The notes below the pieces were generated by a model. That model ran no database searches. It was not told the origin of the DNA and saw nothing but the letters and a program-made list of their open reading frames with translations. Source: an uncultured Oscillospiraceae bacterium (GTDB taxonomy: Bacteria; Bacillota; Clostridia; Oscillospirales; Acutalibacteraceae). From it: a stretch of 64,000 nucleotides of DNA. The stretch lies in assembly GCA_949297075.1 (NCBI GenBank), contig CASFRX010000024.1, positions 7,651-71,650 of the forward strand, in the 5' to 3' direction. The translations under genes were made by a program, and so were the position numbers. Below, one piece after another: positions 1 to 64,000 of the stretch (positions are counted from its first letter, which is position 1; each line of letters begins with the position of its first letter).

Positions 1-1
1 T

Positions 2-709
2 TGGTATTATCACTGCGACCGCATAGGTATGCTCGTTTGGCAGGATATGCCCAACGGCTGTGGTATCAATCAGATGATAGTGGGCGTTTTGCCGAATATC
101 GGAATTAAAATGCTGCCGGATAAATACGAAAAGCTATATAATCGCCAAAATAAGGAAGCTCAGAAGCTGTACAGAACCGAGCTTGATGAAATGATAGATA
201 ATCTTTACAACTGCGTTTCAATTTGCTGTTGGGTGCCTTTTAACGAAGCATGGGGACAGTTTGACGCCAAAAATGTTGCAAACCATGTGAAACACCTTGA
301 TCCCACTCGTTTTGTGGACCATGCCAGCGGCTGGCACGACCAAGGCGGAGGAGATTTCAAGAGCATACACAAATATATTCTGCCGCTTCATCCCTATGTA
401 AGAGATAACCGTGCATTTGTAATAAGCGAATACGGCGGCTACAGCAATGTTGTAAAAAGCCATGTTTGGAATATTAGAAAGTGCTTTGGTTATCTTATGT
501 TCCGGAATAAAAAAACTTTGTCGAATGCTTATCGCCGTTTGCATACAGGTCAGGCAATACCCTTGATTAAACACGGCCTTTGCGCTCTTGTTTATACTCA
601 GGTCAGTGATGTTGAAAACGAGGTTAACGGAGTTTTGACCTATGACCGCAAGGTTGTAAAGCTCGATGAAAATATGGTTAAGGAAATCAACGCAAGGCTC
701 ACTTACTAA
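2..709 (+). CDS. glycoside hydrolase family 2 (beta-galactosidase/beta-glucuronidase-like), C-terminal part; 5' end lies outside the window
   Basis: The frame is open from base 2 (WYYHCDRIGMLVWQDMPNG...). NEAWGQ and SEYGG motifs are typical of the GH2 catalytic barrel. Stop TAA at 707-709. Confidence 0.75.
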   Translation, partial: WYYHCDRIGMLVWQDMPNGCGINQMIVGVLPNIGIKMLPDKYEKLYNRQNKEAQKLYRTELDEMIDNLYNCVSICCWVPFNEAWGQFDAKNVANHVKHLDPTRFVDHASGWHDQGGGDFKSIHKYILPLHPYVRDNRAFVISEYGGYSNVVKSHVWNIRKCFGYLMFRNKKTLSNAYRRLHTGQAIPLIKHGLCALVYTQVSDVENEVNGVLTYDRKVVKLDENMVKEINARLTY

Positions 710-846
710 TTTTTGTTTCTCAAATCCTCAATGTAATACTTTAACGCTCGTTCAAGGTTTCGTCTTTGAGCGAGCGTAATGTTGCCGCCGCAAAGCTCTT
801 CTGCAATTTCTGCAATGCGGGTGCGCAAATACTCTTCTCTGTTCAT
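706..846 (-). CDS. hypothetical 46-aa protein (MNREEYLRTRIAEIAEELCGG...), below the ORF-track size cut-off
   Basis: Translated by hand: ATG at 846, GGTGA about 8 nt upstream, stop overlapping the GH2 stop codon. No family recognised. Confidence 0.25.
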   Translation of the reverse strand: MNREEYLRTRIAEIAEELCGGNITLAQRRNLERALKYYIEDLRNKN

Positions 847-976
847 AATTTAATCACCGTTTTTATTATTAGGCACAGTGAAAATAAATATTTAAAGTAA
901 ATGTTTGAAAGAGTATTTACAATATTTATTTTTTTGATAAAATAAATTAATACTTTTTAGTTAAAGGTGGAACAAA

Positions 977-3900
977 ATGTTAAACGAAATACAAATTAAA
1001 AGAATGCTCGGTAAGCTCAAAAGCTTTGAAGACATACTTGATGCTAAGCTTTTTGATAAAGTTGCCGAGCCTGAAATTAAAGCTTGGGTTGCCGATAAGC
1101 AGTACCATGAAATCCCCTCCGATGATAAGTTTGTTCCTATACAAAAAGGCTGGAAATGGGGCGCAGACGGTCAGTATTGCTGGCTCAAGGGCAGCTTTAT
1201 TGTTCCCAAGGAGCTTGACGGCAAGGATTTGTTCATCAAGCCTCATGTAGGCTTTTATGAGGCTATGCTGTGGGTTAACGGCAAGGTAAACGGTACTTTT
1301 GCAACTAAAATTGTTTACACAGCACACGGCAACCACTATTGCGATTTGCTCAAGAAAAATGCTAAAGCGGGCGAGACTATTGAGTTCGCCTTGGAAATGT
1401 ATGCAGGCCACCTCTATAAGGGCTGCCATTACTTTATTGAAGAGGGCAGAAGCGAGTTTGATTACAACTTTGACTGTATTGATATCTGCACCAAAAATGC
1501 AGAAATCAATGAATTTTATTTTGACCTGAAAACTGTTAACCAGGTTGCAAATATGCTTGATGTTAACAGCTTCCGCAGGGGAGAGGCAATTAACGCACTT
1601 TATGAGGTGCATAATAGTATCTACTATGCAGAGGGAGACTGCACTGAGGAGGAATTTATGGCAGGCCTTGCCGCCGCAAAGCCCGCTCTTAAGCAGTTCC
1701 TCTCTCAGGTCAATGCTTCCGATGCACCCTTTGCAGGTCTTATAGGTCATAGCCATATGGATACGGCTTGGCTTTGGCATATTGATGAAACAATCAAAAA
1801 ATGCGCCCGTACATATTCAAACGCTCTCAGCCTTATGGAGCAGTATCCCGAATATATGTTTGTGCAGAGTTCGGCGTGTCACAGCGATATGATGCGCAAA
1901 TACTATCCTGAGCTTTTCGCAAGGATTCAGCAAAAGGTTGCCGAGGGAAAATATGAACCGAACGGCGGAGTTTGGGTAGAGTGCGACTGTAATATTACTT
2001 CAGGCGAATCTATGGTTCGTCAGTTCCTTTGGGGTCAGCGATTCACTCGTAAATACTTCAACTTCACTTCTAATTGCTTCTGGCTTCCCGATACATTTGG
2101 CTATAGTGCGGCAATTCCTCAGATAATGAAAGGCTGCGGTGTTGATTATTTCCTGACAACAAAGCTTTCTTGGAATGATACTAATGCTTTCCCTTATGAT
2201 ACTTTCTATTGGCAGGGTATTGACGGCACAAAGGTGTTTACCCACTTTAACATGACTCATATGTGGCCGGACCCTGAGGGTTTGCACAATGTAATTGTTG
2301 AATCAAAGGGAAGCTCAAATATAGTTAAACAGAAGTCTGTTAATAATAAGCGCCTTGTTTCCTACGGCTTTGGTGACGGCGGCGGAGGACCTCAGTTTGA
2401 AATGTGCGAAATGGCACGCCGCTGTAAGGATTTGAACGGTGTTCCCAAGTCGGAATACACACTTGTTGGCGATTTCATGAAGGATTTGGAAGCTACTGCT
2501 AAAAATCCCAATACATACAGAGGTGAGCTTTATCTCGAACTTCACAGGGGTACACTCACTAACCAGCACCAGATTAAGCGCAACAACCGTAAGGTTGAGC
2601 TTGCTCTCAGAAATGTTGAATATCTTACCGTTGCGGATGCTGTTAATAAGGGCGTGATTGCTTCAACTGAGGAATCTAATCCTCTTTATGAAACTCTGCT
2701 TATCAACCAGTTCCATGATATTCTTCCCGGCACTTGTATTCCTAAGGCTCATGAGCAGTCACGCCGTGAAATGGCAGAGGTGCTCAGTAAATCTGCCGCT
2801 CTTATCAAAAAATTTACAGCAGGCGAGGGCGAGCTTTGCGTAACTCTCACAAACACTCTTTCATTTGAAAGAAGCGATGTAGCGGTTATTGATTATGTTG
2901 AGGGATATATTGTTGACGGCGGCTATGCTCAGCAGGTTTATACCGACCTTGACGGCAATAAGAAGCTTCTTGTTGCCGGCGTTAAGATTCCTGCATTCTC
3001 AAGCGTAACTCTTAAGCTTATTAAGGGTGAGGTTGCCGAGGGTTGTGCATTCAAAAAGAACGGAAATATTCTTGAAACTCCCTTTGCAACGGTTAAGTTT
3101 AACGACAATATGACTATTGCGTCTTTTGTCGATAAGTCAGCTGACCGTGAGCTTTGCGGTGAGGGTTATGCTTTCAATAGCTTTATTATGGCAGAGGATG
3201 TCCCATCTCTTTGGGATAACTGGGATGTTGATGCTGATATCGAGGGCAAGTATAAGGATGTTTCCAAGCTTGTTTCAAGCGAGGTTGTTTCCTGCGGCAA
3301 GGTTGCACACATTATTCGCAGCAAGTATGAAATCAGCACTAAATCAACCGTTACTCAGGATATGATTTTCTTTGCAGACAGTGCAGAGGTTCGTTTTGAT
3401 ACTGTTATGGATTGGAACGATGATCACCGCTTCCTTAAGGCTGCTTTTGATACATCTGTATATGAAGATTTTGCCCGTCAGGAGGTTCAGTTCGGCTATG
3501 TAAAGCGTCCTACAACACGCAATACATCTATCGAGCAGGCAAAATTTGAGGTCCTTAATCATAAATATACCGACCTTTCCGAATCACGCTACGGCGTAGC
3601 AATTCTCAATGATTGCAAGTACGGCATTTCTCTCTGCGGTGGTCAGCTTCGCCTTTCTCTTCACAAGGGCGGCACGAGACCGGATTTTACAGGCGACCAC
3701 GGTATACACAGGTGCGTATATTCTTTCCTGCCCCATAACTGCGGCTTCTGCGCAGATGCTGTTATTAAGCCTGCATATGAGCTCAATGTTCCTGTAATTG
3801 CTTCAAAGGGCGAATTTGCCCTTAAGAGCCTTGTAAGCGTTGATAAGGCAAATATCATTATTGAATCTGTCAAGCCCTGCGAAGACTGCGAAAAAGCATT

Positions 3901-4072
3901 TATTCTCCGTGCATATGAGGCAGAGGGAGCTTATACTCATGCAAAATTTAATTTCTTCGACGGTGTGAAGTCTGTTGAAATCACAAATATGCTTGAAGAA
4001 GTGCAGTCAAGTGCAGATTCAACACTTACATTCAGACCTTTTGAAATAAAGACGCTTAAAGTCAGCTATTAA
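977..4072 (+). CDS. GH38 alpha-mannosidase
   Basis: 1031 aa. Has the GHSHMDTAWLW metal-binding motif plus WLPDTFGYS and QFHDILPGT motifs typical of GH38. AAAGGTGG RBS before the ATG. Confidence 0.9.
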   Translation: MLNEIQIKRMLGKLKSFEDILDAKLFDKVAEPEIKAWVADKQYHEIPSDDKFVPIQKGWKWGADGQYCWLKGSFIVPKELDGKDLFIKPHVGFYEAMLWVNGKVNGTFATKIVYTAHGNHYCDLLKKNAKAGETIEFALEMYAGHLYKGCHYFIEEGRSEFDYNFDCIDICTKNAEINEFYFDLKTVNQVANMLDVNSFRRGEAINALYEVHNSIYYAEGDCTEEEFMAGLAAAKPALKQFLSQVNASDAPFAGLIGHSHMDTAWLWHIDETIKKCARTYSNALSLMEQYPEYMFVQSSACHSDMMRKYYPELFARIQQKVAEGKYEPNGGVWVECDCNITSGESMVRQFLWGQRFTRKYFNFTSNCFWLPDTFGYSAAIPQIMKGCGVDYFLTTKLSWNDTNAFPYDTFYWQGIDGTKVFTHFNMTHMWPDPEGLHNVIVESKGSSNIVKQKSVNNKRLVSYGFGDGGGGPQFEMCEMARRCKDLNGVPKSEYTLVGDFMKDLEATAKNPNTYRGELYLELHRGTLTNQHQIKRNNRKVELALRNVEYLTVADAVNKGVIASTEESNPLYETLLINQFHDILPGTCIPKAHEQSRREMAEVLSKSAALIKKFTAGEGELCVTLTNTLSFERSDVAVIDYVEGYIVDGGYAQQVYTDLDGNKKLLVAGVKIPAFSSVTLKLIKGEVAEGCAFKKNGNILETPFATVKFNDNMTIASFVDKSADRELCGEGYAFNSFIMAEDVPSLWDNWDVDADIEGKYKDVSKLVSSEVVSCGKVAHIIRSKYEISTKSTVTQDMIFFADSAEVRFDTVMDWNDDHRFLKAAFDTSVYEDFARQEVQFGYVKRPTTRNTSIEQAKFEVLNHKYTDLSESRYGVAILNDCKYGISLCGGQLRLSLHKGGTRPDFTGDHGIHRCVYSFLPHNCGFCADAVIKPAYELNVPVIASKGEFALKSLVSVDKANIIIESVKPCEDCEKAFILRAYEAEGAYTHAKFNFFDGVKSVEITNMLEEVQSSADSTLTFRPFEIKTLKVSY

Positions 4073-4093
4073 TATTAACCTTCAGCAAATTGA

Positions 4094-4130
4094 AAATGGC
4101 TTAATCCGAGCTTGGATTAAGCCATTTTTG
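4094..4130. terminator. bidirectional rho-independent terminator between convergent genes
   Basis: GGCTTAATCC (4098-4107) pairs with GGATTAAGCC (4114-4123). An A-run precedes and a T-run follows. Confidence 0.7.
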
Positions 4131-4150
4131 CGTATCAATTATAGAGATGT

Positions 4151-5470
4151 TCAATATCTGCCCATGCTGTCAAACGGGAGGTTTTTAAATCCGATTGACA
4201 TAATGCTGCTGTTGTCCTTATGAATATCATAGACACCGTTTTCAGCGTCAAGGAAAATATCTGTTTCATTGAGTTTAAACACAAGATTATTTTCGGGGAA
4301 ATTATTAATGTTTCCACTGTGATGCAGAATAATGTTGCTTTCGATTTTTGCGTCAGAATTGTTTTCCGCTTTTACGGGAACGGCGCAGTTGACGGAAATA
4401 TTGTTGCTTATTTCAACTCCCTTAGGGTTTAATACACAAACAGCAGAGCCTTTAATGTTTATGAGCATATTTCCTCTAACTGTCGTGCCCGGTGACGGTA
4501 TAATACCTGTGGGAGAATTTTTGCCGCTTCCTATGGTGCTGATGCAGTTGTAGCGAACCAAGTTTTCTTCGTCCAGTGAGTCCGGGTTACCTGATATTGC
4601 GGCTGTGCTGTCAACCTCCAAAAGTGCATTGTGGATATAGTTATATTCAATGCTGTTTTTGTTGCCGCTGTAGTAAACTGCACATGAGGGAGTATTGTAT
4701 ATTTCGTTGTGAGTGATGGAGTTTTTATTTCCGTTAATTATAATCGCAGGTATTGTTTTTTCGGCCATTGAATTTGAATGAATGAGGTTGTTGTCAAAGC
4801 TGATATTATTGCCGTTTGTTTCAGCTGCACTTAGCCCTGTTTTAGATATATGACAGCCGTTTATGTTTATATTTTTTCCCTGTGCAATAATACCCGTTCC
4901 GGCTATGTTTCTAAGACTACAGCCTGAGATATCAACATTAGATGAATCAATCTTAATTCCGTTGCCTGTTGGGTTTTCAACTGTTATGTTGCTGAGCGTG
5001 ACATACTTTGCGCTGATTATTTCAATAGCAAATTCGCTTGATTTTCCGCATAAAATTACCTCTCCGTCACCGTAAGCCGTATAGATAATGGGACATTTTT
5101 CTGTGCCGGAATCCTTTTTAGTAAGCTTAAAGCTGTCGATATCATATGTTCCGGCTTTGATTGCGATTACCACATGGCTTCTCAAACTCTTGTTGAGCAT
5201 ACGCATTGCTTCCTGCGCTCTTTTTATTGTAGCAAATGGATGGTCAACTGTGCCGCTTGCGCCGTCGCTTCCGTCAGTGGATATATAGAAATCCGCAAAA
5301 ACGAGTTCACCTTGCGATGCTGATGCTTTGCTCAAATTAGTGGGTGTAGGGGCAATATAAAGGTTTTCATAATAATACGGGCGAAAAACAGTAAAAGTGC
5401 AAATAAAAAGTGTGACTGATAAAATCAGAGAAACAATTATTGCGGCAGCTTTGCTCTTTTGATTTTTCAT
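4151..5470 (-). CDS. membrane-anchored right-handed parallel beta-helix repeat protein (pectate-lyase-fold)
   Basis: N-terminal TM/signal anchor (AAAIIVSLILSVTLFICTF). Periodic N/G/I-rich repeats (NISxxNN.., GNKNSI...) characteristic of beta-helix proteins. Confidence 0.65.
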   Translation of the reverse strand: MKNQKSKAAAIIVSLILSVTLFICTFTVFRPYYYENLYIAPTPTNLSKASASQGELVFADFYISTDGSDGASGTVDHPFATIKRAQEAMRMLNKSLRSHVVIAIKAGTYDIDSFKLTKKDSGTEKCPIIYTAYGDGEVILCGKSSEFAIEIISAKYVTLSNITVENPTGNGIKIDSSNVDISGCSLRNIAGTGIIAQGKNININGCHISKTGLSAAETNGNNISFDNNLIHSNSMAEKTIPAIIINGNKNSITHNEIYNTPSCAVYYSGNKNSIEYNYIHNALLEVDSTAAISGNPDSLDEENLVRYNCISTIGSGKNSPTGIIPSPGTTVRGNMLINIKGSAVCVLNPKGVEISNNISVNCAVPVKAENNSDAKIESNIILHHSGNINNFPENNLVFKLNETDIFLDAENGVYDIHKDNSSIMSIGFKNLPFDSMGRY

Positions 5471-5494
5471 ATTTTAAACCGTCCTTGATGATTA

Positions 5495-6151
5495 TTATTT
5501 TAGCCCTTGTGCAATGTAGCTAAAGGCTTTTAGCTTTTGGCGATGAATGGAAAAATCAGGGCAATATTTTTCGACTTCTTCCCAAAACAAAGGGGAGTGA
5601 TTGTGATGAAGTATGTGGGAAAGCTCGTGGATTATTACATAATCAATAGTTTTTTTGTCGGCAAGCATGAGCAAGCACGAAAAATGAATCCTATCGGCTG
5701 TGCAGCTGCCCCAGTGGGTTGATGCGCTGTTTATGAGTATAGACGAATACTGAATATTCATTGTTTTTGATATTTCAGCGGTGCGATTTGGTATGTAGCC
5801 CTGAGCAGCTGTTTTCAGTAAGCTCAATAAGCCGGATTTAATATCTTTTCCAAGAGGAATCAGTATTTTATCATCTGCTATTACAGGCTCTTTTACATCG
5901 GCATAAATAATTGTTCTTTCCAAACCGAAAAGCGGTATAACAGAGCCGAGCGCAAGCTGATGTTTAGTGTTTAGCTCTCTAATCTTTGCCGTGCTCTTGT
6001 CTATCCATTTATGCTTGGATAAAACGAAAGCTTCGATTTCGCTTTGCTTCATTTTCAGCGGTGCACGCACCTCAACAGAAGCATCGTTTTTAACTATGAT
6101 GCTTATTGTTTTGCGCTTGCTTCGTATAAGATTGTAGTCAATCATTCGCAA
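5495..6151 (-). CDS. YgjP/DUF45-type M48-like metal-dependent hydrolase
   Basis: HELSHILHHNHSPLFW zinc motif near the C-terminus. Overlaps the pyk stop by 10 nt. Confidence 0.8.
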   Translation of the reverse strand: MRMIDYNLIRSKRKTISIIVKNDASVEVRAPLKMKQSEIEAFVLSKHKWIDKSTAKIRELNTKHQLALGSVIPLFGLERTIIYADVKEPVIADDKILIPLGKDIKSGLLSLLKTAAQGYIPNRTAEISKTMNIQYSSILINSASTHWGSCTADRIHFSCLLMLADKKTIDYVIIHELSHILHHNHSPLFWEEVEKYCPDFSIHRQKLKAFSYIAQGLK

Positions 6152-7581
6152 TCGTCTTGTACAACTTCAATTTTAAGCATATTCGTGCTGCCGGTTGTAT
6201 CAAGAGGAATACCGGCGGCAATAACAACAATATCTCCGCCTTTGACAACATCAATTTGTTTTGCACAGTCAACAGCGTGCTGAATAAGGTTTTCGTATGA
6301 ATTCTGGTAAAGGGCAAGAACGGGATAAACGCCCCATGAAAGGGCAAGCTGATGATATGTCTTTTCGGAGGGAGTTGCCGCAACGATAGGCACTTCCGGC
6401 CGGAATTTGCTCATTCGCCTTGCTGTTTGTCCTGATTTTGTCACTGAAATAATAGCTTTTGCGTTAATATCTCTTGCGGTTGTGCAGGCGGCATCACAAA
6501 CTGCGCTTGTTGTGTCGGAATTATCTATATATAATTTTAATTTTGAATATTCTTCGGAATAGATTTCAAACTTGTCTTTTTCAGCCTGTTCGGCAATTTT
6601 TGCCATCGCTTTTACCGCTTCAACGGGATATTTGCCTGCGGCAGTTTCACCTGAAAGCATAACAGCGCTTGTACCGTCAAAAACAGCGTTTGCAACATCT
6701 GTGATTTCAGCTCTTGTAGGTGTGGGGCTGTAAATCATAGAATCAAGCATCTGAGTGGCTGTTATTACCATTTTACCCGATTGATAACAGCGGCGGATAA
6801 AGCGTTTTTGCAAGCCGGGGAGCTTTTCGTAATCAACCTCAACGCCCATATCACCTCGTGCAACCATAATGCCGTCGGAATGATTGAGTATGGATTTAAA
6901 GTTTTCAACGCCTTCGATGCTTTCGATTTTTGATATGATTTTGATTTTATGACCGCCGTAGTAGTCTAAAAACTTTCTAAGCTCAATAACATCATCTTCA
7001 CGGCGCACAAAAGAGGCGGCAACGAAATCCACATCGTTTTCAATGCCGAAAAGTATATCTTTCTTATCATTTTCGCTCATGTAGGGCATATCTACCGAAA
7101 TGCCCGGCAGATTGATGCCCTTGTGGTCTGTGAGCTTACCGCCGACTAATATGCGGCAGACTATATCCGTTTCGTTACAGCTTTTGACCTCTAATTTAAT
7201 TCGGCCGTCGTCTATCAAAACAATGTCACCTGATTTAAGCTGAGAGGGAAGACTTGCGCAGGTGATGAATGATTTTTCGCTGCTGCCAATAGTTTCCGTA
7301 GTAGTGAGGGTAAATTCATTGCCGGCAAGGAGCATGGCTGAACCGTTTTCAAAAGTGCCTGTTCGTATTTCAGGACCTTTTGTGTCTAACAGTATTGCTA
7401 TAGGTTTGTGTAACTGAGTTCTTATCTGTTTTATGTTTTCTATCATTTCACGGTGGTAATCGTGTGTACCGTGGGAGAAGTTAAGCCTTGCAACATCCAT
7501 TCCCGATAAAGCCATGCTTTTAATCATTTCCTTTGTGCTGCATGAAGGACCGAGAGTGCACACGATTTTTGTCTTACGCAT
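6142..7581 (-). CDS. pyk: pyruvate kinase
   Basis: MRKTKIVCTLGPS N-terminus with MVARGDMGVE and TQMLDSM motifs. 479 aa. Confidence 0.95.
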   Translation of the reverse strand: MRKTKIVCTLGPSCSTKEMIKSMALSGMDVARLNFSHGTHDYHREMIENIKQIRTQLHKPIAILLDTKGPEIRTGTFENGSAMLLAGNEFTLTTTETIGSSEKSFITCASLPSQLKSGDIVLIDDGRIKLEVKSCNETDIVCRILVGGKLTDHKGINLPGISVDMPYMSENDKKDILFGIENDVDFVAASFVRREDDVIELRKFLDYYGGHKIKIISKIESIEGVENFKSILNHSDGIMVARGDMGVEVDYEKLPGLQKRFIRRCYQSGKMVITATQMLDSMIYSPTPTRAEITDVANAVFDGTSAVMLSGETAAGKYPVEAVKAMAKIAEQAEKDKFEIYSEEYSKLKLYIDNSDTTSAVCDAACTTARDINAKAIISVTKSGQTARRMSKFRPEVPIVAATPSEKTYHQLALSWGVYPVLALYQNSYENLIQHAVDCAKQIDVVKGGDIVVIAAGIPLDTTGSTNMLKIEVVQDDCE

Positions 7582-7697
7582 TTTTGTTTACTCCTAAAAT
7601 AAATTTGTTTTATATTATACATTATATGCTGTTTACCGTCAACTTTCAAAAGCTAAAATATGTAAAAAAGAAAAATAAAAATTATTTTATAAAGCCA

Positions 7698-7726
7698 TTG
7701 ACTTTATAAAATATATGCTGTATAAT
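7698..7726 (+). promoter_or_regulatory. near-consensus sigma-A promoter
   Basis: TTGACT (7698-7703), a 17-nt spacer, then TATAAT (7721-7726). Confidence 0.6.
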
Positions 7727-7787
7727 TTCTAGTGTAAAAATGTATATGGTTATGTGTCTACTTATAGTATATAGGCGATTTCCAGTT

Positions 7788-7928
7788 ATGAAAATTTATA
7801 CTAAACCTGAAGTTGAAGTAAACTAATTCACTGTTGAAGATATAATCACAGTCAGCGGTGATCAGGGATTAGATCTTAACAGTGACGAAGTGTTTTTCGG
7901 TGACGATCAGGGCTATCTTATTCAGTAA
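7788..7928 (+). pseudogene. 46-codon acidic mini-ORF interrupted by an in-frame TAA at codon 13 (MKIYTKPEVEVN*FTVEDIITVSGDQGLDLNSDEVFFGDDQGYLIQ*)
   Basis: Translated by hand: ATG 7788, TAA 7824-7826, final TAA 7926-7928. Sits between the consensus promoter and a terminator. Confidence 0.35.
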
Positions 7929-7969
7929 TATTCAAGTTAAATTAATATAATACGATTTAAACTTCAATC

Positions 7970-8005
7970 AGCCACTTCCCGTTGGTACGGAGAGGTGGCT
8001 TTTTT
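7970..8005 (+). terminator. rho-independent terminator / attenuator immediately upstream of the alaX-like RBS
   Basis: AGCCAC(TTC) pairs with (GAG)GTGGCT, followed by six T (8000-8005). The alaX-like start region begins about 12 nt later. Confidence 0.65.
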
Positions 8006-8016
8006 AAAGCAAAAAG

Positions 8017-9177
8017 GTGATGAAATTGACCGAGAGACTTTATGATAACGGGCATATCAAAGAATTTGAAGCGAAGGTGCTCGAATGTGAAAAAGTAGAA
8101 AAGGGATTTAACTTGGTTCTTGATAAAACAGCTTTTTTCCCTAACGGCGGCGGTCAACTTGCTGACGGCGGCATGATAGACAATGCAAATGTTTTAGATG
8201 TAAACGAAGAAAACGGTGTTATAGTTCATCTTGTCGATAAAGAGTTTAATTCGGGCGACTCGATTTTCGGCAAAATTGATTGGGAAACTCGCTTTAGGCG
8301 TATGCAAAACCACACGGGAGAGCACATTGTTTGCGGAGTAGCCCATCGGCTTTTCGGCTGCGAAAATACAGGCTTTCATATGGGAACTTTCGGCATAACG
8401 GCAGATTTGAGCGTTCTGCTGAATGACGAACAGGTTAGGCAAATTGAGCTTGAAGCCAATAAAGCGGTTTTTGCCAATACTAAAGTCAGCTGTTTTTATC
8501 CAAGCGAAAGTGAACTTAAAACGCTTAATTACAGAAGTAAGCTGGAGCTTACGGAAAATGTTCGTCTTGTGGAAATAGAGGGCTGCGACCTTTGCGCCTG
8601 CTGCGCTCCTCATGTTTTGCATACGGGAGAAGTGGGGATTATTAAAATCTTAGAACATTCAAGCAACAGAGGCGGTACAAGGCTATTGCTCAAATGTGGC
8701 CTTGATGCGCTTGAAGATTTGTGCGCAAAATGTGACAGCGTTGCGGCTGTTTCTGCTTCCCTTTGTTCGCCTCAAAGCGATATTGTTAGTGCTGTAGAAG
8801 CCTTAAAGCAGGAAAAAGCGAAGGTGGATTATGAGCTGGAAGCGATTAAACGCAGCGGTATTAAAAAATATGTTGAAAGGCTGAAAAAAAGCGAGAATAA
8901 TGTTTGCGTTTTTGCGGATGAAGCCGAGATGGATGGGCTTCGTGAAATTGTAAACGCCGGCAAAACCCTTTGCGGCGGCATTTTCGGAGCCTTTGCCGCA
9001 GATAACGGCGGCTATAAATACTGCTTAGGCAGTGAAAGCGTTGATTTGAGAAATTTTGCAAAAGAGTTTAACTCAGCTCTAAAGGGCAGAGGCGGCGGCA
9101 GACCCGAAATGATACAGGGCAGCGTTACAGCCGATAAACAGGCGATTTTGGATTTCTTAAAAGCAGAAGAACAGTGA
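8017..9177 (+). CDS. AlaX-L-type alanyl-tRNA editing protein (AlaRS second-additional-domain plus DHHA1-like C-terminus)
   Basis: HTGEHIV...CCAPH zinc/editing motifs. The N-terminus (M)TERLY...EFEAKV resembles AlaX/AlaRS editing-domain proteins. The likely true start is TTG 8026 or ATG 8020, after the AAGGTG RBS. Confidence 0.8.
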   Translation: MMKLTERLYDNGHIKEFEAKVLECEKVEKGFNLVLDKTAFFPNGGGQLADGGMIDNANVLDVNEENGVIVHLVDKEFNSGDSIFGKIDWETRFRRMQNHTGEHIVCGVAHRLFGCENTGFHMGTFGITADLSVLLNDEQVRQIELEANKAVFANTKVSCFYPSESELKTLNYRSKLELTENVRLVEIEGCDLCACCAPHVLHTGEVGIIKILEHSSNRGGTRLLLKCGLDALEDLCAKCDSVAAVSASLCSPQSDIVSAVEALKQEKAKVDYELEAIKRSGIKKYVERLKKSENNVCVFADEAEMDGLREIVNAGKTLCGGIFGAFAADNGGYKYCLGSESVDLRNFAKEFNSALKGRGGGRPEMIQGSVTADKQAILDFLKAEEQ

Positions 9178-9189
9178 GGAGAAACAGAT

Positions 9190-11529
9190 ATGACAAAAAA
9201 ATGGCTTTACGGTTTAGAGGGCTTTGCTCTGAGCAAACCGCTTAGGGAAGAGGTTTTTGTCGTTGAACAGTTGTTCCCTGCTCATTTAGAAGCCGATGAT
9301 TATGAAGATAAGGCTTGGCACTATATTGTTGAAGAAAAGGGAGAAACCGTTGCAACAGGCCGTCTTATTAAGCTTGATGAGGGTGTGTATAAGCTTGGAC
9401 GCATAGCCGTAAAAAAGAATATGCGCGGTTTAAAGCTCGGTGCAGATATAACTTCTTCGCTTATTGAAAAAGCTAAGGATTTAGGGGCAAATATTATAAA
9501 AATCAGCGGTCAGACTCACGCTGTGCCTTTCTATGAAAAATTCGGCTTTGCAGTTGCAGGACCTGAGTTTATGGAAGAAAATCTTCCTCATGTTGATATG
9601 TGCATGAATTTGGTTTTTGAGGGATGCGATTGGCTCGGATTCGATGATAATACTTCAGCTGTCTATGCAAAGGCAACTTTTAATGTGAAAAAAGGGCAGA
9701 GTGTAAAGCTTTTTTCTTCAGGCTTAGGTTTCTGCAATATTAAAATTAACGGCGAAAAAGTTGATGATGCCTTGCTTTCTCCTGCGTGGACTAACTACGA
9801 AAAGCGTGATTTATCAGTCCTCAACTATCCGCTTCATGATATTCTTGTGCACAGGATTCACTATGTTGAAAACGATATTTCCGATTTCGTTGTTGACGGA
9901 GAAAATACAGTTGAGTTTCATATAGGCGAGGGCTGGTATGCCCAGCATTTAAGCCGAAACGAAGGTATAATCGCATACGGAGCGCTCAAGCTTTGCTTCA
10001 AGGTGTTGGCTGATGATGAATTGGTTGCAAAATCAGATGAAAATGTTCTGTGGAAGAAGTCCTATGTAACTCAAACCAATATCTATTTCGGTGAAGTTCA
10101 GGATGCAAGGCTTATTGATAAGGGTGAGTGGAAGCCTGCAGCAAAAATTCCTGCTCCTCTTTCGGTGCTGACTAAGCAGAGCTGTCCTGCCGACAGAGAA
10201 ATCAGAACAATAATTCCAAAGAAGATTCATTCATTCGGCGATACCGCAATATATGATTTAGGCGAAAATGTTTCAGGCTATGCTAAGCTGGTTTTCGGCG
10301 ATCGTACGGTTCTTGATGAAAGAGCTTTTGTCCGATATGCCGAGGAGCTTAACCCCGACGGTTCATTGAATTTTGATTCAGCCGGTGGTGCGTGGCGTAT
10401 TCAGAGGGATGAGTTTATTTATTCCAACGAACATAAAATGTATGAGTTTTATCCGCAGTTTACTTGGCATGCGGGCAGATATTTTGAGGTACAGGGCAAC
10501 GCATTCCCAACGGAATTTGCCGTTGTTCATACTGATATTAAGCAAATTGTGGATTATAAATCGGATAATGAAAATCTCCAATGGATTTTTGATGCTTATA
10601 TTCGCACTCAGCTTGATAATATTCATTGCTGCGTGCCGTCAGACTGCCCTCACAGAGAGCGTTTAGGCTATACAGGGGACGGTCAGCTTGCCTGCGACGC
10701 TGTAATGACTTGCTTTGACGCCAAGGATATGTACCTTAAGTGGATGCAGGATATTGCAGACAGTCAGGATATTTACACAGGTCGGGTTGAGAATACTGCT
10801 CCGTTTTACGGCGGTGGCGGCGGCCCCGGCGGCTGGGGCGGCGCAATAGTGTTTGTTCCGTATACATTCTACAAGCACTACGGAGATAAAGAAGTGCTTA
10901 AAAAGTATTATCCCAATATGCTTAAATATCTTTCTTATCTGCGTTCTCGCAGTGAGAACAGCCTTGTTGTCCGCTCGGAAGAGGGAAGTTGGTGTTTGGG
11001 AGATTGGTGTACAGTTGAAAAAGTTGAAATTCCCGAACCTTTTGTCAACACATATTTTCACATAAGAGCCATAAGAGCTGTTAAGGAAATAGCTGAAATT
11101 ATTGGTGAAAAACCTGATACTACTGCTTTGGAATTTGAACAAAAAGCAGTAGAGGCAATGTACGGTACCTATTTTAACCCTGAAACAGGCTCTTTTTGCG
11201 GCGGTGTGCAGGGCGCAGATGCCTTTGCTGTTGAGCTTAAATTGGGCGATGAAAGAACATATAAAAATGTTGTTAAAAAATATACTGAGCTTAATCGTTT
11301 TGATACGGGCATATTCGGCACGGATATTCTTGTGCGTATTCTCTGCGAGAACGGAGATAAAGCCCTTGCAAAACAGCTTTTGGCAAGTGAAAACGGAATA
11401 GGCACTTTCCACTACATGAAAGCTAAGGGCGCAACAACCCTTTGGGAGTGTTGGGACGGAGCTGATTCCCACAATCACCCCATGTTCGGCTCGATCGTCG
11501 CTTCAATGATTAAATACGATATAAAATAA
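9190..11529 (+). CDS. GNAT acetyltransferase domain fused to a GH78 alpha-L-rhamnosidase
   Basis: Residues 1 to about 140 form a GNAT fold (RLGRIAVKKNMRGLKLG...FYEKFGF). The rest has GH78 hallmarks (INGEKVDDALLSPAWTNYEKR and the DCPHRERLGYTGDG motif). One continuous ORF. Confidence 0.8.
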   Translation: MTKKWLYGLEGFALSKPLREEVFVVEQLFPAHLEADDYEDKAWHYIVEEKGETVATGRLIKLDEGVYKLGRIAVKKNMRGLKLGADITSSLIEKAKDLGANIIKISGQTHAVPFYEKFGFAVAGPEFMEENLPHVDMCMNLVFEGCDWLGFDDNTSAVYAKATFNVKKGQSVKLFSSGLGFCNIKINGEKVDDALLSPAWTNYEKRDLSVLNYPLHDILVHRIHYVENDISDFVVDGENTVEFHIGEGWYAQHLSRNEGIIAYGALKLCFKVLADDELVAKSDENVLWKKSYVTQTNIYFGEVQDARLIDKGEWKPAAKIPAPLSVLTKQSCPADREIRTIIPKKIHSFGDTAIYDLGENVSGYAKLVFGDRTVLDERAFVRYAEELNPDGSLNFDSAGGAWRIQRDEFIYSNEHKMYEFYPQFTWHAGRYFEVQGNAFPTEFAVVHTDIKQIVDYKSDNENLQWIFDAYIRTQLDNIHCCVPSDCPHRERLGYTGDGQLACDAVMTCFDAKDMYLKWMQDIADSQDIYTGRVENTAPFYGGGGGPGGWGGAIVFVPYTFYKHYGDKEVLKKYYPNMLKYLSYLRSRSENSLVVRSEEGSWCLGDWCTVEKVEIPEPFVNTYFHIRAIRAVKEIAEIIGEKPDTTALEFEQKAVEAMYGTYFNPETGSFCGGVQGADAFAVELKLGDERTYKNVVKKYTELNRFDTGIFGTDILVRILCENGDKALAKQLLASENGIGTFHYMKAKGATTLWECWDGADSHNHPMFGSIVASMIKYDIK

Positions 11530-11534
11530 AAAAT

Positions 11535-11586
11535 GTGCCATTCTTAAGGGGTGTGAACTCTACTTAAGAATGGCACTCGTTTTTTG
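11535..11586. terminator. bidirectional terminator
   Basis: 14-bp perfect stem GTGCCATTCTTAAG (11535-11548) with CTTAAGAATGGCAC (11563-11576), then TCGTTTTTT. Confidence 0.8.
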
Positions 11587-11593
11587 CAGCTTA

Positions 11594-12520
11594 CTATTTG
11601 GCTAAAAACTCAAGGACTTGAGCAGATATTTCCTCTGCACGGTTCTCTTCGCACATATGTCCGCCGCCTTCAACAAGATAGTTTGCAGCATGAGGGAAAG
11701 CCTTGGCAACAGTTTGCTTCATATCCGCTGTTAAAATAAGGTCTTTATCTGCCTGAACAATAAGAACGGGCATATCAACTTTTGAAATCTTTTCAAAATC
11801 GTTAACCATAGCTCTTGCGCTGGTTACCATGTTGCTGTAGCCTGTGTTTTTGATTTGCAGAGGTACGGCGATTTTATCAAGGTCATAGCCCTTTGTAAAA
11901 TCCCAATCCATAAATGCCATATAGGCAACCATGCGAAGCAAGGGATCAATTTTTGTAAGGTTTTCAAAAATAAAATTTGCCATTGTGCCCATAATTTTAA
12001 GCATTGTGGGGTTCTTCATCATATCTCCCACATCTGTAATCGGGCAAGGGCAAATGAGCATAAGGCTCTTGAGAGTTGGCTCCATTGCCGCTATGTTCAT
12101 TGCTACTCCTCCACCCATTGAATGACCCATTACGCTCCATTCGTTTATGGGGGCGATTGTTTTCATTAAGTTAATAACAAGCTCTTCGCGGGGTATAACA
12201 TCTTCCTCGGCAACATCGCTTTCCCTTGTGCTGTAGCCAAAGCCGGGCAGGTCAACAAGCACGCAGGTGTAGCCCTCGGGTAATAGCTCAGCCACCATTG
12301 GTTCCCATGTCTGAGTTGAAAGAGCAAAGCCGTGAATCATCATGATATTGCCTTTTTCATTTTCTGCTTCAAAAACTCTGTAATGAAGTGTGTATTTACC
12401 CTGAGTGTAGTATTCGCTGTTTTCAAAGGGCTTTTGTGCATCTTCTGCATTGACGCCGATGAAAAGGGTAGGTAACACGATGAAAATTGCCAAAAGAACA
12501 GCTGTGATTTTTTTAGTCAT
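11594..12520 (-). CDS. secreted alpha/beta-fold hydrolase
   Basis: Signal peptide present. GHSMGG nucleophile elbow and a C-terminal GGHM motif. Confidence 0.8.
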   Translation of the reverse strand: MTKKITAVLLAIFIVLPTLFIGVNAEDAQKPFENSEYYTQGKYTLHYRVFEAENEKGNIMMIHGFALSTQTWEPMVAELLPEGYTCVLVDLPGFGYSTRESDVAEEDVIPREELVINLMKTIAPINEWSVMGHSMGGGVAMNIAAMEPTLKSLMLICPCPITDVGDMMKNPTMLKIMGTMANFIFENLTKIDPLLRMVAYMAFMDWDFTKGYDLDKIAVPLQIKNTGYSNMVTSARAMVNDFEKISKVDMPVLIVQADKDLILTADMKQTVAKAFPHAANYLVEGGGHMCEENRAEEISAQVLEFLAK

Positions 12521-12547
12521 TTTGTTTTTCCTTTTATGTGTTAAATT

Positions 12548-13450
12548 TCATTCGTTAATTGTTGGCTTGAAGCCTTTACCTATAATTTCGTTTGCTTCTG
12601 TAATAATTGTAAAGGTATTGGGATCTATGGATTTAATCAGCTTTATTACAGAGGAAACCTCGTTGCTGCGAAGAACGCAGACAAGCATATTTTTTTCTTC
12701 CTTTGTGTAAGCTCCCGTTACAGGCACTATGCTGACGCCTCTTGGCGATTGTGAAATTATTGCATGAGAAATTTCTTCCGATTTTTCCGTGATGACCATG
12801 AGCATTTTGCTCTTGCCCATGCCGTAAAGAATATAGTCGATAACCTTTGAGCTTACAAAAATAACAATTGCTGCGTACAAAGCGCTTTCAATGCTGCGGA
12901 ATACTATAGCCGAAACAGCAATGACAACCATATCGCTGAGCATTACAAGCTTGCCGTAAGACATATGGGGAAAAACAAGCCGCAGTAGCTTGCTCATAAC
13001 ATCTGTGCCGCCTGTGGTAGCTCCTCTGGCGGCAACTATTGCAACTCCTGCACCGAGCAGCGCTCCTGAAAAAATAGAAGCCAAAAGCTTGTCGCCTGTA
13101 TATTCATAAGGAACTAAAACCGCAGTAATATCAATAGCGGCAGAAAGCAAAACCGTTACCCACAGGGTTTTCGCAACGAATTTTTTGCCTATAAAAATCC
13201 ACGCTAAAATTAAAATTGGAATGTTAAGCGCCAAGTTGACTGCTCCGACGGGTAATTTGCTCAGATAATTTATAACGATTGCTAAGCCCGAAAAGCCACC
13301 TTGAGCGATATTGTTCGGTACATTGAAAATATTGATTGCAAGTGCATACAGAACGCAGCCTATCACCCAAAAAATGTTATCAACGGCTAAATCAAATGCT
13401 CGTTTTTTCTTTTCTTTTTTGCTAAGTGAAGAAGATTCAGTCTTTTTCAT
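12548..13450 (-). CDS. YitT-family membrane protein (DUF161 plus DUF2179)
   Basis: Multi-TM N-terminal part and a C-terminal DUF2179-like soluble domain. ATG at 13450 follows GAGGAG and overlaps the mrnC stop (ATGA). Confidence 0.75.
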   Translation of the reverse strand: MKKTESSSLSKKEKKKRAFDLAVDNIFWVIGCVLYALAINIFNVPNNIAQGGFSGLAIVINYLSKLPVGAVNLALNIPILILAWIFIGKKFVAKTLWVTVLLSAAIDITAVLVPYEYTGDKLLASIFSGALLGAGVAIVAARGATTGGTDVMSKLLRLVFPHMSYGKLVMLSDMVVIAVSAIVFRSIESALYAAIVIFVSSKVIDYILYGMGKSKMLMVITEKSEEISHAIISQSPRGVSIVPVTGAYTKEEKNMLVCVLRSNEVSSVIKLIKSIDPNTFTIITEANEIIGKGFKPTINE

Positions 13451-13851
13451 TTGCCTGGCTCCTCGCAAATTATATTAAAAAGCTCTCTCATTCTGGTTGC
13501 TTCACCTTTTAAGTATAAATAGCCGAACAGCGCCTCAAAGCCTGTTGCGCTGTGATATTGAGCAGGAGATGCACCTTTGGGAATGTGTGAAACCTTGGCG
13601 TTTCTGCCTCGTTTGTAAGCTGCTGTTTCTTCTTCGGAAAGAAATGGCAGTATTTTTTGCACTGCCTTATACTGTGCGCTTGCGCTCACAAAGCCGACTG
13701 CAAGGCGGTGGAGCTCTTCAGGGGGTCTGTCGCCCTTCAAGGCTAAAAATTCACGAACTAAAATTTCGTAAACGGCATCGCCTAAAAATGCTAAAGATAT
13801 TGGGTTGAGTGTGTTAGGGCTTCGTTCGGATTTGTTTATAAGGTTTTCCAA
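13447..13851 (-). CDS. mrnC: mini-ribonuclease III
   Basis: LAFLGDAVYE RNase III signature in a 134-aa protein. Confidence 0.9.
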   Translation of the reverse strand: MENLINKSERSPNTLNPISLAFLGDAVYEILVREFLALKGDRPPEELHRLAVGFVSASAQYKAVQKILPFLSEEETAAYKRGRNAKVSHIPKGASPAQYHSATGFEALFGYLYLKGEATRMRELFNIICEEPGK

Positions 13852-13863
13852 ATTAACCCTCCG

Positions 13864-15135
13864 TTACGGTACATAATCAAATTCAAAATCGTAAATAACT
13901 ACGCTGTCTCCTTCGTTTATTCCCATTTCCGCCAAACGGTCGAGTATTCCGCTTGTTTCAAGAACACGCTGGAAATATTGGAGAGATTCATAGTCGTCAA
14001 GATCGGTGCGCTGCAATATTCTGAGAAGCCATTCGCCCTCAACAAAATAAACGCCGTCTTCACAGCTTACCGTGAAGTTATCTCCGCTTTCGGGAAGAAG
14101 ATCGGTGCTCTTAATTTCTTCACTCTCGTAGCGGACAACAGGGGGCAGGGTAGCGAGCCTTGCCGCAACTGCGTTAATAACCTCTTTTGTGCCCTCGGAA
14201 ATAGGTGCGCACATTTTAAAGAACTGATAGCCGTGCTCGCTCATGTATTTTTCAAGGCGTTCAAGCTGTTCGTCTGTTGCAAGGTCAATTTTGTTTGCAA
14301 CAACTATTTGTTCACGCTCTGCAAGCTCAGGGTTGAACTTTTTGAGCTCTAGGTTGATTTTTTCAAAATCCTCGATGGGGTCTCTCGCCTCACTGCCTGC
14401 GGCGTCTAAGATATGCACGAGCATACGGCAGCGCTCAACATGGCGCAGAAATTCGTGACCCAAGCCTATGCCTTCGCTTGCTCCCTCAATAAGTCCGGGA
14501 ATATCAGCGATAACAAACGAGTTGCCTTCACCCATGCGAACAACACCCAAAACAGGTGTAATGGTTGTGAAATGGTAATCGGCAACTATGGGTTTTGCTT
14601 CGCTTACAACTGAAATGAAGCTTGATTTACCTACATTTGGGAAACCAAGCAAACCAACATCCGCAATCAGCTTGAGTTCAAGCGAAACTTCCCATTCTTC
14701 GCCGGGAGTTCCACTTTTTGCAAATCTCGGAGCCTGTCTTGTGGGGGTTGCAAAATGGGGGTTACCCCAGCCGCCTCTGCCGCCTTTTGCGGCTACGAAA
14801 GGCTTGTCATCGGAAAGGTCAGCCATAACCTTGCCTGTGTTAACTTCTCTGATAACGGTGCCGAGGGGAACATATATAACTAAATCTTCGCCCTTTTTTC
14901 CGTTCTTTCTGCCGCTTTGACCGTTGCCGCCGCTTTGTGCGGTGTATTTGCGCTTGTAGCGGAAGTCGGCGAGAGTTGAAAGGTTGGTATCAACCTTAAA
15001 AACAATATCTCCGCCTTTACCGCCATCGCCGCCGTCAGGGCCGCCTGAAGCTATGTACTTTTCACGGTGAAAAGCTACACAGCCGTCGCCGCCTTTGCCG
15101 GCCTTAATTTTTATTTTTGCTATATCTACGAACAT
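13864..15135 (-). CDS. obg: GTPase Obg/CgtA
   Basis: MFVDIAKIKIKAGKGGDGCVAFHREKY Obg-fold N-terminus. G1 motif GFPNVGKS. C-terminal OCT domain. Confidence 0.95.
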   Translation of the reverse strand: MFVDIAKIKIKAGKGGDGCVAFHREKYIASGGPDGGDGGKGGDIVFKVDTNLSTLADFRYKRKYTAQSGGNGQSGRKNGKKGEDLVIYVPLGTVIREVNTGKVMADLSDDKPFVAAKGGRGGWGNPHFATPTRQAPRFAKSGTPGEEWEVSLELKLIADVGLLGFPNVGKSSFISVVSEAKPIVADYHFTTITPVLGVVRMGEGNSFVIADIPGLIEGASEGIGLGHEFLRHVERCRMLVHILDAAGSEARDPIEDFEKINLELKKFNPELAEREQIVVANKIDLATDEQLERLEKYMSEHGYQFFKMCAPISEGTKEVINAVAARLATLPPVVRYESEEIKSTDLLPESGDNFTVSCEDGVYFVEGEWLLRILQRTDLDDYESLQYFQRVLETSGILDRLAEMGINEGDSVVIYDFEFDYVP

Positions 15136-15158
15136 CTTTATTACCTATTCCTTGAGTT

Positions 15159-16400
15159 TTATGAAAGCTCATGTATAAATAAGCCGCTTAAGAGTTTTGG
15201 CTCAAACCAAGTGGATTTCGGGGGCATGATAAGGTTTGCATCTGCAATAGCCATAAGGTCATCAAGAGTTGTGGGATACATGGAAATGGCCATAATCATA
15301 TCGCTTGCTGCTCGTCTTTCCAGCTCCTCAAGACCTCTTATGCCGCCGACAAAGTCAATTCTCTTGTCTGTTCTCGGGTCATCAATGCCGAGGATGGGGG
15401 AAATGAGATTGTTTTGAAGAATTGAAACATCGAGCTGAGAAACAGGGTCGTTGGGGTCGAATGAACCGGTCTTTGCTGTGAGTTTGTACCACTTGCCCTC
15501 CAAATACAAACCGAATGTGTGCTTTTCTGTGGGCTTGTAGGGAGAAGAGGGTGCTGTTTCAAAATCAAAGCTTTCGCCGATAGCTGTCAAAAACTGGTCA
15601 CGGCTCATGCCCTTAAGGTCACGGATTACTCGGTTATAATCCATGATTTCCAGCTCGTCGGCAGGGAAAGAAACTGCAAGAAAACGGTTGAATTCTTCTT
15701 CGCCTGTATAGTCGGGATTAGCTTCTCTGCGCTTTAAGCCGACCTTGACAGCTGATGCACACCGGTGATGGCCGTCAGCAATGTAGAGATAATCAATCTT
15801 GTCAAAAGCCCTAGCAATATCATTATTGACATTTTCATCGTCAATTACCCAAACAGTCTGAGCAACATCGTCGGCTATAAAATCATATTCCGGTGTATGG
15901 TTTGCCTGCCAATCGGCAATAATTGCTTTAACGGCATCGCCGTTTTTGTATGTTAAGAAAATGGGTCCTGTGTTTGCATTGCAGGTGTCAACATGGTTGA
16001 TTCTGTCCTGCTCTTTATCTGCACGGGTAAGTTCATGCTTTTTGATGATATTGTTGATATAATCATCAATGGAAGCGCAGCCTACAAGACCTGTTTGGCT
16101 TCTGCCGTTCATAATCTGGCGGTAGATGAAGAAACAGGGTACGCTATCTTTCTTGCAAATCCCGTCTGAAACAAGCTTTTGAAGGTTTTCTGCTGCCTTT
16201 TCGTAAACAATCTTATCGTAAAGATAGGTGTCTTCGGGCAAATCTATTTCAGCTTTGTCAACATGTAAAAATGAGTAGGGGTTGCCATCAACCATTTTTC
16301 GTGCTTCTGCGCTGTTCATAACATCGTAGGGAAGTGCTGCGACTTTATCTGCGTATTCTTTATTGGGACGAACCGCCTTAAAAGGTTTAAAATAAGCCAT
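15159..16400 (-). CDS. DUF1015 family protein
   Basis: MAYFKPFKAVRPN...LPYDVM N-terminus and an IADGHHR motif, typical of DUF1015. Confidence 0.8.
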   Translation of the reverse strand: MAYFKPFKAVRPNKEYADKVAALPYDVMNSAEARKMVDGNPYSFLHVDKAEIDLPEDTYLYDKIVYEKAAENLQKLVSDGICKKDSVPCFFIYRQIMNGRSQTGLVGCASIDDYINNIIKKHELTRADKEQDRINHVDTCNANTGPIFLTYKNGDAVKAIIADWQANHTPEYDFIADDVAQTVWVIDDENVNNDIARAFDKIDYLYIADGHHRCASAVKVGLKRREANPDYTGEEEFNRFLAVSFPADELEIMDYNRVIRDLKGMSRDQFLTAIGESFDFETAPSSPYKPTEKHTFGLYLEGKWYKLTAKTGSFDPNDPVSQLDVSILQNNLISPILGIDDPRTDKRIDFVGGIRGLEELERRAASDMIMAISMYPTTLDDLMAIADANLIMPPKSTWFEPKLLSGLFIHELS

Positions 16401-16563
16401 TTGGTGTATCTCCTTAAATATTTATTATCTATTTAAATTTACTACTTTTATATTGTAAAGTCAAGTGGATAAAATAAAAGGAGCGGTTACTGTATTTAAT
16501 TTTAAAAAAGTAGTGACATTTCACAAAATTATGCTATAATATTATGAAAATATACTAATTAAT

Positions 16564-17550
16564 TTGATTGGGGTAGTGCTTTTGTTTGAGCAAACAATAA
16601 ATATTGACAGAATGGAGCATGCCGTCAGCCTTTTCGGCAGCTTTGATGAAAATATACGCAATATAGAGAACGAATACGGTGTTGCTGTTGTTTCACGAGG
16701 CTCCGAGCTTAAAGTAACAGGTGAGGTTGAGGGGGTTGCCAAAGCGGTTCGTGCGATTAACGGCTTGCTTGCGCTCATAAATAAGGGTGAAGCACTTAAT
16801 GAGCAGAATGTTCGCTATGTTATGACCCTTGTAGGCGAGGGTAACGAAGGTCAGATTGCTTCAATGGGTAATGACTGCGTTTGCATCAGCGCAAGAGGTA
16901 AGCCCATTAAGCCCAAAACCTTAGGACAGAAGAATTATATTGAAGCCATTAAGAATAATACCATTGTTTTCGGTATTGGTCCTGCGGGTACGGGTAAAAC
17001 CTATTTGGCGGTTGCGATGGCTGTCAATGCCTTCAGAGCAAAAGAGGTCAACCGAATTATTCTGACCCGTCCTGCGGTTGAAGCAGGAGAAAAGCTTGGC
17101 TTTTTGCCCGGTGATCTGCAGCAGAAAGTTGACCCCTATTTGAGACCTCTTTATGATGCCCTTTTTGATATGCTCGGTGCGGAGAATTTTCAGAGATATC
17201 AGGAGCGAGGAAGCATTGAGGTTGCGCCCCTTGCTTATATGCGAGGAAGAACGCTTGATGACAGCTTTGTTATTCTTGATGAGGCGCAGAATACCACGCC
17301 TGAGCAGATGAAGATGTTTTTAACCCGTCTCGGCTTTAATTCAAAAATGGTAATAACCGGCGATATTACTCAGATTGACTTGCCTGACGGCAAGCGATCA
17401 GGCCTTGTTGAGGTTGTAAAAATTCTTAAAAATGTTGAAGATATTGAAACGGTTACATTTAATGATAAGGATGTTGTAAGGCACAGACTTGTCCAGGATA
17501 TTGTTAAAGCTTATGCTAAATACGAAGAACGCAAGAAAAATCAGAAGTGA
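16564..17550 (+). CDS. phoH: PhoH-family ATPase (YbeZ-like)
   Basis: Walker A GPAGTGKT and an ILDEAQN motif. The true start may be an internal TTG/ATG (16582 or 16612). Confidence 0.9.
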   Translation: MIGVVLLFEQTINIDRMEHAVSLFGSFDENIRNIENEYGVAVVSRGSELKVTGEVEGVAKAVRAINGLLALINKGEALNEQNVRYVMTLVGEGNEGQIASMGNDCVCISARGKPIKPKTLGQKNYIEAIKNNTIVFGIGPAGTGKTYLAVAMAVNAFRAKEVNRIILTRPAVEAGEKLGFLPGDLQQKVDPYLRPLYDALFDMLGAENFQRYQERGSIEVAPLAYMRGRTLDDSFVILDEAQNTTPEQMKMFLTRLGFNSKMVITGDITQIDLPDGKRSGLVEVVKILKNVEDIETVTFNDKDVVRHRLVQDIVKAYAKYEERKKNQK

Positions 17551-17561
17551 GGGAAAAGGCT

Positions 17562-18077
17562 ATGAAAGACAAGATTAAGGTCATTATTACCGATGAACAG
17601 GCAAAAGTGAAAATTCCCACCGGATTGAGGCTGCTGATAAGGCGCAGCTGTACTGCTGTGCTCGTCAGCGAAGGCTTTGAGGGCTCTGCTGAGATCAGCG
17701 TAACTTTTGTTGATGATGAGCGTATTCATCAGCTCAATAAAGAGTTCAGAAATGTTGATTCTTCAACAGATGTGCTTTCTTTCCCTCTTGGCGAAAACGG
17801 TGTTTACGATGTTAATCCCGAAACAGGTGCAAAGCTTCTCGGAGATATAGTTATCTCTATGGAGCACGCTGTTGCTCAGGCACAGCTCTATGAGCATAGC
17901 TTACAGCGTGAGGTTGCTTTCCTCACCGTCCATTCAATGCTTCACCTGCTGGGCTATGATCATGTAAACGGCGGACTTGAAAGAGTCAGAATGCGTGAAA
18001 AAGAAGAGGAAGTTCTCATAAAGCTTGGTTTACATAGAACAAGCAGCTACTACCTCGGAGACGGCGACGAGGCGTAA
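17562..18077 (+). CDS. ybeY: rRNA maturation endoribonuclease YbeY
   Basis: HSMLHLLGYDH zinc motif. ATG 17562 follows GAGGGAAAAGG. Confidence 0.9.
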   Translation: MKDKIKVIITDEQAKVKIPTGLRLLIRRSCTAVLVSEGFEGSAEISVTFVDDERIHQLNKEFRNVDSSTDVLSFPLGENGVYDVNPETGAKLLGDIVISMEHAVAQAQLYEHSLQREVAFLTVHSMLHLLGYDHVNGGLERVRMREKEEEVLIKLGLHRTSSYYLGDGDEA

Positions 18078-18083
18078 TGCGAT

Positions 18084-18572
18084 ATGAAAGCGTTTTTTAA
18101 AAGCTTTGTATATGCGTTCAGAGGTTTAGGCTACTGCTTGGTGAACGAACGCAATATGCGAGTGCATTTTTGCTGTTTTGGTTATATGCTTTTCTTTTTG
18201 CTGAGGTATGATTTCTTTACCGTTAGCAAAACGCAGTGGTCTATACTTGCCCTTGCGGCGGCGCTTGTTATTGTGGCAGAGTATATAAATACCGCTGTTG
18301 AGCGTGCCGTTGATACCGCCGCCAAAGGCGAAAAAAGCGAAAGTGCAAAAATTGCAAAAGATACTGCCGCAGGCGCAGTACTGATAGCGGCGTTTTTTGC
18401 AGTTGCTGTGGGTATATTAATCTTGTATCAACCGTCTGCTTTTAAGGCAATGTTTGATTATTATGTTGCTAATCCCTTGAATTTCGCCTTTGTTTTATCA
18501 AGCATTATTTTGATTTTCGGTTTTGTAATTGCCGGACCTAAGAAAATTATTGAAATATTCAGGAGAAAATAG
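18084..18572 (+). CDS. dgkA: diacylglycerol/undecaprenol kinase family protein with an extra C-terminal TM segment
   Basis: NERNMRVH and INTAVE motifs of prokaryotic DAGK. At 162 aa it is longer than the roughly 120-aa norm. Confidence 0.8.
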   Translation: MKAFFKSFVYAFRGLGYCLVNERNMRVHFCCFGYMLFFLLRYDFFTVSKTQWSILALAAALVIVAEYINTAVERAVDTAAKGEKSESAKIAKDTAAGAVLIAAFFAVAVGILILYQPSAFKAMFDYYVANPLNFAFVLSSIILIFGFVIAGPKKIIEIFRRK

Positions 18573-18581
18573 ATTTTACTT

Positions 18582-19475
18582 ATGAATACACAAAAAACAT
18601 CTTTTATTGCGATTGTCGGCTGTCCGAATGTAGGTAAATCATCAATACTTAACAGGCTTTTGGGTGAAAAAATCGCAATCGTTTCCGATAAGCCTCAAAC
18701 AACACGCACGAGAATCATGGGAGTTTTGACCGAGGAGGAAACTCAGCTTGTTTTCACCGATACTCCAGGTTTCCACAGACCGAAAACAAAGCTCGGCGAA
18801 AAAATGATTAAGGCTGTTGACGAAAGCATTTCAGGTGTTGACGCCTGTCTTTTTGTTGTTGAGCCTCAGGGTGAACTGAGAGCAATAGAAGAGGATTTGA
18901 TTAAAAAATTTGCTCAGAACAAGATGAAAGTCGTCCTTGCCATAAATAAGGTTGATACAATACCCGAAAAAGAGCAGCTCATGCAGCGCATACTCATGTT
19001 TTCAAAGCTATATGATTTCGAGGCTATAGTGCCTGTTTCCGCTGTAAAAGGCGACAATATGAAAGCATTGCTCGATGAACTCAAAAAGCTTGCTGAGCCG
19101 GGATATCATTTCTTCCCGGAAGACACTTTGACCGACCAGCCGGAAAGAGTGCTTGCAGCCGAAATGATCAGAGAAAAGCTTCTCAGAAATCTTGATAAAG
19201 AAATACCCCACGGCACAGCGGTAAGCATTGAAAAGATGCGAGAGAGGGAAGACACTGAAATTATTGATATTGAAGCTACAATATACTGCGAAAAAGAGAG
19301 CCATAAAGGTATAATCATAGGTAAAGGCGGTGCAATGCTCAAGCGTGTTTCTACCAGAGCACGAGAGGATATGGAGCGTTTCTTTGACTGTAAAGTTAAC
19401 CTTAAATGTTGGGTCAAGGTTAAGGAGGATTGGCGCAACCGTGAGGGCTTGATTCACAATTTCGGACTTGATTAA
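18582..19475 (+). CDS. era: GTPase Era
   Basis: G1 motif GCPNVGKSS, DTPG and NKVD motifs, and a C-terminal KH domain (IIGKGGAMLK). Confidence 0.95.
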   Translation: MNTQKTSFIAIVGCPNVGKSSILNRLLGEKIAIVSDKPQTTRTRIMGVLTEEETQLVFTDTPGFHRPKTKLGEKMIKAVDESISGVDACLFVVEPQGELRAIEEDLIKKFAQNKMKVVLAINKVDTIPEKEQLMQRILMFSKLYDFEAIVPVSAVKGDNMKALLDELKKLAEPGYHFFPEDTLTDQPERVLAAEMIREKLLRNLDKEIPHGTAVSIEKMREREDTEIIDIEATIYCEKESHKGIIIGKGGAMLKRVSTRAREDMERFFDCKVNLKCWVKVKEDWRNREGLIHNFGLD

Positions 19476-19535
19476 TTTTCCACTTATAAAATAAATAGCT
19501 CCCTGCAAAATAAAATTGAAGGGAGCGATTAATTT

Positions 19536-19670
19536 TTGGATATAAAAGATGCATGGAATCTATTTGCCAAAAGCGGCAAAGTGCAGGATTATTTGAAATA
19601 CAGGGAGATAGCCAATGAGGCTGAACACACAGGGACTGATAATAAGGGAGCAGCAGACGGGCGAGGCTGA
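19536..19670 (+). CDS. YqzL-like small protein (44 aa), not in the ORF track
   Basis: A TTG start sits 10 nt after GGGAG. The product (M)DIKDAWNLFAKSGKVQDYLKYREI... resembles YqzL, which lies between era and recO in Bacillus. Its 3' end overlaps recO by 56 nt. Confidence 0.45.
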   Translation: MDIKDAWNLFAKSGKVQDYLKYREIANEAEHTGTDNKGAADGRG

Positions 19671-20352
19671 CCGCCTCGTCACTGTTTTAACCCGTGATAT
19701 GGGCGTGATTCGTGCTTTTGTGCGTGGAGCACGCAGCATAAAAAGCCGTTCGCTTTCCGCAACTCAGCTTTTAGGCTACTCGAAGCTTTCAATTTTTATG
19801 AGCCGTGATGTTTATACTATTGACGAAGCTGAGCCCATTGAAGTGTTTTTCGGTGTTCGCAGTGATTTTGCCCGCACTTCACTCGCAATGTATTTTTGCG
19901 AACTGATTTGCGAGCTTGCGCCTGAAGAAACGGATTCTGCCGAGCTCTTATCTTTAGCCCTCAATACGCTATATATGCTTTCTAATAACAAACTGTCCGT
20001 CCAACAGATAAAGGCTGTTTTTGAGCTTAGGATGTTGAGCTTAAGCGGATATATGCCCAATCTTGTTGCCTGCAGCAGCTGCGGCAAATTTGCCGATGAC
20101 ACAATGCTTTTTGATACGGAAAGTGCGCAGCTGTATTGCAGTTCATGCAAGGCTCCTGTGCATTGCATACCGCTCACAATCGGTGTAGTTACCGCCATAA
20201 GGCACATTTGCCTTTCCGACCCAAAGAAAATCTTTTCTTTTAAGCTTTCTAATTCAGGCTTAAAAGAGCTTTCTGATGTTTCGGAGCGATATTTGCTTGC
20301 TACAACACAGCGCAGATATAAATCCCTTGAATTATATAAAACTTTTACATAA
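19615..20352 (+). CDS. recO: DNA repair protein RecO
   Basis: OB-fold N-terminus (GLIIREQQTGEADRLVTVLTRDMG). C-x2-C...C-x2-C zinc motif. Conserved position after era. Confidence 0.9.
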   Translation: MRLNTQGLIIREQQTGEADRLVTVLTRDMGVIRAFVRGARSIKSRSLSATQLLGYSKLSIFMSRDVYTIDEAEPIEVFFGVRSDFARTSLAMYFCELICELAPEETDSAELLSLALNTLYMLSNNKLSVQQIKAVFELRMLSLSGYMPNLVACSSCGKFADDTMLFDTESAQLYCSSCKAPVHCIPLTIGVVTAIRHICLSDPKKIFSFKLSNSGLKELSDVSERYLLATTQRRYKSLELYKTFT

Positions 20353-20362
20353 GAGGATAGTT

Positions 20363-21115
20363 ATGACACCTAAAGAGAGAAAGAAATATTTAATAAACCG
20401 CTGCTATTCGGCGCAGTATGCAAAGCTGCCTGATGCTTTCAAAGAGATTAACATATTGCGTTATCCGGGGCTTTGGATTAGCATTTTAGCCAACAGTGAG
20501 CTTTATAATATTCAGAACCTGACACCCGAATGTACCGATGTTCTTTTGAATACAAAAGAGGGCTACAATGCCGATTTTGAAAAGCTTGAATATACCTTGC
20601 AGGTTTTTTATGAGCTTAATTACAGTATGTTCAAAATGCGCTTTATCGGCGATGAGATTTTTGATTGTCCGTGTTTTGAAAAAGCAATAAAGCTGACTTT
20701 GCGCTTGCCCAAAATTAAGTATATTGAGGTTTTCTGCTCAGGTAATGTTATACCAACGGATGAGCAGATGCAGGTGCTCAGAAATCCCGGCATGACTGCG
20801 GTTATCAACTCAAAAGGGGAAAAAAACGAAGAATTAGCGGCAATATTTGAAGAAAAAGAGATTAACTTTGAAATAAGAGAAATTGAAGAAAAATGTGGGT
20901 ATTGCAAAACAACTTATACTGTTTTTGTGGAGGGCAAAGTTTTCCGTTGTCCGTTAACTGCAAGAGAATATGCAAACGGTAACGAAGCTGATGAAAAGAG
21001 CTTCGTTGATATTGTTGCCCGCAAGCTTCAAATTAAGGATTTGCGCTTAGCTTTATTTGATATAACAAATGACCCGCCGCCTGAAAACTGCGATGAATGT
21101 AAAATTAAACCGTAA
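20363..21115 (+). CDS. hypothetical protein with C-terminal Cys pairs (CGYC...CP...CDEC)
   Basis: ATG 20363 follows GAGGA just after the recO stop. The longer ORF-track start at 20276 overlaps recO. No family recognised. Confidence 0.5.
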   Translation: MTPKERKKYLINRCYSAQYAKLPDAFKEINILRYPGLWISILANSELYNIQNLTPECTDVLLNTKEGYNADFEKLEYTLQVFYELNYSMFKMRFIGDEIFDCPCFEKAIKLTLRLPKIKYIEVFCSGNVIPTDEQMQVLRNPGMTAVINSKGEKNEELAAIFEEKEINFEIREIEEKCGYCKTTYTVFVEGKVFRCPLTAREYANGNEADEKSFVDIVARKLQIKDLRLALFDITNDPPPENCDECKIKP

Positions 21116-21127
21116 TAGGCAATATAG

Positions 21128-21169
21128 AAAAAACTACCATGAAAACCTAAGCTTTCATGGTAGTTTTTT
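21128..21169. terminator. bidirectional terminator
   Basis: CTACCATGAAA (21134-21144) pairs with TTTCATGGTAG (21153-21163). Flanked by an A-run and a T-run. Confidence 0.8.
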
Positions 21170-21177
21170 CAGTGAGA

Positions 21178-22137
21178 TTACAGATTTACAGTATTGATCG
21201 GTTTACCTTTAAGGTAGGCAAATATGTTTTCTTTGAGAACGCCTAAGAGCCTTTCTCTTGTTTCAAATGCCGCCCATGCTATGTGAGGCGTGATAATGCA
21301 GTTTTCACAGCTGAGCAGAGGATTATCGGCTTTCGGAGGCTCGGTGCTGAGAACATCAACTCCTACACCTGCAAGATGTCCGCTTTTAAGCGCTTTTGCC
21401 ACTGCTTCTTCATCAAATACAGGACCTCTTGATGTATTAATAAGGTAAGCTCCCTTTTTGATTTTGTTAAGAGAACTATTGTTCACTAACGAGACTGTAT
21501 CAGGAGTGAGAGGGCAATGAAAACTGATTACATCACTTGTTTTAAGCACTTCATCAAGGCTTGTAAAGGTTATTCCCTTGGCATTTATGTGTTTATCGGG
21601 GTGAGGTGTAAAGGCGATTACCCTCATACCGAAAGAATTGGCTATATTGCTGACGCTTTCTCCGATTTTGCCGTATCCGACTATGCCGAAGGTTTTGCCG
21701 CAAAGCTCCTGCAAAGGTGCCTTCCAAAAGCAAAAGTCTTTACAGTTGGTCCATTCTCCGCTTTTCACGGCGGAGTTGTGGATTCCCACCTTGTTTGTCA
21801 TTTCCAAAAGCAGCGCAAAGGTGAGCTGAGCAACTGCGGCGGTGCTGTAGCTCGGTATGTTGGATACGGGTATGTTTCTTGAAGCGGCATATTCCCAATC
21901 AACTATGTTATATCCGGTGCTGAGCAGAGCAATGAATTTGCAGTCGGGTAACTGCTCAATGGTTTGACGGGTGAGGGGAGTTTTGTTGGTGATTATTATT
22001 TCACAACCTTCACACCGTTCTATTATTTTTTCATCCGGTGTTCTGTCGAAAACGGTCAAATCGCATTGATTTCTAAGCCAATCCCAGCTTAAATCACCGG
22101 GATTCGTAGTAAAACCATCAAGAATTACAGCTTTCAT
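21178..22137 (-). CDS. D-isomer-specific 2-hydroxyacid dehydrogenase (glycerate/hydroxypyruvate reductase-like)
   Basis: GIVGYGKIG NAD-binding motif and a C-terminal ITPHIAW catalytic His motif. Start taken at MKAVILDG, after AAGGAG. Confidence 0.85.
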   Translation of the reverse strand: MKAVILDGFTTNPGDLSWDWLRNQCDLTVFDRTPDEKIIERCEGCEIIITNKTPLTRQTIEQLPDCKFIALLSTGYNIVDWEYAASRNIPVSNIPSYSTAAVAQLTFALLLEMTNKVGIHNSAVKSGEWTNCKDFCFWKAPLQELCGKTFGIVGYGKIGESVSNIANSFGMRVIAFTPHPDKHINAKGITFTSLDEVLKTSDVISFHCPLTPDTVSLVNNSSLNKIKKGAYLINTSRGPVFDEEAVAKALKSGHLAGVGVDVLSTEPPKADNPLLSCENCIITPHIAWAAFETRERLLGVLKENIFAYLKGKPINTVNL

Positions 22138-22242
22138 AAAATTTTCACTCCTTTTGTGTTGACCTAACGCATAAAATTCTATATAATTATAATATATGTG
22201 CTGAAAATTTGCAACATATAAATTCATTTAAGTTAAGAGGCG

Positions 22243-22983
22243 GTGAGAACTCGATTGTCAAACAAATCTAAACGAAGTTCGGCTATGACTCTTGCCGGAG
22301 TTATTCTTCTTGTTCTCGCTGCTGTATTCATTGTTCTTTATATTGTTACATCAACTCCTGAAATCCAGCGTTGGTATGCAACATATGAAGAAATGCTTTA
22401 TAAGTTTGATATGGCTGTTGTTTCTATAGGCTACAGCCAAATTATAGCCCTTGTAATCTTTGCCCTCTACATAATTAAATGTTTTGTGCCTATCATAAGC
22501 GTACCGGCAATTTGCTTGCTTTCCGGTATGGTTTTTCCCACTGCAATAGCCCTTGTTGTTAATTTCACGGGTTGTTTTATTATGATGACCGTAAAATATA
22601 AAATCGGCTCTGCCTACGGCGGCGGCAGAGCCAAATCGGTGCTTTACCGCAATGAGCTTGCACGCACGCTAATTGAGCATAACGGCACAGGTAATCCGTG
22701 GTTACTCCTAACATTCAGGATAATACCAAGTTTTCCGATAAATTCCGTAAGCCAGCTTTACGGTTCATTGGATTTTAATTATACGAAATATATCGGTATT
22801 TCGATGTTAGGCTTTGCTCCAAGGCTGTTATCCTATACATTTATCGGTTCGAGTGTATTTGATCCCCTTTCTTTCAGGTTCTTCCTGCCTATAATCATCT
22901 TGTGCGGTATTTCGGGAGCCTCAATACTAATAGTAAACGCAATAATTAACTACATGCAAAATAATTCCAGAAAGGATACTTAA
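22243..22983 (+). CDS. TVP38/TMEM64 (DedA-related) family membrane protein
   Basis: Polytopic membrane protein with a VTT-domain-like pattern. GTG start. Confidence 0.55.
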   Translation: MRTRLSNKSKRSSAMTLAGVILLVLAAVFIVLYIVTSTPEIQRWYATYEEMLYKFDMAVVSIGYSQIIALVIFALYIIKCFVPIISVPAICLLSGMVFPTAIALVVNFTGCFIMMTVKYKIGSAYGGGRAKSVLYRNELARTLIEHNGTGNPWLLLTFRIIPSFPINSVSQLYGSLDFNYTKYIGISMLGFAPRLLSYTFIGSSVFDPLSFRFFLPIIILCGISGASILIVNAIINYMQNNSRKDT

Positions 22984-22984
22984 T

Positions 22985-24262
22985 ATGTTTAGCTTCAATG
23001 TTGTTAAAAAAGGTCTTTTAGGGGTAGATTTTGATTCTGCTTTAAATTCTCTTTACGGTAAGGATGCAGCTGCGCAAAAGGAGCGTTATCTGCGTGTTCT
23101 CGATTCTTTCGCTGAGCTTTACGGAACAGACTGTGAAGTGGGCTTTTTCTCAGCTCCCGGCCGCAGTGAGGTTTGCGGCAACCACACTGACCATAACCAC
23201 GGTAAGGTGCTTGCTGCGGCAATCAATCTTGATGCTATTGCCGTAGCTTCAAAGAATAACAGAGATGTTATCCGCCTCAAATCCGAAGGCTACGATATGG
23301 ATATGGTTGATATTACCGACCTTGAGCCTAAAAAGGCTGAGTATTCTAAATCAAAAGGTCTTATTCGAGGTGTTTGTGCCGGCTTTGTAGCAAGGGGCTA
23401 CGAAATCGGAGGCTTTGATGCGGCTACTGCGAATGATGTTTTGTCCGGTTCAGGTCTTTCATCTTCTGCCGCTTTTGAAGTTCTTGTTGGTACCATTCTC
23501 AATCATCTCTATAACGACGGCAAGGTTACGCCTGTTGAAATCGCTCAGATTGCCCAGTATGCGGAGAATGAGTTCTTCGGCAAGCCCTGCGGTCTGCTTG
23601 ACCAAATGACTTGTTCGGTCGGCGGCTTTGTATTTATGGATTTTAACACTCCTGCTAAGCCGGTAATCAAACCCATCAATTTCGATTTTGAAACCTGCGG
23701 TCATGCTCTTTGTATTGTCAATACCGGCGGAAGCCACTCAAACCTGACTGATGAATATGCGGCTGTTAAAAACGAAATGATTTTAGTTGCTCAGCGCCTT
23801 GGCCACAGTGTTTTGCGAGAGGTTGATGAGGCTCAGTTTTATAATTCAATCGACCTTGTGCGTAGTGCAGTAGGTGATAGAGCACTTCTGCGTGCAATGC
23901 ACTTCTTCAGCGAAAACAGACGAGTAGATGCTCAGGTTAGGGCTCTTGAAGCTAAAGAATTTGGCGAATTTAAAAAGCTAGTTATAAAAAGCGGCCAATC
24001 CTCGTATATGTACAACCAAAATGTATATTCTGTTAAAGACCCTGTTTCTCAGCCTGTTTCACTCGGTCTTTGCCTGTGCCAAGAGCTCCTTGAGGGCAAA
24101 GGCGCTTGGCGTGTTCACGGCGGCGGCTTTGCAGGAACAATTCAGGCCTTTGTTCCGGTTGATATGCTTGCTGAGTTTAAGCGCAGAATGGAGCTCGTTT
24201 TTGGAAATGGTAACTGCTATGTGCTTTCCATCAGACCTGTCGGCGGCACAAATGTAATCTAA
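22985..24262 (+). CDS. GHMP-family sugar kinase (galactokinase family)
   Basis: The SAPGRSEVCGNHTDHNHG motif parallels the galactokinase signature. GSGLSSSAAFEV is the GHMP ATP motif. Confidence 0.8.
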   Translation: MFSFNVVKKGLLGVDFDSALNSLYGKDAAAQKERYLRVLDSFAELYGTDCEVGFFSAPGRSEVCGNHTDHNHGKVLAAAINLDAIAVASKNNRDVIRLKSEGYDMDMVDITDLEPKKAEYSKSKGLIRGVCAGFVARGYEIGGFDAATANDVLSGSGLSSSAAFEVLVGTILNHLYNDGKVTPVEIAQIAQYAENEFFGKPCGLLDQMTCSVGGFVFMDFNTPAKPVIKPINFDFETCGHALCIVNTGGSHSNLTDEYAAVKNEMILVAQRLGHSVLREVDEAQFYNSIDLVRSAVGDRALLRAMHFFSENRRVDAQVRALEAKEFGEFKKLVIKSGQSSYMYNQNVYSVKDPVSQPVSLGLCLCQELLEGKGAWRVHGGGFAGTIQAFVPVDMLAEFKRRMELVFGNGNCYVLSIRPVGGTNVI

Positions 24263-24272
24263 GTTTACTATT

Positions 24273-24296
24273 GGGCGGAATTTCCGCCCTTTTTAT
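24273..24296 (+). terminator. rho-independent terminator
   Basis: GGGCGGA-ATT-TCCGCCC followed by TTTTTAT. Confidence 0.75.
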
Positions 24297-24313
24297 CTGA
24301 GGTAATATTAGAA

Positions 24314-25336
24314 ATGGATATGTTGAATTTATTAAAATGCCTTTGCAGTGCAAACGGCACTTCGGGCAATGAAAACGCCGCAGCTAAGGTTGCGGCAGAG
24401 CTTTTGAACGAATATATGCCTGTTACTGTTGATGTAAGAGGCAATGTTATTGGCGATACAGGTGTCGAGGGCAGCAAAATCCTCCTCGATGCGCACCTTG
24501 ACCAAATTGGTTTTACCGTTACCGCTATTGACGACAAAGGTTTCTTAAAAGTGGCAAGGGTCGGCGGTATTGACCCGATTGTTTTAGCCGCAAGCGAAGT
24601 TACGGTACATGGCAAAAGTGATATTTTCGGTGTAATTACTTCTACTCCTCCTCATCTTTCAAAAGGTGCGGATAAGAAGGCACAGGAAATATCCGAAATT
24701 GCCATTGATATCGGTATGACCAAGGAGGATGCGGAAAAAACTGTTTCTTTTGGCGACAGAGTTACAATGAACGGCGAAATCAAGCCCATGCTCGGCAGCC
24801 GTGTTTGCGGTGCGGCTCTTGATGACAGATGCGGTGTTGCTTCAATTCTTCGCTGCTTAGAGATTTTAGGCGAAAAAGTAAAGAAGCTTCCTATTTGCGT
24901 TATGTTTTCATCAAGCGAGGAAACAGGTGTGGGCGGTGCAAAAGTCGGCGGATTCAATGCTATGGCAGATGAAGCGATTGCCGTTGATGTCAGCTTTGCA
25001 AATGCACCGGGAGTTAAAGATACTGTTACCGCAGCCCTCGGCGCAGGCGTGCTTATAGGATATGCTCCCTCTCTCAGCTTTGAAATGTCACGGAAGCTTG
25101 AAGCAATAGCCGAAAATAATAATATTAAATACCAAGCGGAGGTCATGGGTTCTTCAACAGGAACTAATGCCGATGATATTGCAACCGCAGGCAAGGGCAC
25201 AAAAATGGCTCTTTTATCCATTCCTCAGCGCAATATGCACACAGCTGTCGAAGTTGTGGATTTAGACGATATAGAAGCTGCCGCACAGCTTATGGCGGCT
25301 TATATTATCAGCAGGGAGGAGAAGAAAAATGCTTGA
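24314..25336 (+). CDS. M42 family aminopeptidase (FrvX/CelM-like), copy 1
   Basis: LDAHLDQIGF, ALDDRCG and SSSEETG motifs of M42 peptidases. Confidence 0.85.
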   Translation: MDMLNLLKCLCSANGTSGNENAAAKVAAELLNEYMPVTVDVRGNVIGDTGVEGSKILLDAHLDQIGFTVTAIDDKGFLKVARVGGIDPIVLAASEVTVHGKSDIFGVITSTPPHLSKGADKKAQEISEIAIDIGMTKEDAEKTVSFGDRVTMNGEIKPMLGSRVCGAALDDRCGVASILRCLEILGEKVKKLPICVMFSSSEETGVGGAKVGGFNAMADEAIAVDVSFANAPGVKDTVTAALGAGVLIGYAPSLSFEMSRKLEAIAENNNIKYQAEVMGSSTGTNADDIATAGKGTKMALLSIPQRNMHTAVEVVDLDDIEAAAQLMAAYIISREEKKNA

Positions 25337-26345
25337 AATGATTAAAGAGCTCTGTGCTTTAAGTGGTATATCAGGCAGAGAGGGCAAAATCAGAGAGTAT
25401 ATAATTTCAAAGCTCCCCGAAGCAGCCGAATATTCAGTAGATGCAATGGGTAATCTGATTGTTTTTGTAAAGGGTAAAAATACCGCCAAAAACAAGGTTA
25501 TGCTTGCCGCTCATATGGATGAAGTTGGTATGATAGTCACATTTATTGATGATAAGGGATTTATTAAGTTTGCAAATGTGGGCGGTATTGATACTGCCGT
25601 TCAGCTTGGCAGAAGAGTAAAAGTCGGCGAAAAAGGTTTAACAGGCGTTATCGGTGTTACTCCTATTCATCTGCGCCGTAGTGACGATGAATATAAAATG
25701 CCCAAAGCTGACGAACTTTATATTGATGTCGGTGCAAATGACAAAAAAGAGCTCGAAGGCTTGGTGAATCCCGGCGATGAAATTGTTTTTGACAGCGATG
25801 CCGTTGAATTTAGCGATAAGCTCAAAGCAAAAGCGATTGATGACAGAGCAGGCTGTGCACTGCTTCTTGATATGATCATAAACGGCGTAGAATATGACAC
25901 ATATTTTGCTTTTACCGTTCAGGAGGAAGTGGGCTGTCGCGGCGCAGGCTGTGCAGCTTTCAGCGTTGAGCCTGATTATGCAGTAGTTGTGGAAACTACT
26001 ACTGCCGCTGATATTTCGGGCGTCAGCGGAGAAAAACAGGTATGCAAGCTCGGCGAAGGCGCTGTAATTCCCTTTATGGATGCAGGAACGGTTTATTCCC
26101 CTGAGCTTTATGCCGTCGCGAAGAAACTGTCAGCAGAAAAAGGGTTTAAAATGCAGACTAAAACCCTGATTGCAGGCGGCAACGATGCAAGAGCAATTAC
26201 CGGCAGCGGTAAAGGCGTTAAAACTCTCACTGTTTCTTTCGCAACAAGATATTTACACTCTCCCTCCTGCGTTATTGCCAAAAAGGATATTGAAGAAATG
26301 TCAGCCGCAGTGAAAGCAATCGCAAAGGAGTTTGCTAATGCTTAA
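25329..26345 (+). CDS. M42 family aminopeptidase, copy 2
   Basis: AAHMDEVGM, AIDDRAG and VQEEVG motifs. Overlaps copy 1 by 8 nt. Confidence 0.85.
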   Translation: MLEMIKELCALSGISGREGKIREYIISKLPEAAEYSVDAMGNLIVFVKGKNTAKNKVMLAAHMDEVGMIVTFIDDKGFIKFANVGGIDTAVQLGRRVKVGEKGLTGVIGVTPIHLRRSDDEYKMPKADELYIDVGANDKKELEGLVNPGDEIVFDSDAVEFSDKLKAKAIDDRAGCALLLDMIINGVEYDTYFAFTVQEEVGCRGAGCAAFSVEPDYAVVVETTTAADISGVSGEKQVCKLGEGAVIPFMDAGTVYSPELYAVAKKLSAEKGFKMQTKTLIAGGNDARAITGSGKGVKTLTVSFATRYLHSPSCVIAKKDIEEMSAAVKAIAKEFANA

Positions 26346-27063
26346 GTTTATTGAAACGGATGAAGAAGCTGAGCTTTTATACGAGTTTTGCAAAGATAGC
26401 TTTGGACTTTCCATCGCTTCTCTTTTACAGGCTTATCCGCCAAAGCTTGATATTTGCCGATTCTGGATGCAAATTACAGGCGATGAAATAACTGCCGCTC
26501 TTTGCAGCATGAACGGAGAAATAGTGCTTTCCTCAAACCTCAGAGCTGATTATGAGGAGCTTGCCGAATTTATAAAGACAATCGGCTATACAAATATCCT
26601 ATGCCGTGCAATGGATGTTGTAAGCCTTAATATGTTCGCTTCCGGCTGCGGTCAGGTTTGGCGCAGAGAGGCGATAGAGGCAGAAGCTGCCGACTATTCA
26701 ATTCCCGGTACTGCCGCCGAATTTAGAGCAATATATGAGCTGCTCAATATCAAAGGCGAATTTGATGAGTGGTTTGCGGATATAACAAGACGCATCAATG
26801 CAGGCACTGCGGATATGCGGTATATGGAGCGTGACGGAAAAATTGTCTGCACGGCTTCGCTGTTACATATCAACGGTGAAAAGGCTCTGCTCGGCGCAGT
26901 CGCAACAGAAAAGGATTACCGCAAACAGGGAATAGCAAGCGCTCTGATAAATACATTCGGTGAAAAAACATTATATCTTCGCTGCTTGCCTGCTCTTAAT
27001 CCGTTTTATCAAAAGCTTGGATTTAAAAGCGTAGATGTATGGGCAGAGATAAAGGATAAATAG
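26332..27063 (+). CDS. GNAT-family N-acetyltransferase
   Basis: C-terminal acetyl-CoA motif (YRKQGIASALI...FYQKLGF). Confidence 0.65.
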   Translation: MLMLKFIETDEEAELLYEFCKDSFGLSIASLLQAYPPKLDICRFWMQITGDEITAALCSMNGEIVLSSNLRADYEELAEFIKTIGYTNILCRAMDVVSLNMFASGCGQVWRREAIEAEAADYSIPGTAAEFRAIYELLNIKGEFDEWFADITRRINAGTADMRYMERDGKIVCTASLLHINGEKALLGAVATEKDYRKQGIASALINTFGEKTLYLRCLPALNPFYQKLGFKSVDVWAEIKDK

Positions 27064-27082
27064 TATATAGGAAAGAAAAGAT

Positions 27083-28345
27083 ATGAATTCATTTTTTAAA
27101 GTTGATGATGTAATTACTGCCGCTTCAAAAAAGGCGATGGAGGTTTCCTCTGCTTCTTTTGCAAGAATTGATGAGGTGCGTGCGTATAATCAGGAAAAGG
27201 TGCTTGCTGCTTTTGTTAAAAACAGCGTAAACGAAAGCCATTTTACCGAGTCAACAGGCTATGGTTATGGCGACAGAGGCAGAGATGTGCTTGATCAGGT
27301 GTTGGCTGACTGTGTCGGTTCGGAAGATTCCCTTATCCGTCATAGTCTGACCTGCGGAACGCATACTTTGGGCGTTGCGCTTTTCGGCTTGCTTCGTCCC
27401 GGTGATATTATGCTCTGTGTTACGGGTACTCCTTACGATACCATTCACGGCGTAATCGGAATTACGGGAAGCGGCATGGGTTCTCTTAAGGATTATGGAG
27501 TAACATACAAACAGGTTGATTTGTTGCCTGACGGCACAGTAGACTACGAGGGCATAGAAAAAGCTCTGAACGAAAAAATTGCAATGGTCTATATTCAGCG
27601 TTCAAGAGGTTATTCTCTTCGTCCCAGCTTGGGCGTAGCCGATATTGAAAAAATCGCAAAAACCGTTCGTGAAAAAAGCGATGCGGTTATAATGGTTGAT
27701 AACTGTTACGGTGAATTTGTTGAAAAAACAGAGCCTGTTTCCCACGGTGCGGATATTATTGCAGGCTCGTTGATTAAAAATCCCGGCGGCGGCATTGCAA
27801 AATGCGGCGGTTATATTGCAGGCAGGGCAGATTTGGTGGAAAAATGCTCTTATCGCATGACTGTTCCCGGCTTAGGCCGTGAGGTTGGTCCCTCTTTGGG
27901 ACAGAGCAGAGGAATGTTTATGGGTCTTTTCAACGCTCCCCATATTGTCGGCGAAGCTCTTAAAACGGCAGTCTTTGCCGCAAGCCTTTTCGAGGAGTTG
28001 GGCTTTGAAGCAACACCCAAATCAAACGAAGCAAGAGTAGATATTATTCAGGCTCTCAAGCTTTGCAACAGCGATACTCTTGTCGCTTTTTGTCAGGGTA
28101 TGCAAAAGGGTGCGCCCATTGACTCTAATGTCTGTCCCGAACCTTGGGATATGCCTGGTTACGATAGTAAGGTTATTATGTCTGCGGGTGCGTTTACAGG
28201 CGGCTCATCAATCGAGCTTTCTTCCGATGCTCCGCTTCGTGAGCCCTATGCTGTATGGATGCAGGGTTCCATGAATTTCGATAGCGGCAAAATCGGCGTA
28301 ATGCTTGCGGCTCAGGAAATCTATAAAAGAGGTTTAATCAAATGA
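27083..28345 (+). CDS. aluminium-resistance / methionine gamma-lyase-like PLP protein (YnbB family)
   Basis: HFTESTGYGYGDRGRD N-terminal motif and overall length typical of PF06838-type proteins. Confidence 0.75.
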   Translation: MNSFFKVDDVITAASKKAMEVSSASFARIDEVRAYNQEKVLAAFVKNSVNESHFTESTGYGYGDRGRDVLDQVLADCVGSEDSLIRHSLTCGTHTLGVALFGLLRPGDIMLCVTGTPYDTIHGVIGITGSGMGSLKDYGVTYKQVDLLPDGTVDYEGIEKALNEKIAMVYIQRSRGYSLRPSLGVADIEKIAKTVREKSDAVIMVDNCYGEFVEKTEPVSHGADIIAGSLIKNPGGGIAKCGGYIAGRADLVEKCSYRMTVPGLGREVGPSLGQSRGMFMGLFNAPHIVGEALKTAVFAASLFEELGFEATPKSNEARVDIIQALKLCNSDTLVAFCQGMQKGAPIDSNVCPEPWDMPGYDSKVIMSAGAFTGGSSIELSSDAPLREPYAVWMQGSMNFDSGKIGVMLAAQEIYKRGLIK

Positions 28346-29040
28346 GCGAGTTTAAATACAACGGTATAACTGCCGAAACCTTAATGCTTCTCAGCGAAAA
28401 CCGCTTCCGCAACAGCAAAGATTTTTATGAGGAGCATAAAAAACAGCTCAAAGAAGGCATAACCATACCTTTACAGCAGATTATTTGCGCACTTGCGCCT
28501 ACCATAGGTGAAATTGACGATGAAATTCCAATTGTTCCGTCGAAAATGGTGTCCCGAATTCGTCGTGATACACGGTTTACAAAGGATAAAAGCTTATACC
28601 GAGAAAATCTTTGGACTATGTTCATGCGTGATAAAAGGGCTTTGGCTTATTTTCCATGCATGTGGTTTGAGGTGGCTCAAAACGGCTATTCCGGCGGTAT
28701 AGGCACTTATTATGCACCGCCGAGAATGATGGAGCTTTTTAGGAAAGAAATTGCGGCAAGACCTGATGATTTCTACGATGCCGTAATTATCGCCGAGCGC
28801 AGTGGTACAGTTTTCAGCGGTGAGTTTTATAAAAAGGCAAAACCCGGTTGTCCTATGGCTGTTCTTGAGCCTTATTATAACTCCAAAAGCCTTGCGTTTA
28901 TGTTCCGGTTTTCCAATCTCAAAGAACTTGAAACGGCTGATTTCATTAAAAAAATCAGGCCTGTTTATGCTTCTTTCAAGCCGCTTTACTCTTTTTTACT
29001 CGATGTAGCAATGAAATATTCCGCAGAACAAGCTAAGTAA
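28342..29040 (+). CDS. DUF2461 (TIGR02453) family protein
   Basis: RIRRDTRFTKDKSLYREN motif. 4-nt overlap with the upstream gene. Confidence 0.75.
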   Translation: MSEFKYNGITAETLMLLSENRFRNSKDFYEEHKKQLKEGITIPLQQIICALAPTIGEIDDEIPIVPSKMVSRIRRDTRFTKDKSLYRENLWTMFMRDKRALAYFPCMWFEVAQNGYSGGIGTYYAPPRMMELFRKEIAARPDDFYDAVIIAERSGTVFSGEFYKKAKPGCPMAVLEPYYNSKSLAFMFRFSNLKELETADFIKKIRPVYASFKPLYSFLLDVAMKYSAEQAK

Positions 29041-29065
29041 TAGAGTAAGGATAGGAAAAGGCAAA

Positions 29066-29518
29066 ATGGAGCATACTGAAAATACGATTTTTACAAATAT
29101 GTGCATGATTTATGATGATGTAGGCAATGTTGTTGTACAAAATCGCACTAAGAGCTGGTGCGGATATGCTTTTCCCGGAGGACATGTTGAGCCGGGAGAA
29201 TCCTTTAACGATGCAGTGATAAGAGAAGTTTTTGAAGAAACAAACCTCAAAATTTCAAACCTGAGACTGTGCGGAATTAAGGACAGCGTTCGTGATGATA
29301 AAACGAGATACATTGTGTTTTTGTATAAGACAAACTGTTTTGAGGGTGAGCTTCGTTCGTCAGACGAGGGAGAAGTTCGATGGGTTAGCTTGAATGAGCT
29401 AAAAACTTTGAAACTTTCTAATACATTTGATACAATGCTTGAAGTCTTTTTGCGTGACGAACTGACCGAGCAATATTGGTACAGAGCCAATAATGATTGG
29501 ATTTGCGTGCATAAATAA
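29066..29518 (+). CDS. NUDIX hydrolase
   Basis: Nudix box GGHVEPGESFNDAVIREVFEETNL. Confidence 0.9.
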   Translation: MEHTENTIFTNMCMIYDDVGNVVVQNRTKSWCGYAFPGGHVEPGESFNDAVIREVFEETNLKISNLRLCGIKDSVRDDKTRYIVFLYKTNCFEGELRSSDEGEVRWVSLNELKTLKLSNTFDTMLEVFLRDELTEQYWYRANNDWICVHK

Positions 29519-29537
29519 TTGAAGAGTAAAAAAAAAC

Positions 29538-29580
29538 AACCGATGTGTCTGCCAAAGGGTAAGCACATCGGTTTAAATTT
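29538..29580. terminator. bidirectional terminator
   Basis: AACCGATGTG (29538-29547) pairs with CACATCGGTT (29565-29574). A-run before, T-rich after. Confidence 0.75.
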
Positions 29581-29921
29581 TATTCCCAGGTTTTCCAGAT
29601 ATCCGGCTGATAGCCGACTGTTGCTTTCTTTCCGTTTCGCACTATGGGCGTTTTGAAAAGCGCAGGATTTTCAAGCAGCTTTTCTTCTTTAGCGTCCGTG
29701 GTAGCAAGGTAAGCTATAAACAGCTCCTCATAAAGCTTTGAATCTTTATCGACAAGGTTTTCAAAACCGCCGACGGCTGATTTAACGCTTTGGTATTCGC
29801 CCTTGCTCATGCCGAATTTGGCAACATCTATCATCTGGAATTTGATTCTGCGTTCTTTGAAGTAACGCTCTGCTTTTTTAGTGTCAAAGCATTTAGCTTT
29901 GCCGAAAATTTGAATGTTCAT
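29580..29921 (-). CDS. ArsC/Spx-family (YffB-like) protein
   Basis: The product MNIQIFGKAKCFDTKKAERYFKERRIKF has a thioredoxin-fold N-terminus with a single Cys. Start taken at the internal ATG 29921. Confidence 0.75.
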   Translation of the reverse strand: MNIQIFGKAKCFDTKKAERYFKERRIKFQMIDVAKFGMSKGEYQSVKSAVGGFENLVDKDSKLYEELFIAYLATTDAKEEKLLENPALFKTPIVRNGKKATVGYQPDIWKTWE

Positions 29922-29925
29922 GAGG

Positions 29926-31434
29926 TTAGTTATTCTCGCTTTTAGCAGCAATTTCAAGTGTTTTTGCGCTGCGCTTTGCGTTTAGTTCTTCAAGCATGTT
30001 GTTGCGGAACTTGCCGTGAACATTAAAGAATATCATGGAGAAGCCGTAGCCGAAACGGGCTATTGCAGGAGCAAGGCAGAAAATTGCCCATATACCTTGA
30101 AGAACTGAGGGGTCAGTTTGAGGAACAAGGTTACCTGCAATATCCTTAATAGGCTCGTAGTGGATGAACTCAAGAACAAGGCCCGAAAGAGCGCCGATAA
30201 GTGTTCCGGAAAGCTTTGTAACATAGCCGGAAACAGCATTAACAAGACCCTCGTTGCGAACGCCTGATTTCCATTCAAGATAATCATAAACATCACCCTG
30301 AATAACAGGGTCGCAAACACCCATCAGGCAGTTAGGCAAACCGCATATAGTGAGCATTACAATGACAAAAGCAAAGTTTGGAATAGTAAAACCGCCGCCA
30401 AAGGGCTTGTAGCCGATAAGGTAAAGGGTTGTATAAGCTGTGCCGCCAAACAAACCGGCGCAGATGGCGCAGGTGCGAACACCGAAACGCTTGATAAGCT
30501 TTGGCGCAAGAGGAGTTATAATGTAGTTAGGTATACCTGTAAACAGGCCGCATATAGTTCCGTTTGTGAGCCTGCCCGTGTTGTTGGCCCAGAACAGGCT
30601 TTCGTTTGCGCCGCCTATGCCTTTGACGCTTGAGAAGAAGGTTGAAAGAATTTTGACGAACAGAGGACGGTTTGAAAGCGTATACTTGATTGATTTAAGA
30701 ATGGAAACATTTTCCATATCTTCTTTTGACGCAATCGGCACACGCTCTTTAATATTTTTGAAAGCAAATATTGAGCAAAGTACCAAAATACCAACAAAGA
30801 AGAACGCAAAGCCGCCGTAAATGCCTTCCTGGCTCCAGCCTGTAAGGCCGGGAAGAAAGTCAACGGTAATAGGTACCATAGACGGAATCCATACGCCGAA
30901 CAGATCAACGAATTTTTGAATTGTAATCAGGTTGTTTCGTTCATTTAAGTTTGGCGTAATGTTGTAAAGCAAAATTGTCCATGCGTTGTAGTATGACCAG
31001 CCGATTGAATTGAGAACGCTGATTGCTACGGCATAGATTGTCCTGTACTGCATGGGAATTGCATAAGGAACAAGGAAGAACAGCATGGTGCAGATTGCCC
31101 AAATAGGCATAGGCAATATAAGGAAAGGACGAAGTCTGCCCCAACGGGTGCGGCATCGGTCAATAATAATGCCTGAAAGCGGATCGTCCAAAGCGTCCCA
31201 AATGCTTGTAACGGCATTCATTGTTGCGATACCTGCGCCGGAAATGCCCGTATAGTTGAGCAGGAAATACTGCTTCCATGTGTCAACATACGAGTTGAGG
31301 TTTTTAGTGCCGTATGATGTTAAAACATAAGCAGCAATTTCTTTGGGGGTTAAGAATCTGCGATTTTGTTTGTCAAGCAACGGAGTTTGTGTAGGTTCTA
31401 TTGTGTTAAGAACGCTGTTGTTGTTCTCCTGCAT
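29926..31434 (-). CDS. GPH-family (MelB-like) glycoside:cation symporter, MFS superfamily
   Basis: About 12 TM segments. DALDDPLSGIIIDR motif typical of GPH transporters. Confidence 0.8.
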   Translation of the reverse strand: MQENNNSVLNTIEPTQTPLLDKQNRRFLTPKEIAAYVLTSYGTKNLNSYVDTWKQYFLLNYTGISGAGIATMNAVTSIWDALDDPLSGIIIDRCRTRWGRLRPFLILPMPIWAICTMLFFLVPYAIPMQYRTIYAVAISVLNSIGWSYYNAWTILLYNITPNLNERNNLITIQKFVDLFGVWIPSMVPITVDFLPGLTGWSQEGIYGGFAFFFVGILVLCSIFAFKNIKERVPIASKEDMENVSILKSIKYTLSNRPLFVKILSTFFSSVKGIGGANESLFWANNTGRLTNGTICGLFTGIPNYIITPLAPKLIKRFGVRTCAICAGLFGGTAYTTLYLIGYKPFGGGFTIPNFAFVIVMLTICGLPNCLMGVCDPVIQGDVYDYLEWKSGVRNEGLVNAVSGYVTKLSGTLIGALSGLVLEFIHYEPIKDIAGNLVPQTDPSVLQGIWAIFCLAPAIARFGYGFSMIFFNVHGKFRNNMLEELNAKRSAKTLEIAAKSENN

Positions 31435-31468
31435 TTCTTCACCTCATGTTTATTTTTTTTTGAAATTT

Positions 31469-32536
31469 TTATACTTCAACAAGCCAGCCCATATCGTCGG
31501 GAACTATGCCGTTCTGCATACCTACGATTGTATCGTAAAGCTTTTGTGCCGTGGGGCCGATTTTGCCATCGTTGATGATGAGCTTCTCATCGCCTGTGAA
31601 AAGTTCGCCGATGGGAGAAATAACAGCGGCTGTACCTGTTCCGAAAGCCTCCTCAAGAGTGCCGTTATGTGCCGCATCGATGATTTCCTGGAGTGCAAGC
31701 TTGCGCTCGCTTACATTGCAGCCCCATTTGCGAAGCAGCTCAAGGCAGGACATTCTTGTGATACCGCTGAGAATTGTGCCTTCAAGAGAGGGGGTTACTA
31801 TTTCACCGTTGATTTTGAAGAAAACATTCATTGTGCCGACTTCTTCAACATACTTTCTCTCTACGCCGTCAAGCCAAAGAACCTGTGCGTAGCCGAGCTT
31901 GTTTGCATCGTCCTGTGCCTTGAGGGAAGCGGAATAGTTACCGCCTGTTTTTGTAAAGCCCATGCCGCCCTTAACAGCTCTGACATAGTTGCGCTCAACA
32001 TAAATTTTAACGGGGTTGATGCCCTCTTTGTAGTAAGAGCCGACAGGGGACATGATCACGATGAACATAAGGTGATGAGCGGGGTGAACGCCTACATGGG
32101 GGTCGACAGCGATAATAAATGGTCTTATGTAGAGGGCTGTGTTTTCGCCCTCAGGAATCCATTCTTCATCAATCTCAACAAGCTTTCTGATAGCGTCTAT
32201 CATAAATGCCTCGTCAAACTGAGGAATGCAAAGACGCTCGTTGGAAACATTGAGGCGAGCCATATTTTTATCGGGACGGAAAAGAACAGCCTTGCCTGTT
32301 GCTTTTGAATGATAAGCTTTCATGCCTTCAAAAACTTCCTGTGCGTAGTGCAGGCACATTGCAGCGGGTTCAAGAGCAATAGGGCCGTAAGGTACGATTC
32401 TGGGATCAACCCAACCTTTGCCCTCGTAATAGTCCATAATGAACATATGGTCTGTGAAGTAGTTGCCGAAGCCGAGCCCTTCAACAGCGGGTTTGGCTTT
32501 CTTTTCTGTTGTGAGTGTGATTTTGATTTCCTGCAT
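31469..32536 (-). CDS. ilvE: branched-chain amino-acid aminotransferase
   Basis: 355 aa with class IV aminotransferase motifs (EVFEGMKAY, TKTGGNY, GITR). Confidence 0.9.
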   Translation of the reverse strand: MQEIKITLTTEKKAKPAVEGLGFGNYFTDHMFIMDYYEGKGWVDPRIVPYGPIALEPAAMCLHYAQEVFEGMKAYHSKATGKAVLFRPDKNMARLNVSNERLCIPQFDEAFMIDAIRKLVEIDEEWIPEGENTALYIRPFIIAVDPHVGVHPAHHLMFIVIMSPVGSYYKEGINPVKIYVERNYVRAVKGGMGFTKTGGNYSASLKAQDDANKLGYAQVLWLDGVERKYVEEVGTMNVFFKINGEIVTPSLEGTILSGITRMSCLELLRKWGCNVSERKLALQEIIDAAHNGTLEEAFGTGTAAVISPIGELFTGDEKLIINDGKIGPTAQKLYDTIVGMQNGIVPDDMGWLVEV

Positions 32537-32799
32537 TTTAAATCTCTCCTGAAAGTTGAATTAAATTGCGTCTGTTGGCCGTTGTAAAAAAAGCGGGGCA
32601 GCCGTTAAATGTGCTATTAATTAATACTTAGCCATTATGGATAAATAATAGCACAATATTTTTTCACTTTCAATACTATTGCAGCAAAAATAACACGATA
32701 TTTTATTAATCTGGATTTTCGGGCGGTATTTTCAGCAATTACACAAATTGTTCCTCTTATTGTCAATTTATATTGTAAAATTTGAATGTGCCTAAGTGC

Positions 32800-32827
32800 T
32801 TGATTTTTTTATATGTAGGAGTATAAT
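32800..32827 (+). promoter_or_regulatory. candidate sigma-A promoter of the NuoE/F-like operon
   Basis: TTGATT (32800-32805), a 16-nt spacer, then TATAAT (32822-32827). Confidence 0.4.
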
Positions 32828-32856
32828 TAGTTTACTATCAAAATGGAGTGATTTTT

Positions 32857-33363
32857 ATGTCATGTAGTTGCTCTTGCAATAAGAGTGATTTATCGCTGCT
32901 CAATGAAACATTGGAGCATTATGCCAAAATACCCGGCAGCCTTATTACGATTTTGCAAAAGGCTCAGGGAATATACGGCTATCTTCCTGCAGATGTGCTT
33001 AACCATATCGCTAAGGAAACAGGTATAGCGGCGGCAAAGGTTTTCGGCGTGGCCACCTTTTATACCCAGTTTAGATTTAAGCCTGTGGGCAAGTATTTGA
33101 TTATGCTTTGCCAGGGCACGGCTTGCCATGTTAACGGCTCGCTTATGCTCGAGAAAACTATATTTGACACTCTCGGCATCAAGGACGGAGAAACAACAGA
33201 GGACAATCTTTTTACTCTTAAAAATGTTGCCTGCCTCGGCTGCTGCTCTCTTTCTCCCGTTATGATGATAAATGATGAAACCTACGGCAATTTAACGCCC
33301 GAAAAGGTTCGTAAAATTCTGGCTGAGCTCAGAGAAGCCGCCGAAAAGGAGGCTGATGAATAA
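32857..33363 (+). CDS. NuoE/HydC-like [2Fe-2S] subunit (StnA-like)
   Basis: Thioredoxin-like 2Fe-2S Cys pattern (CQGTAC...CLGCC). ATG 32857 sits 8 nt after GGAG. Confidence 0.85.
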   Translation: MSCSCSCNKSDLSLLNETLEHYAKIPGSLITILQKAQGIYGYLPADVLNHIAKETGIAAAKVFGVATFYTQFRFKPVGKYLIMLCQGTACHVNGSLMLEKTIFDTLGIKDGETTEDNLFTLKNVACLGCCSLSPVMMINDETYGNLTPEKVRKILAELREAAEKEADE

Positions 33364-35108
33364 TGAAAACAGTTAAAGTCGGTCAGGGCAGCTGCGGTAT
33401 TTCCGCAGGCGCAGCAAAGGTTTATTCGGCTCTTGAGGCTCAAAACCTTAACGCAAAGCTCACTGTAACGGGCTGTATAGGTATGTGCTACCTTGAGCCC
33501 ATTGTTGATGTATATGATGAAAATAATGAGCTTACAAGACTTGTACGGGTCAGCGAAGACGATGCTCAGGCAATAGCTGATTTCGTAAACACAGGAGATG
33601 TGACGAAGGTCGAAGGCTTGCTTGTTTCTAAAGAGGATAAAATGTTCCTCGAAAATCAAACAAGAATCGCCTTGCGCGGCTGCGGTGTTATAAATCCTGA
33701 TGAAATTGAGGATTATATCGAAAACGGCGGCTATACCGCACTGAAAAAAGCTCTTTGCGAAATGACGCCCGAAGCTGTAATCGAAGAGATTAAAACAGCG
33801 GGCTTGGCAGGCAGAGGCGGTGCAGGCTTCCCCACATGGTTTAAGTGGAATGCCGCAAGATCAAGCCAAGGCGAAGAAAAATATCTTATCTGTAATGCTG
33901 ACGAGGGCGATCCCGGCGCATTTATGGATAGAGCTGTTATCGAAAGCAATCCTCATAACCTTATTGAAGGTATGCTTATCGGCGCATATGCAATAGGTGC
34001 AAAAGAAGCTATTGTCTATGTCCGTGCAGAATATCCTCTTGCGATCATCCGCCTTGAGAGAGCCATTGAACAGGCAAAAGAAAAGGGCATAATCGGCGAG
34101 AATATTTTCGGCACAGGCTTTTCGTGCAGCTTCCGCATTAAAGCAGGCGCAGGCGCATTTGTCTGCGGCGAAGAAACAGCGCTTATAGAGTCTCTCGAAG
34201 GCTCAAGAGGTATGCCTCGCCTTAAGCCTCCTTTCCCTGCTCAGTCAGGTTATTGGCGCAAGCCCTCTAATATAAACAATGTTGAAACCTTTGCCAATGT
34301 TTCGTGGATTATATTAAACGGCGGTGAAGAATTTGCAAAGCTTGGCACTCCCGACAGCCGAGGCACAAAGGTTTTTGCAATTACAGGCAAAATCAAGCGT
34401 GGCGGCTTAGTTGAAATACCAATGGGCAAAAAGCTCTCCGATGTCATTTTCGGCATCGGCGGCGGCATGAAAACCGATAAGGAATTTAAGTGCGTTCAGC
34501 TCGGCGGCCCCTCCGGCGGCTGTATACCGGCTGATATGCAGGATACTGAGATTGACTATAAGAAGCTTTCCGCTACAGGCGCAATCATGGGCTCAGGCGG
34601 TATGGTTGTAATGGATGAGAGCACCTGTATGGTCGGTATGGCTCGTTTCTTCCTTGATTTCACCGCTAAAGAGTCTTGCGGCAAGTGCACTCATTGCCGT
34701 ATCGGCACAAAGCGTTTGCTTGAAATTCTTGACAGAATTTGCAAGGGCGAGGGTAAAGAGGGTGATATCGAGCTTCTTGAGGAAACCTGCAACGAAATCA
34801 AGGCAGGCGCACTTTGCGGCCTCGGTCAGACTGCTCCGAACCCTGTTTTGACTACTATTAAATACTATAGAGACGAATACGAAGCTCATATCAAAGAAAA
34901 GCGTTGCCCGGCAGGGGAATGTATTGATTTGCTCACTTATTCAATTAATGCCGAAAAGTGCAAGGGATGTTCACTTTGCAGTAAAAGATGTCCTGTCGGC
35001 GCAATCAGCGGCGAAATTAAAAAGCCATATATTATTGATAACGAAAAATGTATCAAATGCGGTCAGTGTATGGATTCCTGCCGCTTTGGTGCAGTTGAAA
35101 AGAAGTAA
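33363..35108 (+). CDS. NuoF/HydB-like NADH- and FMN-binding iron-sulfur subunit (StnB-like)
   Basis: GRGGAGFPT FMN motif, ESCGKCTHCR 4Fe-4S motif, and a C-terminal 2x[4Fe-4S] ferredoxin domain. Confidence 0.9.
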   Translation: MKTVKVGQGSCGISAGAAKVYSALEAQNLNAKLTVTGCIGMCYLEPIVDVYDENNELTRLVRVSEDDAQAIADFVNTGDVTKVEGLLVSKEDKMFLENQTRIALRGCGVINPDEIEDYIENGGYTALKKALCEMTPEAVIEEIKTAGLAGRGGAGFPTWFKWNAARSSQGEEKYLICNADEGDPGAFMDRAVIESNPHNLIEGMLIGAYAIGAKEAIVYVRAEYPLAIIRLERAIEQAKEKGIIGENIFGTGFSCSFRIKAGAGAFVCGEETALIESLEGSRGMPRLKPPFPAQSGYWRKPSNINNVETFANVSWIILNGGEEFAKLGTPDSRGTKVFAITGKIKRGGLVEIPMGKKLSDVIFGIGGGMKTDKEFKCVQLGGPSGGCIPADMQDTEIDYKKLSATGAIMGSGGMVVMDESTCMVGMARFFLDFTAKESCGKCTHCRIGTKRLLEILDRICKGEGKEGDIELLEETCNEIKAGALCGLGQTAPNPVLTTIKYYRDEYEAHIKEKRCPAGECIDLLTYSINAEKCKGCSLCSKRCPVGAISGEIKKPYIIDNEKCIKCGQCMDSCRFGAVEKK

Positions 35109-35117
35109 AGGAGGGGA

Positions 35118-37793
35118 ATGACAATGAGCGAAATGTTAAATGTTATAATTGACGGCGTAAGCGTTCAGGCTGCGTCCGGTATGACTATAGTTGAAGCGGC
35201 AAAGCTTGCAGGTGTTGAAATTCCCACTCTTTGTCACGACAAAAGAATCGAAGCTTACGGCGCTTGCGGCATCTGTGTTGTTGAGGTCGCAGGTGTGCCA
35301 AAACTTCTTCGTGCTTGCTCAACCAAAATCAGCGACGGTATGGTGGTAAACACTAATTCTGAAAGAGTGGTAAAATCACGCAAATTTGCCCTTGATATGC
35401 TTCTTTCTAACCATACGGGTGACTGTAAAGCTCCTTGCTCTCTGGCTTGCCCTGCGGGTACGGACTGTCAAGGCTATGTCGGCCTTATTGCAAACGGCGA
35501 ATATGAAGAAGCATTAAAGCTTATAAAGAAGAAAATTCCGTTGCCTGCCGCTATCGGAAGAGTTTGTCCTCACCCTTGTCAGACTGCCTGCCGCAGAGCC
35601 TTGGTTGAAGAACCGGTGCAGATAGCTTATCTGAAAGGCTTTGCTGCTGATATTGACCTTAACAGCGAGAACATCTATGTTCCCGAATTATCACCGCTTA
35701 ACGGTAAAACGGTCAGCGTTATCGGCGGCGGTCCCGGCGGATTGACAGCGGCTTACTTCCTGCGCATTAAGGGCTATAGCGTTAAAGTTTACGATAAAAT
35801 GCCTAAAATGGGCGGTATGCTTCGCTACGGTATTCCGCAGTACAGATTGCCTAAGGAGCTTCTTGATAAGGAAATTAAGCTAATTGAAGATCTCGGTATT
35901 GAGATGATAAATAATAAAACACTCGGCATTGATTTCACAATAGAAAGCCTTAAGGCAGAAAGCGATGCTGTTGTTGTTGCAGTCGGCGCTTGGAAGAGCA
36001 GTCCCATGCGTGTTGCAGGCGAAGATTTAGGCTGTGTATACGGCGGTATTGATTTCCTGCGCAGTGTAATTGAGGGCAAGCCCTTTGAAATCGGAAAAAA
36101 AGTTGCTGTTTGCGGCGGCGGTAACACCGCAATGGATGCTTGCAGAACAGCTGTTCGTTTGGGTGCGGATGAGGTTTATGTTATCTACCGCAGAACCCGC
36201 GATGAAATGCCTGCCGAAAAGCTGGAAATTGACGAGGCCGAGGAAGAGGGCGTAATTTATAAGTTCCTCACAAATCCTGCTGAAATTATAGGCGAAAACG
36301 GCAAAGTCAGCGCAATAAAGCTTCAGGTTATGGAGCTTGGCGAGCCTGATGCAAGCGGCAGACGCTCACCTGTGCCTGTTGAGGGCAAGTTTGAAATGCT
36401 TCCTGTTGACAGCGTAATTATGGCTATAGGTCAGCAGACTGATGTCAGTGGCCTTGACGGTTTGGAGCTTACTCGCAAGAATACAATCGTTGCCGATGAG
36501 GAAACATTTATGACTAATATTGACGGCGTCTTCGCTGTTGGCGATGCCACAAACAAGGGTGCGTCAATAGCTGTTGCCGCAATAGGCGAAGCTCAGAAGG
36601 CTGCAGATGTTATTGACAGCTACCTTAACGGCTTTACGGTAGGCTACCGCAAGCCCTTTGTTGTTGAAAGGGAAGTTACAGCGGCTGATTTGGCAGACAG
36701 AGAAAAGATAGCCGCCGCAAAAATGCCCACAGTTGAAGCAGGAGAGAGAAAGCACAATTTCAAGGAAGTCGCTCTTGGTTTTGATGCCGAAACTGCAAAA
36801 GCCGAAGCTTCACGTTGCTTAGAGTGCGGTTGTTTGGATTATTTCAAATGTAAGCTTCTCAAATTCTCAAGAATGTACGATGTTGATCCTGCTGTTTACG
36901 GCGGCGAAAAAACTGTAGCAGGCAAGGATTCAACTCATCCTTATCTTATCCACGATAACGATAAATGTGTGCTTTGCGGTCAGTGCGTAAGAGTTTGTGA
37001 TGAGGTGATGGGCGTAACTGCTTTAGGTCTTGTTAACCGTGGCTTTGTTACTGTTGTTTCTCCTGAATTTAATCAGACTCTTGATTCTTCACGCTGTATC
37101 TCCTGCGGTCAGTGTGCCGCGTTCTGCCCAACAGGCGCATTGGAGCCTAAGGTGCCGTTTAAAAAGAATGTACCTCTTGATACAAAGGTTACAAAGACAA
37201 ATTGCACAGGCTGCGCTAAGCTTTGCGAAATGAATGTGCATACTGTAGGCTCAACCGTTGTTCGTTGCGAACCTACAGACAGCAATGTTATTTGTAAGGT
37301 TGGTGCCTTCGATTTGGCGGCTGTTGTTAATAATCCGGACAGAGTTAAATCCTGCACAGTTGACGGCAAGGCTGTAACAAGGGCAGAAGCCCTTGAGACG
37401 GCGGCTGAAAGAGCAAAGAGAACAGTCGTTCTCGTAAATTCTTCGATGAGCAATGAAGCTCTTGATGAAGCTGTATCTTTTGCAAAATCAGCTAATGCAG
37501 ATATTATGTACTTTAACGCAGTTGAATATATTGAAGCTGAGCTTAAAGCCTTTGGCGAAAAGAGAAAACAGGGTGCGAATATGCCGAAAATCGAAGCTCT
37601 CGGCATTGGCGAATACAAGGGCGAAATTTACGACAGCGCCGTAGTTTTCGGCGGTAAACTTCCTGAAATCAGCTGCAAAATACTTGCTGCAGAAGTTTTT
37701 GAGAGCGTTAATGCCGAAATTCTAATTAAAGCTCAATCAAGCCTTGAAAAGTCAGAATCCTATTCTGATATTAAAACCGTAAAAGTGCTTTAA
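35118..37793 (+). CDS. NuoG-like Fe-S protein with an inserted GltD/NfnB-like FAD/NAD(P)H module and a truncated molybdopterin-oxidoreductase-like tail (StnC-like)
   Basis: N-terminal 2Fe-2S domain (CHDKRIEAYGACGICVVEV). The HTGDC motif runs straight into GltD-like CPAG...CPHPC clusters and two GGGPGG / GGGNTAMD dinucleotide folds. 4Fe-4S motifs follow (CVLCGQCVRVC, CISCGQCAAFC), then a CTGCAKLC MopB-type cluster. The likely start is ATG 35124. Confidence 0.8.
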   Translation: MTMSEMLNVIIDGVSVQAASGMTIVEAAKLAGVEIPTLCHDKRIEAYGACGICVVEVAGVPKLLRACSTKISDGMVVNTNSERVVKSRKFALDMLLSNHTGDCKAPCSLACPAGTDCQGYVGLIANGEYEEALKLIKKKIPLPAAIGRVCPHPCQTACRRALVEEPVQIAYLKGFAADIDLNSENIYVPELSPLNGKTVSVIGGGPGGLTAAYFLRIKGYSVKVYDKMPKMGGMLRYGIPQYRLPKELLDKEIKLIEDLGIEMINNKTLGIDFTIESLKAESDAVVVAVGAWKSSPMRVAGEDLGCVYGGIDFLRSVIEGKPFEIGKKVAVCGGGNTAMDACRTAVRLGADEVYVIYRRTRDEMPAEKLEIDEAEEEGVIYKFLTNPAEIIGENGKVSAIKLQVMELGEPDASGRRSPVPVEGKFEMLPVDSVIMAIGQQTDVSGLDGLELTRKNTIVADEETFMTNIDGVFAVGDATNKGASIAVAAIGEAQKAADVIDSYLNGFTVGYRKPFVVEREVTAADLADREKIAAAKMPTVEAGERKHNFKEVALGFDAETAKAEASRCLECGCLDYFKCKLLKFSRMYDVDPAVYGGEKTVAGKDSTHPYLIHDNDKCVLCGQCVRVCDEVMGVTALGLVNRGFVTVVSPEFNQTLDSSRCISCGQCAAFCPTGALEPKVPFKKNVPLDTKVTKTNCTGCAKLCEMNVHTVGSTVVRCEPTDSNVICKVGAFDLAAVVNNPDRVKSCTVDGKAVTRAEALETAAERAKRTVVLVNSSMSNEALDEAVSFAKSANADIMYFNAVEYIEAELKAFGEKRKQGANMPKIEALGIGEYKGEIYDSAVVFGGKLPEISCKILAAEVFESVNAEILIKAQSSLEKSESYSDIKTVKVL

Positions 37794-37810
37794 TAGCCGA
37801 TTAAATTTAA

Positions 37811-37866
37811 AAGCCGATGAATTGTGTTGAACACAGCTCATCGGCTTAAATTTTTGTCATTTACTT
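37811..37866. terminator. bidirectional terminator
   Basis: AAGCCGATGA (37811-37820) pairs with TCATCGGCTT (37848-37857), followed by AAATTTTT. Confidence 0.75.
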
Positions 37867-38625
37867 ATTCAGCAGCTCTTTAAACTCAACAATGGATTTT
37901 TGGTTTGCAAAAACGACAGAACTGCTATGGGTTAACATAAGAGATTTTCCGTCAAAGGTTTGCGCTATGCCACCGGCTTCGGTTATAATAAGCCATCCGG
38001 CTGCATAATCCCAAGGCTGAAGCTCTCTTTCAAAGAAAACCTCGCATCTGCCGCAGGCTACAGTGCAAATATCATATGCCGCTGAGCCGCTTCGCCGAAT
38101 ATCTCTTGTGTAATCGAATACTTTTCTTAAAATGGTAAATGTTTCGTCGGTATATTCCGGCTTATACGGTGAGGTGCCGAAAAGCGCCATGCCGTTCGAA
38201 AGTGAACGCTCGCTCACTTTTATCTGCTTGCCGTTGAGATATGCGCCTTTGCCTTTTTCTGCGCTGAAAACCTCGGCAGTATAGGGATTATAAACCACTG
38301 CCATTATGGTCTCGTTTCCGTCGCAAAGAGCAACGGAAATACAGCTGCAACGGTAATCCTGCATAAAATTCGTTGTGCCGTCAATGGGGTCGATAATAAA
38401 ACGCAGGTTAGCGTTAAGCAGATTGTTTTCTCCCTCTTCGCCTACGAAATCAGCATTGGGTACAGCTTTTTTCAGCTCTTCAAAAAGATACTGCTGTACG
38501 GCAACATCATATTTTGTCACAAAGTTGTTGCTGCCTTCTTTTGCTGTAATTGAGCTCTCTTGATTGTGTGCCGTCAGCATTATTTCGCCGGCAGCTTTAA
38601 CGATGCTTATTATTCTCTCTAACAT
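37861..38625 (-). CDS. inositol monophosphatase family protein
   Basis: IDPIDGTTNF and WDYAAG motifs. Confidence 0.9.
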   Translation of the reverse strand: MLERIISIVKAAGEIMLTAHNQESSITAKEGSNNFVTKYDVAVQQYLFEELKKAVPNADFVGEEGENNLLNANLRFIIDPIDGTTNFMQDYRCSCISVALCDGNETIMAVVYNPYTAEVFSAEKGKGAYLNGKQIKVSERSLSNGMALFGTSPYKPEYTDETFTILRKVFDYTRDIRRSGSAAYDICTVACGRCEVFFERELQPWDYAAGWLIITEAGGIAQTFDGKSLMLTHSSSVVFANQKSIVEFKELLNK

Positions 38626-38630
38626 AAGTT

Positions 38631-40205
38631 TTACTTAATCTTCTTCCCGTATTTAATTTGGTTGTTTATAAATCCAATCAGCAATAGTATAAGTATTATT
38701 GGCAGCAATATGAGCAATAATACTGCGCCTAAAACAATTATTGCGGGACCTTTTCGGCTTTTGGGTATGTCGGCAAATGGGTCGACAGCATAAGGTTTTT
38801 CTTTTTTGTCCCCCTCAGCAACATAATCAGCGAGCTGTAGGGTAGTGTTATACGCATCAAATTCACCCTTATATGCCAAAGGTGCAAGTAGTTCAACTGC
38901 GTTGGGCGCAACCTTGATAAGCTTACCTAAATCAAGATGAATAGTTGTAAGAACGCTGTCAATTATGCGCAGGAAAGCTATGTAAATTCTGCATTTGGGA
39001 TTATCTAAATCCATGTTGTTTTCGCCTGAAAAGAGGTTTGAAACAAGGTTAATTATGAAATCAACCACCTTTTCATTTTTAATGGAAGCGATGTCGGATT
39101 TCTTTAATCCTGTCTCTTTTTTAGTCCAAGCGGCAAAAGTGGAGAATTTAACGCTGTTAAGCCATTTGAAAATCGGTTTAATAATCCAGCCGAATTTGTA
39201 GACAAGCTTCGGTTTGATGCTGATACCCTGTGCCATATAGGCAAACTTATCAATATCGCTTCCTGCCGCCTTGATCATATCGCTTATAACGCCGATAAGC
39301 TGTTTTTTCAGGTATTCCTTAAGCGTTAAGCCGCTTGTATCAATATCAGCCTTTTCTACTGTTTCGGTTGTAATATCAATTTTGCTGTCAGCTGTATCAA
39401 TAGTGACATTTCGTATGGGAGCAGGGTAGCCGCAAAGAGAGCCGGTGCTCACTGCGTAAAACTGATTGCCGCGCTCGCTGAAAATTCTGCCGATGTTGTG
39501 GGTGTGAGTGTGGCCGGTGAGCATGAACTGTATGCCCATATCAGCATATTCTTTTCGCCTGTCTTTATAGCTGCGGTGCATATCTCCTTTGCCGATAAGC
39601 TCGTACATAGGTGAAGGAGGAATAATCGGGTGATGAGTCATAGCCACAATAAACTGACCGTTTTTGCGTGCATCTTCAGCCTGTTCCTTGACCCATTCAT
39701 ACATTTCTCCCTCAATTCCCTTGTCGTCGTTAAGAGCAAAAAGGCGAATGTTATCAGGCAGCTGAACAATGTAGCTCATGTATTCGGGTTTGGAACAAAT
39801 GGCTTCGTCAGGGCCGAATTCACGGTAAAAATCGTATAGCTCTTCTCGCAAAAGACCCGGCATTTCCTCAACTTTATCACCGACATATTTTTTGCATTTT
39901 TCCTTATAATCATGGGTGGCAGTAATGAGGTAAACCTTTTTGCCTTTGCTTTTAAGCTCACGCAGCATTTCACGGAATTCTTCGTGAGCAGCTTTTTCGC
40001 CGTCGTTTGAAACATCACCGGCAATGAGGACAATATCACTGCTGTTATCAGCTGCAATTTTTTCAAAAGCCGCCTGAATAACTTCACGGCTGCCGCCCAG
40101 CAGCTTTTGGCTTCGCATGACTGCCGCTTCATAAGCAGAGCCGTTAGTTCCTGTTTCGGGTGAGTAATAGTGGGTATCGGTTATAACTTTAATTTTAAGT
40201 GACAT
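38631..40205 (-). CDS. calcineurin-like metallophosphoesterase with a C-terminal TM anchor
   Basis: DTHY, GDVSNDG, ATHD, MTHHP and GHTHTH motifs. Hydrophobic C-terminal tail. Confidence 0.8.
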   Translation of the reverse strand: MSLKIKVITDTHYYSPETGTNGSAYEAAVMRSQKLLGGSREVIQAAFEKIAADNSSDIVLIAGDVSNDGEKAAHEEFREMLRELKSKGKKVYLITATHDYKEKCKKYVGDKVEEMPGLLREELYDFYREFGPDEAICSKPEYMSYIVQLPDNIRLFALNDDKGIEGEMYEWVKEQAEDARKNGQFIVAMTHHPIIPPSPMYELIGKGDMHRSYKDRRKEYADMGIQFMLTGHTHTHNIGRIFSERGNQFYAVSTGSLCGYPAPIRNVTIDTADSKIDITTETVEKADIDTSGLTLKEYLKKQLIGVISDMIKAAGSDIDKFAYMAQGISIKPKLVYKFGWIIKPIFKWLNSVKFSTFAAWTKKETGLKKSDIASIKNEKVVDFIINLVSNLFSGENNMDLDNPKCRIYIAFLRIIDSVLTTIHLDLGKLIKVAPNAVELLAPLAYKGEFDAYNTTLQLADYVAEGDKKEKPYAVDPFADIPKSRKGPAIIVLGAVLLLILLPIILILLLIGFINNQIKYGKKIK

Positions 40206-40207
40206 AA

Positions 40208-41926
40208 TCAGTCATCTGCCTTAATTCTGTAAATTTTAACGCTGTGGGGTGCAAGAGCTACGCTGAGAGTACCCTGAATTTCAAATTCTTCGCCGCTCCA
40301 AAGCTCTCTGCATTTGTATTCATCTGCACGGCGAAGGTTGCAATAAGCTTTGTCGAGAAGATCGTTGATATTGATGCTTTCTGCTGATTCTTCGCCGAAT
40401 TTGTTGAAGAAGCAAACTGCTATTTCACCGCCGCTTAGAGGCTTAACAAGCACATCAACCTTAATATTAGTCTTGTGTCTGTAGCACTGTACACCGAGTT
40501 CATCCTGGTCAATGGCGATGAGGTCTTTGTTCGTAAGGATTTTTAAAACCTCGTTATCTTCTTTGACATTGCCGTTTTCATCAAGGAAATTGCGGATATC
40601 GTTGCCGAGAATAAGGGGAGCCGCCATCATGCACCAAAGTGTGAAGTGGGCTTTGTTTTCGTCTGCAGTCAGAGCACCGTTGCCGACTTCCAGCATATCG
40701 GGGTCGTTCCAGCCGCCCTTGCCTGCATATTTTGCAAGGCGAACATTCTGCTCATAAATAGAAACGATTGACGGCCATGTTGCCTGTATATCCATTGTTG
40801 TGCGCCAGAGGTTGCCTGCCTGCTTGCCCCAGCGCCAAGGCATATTCAGACCCCATTCGCAAATTGAGTAGCAAATGGGCTTTTCTTCAGTGCCTGTCTG
40901 CTCTGCATAAGCTTTAGTAGCTTTTTTGAGTTCTTCACCCATTTTTGTGTATTGACTTGCGGCGGCGTCCATCCGTGAGCCGTAAGGGTTGAAGAATTTA
41001 ATCTCATTGTCACCGGCTTTAAGCTCAACCACAACCTGAATTTTGCCCTCGGTAGTTGCCGCATTTGTGGGTGCTGCCCAAATCTCATGCTCAGCAGAGC
41101 CGTTGATAACAACTTTAGCGTATTTTGTGAATTTGCCACGCTTGCGGATAATTATGCTCAGGATATATTTTCCGTCTTCTTCCACACTAACATTGAAAGC
41201 GGCTGAGCCTATATTTGCGCTCAAGCCTGTAATGTAGGAAGCAGGGTGGCGATTATCGCTGACTATTCTTGCATGACCTTCAAGCTTAGCTTCCGCCGCA
41301 AAGCAGGTGAGAATATCCGTGCCGTCTTCTTTGCTGATAATGATTCTTTCGATGTTTGGCGCAGAGGTGGGGAATGGCTTGTTGTGGCAGAAATCATATT
41401 TAAAATATTCAATGCCCCAGCTTGCAAATGTAGCGGCATCAACAGCTTCGTGACCGAGAGATGCGGGTAAATCTTCGCAGGTAAATGTGCCGTTTGAGGA
41501 GTAAATACCAAGCTTTAAGCCCATTGCGTTGATATCGTCAACAAGAGGTCTGATGCCCCTCGGAAAAGTGTTGTAGTCGGCAACCATTTGACCGTTTTCA
41601 TCTCTTTTGGAGGATTGCCAACAGTCGTCAAGGTTTACATACTGATATCCTGCCTCCTGCAAGCCGCTTACTTTGAGTGCGTTTGCAATTTGGAGAATAA
41701 GCTCTTCGCTGATGTGGTTGCGGAATGTGTTCCAGCTTGACCAGCCCATAGGCGGTGTAAGAGCTACGCCGTTATCGTAGCTTTTATCACTCTTGGCAGA
41801 AACCTTGACAGCGTTTGTTGCTCTTGCAAGTGCTGCGGGTGCGGAGATGGTTTGATTTTTCAGCGCAATTGCAATGCCTGTTGCGGCCGCAGCAGCAGCT
41901 GCACTTTTTATAAAATCTTTAAGCAT
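40208..41926 (-). CDS. secreted GH27 alpha-galactosidase
   Basis: PPMGWSSWN and YVNLDDCW motifs. Ala-rich signal peptide. Start taken at MLKDF, after GGAGG. Confidence 0.85.
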   Translation of the reverse strand: MLKDFIKSAAAAAAATGIAIALKNQTISAPAALARATNAVKVSAKSDKSYDNGVALTPPMGWSSWNTFRNHISEELILQIANALKVSGLQEAGYQYVNLDDCWQSSKRDENGQMVADYNTFPRGIRPLVDDINAMGLKLGIYSSNGTFTCEDLPASLGHEAVDAATFASWGIEYFKYDFCHNKPFPTSAPNIERIIISKEDGTDILTCFAAEAKLEGHARIVSDNRHPASYITGLSANIGSAAFNVSVEEDGKYILSIIIRKRGKFTKYAKVVINGSAEHEIWAAPTNAATTEGKIQVVVELKAGDNEIKFFNPYGSRMDAAASQYTKMGEELKKATKAYAEQTGTEEKPICYSICEWGLNMPWRWGKQAGNLWRTTMDIQATWPSIVSIYEQNVRLAKYAGKGGWNDPDMLEVGNGALTADENKAHFTLWCMMAAPLILGNDIRNFLDENGNVKEDNEVLKILTNKDLIAIDQDELGVQCYRHKTNIKVDVLVKPLSGGEIAVCFFNKFGEESAESININDLLDKAYCNLRRADEYKCRELWSGEEFEIQGTLSVALAPHSVKIYRIKADD

Positions 41927-42023
41927 GATGAAACCTCCGTGAAAATATTTATACATCTTAATGATAGCAAATAATAAATTCAAAAGCAATACACATTTTT
42001 GTATGTTAACACTTTATACATAA

Positions 42024-42057
42024 AAGCAGTCCGCAGTATTTGTGCCACGGACTGCTT
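42024..42057 (-). terminator. terminator of the GerA-family gene
   Basis: AAGCAGTCCG pairs with CGGACTGCTT. On the minus strand it is followed by TTTTATG. Confidence 0.7.
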
Positions 42058-42063
42058 AATTGA

Positions 42064-43485
42064 TTAGTTATTGTCTTTACTTATTTTTTTGCGTATAAGC
42101 AAGCCGGATAATTTTTGCCAATCAAAGGGGATAAGGGGATAAAGATAGCATCTGCCTGTTATGGTTGAATTAAATGCGATCAGTGCGATTATTATAATCA
42201 TGCCTGCAATAAAGCCCCAAAGATTAAAGAGAGCTATAAGAATAATCAGCATCATGCGGCAAAGCTTAAATGCATAGCCCAATTCAAAGCTTGGCTGTGT
42301 GAAATTAGTTATACCGACAAAAGCCATATAAAGCACAACTTCAGGCGAAAGCCAACCGGATTCGACTGCAAATTCACCGAGCACCAATGCGCCGATTACG
42401 CTTAATGAGTTGCTTAAGGCAGACGGTGTATTGAGTGAAGCCAAGCGCAGAGCGTCAATAATTATTTCAACAATAAGCAGCTGTGCAAAGGGAGGAATTT
42501 CATACTGTTCCTGCATTTTAATAAAGTCCAGCCAAGGCGGAATTGCTTGTTCATTTTGAATGAGCAGCAGCCAAACAGGTGTCAGCAGAAGAGTGAGGGC
42601 AAAAATAATCATTCTGATTATTCTAAGATATGAGCCTATGAGAGGCGGAAAATAAAAATCGTTGGCATCCTGTAAAAAATCGAATATACCTGTAGGTACT
42701 ACCATTGCAGAGGGCGAATTATCCACTAAAACAATGATACTGCCTTCGTTTATGCTTGCTGCCGCCGCATCGGGGCGTTCTGTATAGCGCACTTTTGGGA
42801 AAGGGTTAAAATGCTGTTTTCTCAGCATTGCTTCTGCTAAGCTTGCCTGACCCATGACAAGATTATTGATTTTGACTGCGCCTATTTTATCTTCGAGTTT
42901 TTTCAGCGCTTTTTTATCAACTTTATCTTCAATATAGCAAAGAACCACATCTGTGTGGGATTTTGTGCCTACGCTCATGTATTTAACTGTTAGCTGCGGA
43001 TTGCGTAAACGCCTGCGTATAAGGGCTGTGTTAAAAATAAGGGTTTCTGTAAACCCATCATGTGCGCCTCTCAAAACCTTGTCGTTTTCGGGCTCATCAA
43101 CACCTCTCGCAGGGTAGGTTCGTGCGTCTATAATTATTGCCTGTTCGTAGCCTTCAACTATGAGACATATTGCACCCGACAGCACAAAAGTTACAACTGT
43201 TTCAAGGCTTCCCGTTACATCGGTTTCAATATAGCCGATAAAGTGGTTTACAAAGCTTCTTGTGTCGGTTGCTTCTTTCAAAGCCTCGGGCTTAATGTTC
43301 TGTAAGCCTTGAATAATCTTAATCATTGCATCGTCTTTTACTAATCCGTCCACAAAATACAGCCTTGCTCTCTTTTGTGCAAAGAATATGTTTCTGCACA
43401 CGATATCAAAGCTTGCGTCAACTCTTAAAGCATTGTCAATGAGCTTGAAATTTTCACTGTAATCTTTTGAAAAATCCTGCGGCAA
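42064..43485 (-). CDS. GerA-family spore germination protein A subunit (SpoVAF-like, stand-alone)
   Basis: GerA-family soluble N-terminal domain plus 5-6 C-terminal TM helices. No adjacent B (GerAB) or C (lipoprotein) subunit genes. Confidence 0.75.
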   Translation of the reverse strand: MPQDFSKDYSENFKLIDNALRVDASFDIVCRNIFFAQKRARLYFVDGLVKDDAMIKIIQGLQNIKPEALKEATDTRSFVNHFIGYIETDVTGSLETVVTFVLSGAICLIVEGYEQAIIIDARTYPARGVDEPENDKVLRGAHDGFTETLIFNTALIRRRLRNPQLTVKYMSVGTKSHTDVVLCYIEDKVDKKALKKLEDKIGAVKINNLVMGQASLAEAMLRKQHFNPFPKVRYTERPDAAAASINEGSIIVLVDNSPSAMVVPTGIFDFLQDANDFYFPPLIGSYLRIIRMIIFALTLLLTPVWLLLIQNEQAIPPWLDFIKMQEQYEIPPFAQLLIVEIIIDALRLASLNTPSALSNSLSVIGALVLGEFAVESGWLSPEVVLYMAFVGITNFTQPSFELGYAFKLCRMMLIILIALFNLWGFIAGMIIIIALIAFNSTITGRCYLYPLIPFDWQKLSGLLIRKKISKDNN

Positions 43486-43539
43486 AATATCACATCCAAA
43501 TATAAATATCGGTTTATATTTTGCCGCAAAATGCAGCTG

Positions 43540-44892
43540 TTATTCACGGTAATCATTATACAAGTTTACTATAGCGTTCCATGTGAGCGGACCGACGGCT
43601 CCTGTAGGGTTTTGTCCTATGAGTTTCTGAATTGCAATAACCGCATTCTGAGTTTGCTGTCCGTAAACTCCGTCTACGGTTACGCTTGGCACAGCAGGGT
43701 TATTTTCAGCTATAATGTTAATAAAAGTTTGCAGCTGCTCAACAACCTTTCCCGTTGCGCCCGTTGTGACATAGTAGCCGGGATACAACAATGAGGAATA
43801 GCTTTGATATTCAGCCGGAAGAGACCGAAGAATGGAATCATATTGATCCTGGAGTGCGTACCATGTCTGCCGCCCTACAATGCCGTCTTCAGGCAGACCG
43901 AACTGCCTCTGAAAAGCGAGCACGGATTCAAGGGTTTGGTCGCCGAAAATTCCGTCAACTGACGGCGACGGTATATTGTCGTAAAAAGCGGCTATGAATG
44001 CAAGGTAGTATTGCAAAACCGAAATATCAGAACCTGTATCTCCTTTTTGCAAAACTGTTCTGAATTGCCGCTGTGCTTCGCTGATGGTTATGCCTTCGGA
44101 ATATAGCTCGGAAAGATTTTTGACGCTGTTGTAAATCTGTTTTATCTTGTACCAGGTGCTTTTGCCTACTCTGCCGTCGGGGGTCAGGTTGAATATGCGT
44201 TGAAACTGCTCAACGGCACTGCGTGTAGGTTCGTCAAAAATGCCGTTTACATTCGGTATTTTTCTGATTGAGGGATAGTTAACGGCTATTCTGTTTAATT
44301 GCCGCTGAATTGTTCTCACATCTTCACCGGAATCTCCTAAATCTATGATAACGCCGGGGTAGGAGGGGACATTCGGTGAAATAGGTGCGTTGCGGATAAT
44401 ATTTATATCATCGCCGTAGTAGTATTGCAGTATTTCATAAGGTGTCAAGCCTTGCTCTGCAAGGGACACCGTACCCCATTGTGAAAGGCCGTCGCACTGA
44501 ACTGTAGTGCCGTTGCAGTAGGTAGTGAAATAGGGCTGAACTTGCTCGCCTTTGGTTACATAGTCGTTAAAAATATCATCGACGATTTGGCTTATGTTTT
44601 CAAATATTTCTCGGTTGTTGATGAATTTTTGGTCGTACTGCGTTGATGAAGTAATATCAAAATCGTAGCCTCGTGAACGGTAAAATTCAGTGTAATATCT
44701 GTTTAGTGCAAAAGAAATAATTGCGTAGATATTCGCTCTTACAGAGCTCTCCGGCCATGTCGGATATATTTCGCTTGAAGCCACATTTTTTATATAGGCG
44801 GCAAAAGGTACGGTTACATTTTCTGCTGAAGAATCGGGTGCGCCGAGATGCACGGTTATGGTTTCTGGAACATTTACAAACGATGTAGCCAT
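43540..44892 (-). CDS. sleC: SleC-like spore cortex-lytic enzyme: catalytic region plus three PG_binding_1 repeats, with no N-terminal prodomain
   Basis: YIKNVASSEIYPTWPESSVRANIYAIISFALNRYYTEFYRSRGYDFDITSSTQYDQKFINNR closely matches my recollection of the SleC catalytic core. Three repeats of the form G..G.DV..IQ..LN...DGIFG..T..AV..FQ follow. Confidence 0.75.
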   Translation of the reverse strand: MATSFVNVPETITVHLGAPDSSAENVTVPFAAYIKNVASSEIYPTWPESSVRANIYAIISFALNRYYTEFYRSRGYDFDITSSTQYDQKFINNREIFENISQIVDDIFNDYVTKGEQVQPYFTTYCNGTTVQCDGLSQWGTVSLAEQGLTPYEILQYYYGDDINIIRNAPISPNVPSYPGVIIDLGDSGEDVRTIQRQLNRIAVNYPSIRKIPNVNGIFDEPTRSAVEQFQRIFNLTPDGRVGKSTWYKIKQIYNSVKNLSELYSEGITISEAQRQFRTVLQKGDTGSDISVLQYYLAFIAAFYDNIPSPSVDGIFGDQTLESVLAFQRQFGLPEDGIVGRQTWYALQDQYDSILRSLPAEYQSYSSLLYPGYYVTTGATGKVVEQLQTFINIIAENNPAVPSVTVDGVYGQQTQNAVIAIQKLIGQNPTGAVGPLTWNAIVNLYNDYRE

Positions 44893-44903
44893 GACTGCCT
44901 CCT

Positions 44904-45587
44904 TTATAAATTCGGCTCGTCTTCACGGAAGATCTGAGCTTTATCGGAGCCGTTGAGCGGCAGCATTGCCGCCGGCTGCATGGATTCAATGGAATCAAAA
45001 ATAGGAACATTTTCATATATTTGAGTTGTAAAATTAGGATGGGCAATAGTCACCGTATAGGTGGCGAAAGGTATTTCACCGCCGGATGAAAGAGAAAGGG
45101 ACTTATCTTTTGTCGGCAAAACGATGTTTTCGGCTGCGCCGTCGATATCCGTATAAGCTTCATTGAATGTATGTCGGCCATCTTCAAAATCTTTGGTTAC
45201 AGTTACCTTGGCATTAGGAATGGGAAAAACCTGTTGTGAAGCATATGCCTGCACTTTGAGCTTGCCTGTTTTTGTGTTGTCTGCCAAAAAATCCTCATAG
45301 CTTGCGTATGCTTGATTATTGCTTCTTGGCAGATCTCTCCGGTTTTGTTTGTATATATTTGCGCTGTTTACCGCAACGCTTTCGCTTCCGTCATATTCCT
45401 GCGGCATGGGTCTGTTGCTCATATAAGCAGAATTGTATTTTTTGTCAAAAGTTTCATATTCTTCGTTTTCTTCAGGCTCAATTTGTCGGAATCCGTATTC
45501 GCTGCTGCCGTATACAGTGCCGTGCTGCTGAGCGTATTTAATAAGCTCTTCCCGATACTGCTCAATCTTTCTTTCAAAGCTGTCCAA
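44904..45587 (-). CDS. SleC N-terminal (pre/pro, carboxypeptidase-regulatory-like) domain encoded as a separate protein
   Basis: The beta-sandwich-like segment KVQAYASQQVFPIPNAKVTVT...YTVTIAHPNFTTQIYENVPIF parallels the N-terminal region of full-length SleC. TAA stop, then AGGAGG, then the ATG of the downstream gene 11 nt later. Confidence 0.55.
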   Translation of the reverse strand: MDSFERKIEQYREELIKYAQQHGTVYGSSEYGFRQIEPEENEEYETFDKKYNSAYMSNRPMPQEYDGSESVAVNSANIYKQNRRDLPRSNNQAYASYEDFLADNTKTGKLKVQAYASQQVFPIPNAKVTVTKDFEDGRHTFNEAYTDIDGAAENIVLPTKDKSLSLSSGGEIPFATYTVTIAHPNFTTQIYENVPIFDSIESMQPAAMLPLNGSDKAQIFREDEPNL

Positions 45588-45756
45588 AATAAAATCACTC
45601 CTTTATAATGCTGTAATCAATATATGAAAATTATTGCAAAAATGTGTTTAACTCTTATTGTGTTTGTAAAATTTCGTCTAACCCCTTTTTATTTTTTTTC
45701 TTTTGTGTTATACTTCACAATGAGTTTATTTATAATGTAAGTTTGAAAGGATTTCT

Positions 45757-47037
45757 ATGAAAGTTTTAATGGTTGGTTCGGGCGGCCGTGAACACGCCCT
45801 TATAAAAAAATTGCTTGAAAGCGATAGGGTAGACAGCGTTATTTGTGCACCCGGCAATGCAGGCATTTCCTGTGATGCACAGTGCTTTAGTGTAGCGGCA
45901 ACTGATATTGACGGTATGCTTGACCTTGCAAAGGAACAGGCTGTTGACTTTGTTTTTGTTGCCCCTGATGACCCTCTTGCGCTCGGTATGGTCGATGTTA
46001 TGGAGGAAAACGGCTTTAAGTGCTTCGGCCCCTCTGCGCTTGCGGCAAGAATTGAAAGCAGTAAGGTGTTTTCAAAAAATCTGATGAAGAAATACGGCAT
46101 ACCTACAGCCGCTTACGAGGTTTTTTCAGATGCCGGTGAAGCTATCTCTTACATAGAGAAAAACGGCAAGTTCCCGGTTGTTGTTAAAGCGGACGGCCTT
46201 GCACTCGGTAAGGGCGTAATTATTGCGGAAAACCTTGCCGATGCAAAAGACGCCGTTAAGTCAATTATGGAAGATAAGGTATTCGGCGCCTCCGGCAACA
46301 ATATAGTTGTTGAGGAGTTCTTGACCGGTCCGGAGGTTTCCGTTCTCTCTTTTGCAGACGGTAAAACAGTTGTTCCCATGGTTTCTTCGATGGATCATAA
46401 GCGTGCGCTGGACGGAGATAAGGGCCTTAACACAGGCGGTATGGGCACGGTTGCTCCTAACCCTTATTACACAGCCGATGTTGCCGATGAATGTATGAAA
46501 ACAATCTTTGAGCCAACAATCAAAGCAATGGCTGCCGAGGGTTGCCCTTTCAAAGGCTGTTTGTATTTCGGCTTGATGCTTACTCCTGACGGACCTAAGG
46601 TTATTGAATATAACTCTCGCTTCGGCGACCCTGAAACTCAGGTTGTTCTGCCTCTGCTTGAAACACCGCTTATTGATGTTATCGAAGCTGTTGCAGATGA
46701 AAAGCTTGACGAAATTGATGTTAAGTTTTCTGATGAAGCCTGCGCCTGCGTAATCATGGCTTCCGGCGGATATCCCGGTTCGTACGCTAAAGGCATAGAA
46801 ATTAAGGGTCTTGATGCAAACGGCAATGTTGAGGGCGCAACGGTTTATCATGCAGGTACAAAGTATGTTGATGATAAATTTGCAACAAACGGCGGCCGAG
46901 TGCTCGGCATAACGGCAAAGGGCGCTGACCTTAAATCTGCTCTTGCGGGTGCATATTCTGCAACGGAAAAGATTTATTTTGAGGGTGCTCACAAGCGTTC
47001 GGATATAGGTAAAAGAGCATTAGATGCTTTAAAATAA
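45757..47037 (+). CDS. purD: phosphoribosylamine-glycine ligase
   Basis: MKVLMVGSGGREHAL N-terminus with an ATP-grasp domain. 426 aa. Confidence 0.95.
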   Translation: MKVLMVGSGGREHALIKKLLESDRVDSVICAPGNAGISCDAQCFSVAATDIDGMLDLAKEQAVDFVFVAPDDPLALGMVDVMEENGFKCFGPSALAARIESSKVFSKNLMKKYGIPTAAYEVFSDAGEAISYIEKNGKFPVVVKADGLALGKGVIIAENLADAKDAVKSIMEDKVFGASGNNIVVEEFLTGPEVSVLSFADGKTVVPMVSSMDHKRALDGDKGLNTGGMGTVAPNPYYTADVADECMKTIFEPTIKAMAAEGCPFKGCLYFGLMLTPDGPKVIEYNSRFGDPETQVVLPLLETPLIDVIEAVADEKLDEIDVKFSDEACACVIMASGGYPGSYAKGIEIKGLDANGNVEGATVYHAGTKYVDDKFATNGGRVLGITAKGADLKSALAGAYSATEKIYFEGAHKRSDIGKRALDALK

Positions 47038-47060
47038 TTTTTTAGTTGGAGGGAAATTTA

Positions 47061-48686
47061 ATGAAAAGCAAGAAAAAGACCGCTAAGATTGTGGTTTCTC
47101 TTGTGCTTGTTGTGGCTGTTGTAGCTTCGGCTGTAATTTTTGTCCGCAAGCAGACGGATAACAGGTACAAAGCGGTTATTATGGAGGTCGGAACTCAAAC
47201 AATTACTCAGACTCTTTCAACAACGGGTGTAGTTGAATCTACTAACAGAGGGGAGTTTGAGATTTTCAACGGTGTTATTGCAAAGGAAGTATTCGTTAAA
47301 CTCGGCGATAAAGTTGAGGAAGGACAGCTGCTTGCCACCTTCGAGCCTTCATCCTTAAAGGGCTTGGTATCACAGAAGCAAGTTGAATACGACAATGCAA
47401 AAATCAACTATTATTCTTCTGTAAATGCCGCTAACGAAGCAGCTGCAAAAATACCTGAGCTTGATAAAAAGATTGCTGAATATACCAAGCAGGTTGAAGA
47501 GCTCAGTGATTATGTTGAAGACTCCAAGGGAACAAATGAGGAAAATGTTCCTGCTTGGGTTGATAAATTAGACTATTTAAAGCTGTCAAAGCTTCTGGGA
47601 AGCGAATATACAGAAGAACAAATCAGAAGCTATTTCGTTCGCCTTGCTCAGCGAGGCGCCAGCCGCAAAACCTTGTCAGACCTTTTGGATAAGATGACAA
47701 GCATCGGCTCATTTGATATTGGCACAATGCTGGGTCAGACAGAGGAAGAATCCGAGCTTATGAGTGCCGAACTCAACCTCATGGGTGCAAAAGCACAAAA
47801 GACTCTGCTTGAAACACAGGCTCAGAATCTGCTCGGCTCAGCCTATAAATCCCTTATGGATACTGCGGCCGCAAACCTTGAATCTACAAAAGCTGCCGTT
47901 AAAAAGCTTGAAAAAGGTTGGTATGCTGAGGGAGCCGGCGTCGTAAGCGAGCTTAATATTGTTGCCGGTCAGGCATATTTGCCTGCATCTGCCGATTCAT
48001 CGCAGCTTGATATAAATTCTTTGCTCGGCATGGTTTCCGGCGGAGCTGATATTTCTTCAATGCTCTCAAGCTTGATGAGTTCTTCAAACGCAAAAAATAT
48101 CGGCATAGCTGTTGAGTATTATGATAGCTTTATCGCTTCTTTCACACTTGGTAAATCCGATGTTCTTGATGTTAAAGTCGGTAAATCTGCAACCATTGAA
48201 TCCTTAGGCCGTGAGTTTGAGGGCGAAATTATCTACATCAGCCCTGTTGCTTCGTCTTCGTCAACTATAGATATCGGCTCAATGCTCGGCAGCATTACAG
48301 GCGGTTCAACCTCAAGCGGTTCAAATTCCATACCTGCACAGGTGCTGATTAAAGAGCCTGATGAGAGCATTATTGTAGGTATTGATGTTAATATTGATAT
48401 TATTATTGACACAGTTGACGATGCGGTTGTTGTTCCTATTGAAGCTGTAGAAACTAACTCAACAGGCAACTTCGTCTATACTTATGATGAAGAAACAAAG
48501 ACTGTTTCAAGAGTTGAAGTTGAAATCGGACTTTCTTCAGATACGCATTATCAAATTCTTTCAGGCGTTAGTGTAGGCGATAAAATCGTTCAGAACCAGT
48601 CTTCTCAGCTCGTGGAAATTGCCGAAGAGGGCAAAAAGGTAATCGCAACGCCTTATGAGATGCAAAATGAAGAAGCTTCTGTATAA
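47061..48686 (+). CDS. HlyD/MacA-like membrane-fusion (periplasmic adaptor) protein
   Basis: N-terminal TM anchor, a long coiled-coil middle, and C-terminal beta-barrel motifs. ATG 47061 follows GGAGGG. Confidence 0.75.
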   Translation: MKSKKKTAKIVVSLVLVVAVVASAVIFVRKQTDNRYKAVIMEVGTQTITQTLSTTGVVESTNRGEFEIFNGVIAKEVFVKLGDKVEEGQLLATFEPSSLKGLVSQKQVEYDNAKINYYSSVNAANEAAAKIPELDKKIAEYTKQVEELSDYVEDSKGTNEENVPAWVDKLDYLKLSKLLGSEYTEEQIRSYFVRLAQRGASRKTLSDLLDKMTSIGSFDIGTMLGQTEEESELMSAELNLMGAKAQKTLLETQAQNLLGSAYKSLMDTAAANLESTKAAVKKLEKGWYAEGAGVVSELNIVAGQAYLPASADSSQLDINSLLGMVSGGADISSMLSSLMSSSNAKNIGIAVEYYDSFIASFTLGKSDVLDVKVGKSATIESLGREFEGEIIYISPVASSSSTIDIGSMLGSITGGSTSSGSNSIPAQVLIKEPDESIIVGIDVNIDIIIDTVDDAVVVPIEAVETNSTGNFVYTYDEETKTVSRVEVEIGLSSDTHYQILSGVSVGDKIVQNQSSQLVEIAEEGKKVIATPYEMQNEEASV

Positions 48687-48701
48687 TGGGGGCTGATTTT
48701 A

Positions 48702-49940
48702 ATGAATATACTTGAAAATATACGCATAGCGATTTTCAGCATAAAAACAAATATTACCCGTTCGCTTCTAACGATGTTGGGTATAATAATCGGCGTTGCC
48801 TCCGTTATTGCTATCGTTACTGTTGGTAACGGCGGCAGAGATTATATAGTCGGAATGATAGAGAGCATGGGCTCTAATATGGTCAGCATTACCGTTTCTA
48901 CAGACAAAGCTTCGGCAAATGACTATATAACCGATGATGATATTAAAGCCATTAAACAGCTTGACAGCATTGATGTTGTTTCGCCAATGGCCTTTAATAT
49001 GTCAAGCTGTTCTACTGAGGCAGAAAACGGCATTGCTATGGTAATGGGCGGCACAACGGATTTGAGATACATTATGAATATGTCCATAATGTACGGAAGG
49101 TTTTACAGCGAAGATGATGTCAAAGCAGCACGCTATGTTGCCTGCATAGATAATGTTAGCGCATATACAATGTTCGGTTTTGAAAACTGCGTTGGTGAAA
49201 AAATAAATCTTTCCTATAACGGCAAAACAGTTGCCTTCAAAATTATCGGCGTTATTGACAGTACCTCAATGACTCAGATGGATACGGAATCAATGGCGCA
49301 GATGATGCAGTCCACAAGTATGATGGGCACTATGATTTCTTTCATAACTCCGTCCACGGCTTTCAATGAGTTTTACGGTCAGAACGGCCGTTATCCTATG
49401 ATTTATCTTACAGCTAGGGATGATAATTTCTTGGATAGCGCAGGTGCGTCTGCTGCAAATGTTTTGGAAGCAAGACATTCAAATTCAGGCCAGGAAATGT
49501 ACACCGTTACCAATATGGCAACATTTATTGAGCTTATTGATACGGTAATCAATGTTTTCACAGCGTTTATCGCTGCGGTCGGTGCGATTTCACTTGTTGT
49601 CGGCGGTATAGGTGTTATGAATATTATGCTTGTTTCCGTTACGGAGCGCACAAGAGAGATTGGCATCAGAAAAGCTCTCGGCGCCAAAACCTCAACAATT
49701 ATGTTCCAATTCCTCACAGAATCGGTCATACTGTGCTGTATAGGCGGCGGAATAGGCTTGGTCTTAGGCGTCGGAGGAGCATTGGCGGCTGCAGCCTATG
49801 TTAATGTTCCTATATCGGTTAAGTTTTCAACTATACTTTTGGCTGTCGGATTCTCAAGCGCAATCGGTATTTTCTTCGGAATTTATCCTGCACGCAGAGC
49901 CGCAAAAATGCTGCCCATAGAGGCGCTCAGAAGAGATTAA
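48702..49940 (+). CDS. MacB/FtsX-type ABC transporter permease
   Basis: MacB_PCD-like extracytoplasmic domain between TM1 and TM2. FtsX motif (TERTREIGIRKALGA). Confidence 0.85.
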   Translation: MNILENIRIAIFSIKTNITRSLLTMLGIIIGVASVIAIVTVGNGGRDYIVGMIESMGSNMVSITVSTDKASANDYITDDDIKAIKQLDSIDVVSPMAFNMSSCSTEAENGIAMVMGGTTDLRYIMNMSIMYGRFYSEDDVKAARYVACIDNVSAYTMFGFENCVGEKINLSYNGKTVAFKIIGVIDSTSMTQMDTESMAQMMQSTSMMGTMISFITPSTAFNEFYGQNGRYPMIYLTARDDNFLDSAGASAANVLEARHSNSGQEMYTVTNMATFIELIDTVINVFTAFIAAVGAISLVVGGIGVMNIMLVSVTERTREIGIRKALGAKTSTIMFQFLTESVILCCIGGGIGLVLGVGGALAAAAYVNVPISVKFSTILLAVGFSSAIGIFFGIYPARRAAKMLPIEALRRD

Positions 49941-49952
49941 AACAAAATAATC

Positions 49953-49985
49953 AAGGCTATGGAGGTTAACTGCCGCCATAGCCTT
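49953..49985. terminator. hairpin terminator between convergent genes
   Basis: AAGGCTATGG pairs with CCATAGCCTT. T-rich flanks on both strands. Confidence 0.6.
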
Positions 49986-50008
49986 GTTGCTATTTTATTA
50001 TGTAAACC

Positions 50009-50893
50009 TTAGCCTTTGAGCTTGCCGCCCTTCATTTTGATAAGTTCTCTGTAGCTTATCATTTCAACGCCATGGTCTTTGAGGAACTTATGTGTATAGG
50101 GGTCTTTCATAAGCTGATATTCCCAAACTCTGTCCTGCCATCTTGCGGTGATAGTCTTAAGCTCATCGTTTTCAACAGAGGGGTGAACGAATGTTTCTGT
50201 AACACCGTCCGGGATATTTGTCCAGGTTTTGAGAATCATATCACGGTATGTTTCATAGCTCTTTCTCATATCGTCGTTCCAATCGGGGAACAGAAGATAA
50301 TCGGGGATTACAACATCATACTTTTTGCCCCAATGCTTTGAAAGCAGAGTGACCGCGGCATAGAGGATGTAAGGCGTGCCTTTGGGGCAGATGCGCTTGT
50401 CGTGCTTTGTGTAAAAGCGGTAGGCATAGCCGTAATCGCCGCAAACACGCAGAGCAAGCTTGGCAAGACCGAAGCGGCCTGTATAGTGGCCGTAAAGAGA
50501 GCCCATGTGGTTATCGGTGTGCGATGGCTTCATGCCCATGCTGTGTGCAAGGTCAATCTGCGCACGGATTTCCGCTTCAATGTCTTCGTAAGAAGCGTTC
50601 TTTTCAACCTGGTCGCTCTCGTGCCACATAAAGCCTTCTTCGTCAATGAGAGTCTTGCCGTCTGTGAGAGGCTTCCAGCGGTATTTGCCCCATTCGCTGG
50701 TAAGCGTCAGGTGAACACCAATTGCGTACTGAGGATGGTCAATAGAGAACTTGACAGCGTCTGCCGCTGTTGGGCAGGGCATCATTATAGTTGCCGATTT
50801 GAGCCAGCCGCCTTCAAACAGCTCAGCAACAGCTTCGTTAGCCGCTGTGCACATTCCGTAATCATCTGCGTTAACAATTAAATATTTTGCCAT
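50009..50893 (-). CDS. ChbG/YdjC-family carbohydrate deacetylase
   Basis: N-terminus LIVNADDYGM...G(W)LKSATIM plus the HLTLT motif typical of YdjC. Confidence 0.8.
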   Translation of the reverse strand: MAKYLIVNADDYGMCTAANEAVAELFEGGWLKSATIMMPCPTAADAVKFSIDHPQYAIGVHLTLTSEWGKYRWKPLTDGKTLIDEEGFMWHESDQVEKNASYEDIEAEIRAQIDLAHSMGMKPSHTDNHMGSLYGHYTGRFGLAKLALRVCGDYGYAYRFYTKHDKRICPKGTPYILYAAVTLLSKHWGKKYDVVIPDYLLFPDWNDDMRKSYETYRDMILKTWTNIPDGVTETFVHPSVENDELKTITARWQDRVWEYQLMKDPYTHKFLKDHGVEMISYRELIKMKGGKLKG

Positions 50894-51112
50894 ATATTTT
50901 TCCCTTTCGTGTGAAAGAATTTACCATATAATAATAACACATATTGAGAAATAATCAAGGGGTATATTATCAATGTAAATGGCTCATATCTTGTATTTAT
51001 TAACAAAGTGAAGCGATCGTCATACAAGTAAATGGAGTGAACAAATATACACATACATTCTCAGTCCGTACAAAAGTGCAACAAAAGCTGCGTTTTAATC
51101 TTTCGTCCGGAC

Positions 51113-51171
51113 ATAAAAAATCCCCCTATAGTAGTCTTGAAATCCATTTTCAAGCTTCTGCTATAAGGGGG
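51113..51171 (-). terminator. terminator downstream of the recombinase operon
   Basis: CCCCCTATAG (51122-51131) pairs with CTATAAGGGGG (51161-51171), enclosing an inner CTTGAAA/TTTCAAG helix. On the minus strand it is followed by ATTTTTTAT. Confidence 0.6.
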
Positions 51172-51322
51172 TTGTTTCATGTTAGGAGTCTGGTTGGCTT
51201 TTCGCTTTATAGATACGGTAATTGCAAACACATTACGCCACACCACAACCGCAAAATTATTACGGCTGTGGTGTTCGACTGCGTGCGTTATGTCTAAGCC
51301 ACATGAAAAAGATATTTTCGGC

Positions 51323-51360
51323 ATTTCGGCGGTGGGATTCGAACCATCGAAATCGTTTTT
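51323..51360 (+). terminator. plus-strand hairpin plus T-run abutting the recombinase stop codon (contains a tRNA T-loop-like GGTTCGAATCC on the opposite strand)
   Basis: ATTTCG..GGTGG-GATTCGAA-CCATC-GAAAT followed by CGTTTTTAT. Confidence 0.4.
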
Positions 51361-51373
51361 ATCTTGATTGACA

Positions 51374-53008
51374 TCATTGCTCCACCTCCGCTTCCACTTC
51401 GAGCCCACCGATGAAAACCACCTTGATTTTATCCTTGGATTCGACGATCACACATTGCAGGATTTTTCGGATGATTTCATTATCAAAGGTCAGCGGGTGA
51501 TTTTTCATGCCATCAAGGGTGGTAAAAATCTGCTCCAACCGTGACTTAGTGCTTTTGCGATGCTGTTCGGCGGCAATGTATTCTGCCAGCCTGTTTTCAA
51601 GCATTCTCTTTTCGCTCATCAGCGCTTTGATACGGGGATCGGTGAGCAGGCTTTCGGGATTTTCGGCAGTTACGGTGTTTAGGATATCATTGAATTCCTT
51701 ATCGATTTGTGCAATGCGGATTTGAATATCAACGCTTTCGTCCTCACCGGCTTCAGCGCCAAGCCCTATTTGGATATGCATTTTCAATGTTTGCAGAATG
51801 TCGGGATTGCTTTTTGCTGTTTTTAATATGGCATTCATAATCGCTTTTTGCAAGGGGGATTCTTCTATGGTCGGTGAGTGGTGACAGTATTTTTTGCCGT
51901 AGTCAAGGCGGTTGATACAGCGCCATACAATTCTCTTTTGACCACCTGCCGTCCAAGTGCACCGGCGGTATGGCGTTCCGCATTCTCCGCAGACAAGCAG
52001 TTCGGTGAGTGCGTACTTTCCGCAGTATTTGCCTTGCTCGGTTGTCGTGCCGATCTGCTTGACCTTGCGTTTCGAAGCTCGCCTTGCCAGTTCCTCCTGT
52101 ACCTGTGCGAAGGTGTCGGCATCGATGATTGCCGGATGATTGTTCTCTACATAATACTGCGGTCGTTCGCCGCCGTTGATACGCACCTTTTTGCTGATAC
52201 AGTCCTCGACATAGGTTTTGCCCAGCAGAGCGTCACCCTTGTATTTTACATTGGAGAGGATAGATTGTATCACTCCGGGCTGCCATACGGCTTTTCCCAT
52301 CGGCGTGGGAACACTGTCTGCGGTCAGTCCATCGGCAATCTGTTGCAGGCTGCTGCCGGAGAGAAATTCCGTATAGATTCGCCGTACCGTCATCGCCTGT
52401 GCAGGATCAATTTCCGGTTTTCCGTCTGCACCCTGACGGTATCCGAGGAAGGATTTATAAGCGAAGGACACATTGCCTTCCTTTGCGCTTTGCGCCTTGC
52501 CCCATGTCACATTGTGGCTGATGTTTTCGGATTCGCTCTGTGCGATAGAGCCATATATGGAGATATAAAACTCAGAGGCAGGATCGATGCTGTGCAAATT
52601 TTGTTCTTCAAAGTACACATCCACCTTGATTTCACGCAGCATTCGGGTGATCTTGATGCAGTCGAGGGTGTTTCGGGCAAATCGGCTGATGGATTTGACG
52701 ATAATCATATCTACCCGGCCTCGTTTGCATTGGCGTATTAGCTTGTTAAATTCATCGCGCTTTTTCATACTGGTGCCGGTGATACCCTTGTCAGCGTAAA
52801 TGCCTACCAACTTCCAGCCGGGTTCTCTGTGAATCCGTTCTGTGTAGTGGTTCACCTGATTTTCATAACTGTTAAGCTGTTCGTCCTGCTTGGTGGACAC
52901 TCGGCAGTAAGCGGCTACCCGTTTGGTAATGCTTTGTGTGCTGTGCGCATTCACCGGCTGTATAGTCGGAGTGATGGTGTGCACCCGTTTCTGTAATATT
53001 GCTTCCAT
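51374..53008 (-). CDS. large serine recombinase (full length)
   Basis: Catalytic AAYCRVSTKQDEQ motif, resolvase domain, recombinase domain, Cys4 zinc ribbon and coiled coil. Start at MEAILQ, after AGGAGA. Confidence 0.9.
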   Translation of the reverse strand: MEAILQKRVHTITPTIQPVNAHSTQSITKRVAAYCRVSTKQDEQLNSYENQVNHYTERIHREPGWKLVGIYADKGITGTSMKKRDEFNKLIRQCKRGRVDMIIVKSISRFARNTLDCIKITRMLREIKVDVYFEEQNLHSIDPASEFYISIYGSIAQSESENISHNVTWGKAQSAKEGNVSFAYKSFLGYRQGADGKPEIDPAQAMTVRRIYTEFLSGSSLQQIADGLTADSVPTPMGKAVWQPGVIQSILSNVKYKGDALLGKTYVEDCISKKVRINGGERPQYYVENNHPAIIDADTFAQVQEELARRASKRKVKQIGTTTEQGKYCGKYALTELLVCGECGTPYRRCTWTAGGQKRIVWRCINRLDYGKKYCHHSPTIEESPLQKAIMNAILKTAKSNPDILQTLKMHIQIGLGAEAGEDESVDIQIRIAQIDKEFNDILNTVTAENPESLLTDPRIKALMSEKRMLENRLAEYIAAEQHRKSTKSRLEQIFTTLDGMKNHPLTFDNEIIRKILQCVIVESKDKIKVVFIGGLEVEAEVEQ

Positions 53009-53858
53009 CGGTTCTCTCCTTTCTGATCTGCTGACCGTTTTTGAGGGTAAGGCTGACCGTTTTGTCAGCATGGAGTGTAATGACAGCGGCTATTTTCGCT
53101 GTTAGTTCTCCGTTATAGCAAGAGAGCGACCTTGTTCTTTGCAAGGTCGCTCTTATCCTCTCAGTCATATGCCCGACGGCATCAAAGGTTTCATACAGCA
53201 GTGAAGCGTATTCAAATATTCTGTTTTTCAGCGGCTCCTTCTCAATGACAAGGCTGTCAAGCATCTGCCCAATTTCATTCTTTAATCGGATGACCTCCAC
53301 AGGCGGTTCATCCGGTATCGGCTCGCTTTGCAGGATGCTCGGCTTGGCAAGGAGAAAGTTGATGCATTCGGTGATTGCCGAGAGAAAGTCATTATCTGAA
53401 ATCTTGATCACTGCGCCGCAGCCTTTGCATACCCACTTTTCTCCGAAAGTGGTGCGGCCATCATGTTTGCGCTGCATTGGCTCACCGCATTTCTCACAGA
53501 GAACCGGAAGCTGCAGCTTGAAAATATCTGCTGTACGGTCGAGGGATTTCTGTGTGTTTCGGGAGACTCTGACTGCCTGTGCTTTGTCATATATGCTTTG
53601 CTTGATGATAGGCGGATAGCTGTCGCTGCCGATGTAGCGTTTATCCTCAATAATGCGTTTCAGACGAGCTTTGTTCCATCCTGCCACTTCGGGCAGATAT
53701 TCCACTTGTCGTTCATTAAGCCTTTGTGCGATCTTCAATAGGGATTGCCCGTCCAAATAATCGGAAAATATATCTTGAACCGCTTGGCTTTCGGTTGGGT
53801 GAAAGATGATTTTGCCGTTCTCCATTGTATAGCCGAAGGGAATGTTTCGTGTTTTCAT
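52872..53858 (-). CDS. serine-recombinase paralogue lacking the catalytic resolvase domain (recombinase domain, zinc ribbon and coiled coil only)
   Basis: Starts directly at the recombinase-domain motif (IPFGY...). No Y-x-R-V-S-T motif. CEKCG...CKGCG zinc ribbon. Its 3' end overlaps the next recombinase gene out of frame by 137 nt. Confidence 0.75.
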   Translation of the reverse strand: MKTRNIPFGYTMENGKIIFHPTESQAVQDIFSDYLDGQSLLKIAQRLNERQVEYLPEVAGWNKARLKRIIEDKRYIGSDSYPPIIKQSIYDKAQAVRVSRNTQKSLDRTADIFKLQLPVLCEKCGEPMQRKHDGRTTFGEKWVCKGCGAVIKISDNDFLSAITECINFLLAKPSILQSEPIPDEPPVEVIRLKNEIGQMLDSLVIEKEPLKNRIFEYASLLYETFDAVGHMTERIRATLQRTRSLSCYNGELTAKIAAVITLHADKTVSLTLKNGQQIRKERTDGSNITETGAHHHSDYTAGECAQHTKHYQTGSRLLPSVHQAGRTA

Positions 53859-53859
53859 A

Positions 53860-55410
53860 TCATGCGCTCCTTTCCTCGAATTTCTCGGTGAGCGTCAGTC
53901 CACCGGCGAGGCGGAAACGCAGCGTGTTCCTGCCGATTACGGTAATACTCTCCACGATTTGTCCGAACAAGTCCGCATCAAAGCTGTCTGTTGAAACGTA
54001 TTCGGCAATGGTTTCGTTTAATTCTTTCAGAGATTCGATGATTTCGTCATCCTCATCCTCTGTCAAGATGCGGCGGCGCTCTGACCGGAGTTCACTGACC
54101 TTCCGGTCAAGCTCGCCTGATCTGGAGGCATACTCGGCATGATTGAGAATGCCGTTTTTGTAAAGCTGGGCAACCACAAGGCTCTGCGCATTGACATCAG
54201 CGATTTGGCGATTGAGCTGATACACCTGTTCGCCGCTGCCGCTGGTTCGGCTCTGCAGCTTTTCAAGCTGCCTGATTAAATCGCCCAGCAGTTCTTCTCG
54301 GTTTTGCGCGAGCTTATCGCTCATCCGTATGAATGCGGACATCACGGCATCCTCCCGGACTCGGTCACCGGCGCACTCTGTTCTGCCTGCCGCTTTGTAT
54401 GAGCAGAGCCAATATGCTGTTCCGTTCACTACCTGCCTGCGGTAATTGTGACCGCAGACCGGACATTTCAGCATACCGCTGAATGGGTAACGGTTTTTCG
54501 GGACATGATTGCCTTTCGATTTGCTTTTTTGCAGTTCCTGCACTGCTTGGTAGGTTTCTCTGCTGACGATGGCGGGATTGCTGTTTTCCACATAATACTG
54601 TGCCTTTTCGCCTCGGTTTCTCTTTTTGGTAAAGGGCAGGCTTTCGGTGGTGTAACTCTTTTGGAGCAGGCAGTCACCCATATACCTCTCGTTATTGAGA
54701 ATATAGTCAATGGTGAAGAGATGCCATGTTTTCTGACCGTACCGTTTCGGCACTCCGTCCGCATTGAGCTGATTGGCAATGGCTTGCTTGCCGCAGCCCT
54801 GCAGGTAGAGATGAAAAATCCGGCGCACAACCTGCGCCTCCGCTTCATTGATTTGAAGCTCGCCGTCTATGAGGTCGTACCCATAGGCGGCTCGGCAGCA
54901 GTTGAAATCGCCGGATTTCATTCTTTTTTGATAGCTCCACCGCATATTCTCGGATATAGTTTCCGATTCCCGCTGTGCAGCGATGCCGGGGAATGTCATC
55001 ATCAGTTCGAGGTCAACCGTTTCCGTGTCGATGCCTTGCTCTTCAAAATAGATGCTGACGCCCATTTCCTTTAACGCTCTTGTTGCCGCTAAAAATTCGG
55101 CGGTATTTCGGGCGAATCGGGAGACGCTTTTTGTAATAATGCGGTCAATTTTTCCTTTCTTACAGTCCCGAATCAAGCGGTTGAAATCATCCCGCTTGTC
55201 CATGCGTGTGCCGGTGATGCCCTCATCGGCATAAATGTCCACCAGCTCGTATTCAGGATGTTCTGCAACATATTCTGTATAATGCTTGACCTGCGCTGCG
55301 AAAGAGTGAAGCTGATCTTCGGAATTGCTGGATACCCGTGTGTAGGGGGCTAACCGCAGGATTCGCTGTTCCTGTTTTCCGGCTGTCAGCTCGGTAATTG
55401 TTTTTCCCAT
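53860..55410 (-). CDS. large serine recombinase (full length)
   Basis: PYTRVSSNSEDQ catalytic motif, recombinase domain, CPVCG...C zinc ribbon. AAGGAGA RBS. Confidence 0.9.
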   Translation of the reverse strand: MGKTITELTAGKQEQRILRLAPYTRVSSNSEDQLHSFAAQVKHYTEYVAEHPEYELVDIYADEGITGTRMDKRDDFNRLIRDCKKGKIDRIITKSVSRFARNTAEFLAATRALKEMGVSIYFEEQGIDTETVDLELMMTFPGIAAQRESETISENMRWSYQKRMKSGDFNCCRAAYGYDLIDGELQINEAEAQVVRRIFHLYLQGCGKQAIANQLNADGVPKRYGQKTWHLFTIDYILNNERYMGDCLLQKSYTTESLPFTKKRNRGEKAQYYVENSNPAIVSRETYQAVQELQKSKSKGNHVPKNRYPFSGMLKCPVCGHNYRRQVVNGTAYWLCSYKAAGRTECAGDRVREDAVMSAFIRMSDKLAQNREELLGDLIRQLEKLQSRTSGSGEQVYQLNRQIADVNAQSLVVAQLYKNGILNHAEYASRSGELDRKVSELRSERRRILTEDEDDEIIESLKELNETIAEYVSTDSFDADLFGQIVESITVIGRNTLRFRLAGGLTLTEKFEERSA

Positions 55411-55517
55411 GCTGTTCTCCTTTCTGCGGATTTTCCGCTTTTCATATTACCGCTTTCTCTGCGGCAACACGAAGGATACCACATGAGTTCGCATACATCC
55501 AGAGAGAATGGCGAGAA

Positions 55518-55673
55518 TTAAAGGAAAAGACATAACTTTTTTTGCGGATCGTAATGTTCCGCCTGCAACTGTAAAATGCTTCTGTATTCTGATTCGCTGA
55601 TCAGCCGCATGGACAGCAGAAGGCGGAGCATATTCACTCCATAGGCAAGGGCGATGCCGTTTTTATCATTCAT
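55518..55673 (-). CDS. 51-aa protein translationally coupled to mazF (MNDKNGIALAYGVNMLRLLLSMRLISESEYRSILQLQAEHYDPQKKLCLFL)
   Basis: Translated by hand. Its ATG lies inside the last codons of mazF (..CAGGAGGCGCGCCATGAATGA), and that GGAGG can serve as its RBS. Not in the ORF track. Confidence 0.5.
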   Translation of the reverse strand: MNDKNGIALAYGVNMLRLLLSMRLISESEYRSILQLQAEHYDPQKKLCLFL

Positions 55674-56028
55674 GGCGCGCCTCCTGTTTCATGCCGAGGC
55701 TGACGCTCATGGCGGATTCTATCCGATGCATATCCTCTGCGGAAATCTGTCCGAGCCGGTCGGACAGACGCTTTTTGTCAATGGTGCGAAGCTGTTCCAG
55801 TAGGACAACCGATTCGCTCTCCAAAAAATCGTAGTCAATAAAGATATGGGTAGGCTGCGATCTTTTCTTCGGCACGGAAGTGATGGGAGCAACAATGGTT
55901 GTAGAACTGAATTTATTGCCGGTGTCGTTTTGAAGAATGAGAACCGGACGGATGCCGCCCTGCTCGCTGCCGACAACGGGGGATAAATCGGCGTAATAAA
56001 TTTCGCCGCGCTTGATTGTATTGGTCAT
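55666..56028 (-). CDS. mazF: MazF/PemK-family endoribonuclease toxin (EndoA-like)
   Basis: KRGEIYYADLSPVVGSEQGGIRPVLILQND...LLEQLRTIDKKRL is near-collinear with B. subtilis EndoA/NdoA. GGAGG sits 8 nt upstream of the ATG. Confidence 0.9.
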   Translation of the reverse strand: MTNTIKRGEIYYADLSPVVGSEQGGIRPVLILQNDTGNKFSSTTIVAPITSVPKKRSQPTHIFIDYDFLESESVVLLEQLRTIDKKRLSDRLGQISAEDMHRIESAMSVSLGMKQEARHE

Positions 56029-56055
56029 GGTCGATACCTCCGTATTGTTAAGTAA

Positions 56056-56110
56056 AAGCCCAAGGGCATGGATAAGCGCAAAAAGGGGGGGATACCTTGC
56101 CCTTGGGCTT
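56056..56110 (-). terminator. terminator-like hairpin 14 nt upstream of the mazF Shine-Dalgarno
   Basis: 13-bp perfect stem AAGCCCAAGGGCA / TGCCCTTGGGCTT (16 bp with one mismatch). On the minus strand only a short U-tract follows (CTTTTAC). Confidence 0.5.
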
Positions 56111-56451
56111 ATTCAATCGTTTTGCGTATTGACCATATTTGTCCTCGCACCCGTGGTCAGACGGCAGACTTGCAAACAATCGACAGCGAATCGATTCCCC
56201 AGGAATTTCACCTCCGCGTGGTTCTCACCCGGCCGCCCTCTTTGGTTGCGACGGCTCACGACACATACTGTGCCGCTTCAACGCTCGACTTTTGACTGGA
56301 CGGGGTGTTGTCTTTCCGCAGCCTGTCATGGCGTAATTCATGCGGTGCTGCCGCACTATCTGTTCCAAAAGGAACAGGCCGCTTGCCCCTTTCGAGGACA
56401 GCAGGCGGAAAGTATTTGCAGTTGGATTATGAAGTTTTCAAGGAACGCGGA
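56111..56451 (-). ncRNA. candidate structured non-coding RNA or long regulatory leader (class unknown)
   Basis: No minus-strand ORF of 60 or more codons. Bracketed by two hairpin terminators. GC-rich, with multiple local hairpins and an 8-nt long-range complement (56140-56147 with 56393-56400). Confidence 0.35.
56113..56126 (-). repeat. 14-nt copy (minus-strand RNA: CGCAAAACGAUUGA) complementary to the anti-SD arm of the sigma-gene leader hairpin
   Basis: Plus-strand TCAATCGTTTTGCG at 56113-56126. Its reverse complement CGCAAAACGATTGA occurs on the plus strand at 57066-57079. Confidence 0.6.
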
Positions 56452-56497
56452 GGCAAACAAAAATGCCCCTCACTTTCCATGGCGAAAAGCGAGGGGT
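56452..56497 (-). terminator. rho-independent terminator of the sigma-like gene
   Basis: On the minus strand, CCCCTCGCTTTTC pairs with GGAAAGTGAGGGG and is followed by CATTTTTGTTTG. Confidence 0.7.
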
Positions 56498-56514
56498 TTG
56501 CACACCTTGAATTT

Positions 56515-57033
56515 TTAACTCTCTAAAAGTTTTTTGAGCTTTTCAAGAATGCGCATTTTCTTTTTGTGCACTGCATTATGGTAAATCCCTTTTTTTGCAG
56601 CATATTCCCGTTCGGTCAATCCTTCATAAAACAGCTTGCGGATCAGCTCCTGCTCATCCTCCGACAGCAGAGAAAGCATGGCAACGAGCTTGTCCGTCAT
56701 TATCTTGCGGATGACCTGCTCATCCACAGGCTCGGCGGTGTCGATCAGAATGTCCGCACCATTAAAATCATCTGTGGTCAGCATATCGATGGAGATATCT
56801 CCGTTTTCTGCCGACCGTCTGTCCAGATACCGTTGTCTGTTCTTAGTGCGGTAAAAATCGGCATATTGCTCCGGCGTCACCTCCATCAGCATTCCATGTA
56901 GCGGAACAAATTTTTTCTTCTGATAACGGATGTCTGTGCCTTTTCTATAGCATAGTTCCGAATAAGTGATTTCCTCATAGCCATCCTTTGAAAATACAAA
57001 GCATTTGGATTTGGCATATTTATCGTCTGCCAT
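56515..57033 (-). CDS. sigma-70 region-4-type protein (MGE-associated sigma factor-like regulator, Tn916 Orf7-like class)
   Basis: C-terminal region-4 HTH (LSEDEQELIRKLFYEGLTEREYAAKKGIYHNAVHKKKMRILEKLKK). Start at MADDKY, after GGAGG. Confidence 0.75.
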   Translation of the reverse strand: MADDKYAKSKCFVFSKDGYEEITYSELCYRKGTDIRYQKKKFVPLHGMLMEVTPEQYADFYRTKNRQRYLDRRSAENGDISIDMLTTDDFNGADILIDTAEPVDEQVIRKIMTDKLVAMLSLLSEDEQELIRKLFYEGLTEREYAAKKGIYHNAVHKKKMRILEKLKKLLES

Positions 57034-57048
57034 TTGGTTTTCCTCCAA

Positions 57049-57079
57049 TCAATCGTTTTGAAATTCGCAAAACGATTGA
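57049..57079 (-). promoter_or_regulatory. 12-bp perfect inverted repeat forming, with its flanks, a roughly 19-bp hairpin that buries the sigma-gene Shine-Dalgarno
   Basis: TCAATCGTTTTG (57049-57060), a 7-nt spacer, then CAAAACGATTGA (57068-57079). On the mRNA the 5' flank CCTCCCAG pairs with the 3' flank TTGGAGG, which is the SD. Confidence 0.6.
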
Positions 57080-57126
57080 CTGGGAGGACTGCGGCATCCC
57101 ACGAAAAAAATCTGCGTTATATGCAA

Positions 57127-57190
57127 AACGGCACACCGGCAGGAATAAAAACCTGCGGATGTGCCGTTGTTCTGATTTTTATTTGTTTTA
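57127..57190. terminator. strong hairpin, terminator-like on both strands, in the sigma/XRE divergent intergenic region
   Basis: AACGGCACACCGGCAGG (57127-57143) pairs with CCTGCGGATGTGCCGTT (57152-57168) with 2 mismatches. T-rich run on plus and TTTTGCAT on minus. Confidence 0.55.
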
Positions 57191-57425
57191 CAGTGATTTA
57201 GACATAGTCTGCCGACGCTCGAGGTAAAAACACAAGTGATGAATAGCACAGTAAAAGCGAGCTGAAGCTCATTTATTCGAGCACAACTCGCTAAACGATG
57301 GTTTATTCGCTTTTGCAGTTGATTATAAATTGAAACTGCCTTAGTTTTATATTACCGGATCCCCCGGCATTTGTCGGAGAATTACTGGCATTACCACTAC
57401 CTCGCTTTCTTTAATATGATTTATA

Positions 57426-57442
57426 ACTCATTTAACATGAGT
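57426..57442 (+). promoter_or_regulatory. operator-like palindrome upstream of the XRE gene
   Basis: ACTCAT-N5-ATGAGT, with a third ATGAGT copy about 20 nt downstream and a TATAAT box before the RBS. Confidence 0.35.
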
Positions 57443-57500
57443 CCAATGGTTATTTATATGAGTAATAGCACACATTATAATATGTATGAGGTGAGGTGCC

Positions 57501-57824
57501 ATGAAGAATCCGCTGGATTTATTTGCTGCCGATCTCCGTGCCGCAAGAATCAGGCGGAATCTGACACAGAGGCAGTTGGCAGAAATGCTGCACATGAGTG
57601 TGCGAACAATTATTGAACTGGAACGGTGCAAAAGCAGCCCGCGCTTTGAAACGGTGGCAACGCTTGCAAAAGAGCTGGACATCAGTTTGGATGCTGTTGT
57701 ATTCCAAGACAGCAAAACTGACAGAGTTTCAAAGAGCATAGTCGATTTCTTTTCTGACAAAAGCGAGGAAGAAATTCAAAAATACATCGCGCTTTGTGAG
57801 CAAGCGGATACACTGAAAGGTTAA
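57501..57824 (+). CDS. XRE-family helix-turn-helix transcriptional regulator
   Basis: HTH_3 motif (LRAARIRRNLTQRQLAEMLHMSVRTIIELERCKSSP). GAGGTGAGGTG RBS. Confidence 0.85.
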   Translation: MKNPLDLFAADLRAARIRRNLTQRQLAEMLHMSVRTIIELERCKSSPRFETVATLAKELDISLDAVVFQDSKTDRVSKSIVDFFSDKSEEEIQKYIALCEQADTLKG

Positions 57825-58101
57825 GACAGATCGAAAAGCAGCCATAAGGTTGCTTTTTTCTTTTATAAAGAACAAGAGCCGATGTACCGCATTTTATATT
57901 AGCGGTACATCGGCTCTGCGCTTTTGCTTCCGGCTCTTTGATGACTGTTGTATTCAGTTCTATCATATTGATTAACGTTTCTTTCTTGCATTTCGGGCAA
58001 TATAGAGGAAAGTTTTTTAATTCTGTATCGTCTCTGACTTTCACTCGAGTTTTTTGCTTGCAAATGGGACATCGAATCCATATAAGCTCTTTTTCATGCA
58101 T
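57682..58101 (-). CDS. cysteine-rich KTR domain protein; only the first ~64 codons (58101-57910) look like the family, and the remaining 75 codons read through the hairpin and antisense to the XRE gene
   Basis: The product IWIRCPICKQKTRVKVRDDTELKNFPLYCPKCKKETLINM...KEPEAKAQSR matches the Cys_rich_KTR pattern. No stop codon until 57682. Confidence 0.6.
   Translation of the reverse strand: MHEKELIWIRCPICKQKTRVKVRDDTELKNFPLYCPKCKKETLINMIELNTTVIKEPEAKAQSRCTANIKCGTSALVLYKRKKQPYGCFSICLNLSVYPLAHKARCIFEFLPRFCQKRNRLCSLKLCQFCCLGIQQHPN
57875..57917. terminator. 16-bp perfect hairpin between the convergent XRE and KTR genes
   Basis: AGAGCCGATGTACCGC (57875-57890) pairs with GCGGTACATCGGCTCT (57902-57917). 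Confidence 0.7.
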
Positions 58102-58124
58102 ATATTATCCACTCCTTATTTTTA

Positions 58125-59027
58125 CTAAGCTACCAAGTTTACCAACAAACCCGCTGCCAGTGAGAACAACATAACGAATGCAATATACAGCACAAACCGT
58201 TTTATTCCCAACACAATTTTAAGCGCGCCGAGGTTGGTGATTTTTGTTGCCGGGCCGGTGATCATAAACGCCACGGCACTGCCCAAGCTCATGCCGTCCC
58301 ACAGCCATTGCTGTAAAAGCGGAATCGTCCCGCCGCCGCAGGCATAAAGCGGCACGCCTATGGTCGCAGCCATTAACACGCCCCAAGCCTCATTGCCGCC
58401 GAACAGCGTAGTTGTGACCTCAGTTGGCACATAACGCTGAAACAGTGCTGAGAGCAGAATACCAAACAAAAAATAAAGCCCTGTTGCCCTCACATTGCGC
58501 CACAGATTTTTCAGATACCGCAGGATGATATTCGGATGGGTATCTCTGTTTTGCGGTTCGTCAAAGCCATCAAACTGAAAGAACGACTTGTTCCTATAGC
58601 GGAAACGCACCAACAGTCCGGCCGCAATCCCGCAGAAAAAGCAGGATGTAATGCGTACTACCAATGCGGTCGTTCCGAGCGCCATGCTGTATAGAATGAG
58701 CTGCGGATTGAGCAGTACCGAACTCATCATAAATGCCGCCAGCCAGTCATCCTTCATTCCGCTTTTGGAAAAAGACGCAGCGATGGGAATCGTTCCGTAC
58801 ATACACAGCGGCGAGGCAATACCGAGTGCAGAAGCAATGGGAATACCGAGTATGCCAAGCTTCTTATCACCGAGGGAACGAAAAATGTTATGAATACGGT
58901 CTTTGAGAAACACAGATACGGCAGAGCCGATGAGCATTCCCAAAATCCAAAACTTAAAAATCTGCTCAAATTGCACACTGAAATAGTACCACAGATAAAC
59001 AAATTCTCTTTGTATGACTTCAAGCAT
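58125..59027 (-). CDS. ArsP_1/UPF0718-type permease
   Basis: Eight or more TM segments with paired conserved Cys-containing loops (SPLCMYG, LYACGGGTIP). Start at MLEVIQ, after GGGAGGG. Confidence 0.65.
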   Translation of the reverse strand: MLEVIQREFVYLWYYFSVQFEQIFKFWILGMLIGSAVSVFLKDRIHNIFRSLGDKKLGILGIPIASALGIASPLCMYGTIPIAASFSKSGMKDDWLAAFMMSSVLLNPQLILYSMALGTTALVVRITSCFFCGIAAGLLVRFRYRNKSFFQFDGFDEPQNRDTHPNIILRYLKNLWRNVRATGLYFLFGILLSALFQRYVPTEVTTTLFGGNEAWGVLMAATIGVPLYACGGGTIPLLQQWLWDGMSLGSAVAFMITGPATKITNLGALKIVLGIKRFVLYIAFVMLFSLAAGLLVNLVA

Positions 59028-59050
59028 TTTCGTCCCTCCCTTAGGTAAGT

Positions 59051-59608
59051 TCATGTTTTAAATTTCAGCTCGCACCTCGCATCTATTTTGTATGCATTGA
59101 AATATCGTTCTTCAAGCGGAATCCATTTTTCCCGGAACACTTGAAGATTTTCCTTGTTCCGTTTGGCAAGGCGCTGAAACTGTTCCTCAGGAGAAACAGT
59201 CAGAAAAATATGCAGATCATAAAAATTCCAAAGCGCCGGATGGCAGCTATATGTACCCTCAATGATTGTTATTTCAGATTGTTCTGTCATAATTGGTTCG
59301 GATAATTTCATTGTATGACAGTCAAACGGTCGGTAAGAAAATGCTTTTCCTGATTTCAACGGCAATAATACTTCCGCGGCAAACCGTTCTCTGTCCACGT
59401 TGCCGCCGGGTTCGTAATACCGTTCGGCTGTTCGCTGTTCAGGGCGGAGAAAGAAATCATCCATATGAATGATATTACATGAAAGCCTTTCTTTTAATTT
59501 TTCGGCAAGTGTTGTTTTTCCGGAAGCACATCGACCGTCTATAGCAATTAACAGCTGTTTCTTTTTCTGCCGTATGCTTCCGATTTCACGGATAATTCGT
59601 CCTATCAT
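59051..59608 (-). CDS. uridine-kinase-like P-loop small-molecule kinase
   Basis: P-loop IAIDGRCASGKTT and an IHMDDFF motif. 185 aa. Confidence 0.65.
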   Translation of the reverse strand: MIGRIIREIGSIRQKKKQLLIAIDGRCASGKTTLAEKLKERLSCNIIHMDDFFLRPEQRTAERYYEPGGNVDRERFAAEVLLPLKSGKAFSYRPFDCHTMKLSEPIMTEQSEITIIEGTYSCHPALWNFYDLHIFLTVSPEEQFQRLAKRNKENLQVFREKWIPLEERYFNAYKIDARCELKFKT

Positions 59609-60171
59609 GATTCGGTTGCCGGTGCAGATTTTTTCTTTGTAAACGGTACCAGATTGGCGCGGTCAAGGGCAACCATAATAACTGGAATAAGAATGAGCTG
59701 CAGCACAATGCCGGGAGTGGCATTCATAAATGCACCTGCCATGAACATTTGGAACGTAAACCCCGAGCCGTTAATCCCCATAATCATCGCCTGCACTACA
59801 CCCCAAACTGCCCGTCCTGCAATCATGGCAATCAGAATACTGCGATACAGCGAAATCACGCATTTCCATTTGGAATGACTGTAAAGCAAACCAATCACCA
59901 AACCATAGGTTGCCAGTTCGAACGCCATCGAGACAGCATTAGGCATGGGCGGCATGGAGAAGATGACAAAACGCAGCAGAGGCAGAGTGAAACCGATGAT
60001 GCCGCCGTACTGCCAGCCGCAAATCAGTCCGCAAAGCAATACAGGGATATGCATGGGAAGCAGCATATTGCCGATCACCTGAATTTGTCCGGTTAGAAGC
60101 GGGAGTACAAGACCGAGCGCCAGAAACATGGCGGATAAGGTTAAATTTTTGATATGCTTATTCATTTTCAT
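59605..60171 (-). CDS. ECF-transporter substrate-specific (S) component, solitary
   Basis: Six-TM small protein with the LPMHIPVLL motif. No EcfA/A'/T genes nearby. 4-nt overlap with the kinase gene. Confidence 0.65.
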   Translation of the reverse strand: MKMNKHIKNLTLSAMFLALGLVLPLLTGQIQVIGNMLLPMHIPVLLCGLICGWQYGGIIGFTLPLLRFVIFSMPPMPNAVSMAFELATYGLVIGLLYSHSKWKCVISLYRSILIAMIAGRAVWGVVQAMIMGINGSGFTFQMFMAGAFMNATPGIVLQLILIPVIMVALDRANLVPFTKKKSAPATES

Positions 60172-60181
60172 GTTGTTTTCC

Positions 60182-61573
60182 TCAGTCTATGGATTTTAAT
60201 TCGTATACGCGGCTGCCAAGCCCGATTTTTTCTGCTTGCTCCAATGTATGCAAACCGTTTCGGGATTCAATTCGCTGAATCAGGGAATCTCCGTCATCGG
60301 CGCTGTAAACAAGGTCGATGCACGCCTGATCCAGAGCGACAGGATCAAAGGACGCTAAAATGCCGATGTCGTGCATATCCGGCTCGGCAGGATTACCGTC
60401 ACAGTCACAATCTACTGATAACCGGTTCATCACATTTATATACAGGATATTGCCGCTCAGCACGTCCGTCACACTTTTGCCCGCTTCAGCCATAGATTCC
60501 AGAAACGCATCCTGATCTGCGCTCCACATGCTGCCGCCCGTTCCTCCGCTATGGATATGCGCTTTCCCTTCGGAGGAGGCAATACCGATAGAAATATTCT
60601 TGATTGCGCCGCCGAATCCCGCCATGGCATGCCCTTTGAAGTGGGACAGTACAATGAAATAATCGTAATTTCCGAAGCTTGCCCCCACATAATTTTCCTT
60701 GAGATTATCGCCGCCGGTTACCGGCAGCGTCATGGAACCGTTTTCATCCATAATATCCACAGGTGCAAGTTCGGTATAGCCGTGATCCTTTGCAAGCTGT
60801 TTGTGCCGTGCGGTGCTGGCACGGTTGCCGCCGTAAGCGGTATTGCATTCGACAATCGTGGGATTGTCGAATGAACGCACCAAATCCCCAATCAGTTCAG
60901 GACGCAGGTGATTGCTGTTTTCCGATTCACCGGTAGAGAGCTTAATGGCAATTCTGCCGGAGGGAGAAGCGCCAAGAGCTTTATAAACAGCAATCAGCCC
61001 TTCCGGGGTGATATCCGTCGTCATGTAAACAACAGGTTTTTCATCATTTTGAGCAGTACTGTTGTAATCTGTAAGAGAAAGTACCATCCTTACATCTCCG
61101 TCTCCGAGAATTGCCTTCAGCTCGTCAGAACTCACGCCCTGTACTTTACCGAGTCTTGTGAAGCTCCACGAGTTTGTGTCATAATACACGGTAATTTGAT
61201 TTCCCTGATACAAAATCACATCGCCGGGTTCAGTAGTAATCTGTTCATCATTTGTCGGAAGTTCTGTTCCGAGCGAGCCGACCTTTTCAAAGTTACCGTA
61301 ATCATGAGCGTCAACAGTGATATCACCCTGCTTTAACAATTCCCGCAAAGCGGCGGCGCTGCTGTTATCCGCCAGTTTAACAGGCAGAGTATGTTCGCCT
61401 ATAATGATATACATAATATCCTCCTGTGGTAGTGTTGTGCCATCGTCCTTATTGTCCTCAATTCCGCTGTTTGACGCTGTGCTTTCTGCTGGCGGCGTAT
61501 TTGTACTGCCGCATCCTGCAAAAACGATACATAGCATAACAGCAGACAGAAAAACAGATAAAATTCGTTTCAT
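60182..61573 (-). CDS. lipoprotein with an N-terminal cyclophilin-like domain and a C-terminal DUF362 domain
   Basis: Lipobox VFAGC. Cyclophilin-like segment (FEKVGSL...GDVILYQGNQITVYY). DUF362-like segment (IKLSTGE...ECNTAYGG...HFKGHAMAGFGGAIKN...CDCDG). Confidence 0.6.
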   Translation of the reverse strand: MKRILSVFLSAVMLCIVFAGCGSTNTPPAESTASNSGIEDNKDDGTTLPQEDIMYIIIGEHTLPVKLADNSSAAALRELLKQGDITVDAHDYGNFEKVGSLGTELPTNDEQITTEPGDVILYQGNQITVYYDTNSWSFTRLGKVQGVSSDELKAILGDGDVRMVLSLTDYNSTAQNDEKPVVYMTTDITPEGLIAVYKALGASPSGRIAIKLSTGESENSNHLRPELIGDLVRSFDNPTIVECNTAYGGNRASTARHKQLAKDHGYTELAPVDIMDENGSMTLPVTGGDNLKENYVGASFGNYDYFIVLSHFKGHAMAGFGGAIKNISIGIASSEGKAHIHSGGTGGSMWSADQDAFLESMAEAGKSVTDVLSGNILYINVMNRLSVDCDCDGNPAEPDMHDIGILASFDPVALDQACIDLVYSADDGDSLIQRIESRNGLHTLEQAEKIGLGSRVYELKSID

Positions 61574-61577
61574 CAGT

Positions 61578-62681
61578 TTATCCCCTCACTTTTTTGAAAT
61601 AATCTGCAATTTCTGTCATCCGCGTCGTCTGATCTACGCTGAACGGACATCGGCTATTACAATGACCGCATCCGATACATTCGTCAGCATGAAGCTCTAA
61701 ACCCTTGTAATGTTTGGCCGCCATAGTATCGCCGTTTACTGCAAGATCGTAATATTTATTGACAAGCCCGATGTCGATTCCAACCGGGCAAGGTTTGCAA
61801 TGATTGCAGTACACACATTTTCCAACGGCTTCTGCGGGACTGAATAAACCGATAACGGAGTAATCTTTTTCTTCTTCGCTTGCTTCAAAGAAACCAAGCA
61901 GTTCTTCAACCTGTTTCACGCTGCTTGCTCCCGGCAAAACCGTCAGTACGCCGGGGCGATCCAGCGCATATTTCATACATTGATATTTTGTCAGTGCCTT
62001 ACCGAACGGGGAGAGGGAGGCATCCAGCAGCTGACCTCCGGAGAATGGTTTCATCACTGTAATACCTATATTTTCCTTCTCGCAGCGGCGATAAATGGCG
62101 GCGCGTTCATCTACTGAGCCTTTAGCGTATTCTCCCTTTTGATAATCATAACCCGGATTGACCGAGAACATCAGCATATCTACGGGAGCTTCGTTCAATA
62201 CTTTTTGAATTGTTTGGGGCGTATGAGAAGATAGCCCAATACGGCGGACTATTCCTTGTTCGTGGAGCTTCATCAAATAGTCAAAAGCACCGTTTTTTTG
62301 ATAATCTTCCCAATCGGTCGTTTCGTCAATACAATGAATAAAACCATAGTCTATATAATCCGTCTTGAGATTTTCAAGCTGCCACGAAATGCTGCGTTTC
62401 ACAGCTTCTCCGTCTGTACTCCATCCGTAAGTTCCAGCAGAATAATCTGCACCGAAATGGACTTGATACATTATGTTTTTCCGCACTTCATACAGAGCTT
62501 TTCCGAAATACGCGAATGTTTTGCCATCTGCCGTAGCAAGATCAAAATAATTTACGCCACCTTCATATGCACGGCGGATTGTTTCAACCGCATCTTTTTC
62601 AGATGCTTCCGCAATATATGATGTACCAAAGCCCAATACGCTGATTTTATCATTTGTCCGCTTGTTAATTCTATATTCCAT
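61578..62681 (-). CDS. aldo/keto reductase with a C-terminal 2x[4Fe-4S]-type Cys cluster domain
   Basis: AKR N-terminus (VLGFGTS...GVNYFDLA). CNHCKPCP and CIGCGHCNSRCP motifs. Confidence 0.8.
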   Translation of the reverse strand: MEYRINKRTNDKISVLGFGTSYIAEASEKDAVETIRRAYEGGVNYFDLATADGKTFAYFGKALYEVRKNIMYQVHFGADYSAGTYGWSTDGEAVKRSISWQLENLKTDYIDYGFIHCIDETTDWEDYQKNGAFDYLMKLHEQGIVRRIGLSSHTPQTIQKVLNEAPVDMLMFSVNPGYDYQKGEYAKGSVDERAAIYRRCEKENIGITVMKPFSGGQLLDASLSPFGKALTKYQCMKYALDRPGVLTVLPGASSVKQVEELLGFFEASEEEKDYSVIGLFSPAEAVGKCVYCNHCKPCPVGIDIGLVNKYYDLAVNGDTMAAKHYKGLELHADECIGCGHCNSRCPFSVDQTTRMTEIADYFKKVRG

Positions 62682-62689
62682 ACATTCTC

Positions 62690-63211
62690 CTACTGAAGGC
62701 TTTTCCCAAACTCGCGCAATTCATTCAGTTTTTCCTCTGATTTGTTTTCTTTGTCGTATGCCGAGAAAATACCCATATCCTCTAATTTTAAATAGTTGAG
62801 GAAAGAATTCTGATACTCATAGATTGCACCACAATAAACATGATTGCTGCCTGAACTCATTATCAGAGCAGCCTTTTTCAGCTTCTTCGGTTTATCCAGC
62901 GCATAAATGCGGTTTATGGCGCATTGAAGTTGCCCCGTAAAGCTGTGATAATAAATCGGAGACGCCAACACGATCATTTCAGCTTCTTTAAGAAGCGGAT
63001 AAACATTTTGCATATCATCCTTTTGGATGCAAGTGCCGTTTCCTTTGGTATGGCAATATTCACAGGCGAGGCAGCCACCGATTTTCTTTTGACAGACATC
63101 TATCACATTTACTTCATGCCCGCTTTCTCTTGCTCCTTCCGTAAAAGCATTTACCATTGCAGAGGTATTGCCGTCACGCCTCGGACTTCCGTTCAATACT
63201 AAAATTTTCAT
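62690..63211 (-). CDS. flavodoxin-like NAD(P)H-dependent FMN reductase / iron-sulfur flavoprotein family
   Basis: MKILVLNGSPRRDGNT N-terminus with a GCLACEYC Cys cluster. Confidence 0.8.
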   Translation of the reverse strand: MKILVLNGSPRRDGNTSAMVNAFTEGARESGHEVNVIDVCQKKIGGCLACEYCHTKGNGTCIQKDDMQNVYPLLKEAEMIVLASPIYYHSFTGQLQCAINRIYALDKPKKLKKAALIMSSGSNHVYCGAIYEYQNSFLNYLKLEDMGIFSAYDKENKSEEKLNELREFGKSLQ

Positions 63212-63230
63212 AATGTTGTTTTGCCTTTTC

Positions 63231-64000
63231 TTAATTTAGATTTTCGTTTAAAAACTTTTCGATCTTATCAAATGGAATGATGTCTTTTCTGTCATATAAA
63301 TCGGTATGCACTGCATCGGGAATAATGAGAAGCTCTTTATTATCGGCATAAGGGTTATCTTTTACCATATTGGCATAGGCATCTTTTGAAAAATAGCAGG
63401 AGTGAGCTTTCTCGCCGTGTATAATCAAAACTGCACTGCGTATTTCGTTGCTGTATTTCAAAATCGGCATAATGGGAAATGTTGCTGTACCTGTTACATT
63501 CCAACCGTCGTTTGAATTCAGGCTGCGCTCGGTATAACCTCTCTCTGTCTTGTAATAATCATAATAATCCTTGACGAAAAACGGTGCGTCATCGGGCAGC
63601 GGATCGACCACTCCGCCTGCTCTTTTGTATGTGCCGTTTTTATAATCCTCTGTACGCTGTGCGTTCAAAGCTGCTTTCATTGCATAGCGATCATCAGGAT
63701 TATCATTCGCATCAAAATATCCGTTTGCACCAACACGAGTCATATCGTACATAGTTGAGGTGACAGTTGCTTTGATACGGGTATCCATTGTTGCAGCATT
63801 AAGAGCCATACCGCCAAAGCCGCATATGCCGAGAATGCCTATTTTTTCGGGTTCAACAAAATCCTGAACAGAAAGAAAATCCACCGCAGCCGAGAAATCC
63901 TCGGTATTGATATCCGGAGAGGCAACATTGCGCACATCTCCGCCGCTTTCTCCGATAAAGGACGGATCAAACGCCATTGCGGCAAACCCTCGAGCCGCCA
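63231..64000 (-). CDS. alpha/beta hydrolase (dienelactone-hydrolase/S15-like); N-terminus lies outside the window
   Basis: The frame stays open upstream of the ORF-track ATG to the window edge (..AARGFAAMAFDPSF..). C-terminal HGEKAH and HTDLYD motifs. Confidence 0.7.
   Translation of the reverse strand, partial: AARGFAAMAFDPSFIGESGGDVRNVASPDINTEDFSAAVDFLSVQDFVEPEKIGILGICGFGGMALNAATMDTRIKATVTSTMYDMTRVGANGYFDANDNPDDRYAMKAALNAQRTEDYKNGTYKRAGGVVDPLPDDAPFFVKDYYDYYKTERGYTERSLNSNDGWNVTGTATFPIMPILKYSNEIRSAVLIIHGEKAHSCYFSKDAYANMVKDNPYADNKELLIIPDAVHTDLYDRKDIIPFDKIEKFLNENLN

Follow-up and report, generated by a model that had tools for sequence, protein, structure and literature searches.

What occupies the 486-nt gap between a sigma-like gene and a mazF toxin gene in the DNA of an uncultured Oscillospiraceae bacterium, and how might it act on the genes behind it? 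The window is the whole 64,000-nt stretch of contig CASFRX010000024.1 that was analyzed; every gene around the gap is encoded on its minus strand, that is, the sense direction runs from higher to lower coordinates. A reading made from the letters of the DNA (the sequence-only reading) had proposed either a stand-alone structured RNA or a long leader that gates a mazF-recombinase operon. The genes that frame the gap are:

57048-56515, minus strand: sigma-70/ECF-like gene, 177 aa, the 5′ neighbor of the leader
56037-56041, minus strand: mazF Shine-Dalgarno GGAGG, read from the sequence
55666-56028, minus strand: mazF/pemK toxin gene, 120 aa, EndoA type (Pfam PF02452 PemK_toxin, E = 7e-34)
55518-55673, minus strand: SHOCT_2 ORF, 51 aa (Pfam, 24.9 bits), overlapping the mazF stop codon
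51374-55410, minus strand: three large-serine-recombinase ORFs in tandem, carried behind the leader as cargo

The sigma-like gene gives a weak match to Pfam Sigma70_r4_2 and scores 40.7 bits against the NCBIfam sigma70-ECF model TIGR02937, slightly below the cut-off of 42.9; a sigma-like gene is found in the equivalent position in a relative (L002, see below). Among solved structures, B. anthracis PemK and B. subtilis EndoA come nearest to the MazF of the window (E ~1e-35); the alignment is nearly end to end, with ~55-60% identity by count, and the SEQGG(I/V)RPVL segment is aligned and conserved. Of the recombinase ORFs, one (53860-55410) matches Pfam Resolvase, Recombinase, and Zn_ribbon_recom, and the remaining two have CcrA/CcrB/XisF-like matches in NCBIfam.

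No MazE/PemI-type antitoxin ORF adjoins mazF on either side, in the window or in its relatives (ORF and Pfam check); the sequence-only reading was correct in calling the toxin an orphan. The small ORF that follows mazF was considered as a downstream antitoxin and rejected because its family differs between clades: the SHOCT_2 ORF is kept only in the clade of the window, and HTH_17 or Tn916-Xis excisionases are found there in the other clades. The locus shares with the type II mazEF (ndoAI-ndoA, EndoA) systems of the Bacillota a close EndoA/PemK homologue and the expected cut-site hexamer (see below); it differs in having no MazE/EndoAI gene and in that mazF belongs to the recombination operon of a mobile element and is preceded by a long structured leader.

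The sequence-only reading recognized no known family in the gap. A scan against Rfam 15 overturns this, with a match above the gathering score:

56254-56201, minus strand: match to Rfam RF02913 (pemK RNA, Cis-reg), 40.0 bits versus a gathering score of 34.8

This match (E = 4.6e-5 over 3 kb; 9.8e-4 over 64 kb) is the sole gathering-level Rfam match within the 64-kb window and lies 173 nt upstream of the mazF start on the same strand; RF02913 also matches in the relatives L001, L002, and L003. The segment is a leader RNA whose conserved core belongs to the known pemK RNA family. As this family is already catalogued, the finding as such is not novel; routine annotation with Infernal and Rfam gives the core the name pemK RNA. 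The motif comes from a set of 224 candidate RNAs (Weinberg et al. 2017, NAR 45:10811), and Rfam 15 includes RF02913 among the families with structures that gained covarying pairs. The family is still an orphan: our literature search found no experimental or functional study of it, and no function is assigned to it in the literature searched. The family description reportedly mentions linked pemK genes that have no antitoxin gene and raises the idea that the RNA is the substitute. The RNA in the window differs from the family in nothing essential; it has the three core hairpins and conserved loops in common with it and, likewise, is located upstream of an antitoxin-less pemK/mazF gene in Clostridia.

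The comparison set (124 motif loci) contains at least 120 metagenomic loci, collected by scanning metagenome contigs with a degenerate DNA pattern built on the core, and three genomic or plasmid relatives. Using MazF as the query against one genome per species, two close RNA-bearing loci were identified, L002 (82% MazF identity) and L003 (77%); BLAST of the segment against plasmids gave one partial hit, and L001 is the plasmid locus. BLAST against phages also gave one partial hit, confined to the terminator region, and nothing was found when viral contigs were scanned with the core pattern.

Does the gap encode a protein? The longest minus-strand ORFs in 56029-56514 have 48, 47, 43, and 34 aa; the 38-codon ATG-initiated ORF described previously is real and sits inside the 47-aa ORF, which has a TTG start at 56368. 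Were the gap a protein-coding gene in decay (a degraded mazE, for instance), the coding-strand ORFs of 43-48 aa that overlap the region could be its remnants. However, none of the sense ORFs in the gap has a Pfam match (nor does its 168-aa plus-strand ORF), all three sense frames of the conserved RNA contain stops in 50/54 representatives (among the loci listed), and no ORF upstream of mazF is conserved across the representatives. In addition, the variability per codon position (0.26 / 0.24 / 0.24) has no 3-nt periodicity, the indels are located in helices, and the substitutions are compensatory. We give the decayed gene almost no credence: the check for an intact conserved ORF and codon periodicity that had been proposed with the sequence-only reading found neither, the comparisons support a conserved structured RNA, and the leader RNA is, as judged from the aligned sequences, non-coding.

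The minimum free energy of a 506-nt stretch that includes the gap has z = −3.66, and 0/100 shuffles fold as well. Using 54 representatives with less than 90% pairwise identity (among the loci listed), conservation extends from ~56331 to ~56130, that is, over ~200 nt and not over 54. The core and its helices are:

56130-56333, minus strand: family-wide conserved core of the pemK RNA, ~200 nt (conservation, RNAalifold consensus, covariation)
56303-56293 with 56241-56233, minus strand: helix P1 (covariation)
56290-56282 with 56253-56244, minus strand: helix P1a (covariation)
56232-56226 with 56220-56214, minus strand: helix P2 (covariation)
56213-56211 with 56203-56201, minus strand: helix P3 (kept, nearly invariant)
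56196-56191 with 56183-56178, minus strand: helix P4 (covariation)
56160-56155 with 56135-56130, minus strand: helix P5 (covariation)

We tested an eight-helix structure on 41 long-form sequences (among the loci listed). In these, 89.9% of the cells are paired, compared with 35-49% when the partners are slid, and both-sided (compensatory) changes occur in 30/46 pairs; the covariation score is 0.419 versus 0.17 for shuffles, with 0/500 shuffles reaching 0.419. Covariation so far above the shuffled and slid controls makes it very unlikely that the hairpins arose by chance. Helices P1, P1a, P2, P4, and P5 are well supported (e.g., P1 is 96% paired; P2 is 94% paired with compensatory changes in 6/7 pairs); P3 is 100% paired, with one of its three pairs covarying. 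The loops GAGAAC (second core hairpin) and UGAAAUU (third) are near-invariant. A candidate pseudoknot in the 3′ domain (UUCCC/GGGG) is 82% paired with almost no informative variation, and a candidate 3-bp closing helix is uninformative in the covariation test.

The covariation also locates the 5′ strand of hairpin 1. In the window, the Rfam local alignment pairs GGGCGG with a nearer CCGU as this strand; the true 5′ strand is 56303-56298, as identified by covariation (CCGUUC/GAGCGG, CCGCUA/UAGCGG, CCGUAC/GUGCGG), and in L001 the RF02913 model aligns hairpin 1 with a 55-nt insertion. All of the elements listed in the sequence-only reading are present where it placed them, and their fates in the alignment differ. 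The AATCGA-N7-TCGATT hairpin (56196-56178) has compensatory changes in relatives. The 8-nt long-range complement (56400-56393 with 56147-56140) is present in the window; relatives (e.g., L110 and L196) do not conserve it, and we estimate that approximately two such 8-mer complements would arise by chance in a sequence of 486 nt. Next to it, the pairing of CACCCCGT with ACGGGTG is also present but competes with the covariation-supported helix P1.

Upstream of the core, the 5′ end of the leader is marked by the following:

56452-56497, minus strand: intrinsic terminator of the sigma-like gene (14-pair stem 56496-56466, then CATTTTTGTT)
56413-56441, minus strand: candidate promoter (−35-like TTGAAA at 56441-56436 and weak −10-like CAAATA at 56418-56413)
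56381-56402, minus strand: 5′ hairpin A (containing CCTC-GAAA-GGGG), 98.9% of cells paired, 4/8 pairs compensatory
56360-56377, minus strand: 5′ hairpin B (CTGTTCC-TTTT-GGAACAG), 91.7% paired, 4/6 pairs compensatory
56338-56358, minus strand: 5′ hairpin C (GTGCGG-CAGCA-CCGCA), 92.7% paired, 4/8 pairs compensatory

The terminator that had been proposed for the sigma-like gene is real (stem and T-run). The TTGAAA/CAAATA element is a putative promoter with a poor −10: 11/12 sequences of the subfamily have kept a TTGA[AC]AA box together with its spacing, and a sigma-70 scan did not call the candidate. In the subfamily of the window (12 sequences), hairpins A-C together are 94.6% paired with compensatory changes in 12/22 pairs; hairpins A and B had been described previously and are likewise borne out by compensatory changes in the relatives. 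Other subfamilies have different 5′ extensions.

A further hairpin separates the core from mazF:

56110-56056, minus strand: 13-bp hairpin AAGCCCAAGGGCA / TGCCCTTGGGCTT, from sequence and fold, followed by UUUU

It ends 14 nt before GGAGG (56041-56037) and has compensatory changes in L002, L003, L110, and L103; most of the MazF-linked clades examined have an equivalent long GC-rich hairpin after the core, usually with no U-tract behind it. With its 29-nt loop, the hairpin of the window exceeds the 3-8 nt limit of the terminator scan and so went unreported there. The sequence-only reading had described this hairpin, together with that of the sigma-like gene, as terminator-like. The 13-bp stem is real; the U-tract is found only in the clade of the window, so the long hairpin does not, in general, appear to be an intrinsic terminator.

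As delimited by these comparisons, the predicted leader is ~370 nt, from ~56405 to the mazF start codon, and its fold consists of three 5′ hairpins, the ~200-nt core with six helices, and the long 3′ hairpin. The Rfam model has 61 positions, compared with ~200 nt for the conserved RNA and ~370 nt for the leader. Beyond the model are a large domain inserted in the loop of hairpin 1, helices P4 and P5, and the three 5′ hairpins; these parts are additional relative to the Rfam model, and the original 2017 drawing may already show some of them.

Which genes does the RNA precede? Among the matches listed, a MazF homologue (40-100% identical) is encoded downstream on the same strand in 72/124 loci, and MazF is the first gene behind the RNA in 72/124; its start is 98-236 nt 3′ of the motif in 70/72 of these, and in the remaining two an extra ORF lies between motif and MazF. 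The distance in these matches is most often ~216 nt and is ~160-174 nt in the clade of the window. The other 52/124 loci listed have no MazF match, including 38 with at least 500 nt of downstream sequence; the next genes in the MazF-less loci listed encode HTH_17 or Tn916-Xis excisionases, SHOCT_2 proteins, large serine recombinases, tyrosine integrases, or ParA, and two of these loci encode a protein that is ParB-like by eye with no Pfam match. In the MazF-linked loci, the gene after mazF also encodes an excisionase or a SHOCT_2 protein. Among the matches listed, the RNA is always on the sense strand upstream of mobile-element excision, integration, or partition genes. As judged from gene order, loci with an excisionase, integrase, or ParA and no MazF identify the RNA as the head of a module for excision, integration, or partition in the mobile elements of Clostridia, and MazF as a frequent but optional first gene of this module. 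The long leader proposed in front of the mazF-recombinase operon is confirmed in its position and strand.

A location on mobile elements and a strand-specific structure would also be expected of a single-stranded DNA element of a conjugative element, such as a single-strand origin or an oriT-like fold, instead of an RNA. However, the orientation and the spacing to the ribosome-binding site and start codon are fixed, many of the conserved pairs are G-U (e.g., the P1 U-G pair in 36/41 sequences) that would be C-A mismatches on the other strand, and the Rfam class is cis-regulatory RNA; we regard the DNA element as highly improbable.

Another explanation is a riboswitch-like or protein-binding attenuator, that is, a signal unrelated to MazF gates the excision-integration module, with MazF as a passenger in first position. 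The conservation of the core in loci with and without MazF is consistent with this, as is the aptamer-like appearance of a multi-helix junction with near-invariant loops and junction residues; the window also allows an alternative pairing, of the 3′ strand of P5 (UGGUCA) with the mazF start region (GUAUCGACCAUG). However, as we read the alignment, only about half of the close relatives retain it, a conserved terminator/antiterminator pair was not found, and the gene context suggests no ligand. Occlusion of the start site is only marginally above the shuffled control: the predicted openness of the start site is 0.38 with the native and 0.47 with shuffled upstream sequence, native being lower in 13/21 representatives, and with an effect this small it is doubtful that the leader hides the ribosome-binding site. 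We consider the attenuator unlikely, although it deserves to be kept in mind.

The gene order also resembles that of Tn916-type conjugative transposons, whose excision genes are controlled through a leader RNA and in which a sigma-like and XRE-type regulatory pair is upstream and xis/int or recombinase genes are downstream; control by read-through of a structured leader may be a further similarity. In Tn916 itself, attenuation upstream of tetM relies on a leader peptide; in contrast, no conserved leader peptide is present here, and the RNA fold is unrelated.

In the MazF-linked leaders, a short motif lies between the long hairpin and the ribosome-binding site:

56054-56049, minus strand: UACUUA, predicted to be cut by MazF (U56054^A56053)

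UACAUA or UACUUA is located directly after the long hairpin in 62/62 distinct MazF-linked leaders (among the matches listed), a count that overstates the number of independent events because the sequences are related. UACAUA is found in 53 and UACUUA in 9 of these distinct leaders, the clade of the window being among the 9; the bases that flank the hexamer vary between leaders. The hexamer occurs in ~9% of shuffled leaders, in 8/31 RNA-bearing loci without MazF (among the matches listed), and in 18/77 MazF loci without the RNA; 23 representative mazF ORFs contain one site in total, and none was found in the RNA cores. The 5,077-nt operon of the window (56450-51374) contains no such site other than 56054-56049. 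The predicted unpaired probability of this site is 0.84, and in 51/55 leaders the predicted openness of the hexamer exceeds the average for the leader.

EndoA-type MazF enzymes cut at U^ACAUA and U^ACNUA (bioRxiv 10.64898/2026.08.06.743204). The simplest reading is that the MazF proteins probably cut their own leaders at the hexamer; its fixed place in MazF-linked leaders is possibly a new detail. We considered two other roles for the hexamer. As the −10 of an internal promoter, the layout TTGCGC-N18-TTTTAC holds in the window, L196, and L002; this reading was dropped because the layout is absent in L003 and L103. As the end of a leader peptide (the stop in UACAUAG/UACUUAA), it was dropped because the base after the hexamer varies and the upstream frames are interrupted.

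The specific form found in the clade of the window, UACUUA, was not cut by the B. subtilis and Listeria MazF enzymes and was cut weakly by that of S. aureus (bioRxiv 10.64898/2026.08.06.743204); a site that is refractory or a weak substrate for these enzymes speaks against self-cleavage in this clade.

The arrangement also recalls the type III toxin-antitoxin systems (ToxIN, CptIN, TenpIN), an analogy drawn in the sequence-only reading. In such a case the RNA, transcribed from its own promoter and ended or cut free after the long hairpin, would neutralize MazF in place of MazE. The two have several features in common: in both, an endoribonuclease toxin gene directly follows an RNA, from which a hairpin separates it (here in the order promoter-like box, RNA, hairpin, toxin gene), no protein antitoxin is encoded, and a toxin recognition site (predicted here) is located where cutting would release the RNA. 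ToxN processes ToxI, and a MazF site just 3′ of the hairpin would allow the toxin to release its RNA in the same manner. However, type III antitoxin RNAs are tandem direct repeats, and their toxins belong to the ToxN/CptN/TenpN (AbiQ-like) family. Tandem Repeats Finder detected nothing in 55900-56600 at a minimum score of 30; the RNA here has one complex fold instead of a repeat array, and its toxin is of the PemK/MazF family, so the analogy fails in both of these respects; that the RNA also occurs without the toxin weakens it further. No MazF hexamer is present in the core to serve as a pseudo-substrate, the long hairpin lacks a U-tract in most clades, and the 38 MazF-less loci with sufficient downstream sequence front excisionases, integrases, or ParA.

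The missing MazE also has to be read against other Clostridia MazF homologues (L004-L081), which have no adjoining upstream gene and no pemK RNA (17 loci scanned with Rfam; 75 by core-motif search); because these lack both, a missing MazE does not by itself call for an RNA substitute. An RNA antitoxin of the type III kind is, in our judgment, doubtful.

Our preferred explanation, to which we assign a probability of roughly 0.6, is that the RNA is a cis-acting leader of a mobile-element operon (mazF, SHOCT, and three recombinases) that is probably cleaved by MazF. The RNA would, as we infer, regulate the downstream genes in cis. In the versions that carry MazF, the toxin would exert feedback on the mRNA that encodes it: the single UAC(A/U)UA, predicted to be unpaired, between the long hairpin and the ribosome-binding site would be cut by MazF, and the structured RNA would thereby be detached from the coding part. 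The cut might either limit toxin synthesis or process the operon mRNA; the predicted openness of the start region is 0.31 in the full leader and 0.54 after the cut. Self-cleavage could keep a MazE-less MazF in check. It cannot be the general function of the core because the core also occurs without MazF.

We hold as a less likely possibility that pemK RNA and MazF form a toxin module that has no protein antitoxin, in which MazF would cut its transcript at the invariant UAC(A/U)UA and set free a stable structured RNA that would either neutralize MazF or couple its activity to excision of the mobile element. If neutralization were true, the RNA would be a new, non-repeat RNA antitoxin for a toxin with the MazF fold.

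The role of the pemK RNA is now more testable in three respects: the RNA can be approached as a ~370-nt leader and not as a 61-nt motif; its association is with the modules for excision, integration, and partition of mobile elements in Clostridia and not with MazF alone; and all MazF-linked leaders (among the matches listed) have, in one fixed position, the hexamer cut by EndoA-type MazF, which in this operon occurs nowhere else. The hexamer and the link to excision modules are concrete, testable leads. If MazF cuts the hexamer, the tolerance of MazF in the absence of MazE would be explained, and the activity of the toxin would be linked to the control of element excision in gut Clostridia.

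Directly past the terminator of the sigma-like gene, a TTGA[AC]AA box (56436-56441 in the window) is conserved in the alignment covering the 5′ hairpins A-C of the window's subfamily (12 sequences); at the -10 position (56413-56418), the same alignment contains only CAAATA or CTTTTA. An ECF-like sigma factor is encoded by the gene adjoining this unusual candidate promoter (56413-56441) on its upstream side and might recognize it. The sigma-like gene also has a regulatory neighbor, and the two genes resemble the regulatory pair of Tn916-type elements:

57501-57824, plus strand: XRE/RstR-like repressor gene, oriented away from the sigma-like gene

In the window sequence, a short reading frame comes after a conserved stretch of the 3′ domain of the pemK RNA:

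56113-56136, minus strand: conserved 3′-domain sequence GAGGACAAAU, then an AUG with a mini-ORF of 7 codons (MVNTQND)

Other clades do not conserve the start codon of this mini-ORF, so the GAGGA box of the 3′ domain probably serves the RNA fold, not translation.

In other subfamilies (loci L082, L092, L095, L161, L164, L165, L173, L176, L187, and L195), a 5′ extension unlike that of the window is located ~100-200 nt upstream of the core. This extension contains recurring boxes in the order GCCAUGAC, hairpin, GAGCGA(G/U)AAAC, TAAT-like box, hairpin, and GGCGAUGAC; therefore, the RNA may exceed 300 nt in some of the members that carry it. In short forms, the GAGCGA box is located upstream and not within the loop of P1 (the long-range helix of the core).

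The genome loci L004-L081 encode MazFs that are 58-65% identical to that of the window. Their mazF genes are also orphans; an ORF of at least 45 aa ends beside the mazF start codon in just 7 of 75 loci. The Rfam scan gave no pemK RNA match in the 17 loci scanned, and 58 of the 75 lack all three of the sequence motifs that were searched. Many have in common a different conserved upstream region, AAAAGTCAA...AATAAAATATA, with a GGGCGG hairpin after it.

Of the three recombinase ORFs downstream of mazF, the central one is possibly a copy that has been truncated or frameshifted:

52872-53858, minus strand: recombinase ORF, 328 aa, partial match to the CcrA model

Only CcrA model positions 150-272 are matched, the N-terminal catalytic resolvase domain is seemingly missing, and the ORF shares 200 nt with the recombinase ORF that follows it (51374-53071).

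Two loci (L136 and L193) have an additional ORF between the RNA and mazF, with the hairpin + UAC(A/U)UA unit (the hexamer is the predicted MazF cut site) upstream of that ORF; L193 has a second copy upstream of mazF, an arrangement suggestive of mobile punctuation that separates genes.

Follow-up and report, generated by a model that had tools for sequence, protein, structure and literature searches.

Tn916-like elements are carriers by which antibiotic resistance passes between Gram-positive bacteria, among them the gut Clostridia, in which the family is common. The pemK RNA motif was reportedly described by Weinberg et al. in 2017. In Tn916 itself, a cis-acting processive antiterminator RNA associated with conjugation, canT, was first described only in 2024 (Wirachman and Grossman 2024, PMC11658703). 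Another Gram-positive element, pLS20, relies on conAn bipartite antitermination and a zipper-type attenuator (PMC8191782, PMC13401043). In the literature, as far as it was searched, no paper was found that links the pemK motif with an experimentally shown antiterminator.

The DNA analysed here is a stretch of 64 kb, referred to as the window. Judged by its gene order, it carries a Tn916-like mobile element of the Tn916-superfamily integrative type, in a host that is evidently a gut Clostridia-type bacterium. The Shine-Dalgarno (SD) sequence of a sigma-like regulator gene in this element is buried in a hairpin, and a complement of one strand of the hairpin is found in a non-coding RNA downstream of the gene. 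This match suggests, without proving, an RNA switch that would tie translation of the regulator to antitermination. The comparison was extended to 160 relatives from genome and metagenome loci, which were picked by protein similarity.

Gene order and the hairpin at the regulator gene

The order of the Tn916 regulatory module (KTR, XRE, sigma-like gene, canT, recombinases) is matched in the window, as shown by synteny with Tn916/Tn925 in pCF10. The genes and signals around the locus are as follows.

57682 to 58101, minus strand: ORF with a cysteine-rich KTR domain (Pfam Cys_rich_KTR, E = 2e-26, residues 8-59; Tn916 annotation)
57501 to 57824, plus strand: XRE-type HTH regulator gene (Pfam HTH_3, E = 3e-13; synteny with Tn916/Tn925 in pCF10)
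57474 to 57502, minus strand: candidate sigma-70-type promoter-like site (ATGGCA, 17 nt, TATAAT; 10/12 matches in a consensus scan)
57129 to 57166, minus strand: terminator-like hairpin in the leader (CGGCACAUCCGCAGG, loop, CCUGCCGGUGUGCCG, then UUUUG; read from the sequence)
56515 to 57033, minus strand: sigma-like regulator gene, 172 aa (ATG at 57033-57031), positional counterpart of Tn916 orf7
56466 to 56496, minus strand: intrinsic terminator-like hairpin directly 3' of the sigma-like gene (14 pairs and a U tract, then CAUUUUUGUU)
55666 to 56028, minus strand: mazF/pemK-type endoribonuclease toxin gene (ATG at 56028; SD GGAGG at 56042-56038; Pfam PemK_toxin, E = 7e-34)
51374 to 55410, minus strand: three tandem large serine recombinase-type ORFs (Pfam Resolvase, Recombinase and Zn_ribbon_recom for 53860-55410)

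The KTR ORF and the XRE gene are the positional counterparts of Tn916 orf6 and orf9, respectively. The XRE gene diverges from the sigma-like gene and is overlapped, on the opposite strand, by the 3' part of the KTR ORF. The three recombinase ORFs occupy the position of the recombination module, which is xis-int in Tn916. When the 1-kb region was compared with plasmids by BLAST, a single weak match was returned.

The first-pass annotation of this DNA, made from the letters alone, spoke of a sigma gene. The likeness to sigma factors was retained, but the TIGR02937 score of the protein is 40.9 bits against a cut-off of 42.9, and its Pfam region-4 matches are below threshold. The product is probably a divergent ECF-like sigma factor or a region-4 HTH protein, and it is called only sigma-like here. 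Similarity to Tn916 Orf7 was not found by BLASTP. If the candidate promoter at 57502-57474 is used, the leader of the gene would be about 430 nt long. A second, weaker terminator-like hairpin is present in this leader at 57271-57258, and equivalent terminator-like hairpins lie 5' of the SD hairpin in loci L001-L009. At the other end of the gene, the loop sequence of the terminator-like hairpin 56496-56466 is kept across the aligned relatives.

The hairpin at the start of the gene is the following.

57042 to 57087, minus strand: SD-sequestering hairpin of about 20 bp (anti-SD strand 57087-57068, loop 57067-57061, SD strand 57060-57042, with GGAGG at 57046-57042)

Its 12-nt arms, UCAAUCGUUUUG on the 5' side (57079-57068) and CAAAACGAUUGA on the 3' side (57060-57049), are perfectly complementary and enclose the loop CGAAUUU (57067-57061). 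All coordinates that the first-pass annotation had given for these arms, on the minus strand, were found to be correct. Beyond the arms, the helix continues through a G.U, an A-U and two C-G pairs, a bulged C (C57082), a U-A and two more C-G pairs. CCUCC (57087-57083) is paired with GGAGG (57046-57042), so that the whole GGAGG is buried. RNAfold of 57100-57025 gave -31.7 kcal/mol (z = -5.4), a stability that 0 of 200 shuffled sequences reached, in agreement with the earlier description of flanks with a single bulged C and a fully paired GGAGG.

An SD-sequestering hairpin is present in about 75 of the 80 genome loci, which were picked by protein similarity alone, with many unrelated stem sequences; SD-locking hairpins are likewise present in the metagenome loci. 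The structure is retained in homologues while the sequence of the stem changes completely. MAFFT followed by RNAalifold yielded zero consensus pairs on these SD hairpins, the stems of which vary in length and register, and an end-anchored, column-wise covariation count was blurred by bulges that shift the register. No G.U strand bias was seen between the sense and antisense folds of 57 hairpins (52 versus 53), an uninformative result. Rfam, searched with the hairpin region at permissive thresholds, returned only chance matches to miRNAs and snoRNAs. A uORF ending at the TGA inside GAUUGA, an idea obtained by eye, was rejected as the hairpin lengths vary out of frame. The hairpin is proposed to be a translational lock on the sigma-like regulator that would keep 30S subunits off the message.

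The canT-type RNA and its exposed 3' box

Four features were mapped between the sigma-like gene and mazF.

56113 to 56460, minus strand: canT-type non-coding RNA element, including the Rfam pemK motif at 56254-56201 (Rfam, nhmmer, family HMM)
56131 to 56158, minus strand: covarying helix, GACCA (56158-56154) with UGGUC (56135-56131), in a manual structure counted on alignment A4
56113 to 56126, minus strand: 3' box, CGCAAAACGAUUGA, third copy, a perfect 14-nt complement of 57079-57066; the family consensus is AAAACGAUUGAUAC
56056 to 56110, minus strand: terminator-like hairpin between the box and the mazF SD (AAGCCCAAGGGCA ... UGCCCUUGGGCUU, then UUUACUU), the stem of which covaries across loci

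The first-pass annotation had treated this part of the locus as an ORF-free segment and had missed that it is not anonymous. By homology, it is the counterpart of Tn916 canT within a Tn916-like module, with the pemK motif as its core; antitermination in the present element is assigned by homology only. The motif at 56254-56201 scores 40 bits against a gathering score of 34.8, Tn916 canT contains the same motif with 55 bits, and the family HMM matches the core of Tn916 canT with E = 4e-12. In most of the loci, nhmmer located the canT-type element 3' of the sigma-like gene; in the window it follows the orf7-like regulator gene and precedes the recombination genes, as expected in a Tn916-like regulatory module. 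On these matches, the comparative work ties the orphan Rfam pemK motif to an experimentally shown antiterminator, canT. Neither a consensus scan nor a by-eye reading of the alignment gave a promoter-like site in the interval from the terminator that follows the sigma-like gene to the box, and no promoter for canT or for a separate trans-acting sRNA was recognised.

The last structured canT element 5' of the box is the helix 56158-56131, which closes a conserved GGG..CGAGGACAAAUA loop. Directly 3' of the box follows the terminator-like hairpin that precedes mazF, mapped at 56110-56056, as the first-pass annotation had placed it. The two helices flanking the box are 89.6% paired in alignment A4, a value that 0 of 500 shuffles reached; slid controls gave 19-52%. 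Located at the 3' end of canT, in the single-stranded linker between these two covarying helices, the box is a conservation island amid diverged flanks. It is unpaired in the consensus fold, and in the window its bases have, on average, a probability of 0.68 of being unpaired. Where canT has the other type of 3' end, the box is missing.

It had been claimed that a 14-mer recurring by chance within 1 kb is very unlikely, and our own arithmetic bears this out: about 1e-5 to 1e-3 exact recurrences are expected, depending on how trials are counted. The 12-mer CAAAACGATTGA occurs at only three places in the 64-kb window, two on the minus strand and one on the plus strand, the last being the 5' arm. 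With one mismatch allowed, 4 matches were obtained in the window versus 0.72 expected. The window holds no further copies of the box, and a genome scan with the pattern AAATA N{6,22} AAACGATTGAT produced chance matches only.

Complementarity between the box and the anti-SD strand

The perfect 14-nt complementarity of 56126-56113 to the anti-SD arm plus two loop bases (57079-57066), noticed in the first-pass annotation, was reproduced. Across the relatives, the anti-SD strand is complementary over 12-21 nt to the box of its own locus in about two thirds of the box-carrying genome loci; counted over genome and metagenome loci, about 30 sequence variants have such a match. In several lineages, the two sites have changed together. 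L262/L343 have the box GAUCAAACCGG and the 5' strand CCGGUUGAUC, with which the local SD strand pairs via three G.U. The match in L364 places GUCAAUC opposite GAUUGAC, that in L408 comprises 21 pairs and runs into the anti-SD, and that in L380 sets a run of seven A opposite a run of seven U. In L313, L324 and L389 the match stretches to ..GAUAC(G). In L276/L413, 15/17 nt are complementary, 6 of which lie in the internal loop of the local hairpin, and concerted changes of box and 5' strand are also seen in L403. Complementary pairs are also carried by cultured strains, among them Acutalibacter caecimuris M00118 and Neglectibacter sp. X58 (L296, L300, L323). In several lineages the local SD strand is bulged, mismatched or wobbled where the box pairs perfectly. 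Pairing with the own box averaged -22.6 kcal/mol versus -19.4 kcal/mol with boxes from other loci, which 0 of 10,000 permutations reached; this test ignores the relatedness of the loci and, since they are related by descent, overstates their independence. Scans by RNAduplex in which the 5' strand kept its CCUCC were dropped, because the many GGAGG sites made the background too high.

The predicted energies of the two states are close to each other. For the hairpin in the window, +19.6 kcal/mol is needed to open the 5' arm, against a gain of -21.4 kcal/mol from the duplex with the box. Averaged over 35 variants for which at least 11 pairs are predicted, the opening cost is 18.9 kcal/mol and the gain 19.6 kcal/mol. 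The net energy lies between about -10 and +7 kcal/mol for clearly complementary variants and between +5 and +14 kcal/mol for box-carrying loci with unmatched hairpins. Counter to the pairing, the MFE fold of the full 1051-nt transcript retains the local hairpin.

A switch that would fit these observations may work as follows. The anti-SD strand (the anti-SD together with UCAAUCGUUUUG) would pair with the SD strand and block 30S binding. When transcription runs past the sigma-like gene and on through canT, the box may invade the hairpin, perhaps starting at the loop nucleotides that are also complementary to it. It would then displace the SD strand as the partner of the anti-SD, by which the SD would be freed. 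This anti-antisense switch would most probably act in cis, within a single transcript and over a span of about 950 nt, and would couple translation of the regulator to synthesis of the antiterminator. The pairing presumably takes place in cells, and its effect would be to activate translation. Release of the SD of the sigma-like gene by a long-range RNA pairing, which probably joins two sites of a single transcript, is the explanation given most weight here, with a confidence that falls just short of even. Still somewhat more tentative is its wider form, in which the canT/pemK-motif tail would have a second job across a large set of gut Clostridia elements that belong to the Tn916 superfamily. 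By pairing in cis over about 950 nt it would unlock translation of the regulator, which would then be made only from antiterminator-bearing transcripts, as a feed-forward check before excision and transfer. A strong terminator-like hairpin separates the sigma-like gene from canT, which is counter to pairing within the same transcript.

The first-pass annotation had considered that the downstream RNA frees the ribosome-binding site, and had made this idea depend on conservation and co-variation of both sites. This is borne out in part: both sites are conserved in many elements, joint changes are seen in several lineages (L262/L343, L364, L408, L380, L313, L276, L403), and the energies are balanced. 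However, about a third of the loci are without complementarity: about 17 of about 47 box-carrying genome loci have hairpins with no more than about 7 bases complementary to the box. The box is kept beside a non-matching hairpin in, for example, L264, L271, L280, L291, L301 and L330, and also in L126 and L033, which together with the CUAAAC class break the rule of box/anti-SD co-variation. Conversely, CGUUUUG-type hairpins are present without a box in L259, L261, L281, L282, L037 and L074. Since the box is kept in about 17 loci without a matching hairpin, it must have a function of its own, and the unmatched hairpins must open in some other way. No alternative downstream partner of these unmatched hairpins rose above shuffled controls, and the search for another sense-strand complement of the box in hairpin-unmatched loci gave only scattered 8-9-mers.

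These loci lend weight to a reading without any functional link, which is considered rather unlikely. The box would then serve the canT RNA or the adjacent terminator, for example as a contact for RNA polymerase or a protein or as a processing site. The arms of one element class would share their origin with it, for instance through an old duplication of the stretch 5' of a ribosome-binding site, and the SD hairpin would be opened in another way, such as by RNase III, a helicase, a protein or a further element-encoded RNA. In canT elements with the other 3' end, the SD strand of the sigma-like gene has a look-alike in the ribosome-binding region of mazF, which hints at a common ancestry of these regions, and the common core AAAACGAUUGAU could be merely ancestral. 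However, drift from a common origin fails to explain why several bases of the box and of the 5' strand changed in concert in L262/L343. Nor does such an origin account for the lineage-specific extension of the match into otherwise unconserved flanks in L408, L380, L313, L364 and L403, for the box complement that L276 keeps and its local hairpin leaves unpaired, or for an opening cost that approximately equals the duplex gain.

The same complementarity data would also fit a real pairing with its main effect on the canT side, which is considered improbable. Here the anti-SD strand would capture the box and thereby alter the antiterminator function or termination at 56110-56056, or create an RNase III site. 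Duplexes of 14-21 bp are within the size range of RNase III substrates, and a cut could separate canT from the mazF-recombinase message and the anti-SD strand from the regulator message. The box does lie directly 5' of the terminator-like hairpin, but the terminator stems vary between loci while the box is constant, and therefore the box cannot be a conventional anti-terminator strand. Furthermore, Tn916 canT functions without such a box (PMC11658703).

The match was also weighed as a feature of the DNA. The first-pass annotation had offered, as its second reading, that both sites are operators of one element-encoded protein. As formulated here, the XRE repressor or the sigma-like protein would bind two inverted sites about 950 bp apart; this found no positive support and is put at the same low level of likelihood as an effect on the canT side. 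In most lineages the box is the reverse complement of the 5' arm over 12-16 bp with almost no wobble-type differences, the hairpin lacks a G.U strand bias, and two HTH proteins are encoded beside the sites. The reverse-complemented 5' strand and the box agree mostly perfectly, with too few substitutions to tell RNA wobble from DNA identity; typing the substitutions as wobble-compatible or incompatible likewise met too few independent events. However, the box is not a palindrome and has no partner half-site at a fixed spacing. It is placed in a transcribed linker between covarying RNA helices, with no obvious promoter beside it and no further copies in the window, and the hairpin sequences are wholly different among elements with similar sigma-like proteins. 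The limits of the identity shift by lineage (to the left, to the right, into the loop or into the anti-SD), a pattern more in keeping with nucleic-acid pairing than with a fixed-length protein site.

A DNA-level alternative of a different kind takes the 5' arm and the box as the inverted repeats of an invertible segment (57066 to 56126), in which a recombinase would flip the sigma-like gene and canT as an on/off switch. The repeats are perfect over 14 bp (57079-57066 and 56126-56113) around a 940-bp segment, recombinase genes are directly downstream, and recombination between the repeats would keep them identical and so explain the concerted changes. Nevertheless, inversion is very improbable as the main explanation, because 0 of about 130 informative assembled loci, picked by protein similarity, are inverted relative to the flanking KTR/XRE or mazF/recombinase genes. 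In addition, the SD hairpin is kept in many elements without a repeat partner, about a third of the loci keep the box with no partner for it, and the recombinases are of the large serine type, the kind that integrates and excises elements.

If the pairing that frees the SD is true, one RNA would join two layers of control, namely translation of the regulator and antitermination of a long transfer operon. Regardless of the pairing, the comparison offers a family-wide SD-locking hairpin for orf7-like regulators, a comparative alignment of canT-type RNAs that shows covarying helices and an exposed, conserved box, and a tie of the pemK motif to an antiterminator known from experiment.

Likeness to known systems

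The proposed freeing of the SD can be compared with the control of rpoS by DsrA, RprA and ArcZ in E. coli. In both cases the ribosome-binding site is caught in an inhibitory hairpin of the leader by a strand 5' of it, this strand has a complement elsewhere in RNA that could release the site, and the target is of the sigma type. Unlike in the rpoS system, the candidate activator is the 3' tail of an antiterminator RNA of about 400 nt, located about 950 nt downstream and probably in the same transcript, and about a third of the relatives are without complementarity. Since the host is a Gram-positive bacterium of the Clostridia type, no need for Hfq is expected. The analogy to DsrA/RprA drawn in the first-pass annotation does not extend to a strict sRNA of that kind, because the sequence forms the tail of a canT-type antiterminator, for which no promoter of its own was recognised, and most likely belongs to the same transcript.

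Fold-back inhibition of the IS10/Tn10 transposase is similar in that, in a mobile element, the ribosome-binding site of an important gene is concealed in a hairpin with a complementary strand 5' of it. In IS10, this upstream strand is only found in read-through transcripts that come from outside, whereas here the anti-SD strand adjoins the SD. By eye, the anti-SD strand would lie 3' of any plausible promoter, the one considered being a TATAAC at 57121-57116, which is a weak inference. All transcripts should therefore carry it; the by-eye idea of an IS10-like mechanism was rejected on this ground.

With conAn and the zipper of pLS20, the locus shares a general design, in which the long operons of Gram-positive conjugative elements have a leader that combines terminators, a large antiterminator RNA and RNA pairing over long distances. 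However, no sequence relationship was detected, ConAn1 is a pXO2-34-type protein and not sigma-like, and what the zipper controls is termination of transcription and not a ribosome-binding site.

The pemK RNA motif (Rfam RF02913) is matched in the window above the gathering score and 5' of a pemK/mazF gene. Rfam lists it as a candidate cis-regulator of unknown mechanism. Its model covers 61 positions only, within a conserved element that is much larger and is also found 5' of genes that are not mazF; in Tn916, this larger element coincides with canT. A described relative is Tn916 canT (PMC11658703), which is also found 3' of one or more sigma-like regulator genes and 5' of recombination genes in a KTR-XRE-sigma module, with a pemK-motif core and a similar size of about 350-450 nt. 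Tn916 canT differs in that it has no AAAACGAUUGAUAC box and precedes xis-int, whereas mazF and serine recombinases follow here, and the detectable homology between the two RNAs is confined to the core of about 100 nt.

The regulatory module and its Shine-Dalgarno hairpin

The gene order was derived on the minus strand from ORFs and Pfam matches, and the hairpin strands and the 14-mer were read directly from the sequence.

Features of the module in minus-strand order (minus strand unless stated)
Cysteine-rich KTR ORF, 139 aa, first in the order
XRE-type HTH gene, after the KTR ORF, opposite strand
57500-57100: long leader with two terminator-like hairpins, followed by the Shine-Dalgarno (SD) hairpin
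57087-57068: anti-SD strand, namely CCUCC (57087-57083), a bulged C, AG, and UCAAUCGUUUUG (57079-57068)
57060-57042: SD strand, namely CAAAACGAUUGA (57060-57049), UU, and GGAGG (57046-57042)
57033: ATG of the sigma-like gene (172 aa)
56466-56496: strong terminator-like hairpin, directly after the sigma-like gene
ORF-free stretch of about 400 nt, upstream of mazF
56126-56113: 14-mer CGCAAAACGAUUGA
56110-56056: second terminator-like hairpin, immediately 3' of the 14-mer and upstream of mazF
55666-56028: mazF/pemK toxin gene
55673-55518: SHOCT_2-domain ORF, 51 aa, overlapping the 3' end of mazF
51374-55410: three large serine recombinase-type ORFs in tandem

The two strands base-pair around a loop of 7 nt, giving a hairpin of -31.7 kcal/mol (RNAfold, z = -5.4), and none of 200 shuffled sequences was as stable. 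The first-pass annotation had described this hairpin together with a downstream complement of its anti-SD strand; when the minus strand was read from 57800 to 55500, its coordinates were all found to be correct. The 12-mer has no further occurrence in the 64-kb window. It follows that the observation is real and did not arise by chance. The sigma-like protein scored 40.9 bits on TIGR02937 (cut-off 42.9) and is, as judged by this profile, a near-threshold ECF-type sigma factor.

The motif (U)AGGYUGCCGCAG (57090-57103, minus strand) abuts the anti-SD strand on the upstream side. It was found in the same place in the relatives' loci L020, L025, L079, L112, L126 and L264, kept despite differing hairpin stems, and could mark an mRNA 5' end, part of a promoter or a site of protein binding. 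The KTR ORF is far longer than its 54-residue domain, whereas the KTR gene of Tn916 has only about 55 codons. The window's KTR ORF and the XRE gene converge, and the former runs antisense to the latter's 3' part for about 140 nt (57682-57824). The middle recombinase ORF (52872-53858, 328 aa) apparently lacks the N-terminal resolvase domain, judging its translation by eye, and its overlap with the third (51374-53071) is about 200 nt; possible causes are a frameshift, a pseudogene or an unusual layout.

The ORF-free segment as a canT-type RNA

The ORF-free stretch contains the Rfam pemK motif (56254-56201, minus strand; 40 bits, gathering score 34.8). Tn916 was retrieved as Tn925 on pCF10 (L139) via its Xis protein, and its annotated order is tet(M), KTR protein, opposite-strand HTH regulator, sigma-70-family orf7, HTH orf8, a gap, xis and int, so that the regulatory module has the same order as that of the window. 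The orf8-xis gap encodes canT, an orientation-specific, cis-acting, processive antiterminator RNA of 452 nt (minimally 341 nt), which the conjugation genes need for their transcription once the element has excised (Wirachman and Grossman, PMC11658703). The full pemK motif lies within this gap (L139 2823-2923, 55 bits), and a profile from the window's relatives matches the same site with E = 4e-12. Given the shared module, the motif and the profile match, the window's segment is, by homology, a canT-type RNA. The canT paper mentions neither Rfam nor pemK (PMC11658703), and no publication linking the motif to canT was found in the literature searched. In the Rfam listing, the motif (RF02913) is a candidate cis-regulator. 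Since it lies inside the experimentally defined canT and in the window's homologue, this orphan motif may be the core of a processive antiterminator.

The mazF gene has no upstream antitoxin ORF, and the canT-type RNA occupies that place. In the hairpin at 56466-56496, loop and upper stem (UUUUCGSCAUGGAAAG) are conserved and the lower stem covaries; its role may go beyond termination, for instance as the initial hairpin of the canT-type RNA.

In most loci, a non-coding element follows the sigma-like gene, and its alignment shows conserved blocks with hairpins of varying length between them. One large group of elements ends 3' in AAAACGAUUGAUAC, hereafter the box, which is the window's 14-mer; a second group has a different 3' end without it. 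The box is conserved as an island amid diverged flanks and is located in the linker between two covarying helices (89.6% of cells paired; 0 of 500 shuffles equal; slid controls 19-52%), where the consensus fold leaves it unpaired. The best current reading of the downstream site is thus an exposed 3' box of a putative canT-type antiterminator RNA. In loci with the other canT 3'-end type (L093, L053, L137, L044), the sequence immediately 5' of the mazF SD, AAAUCCAGAUAGGAGG, is similar to the sigma-like gene's SD strand. The L093 copy lies about +1080 from the hairpin of that locus and complements the anti-SD arm perfectly over 10 nt, at a place where the local arm forms a G.U pair.

SD sequestration among relatives

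Relatives were gathered by a first protein-based scan, a pattern scan and a protein alignment. All nine informative loci of the first scan carry the SD hairpin, with an identical outer sequence and varying inner stems (CGUUUUG/CAAAACG or CUGAAU/AUUCAG). The pattern scan placed it upstream of several small sigma-like protein families in Lachnospiraceae, Oscillospiraceae and Ruminococcaceae, with single cases in a Streptococcus and in a MAG labelled Prevotella. To avoid pattern bias, 80 genome and 80 metagenome loci were fetched with the protein alignment. In about 75 of the 80 genome loci, CCUCC-like bases pair with GGAGG and 10-15 further pairs follow, and the stems among these protein-selected loci are wholly unlike in sequence. 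A structure hiding the SD therefore has strong comparative support. A column-wise covariation count yielded no usable signal because bulges shift the register, and the G.U pairs showed no strand bias, so that this test gave nothing usable. The best current reading is that the hairpin acts as a family-wide translational lock on an orf7-like regulator.

By eye, the SD region of Tn916 orf7, GAAAGGGGG, is apparently pairable with upstream CUUCCUUUC (L139 1840-1893), and SD sequestration may therefore reach Tn916 itself. The orf9-orf7 leader of Tn916 (L139 1374-1603) matches Rfam SQ2397, 'Cis-regulator of HTH transcription factor', with 230 bits; this match is absent from the window's equivalent leader (57500-57100).

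Proposed pairing between hairpin and box

Across about 30 sequence variants, 12-21 nt of the anti-SD strand match the locus's own box, and this pairing is stronger than that with boxes of other loci. The limits of the match shift between lineages: it extends into the loop in the window and L403, out to GAUAC(G) in L313, L324 and L389, and as far as the anti-SD in L408 (21 pairs), and it includes seven A:U pairs in L380. L262/L343 have four differing positions in the box (GAUCAAACC) with corresponding differences in the 5' strand (GGUUGAUC), and the local SD strand, constrained by UUGGAGG, pairs via three G.U pairs. L364 has a U-to-C change in the box and a matching A-to-G in the 5' strand. The 5' strand of L276/L413 complements the box at 15 of 17 nt, and six of these have no partner within the local hairpin. 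A bulge or mismatch interrupts several local SD strands at points of perfect box pairing. Opening the window's hairpin would cost +19.6 kcal/mol and the duplex would gain -21.4, nearly in balance (means of 18.9 and 19.6 over the 35 variants predicted to form at least 11 pairs).

Other evidence counts against a link. The box occurs with an unrelated hairpin in about 17 genome loci, where no other partner was detectable, and likewise in L126 and L033; some hairpins of the matching type lack a box. MFE folding retains the local hairpin, and the amount of joint transcript is uncertain because a strong terminator-like hairpin separates the gene from canT.

A further point against is that the two sites are almost always perfect inverted repeats in the DNA, so RNA wobble cannot separate the RNA from the DNA level. 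Such repeats might bound an invertible segment, which would account for their identity and concerted change; this is unlikely, as about 130 informative loci yielded no inversion relative to the flanks, and hairpin and box are each conserved alone in many elements. The earlier proposal of paired DNA operators is not favoured either: the box is not palindromic, its match limits vary, it lies inside a structured, transcribed RNA and it has no further copies in the window.

For the window's class of elements, the best current reading is that hairpin and box have been kept complementary, and selection on some RNA-level pairing seems more likely than not. The box would displace the SD strand from the anti-SD strand and thereby permit translation of the regulator. 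Such displacement, probably in cis, would most simply explain the kept complementarity; as a mechanism it is put forward tentatively, at a little below an even chance. The first-pass idea of a downstream RNA freeing the SD is thus retained in part, on the strength of the complementarity and the matching changes in several lineages, with the box loci that have unrelated hairpins against it. Its analogy holds for the proposed mode of action, which would be similar to that of DsrA and RprA on rpoS. However, these act as separate sRNAs, and since none is involved in the window's element, it stands outside the DsrA/RprA family.
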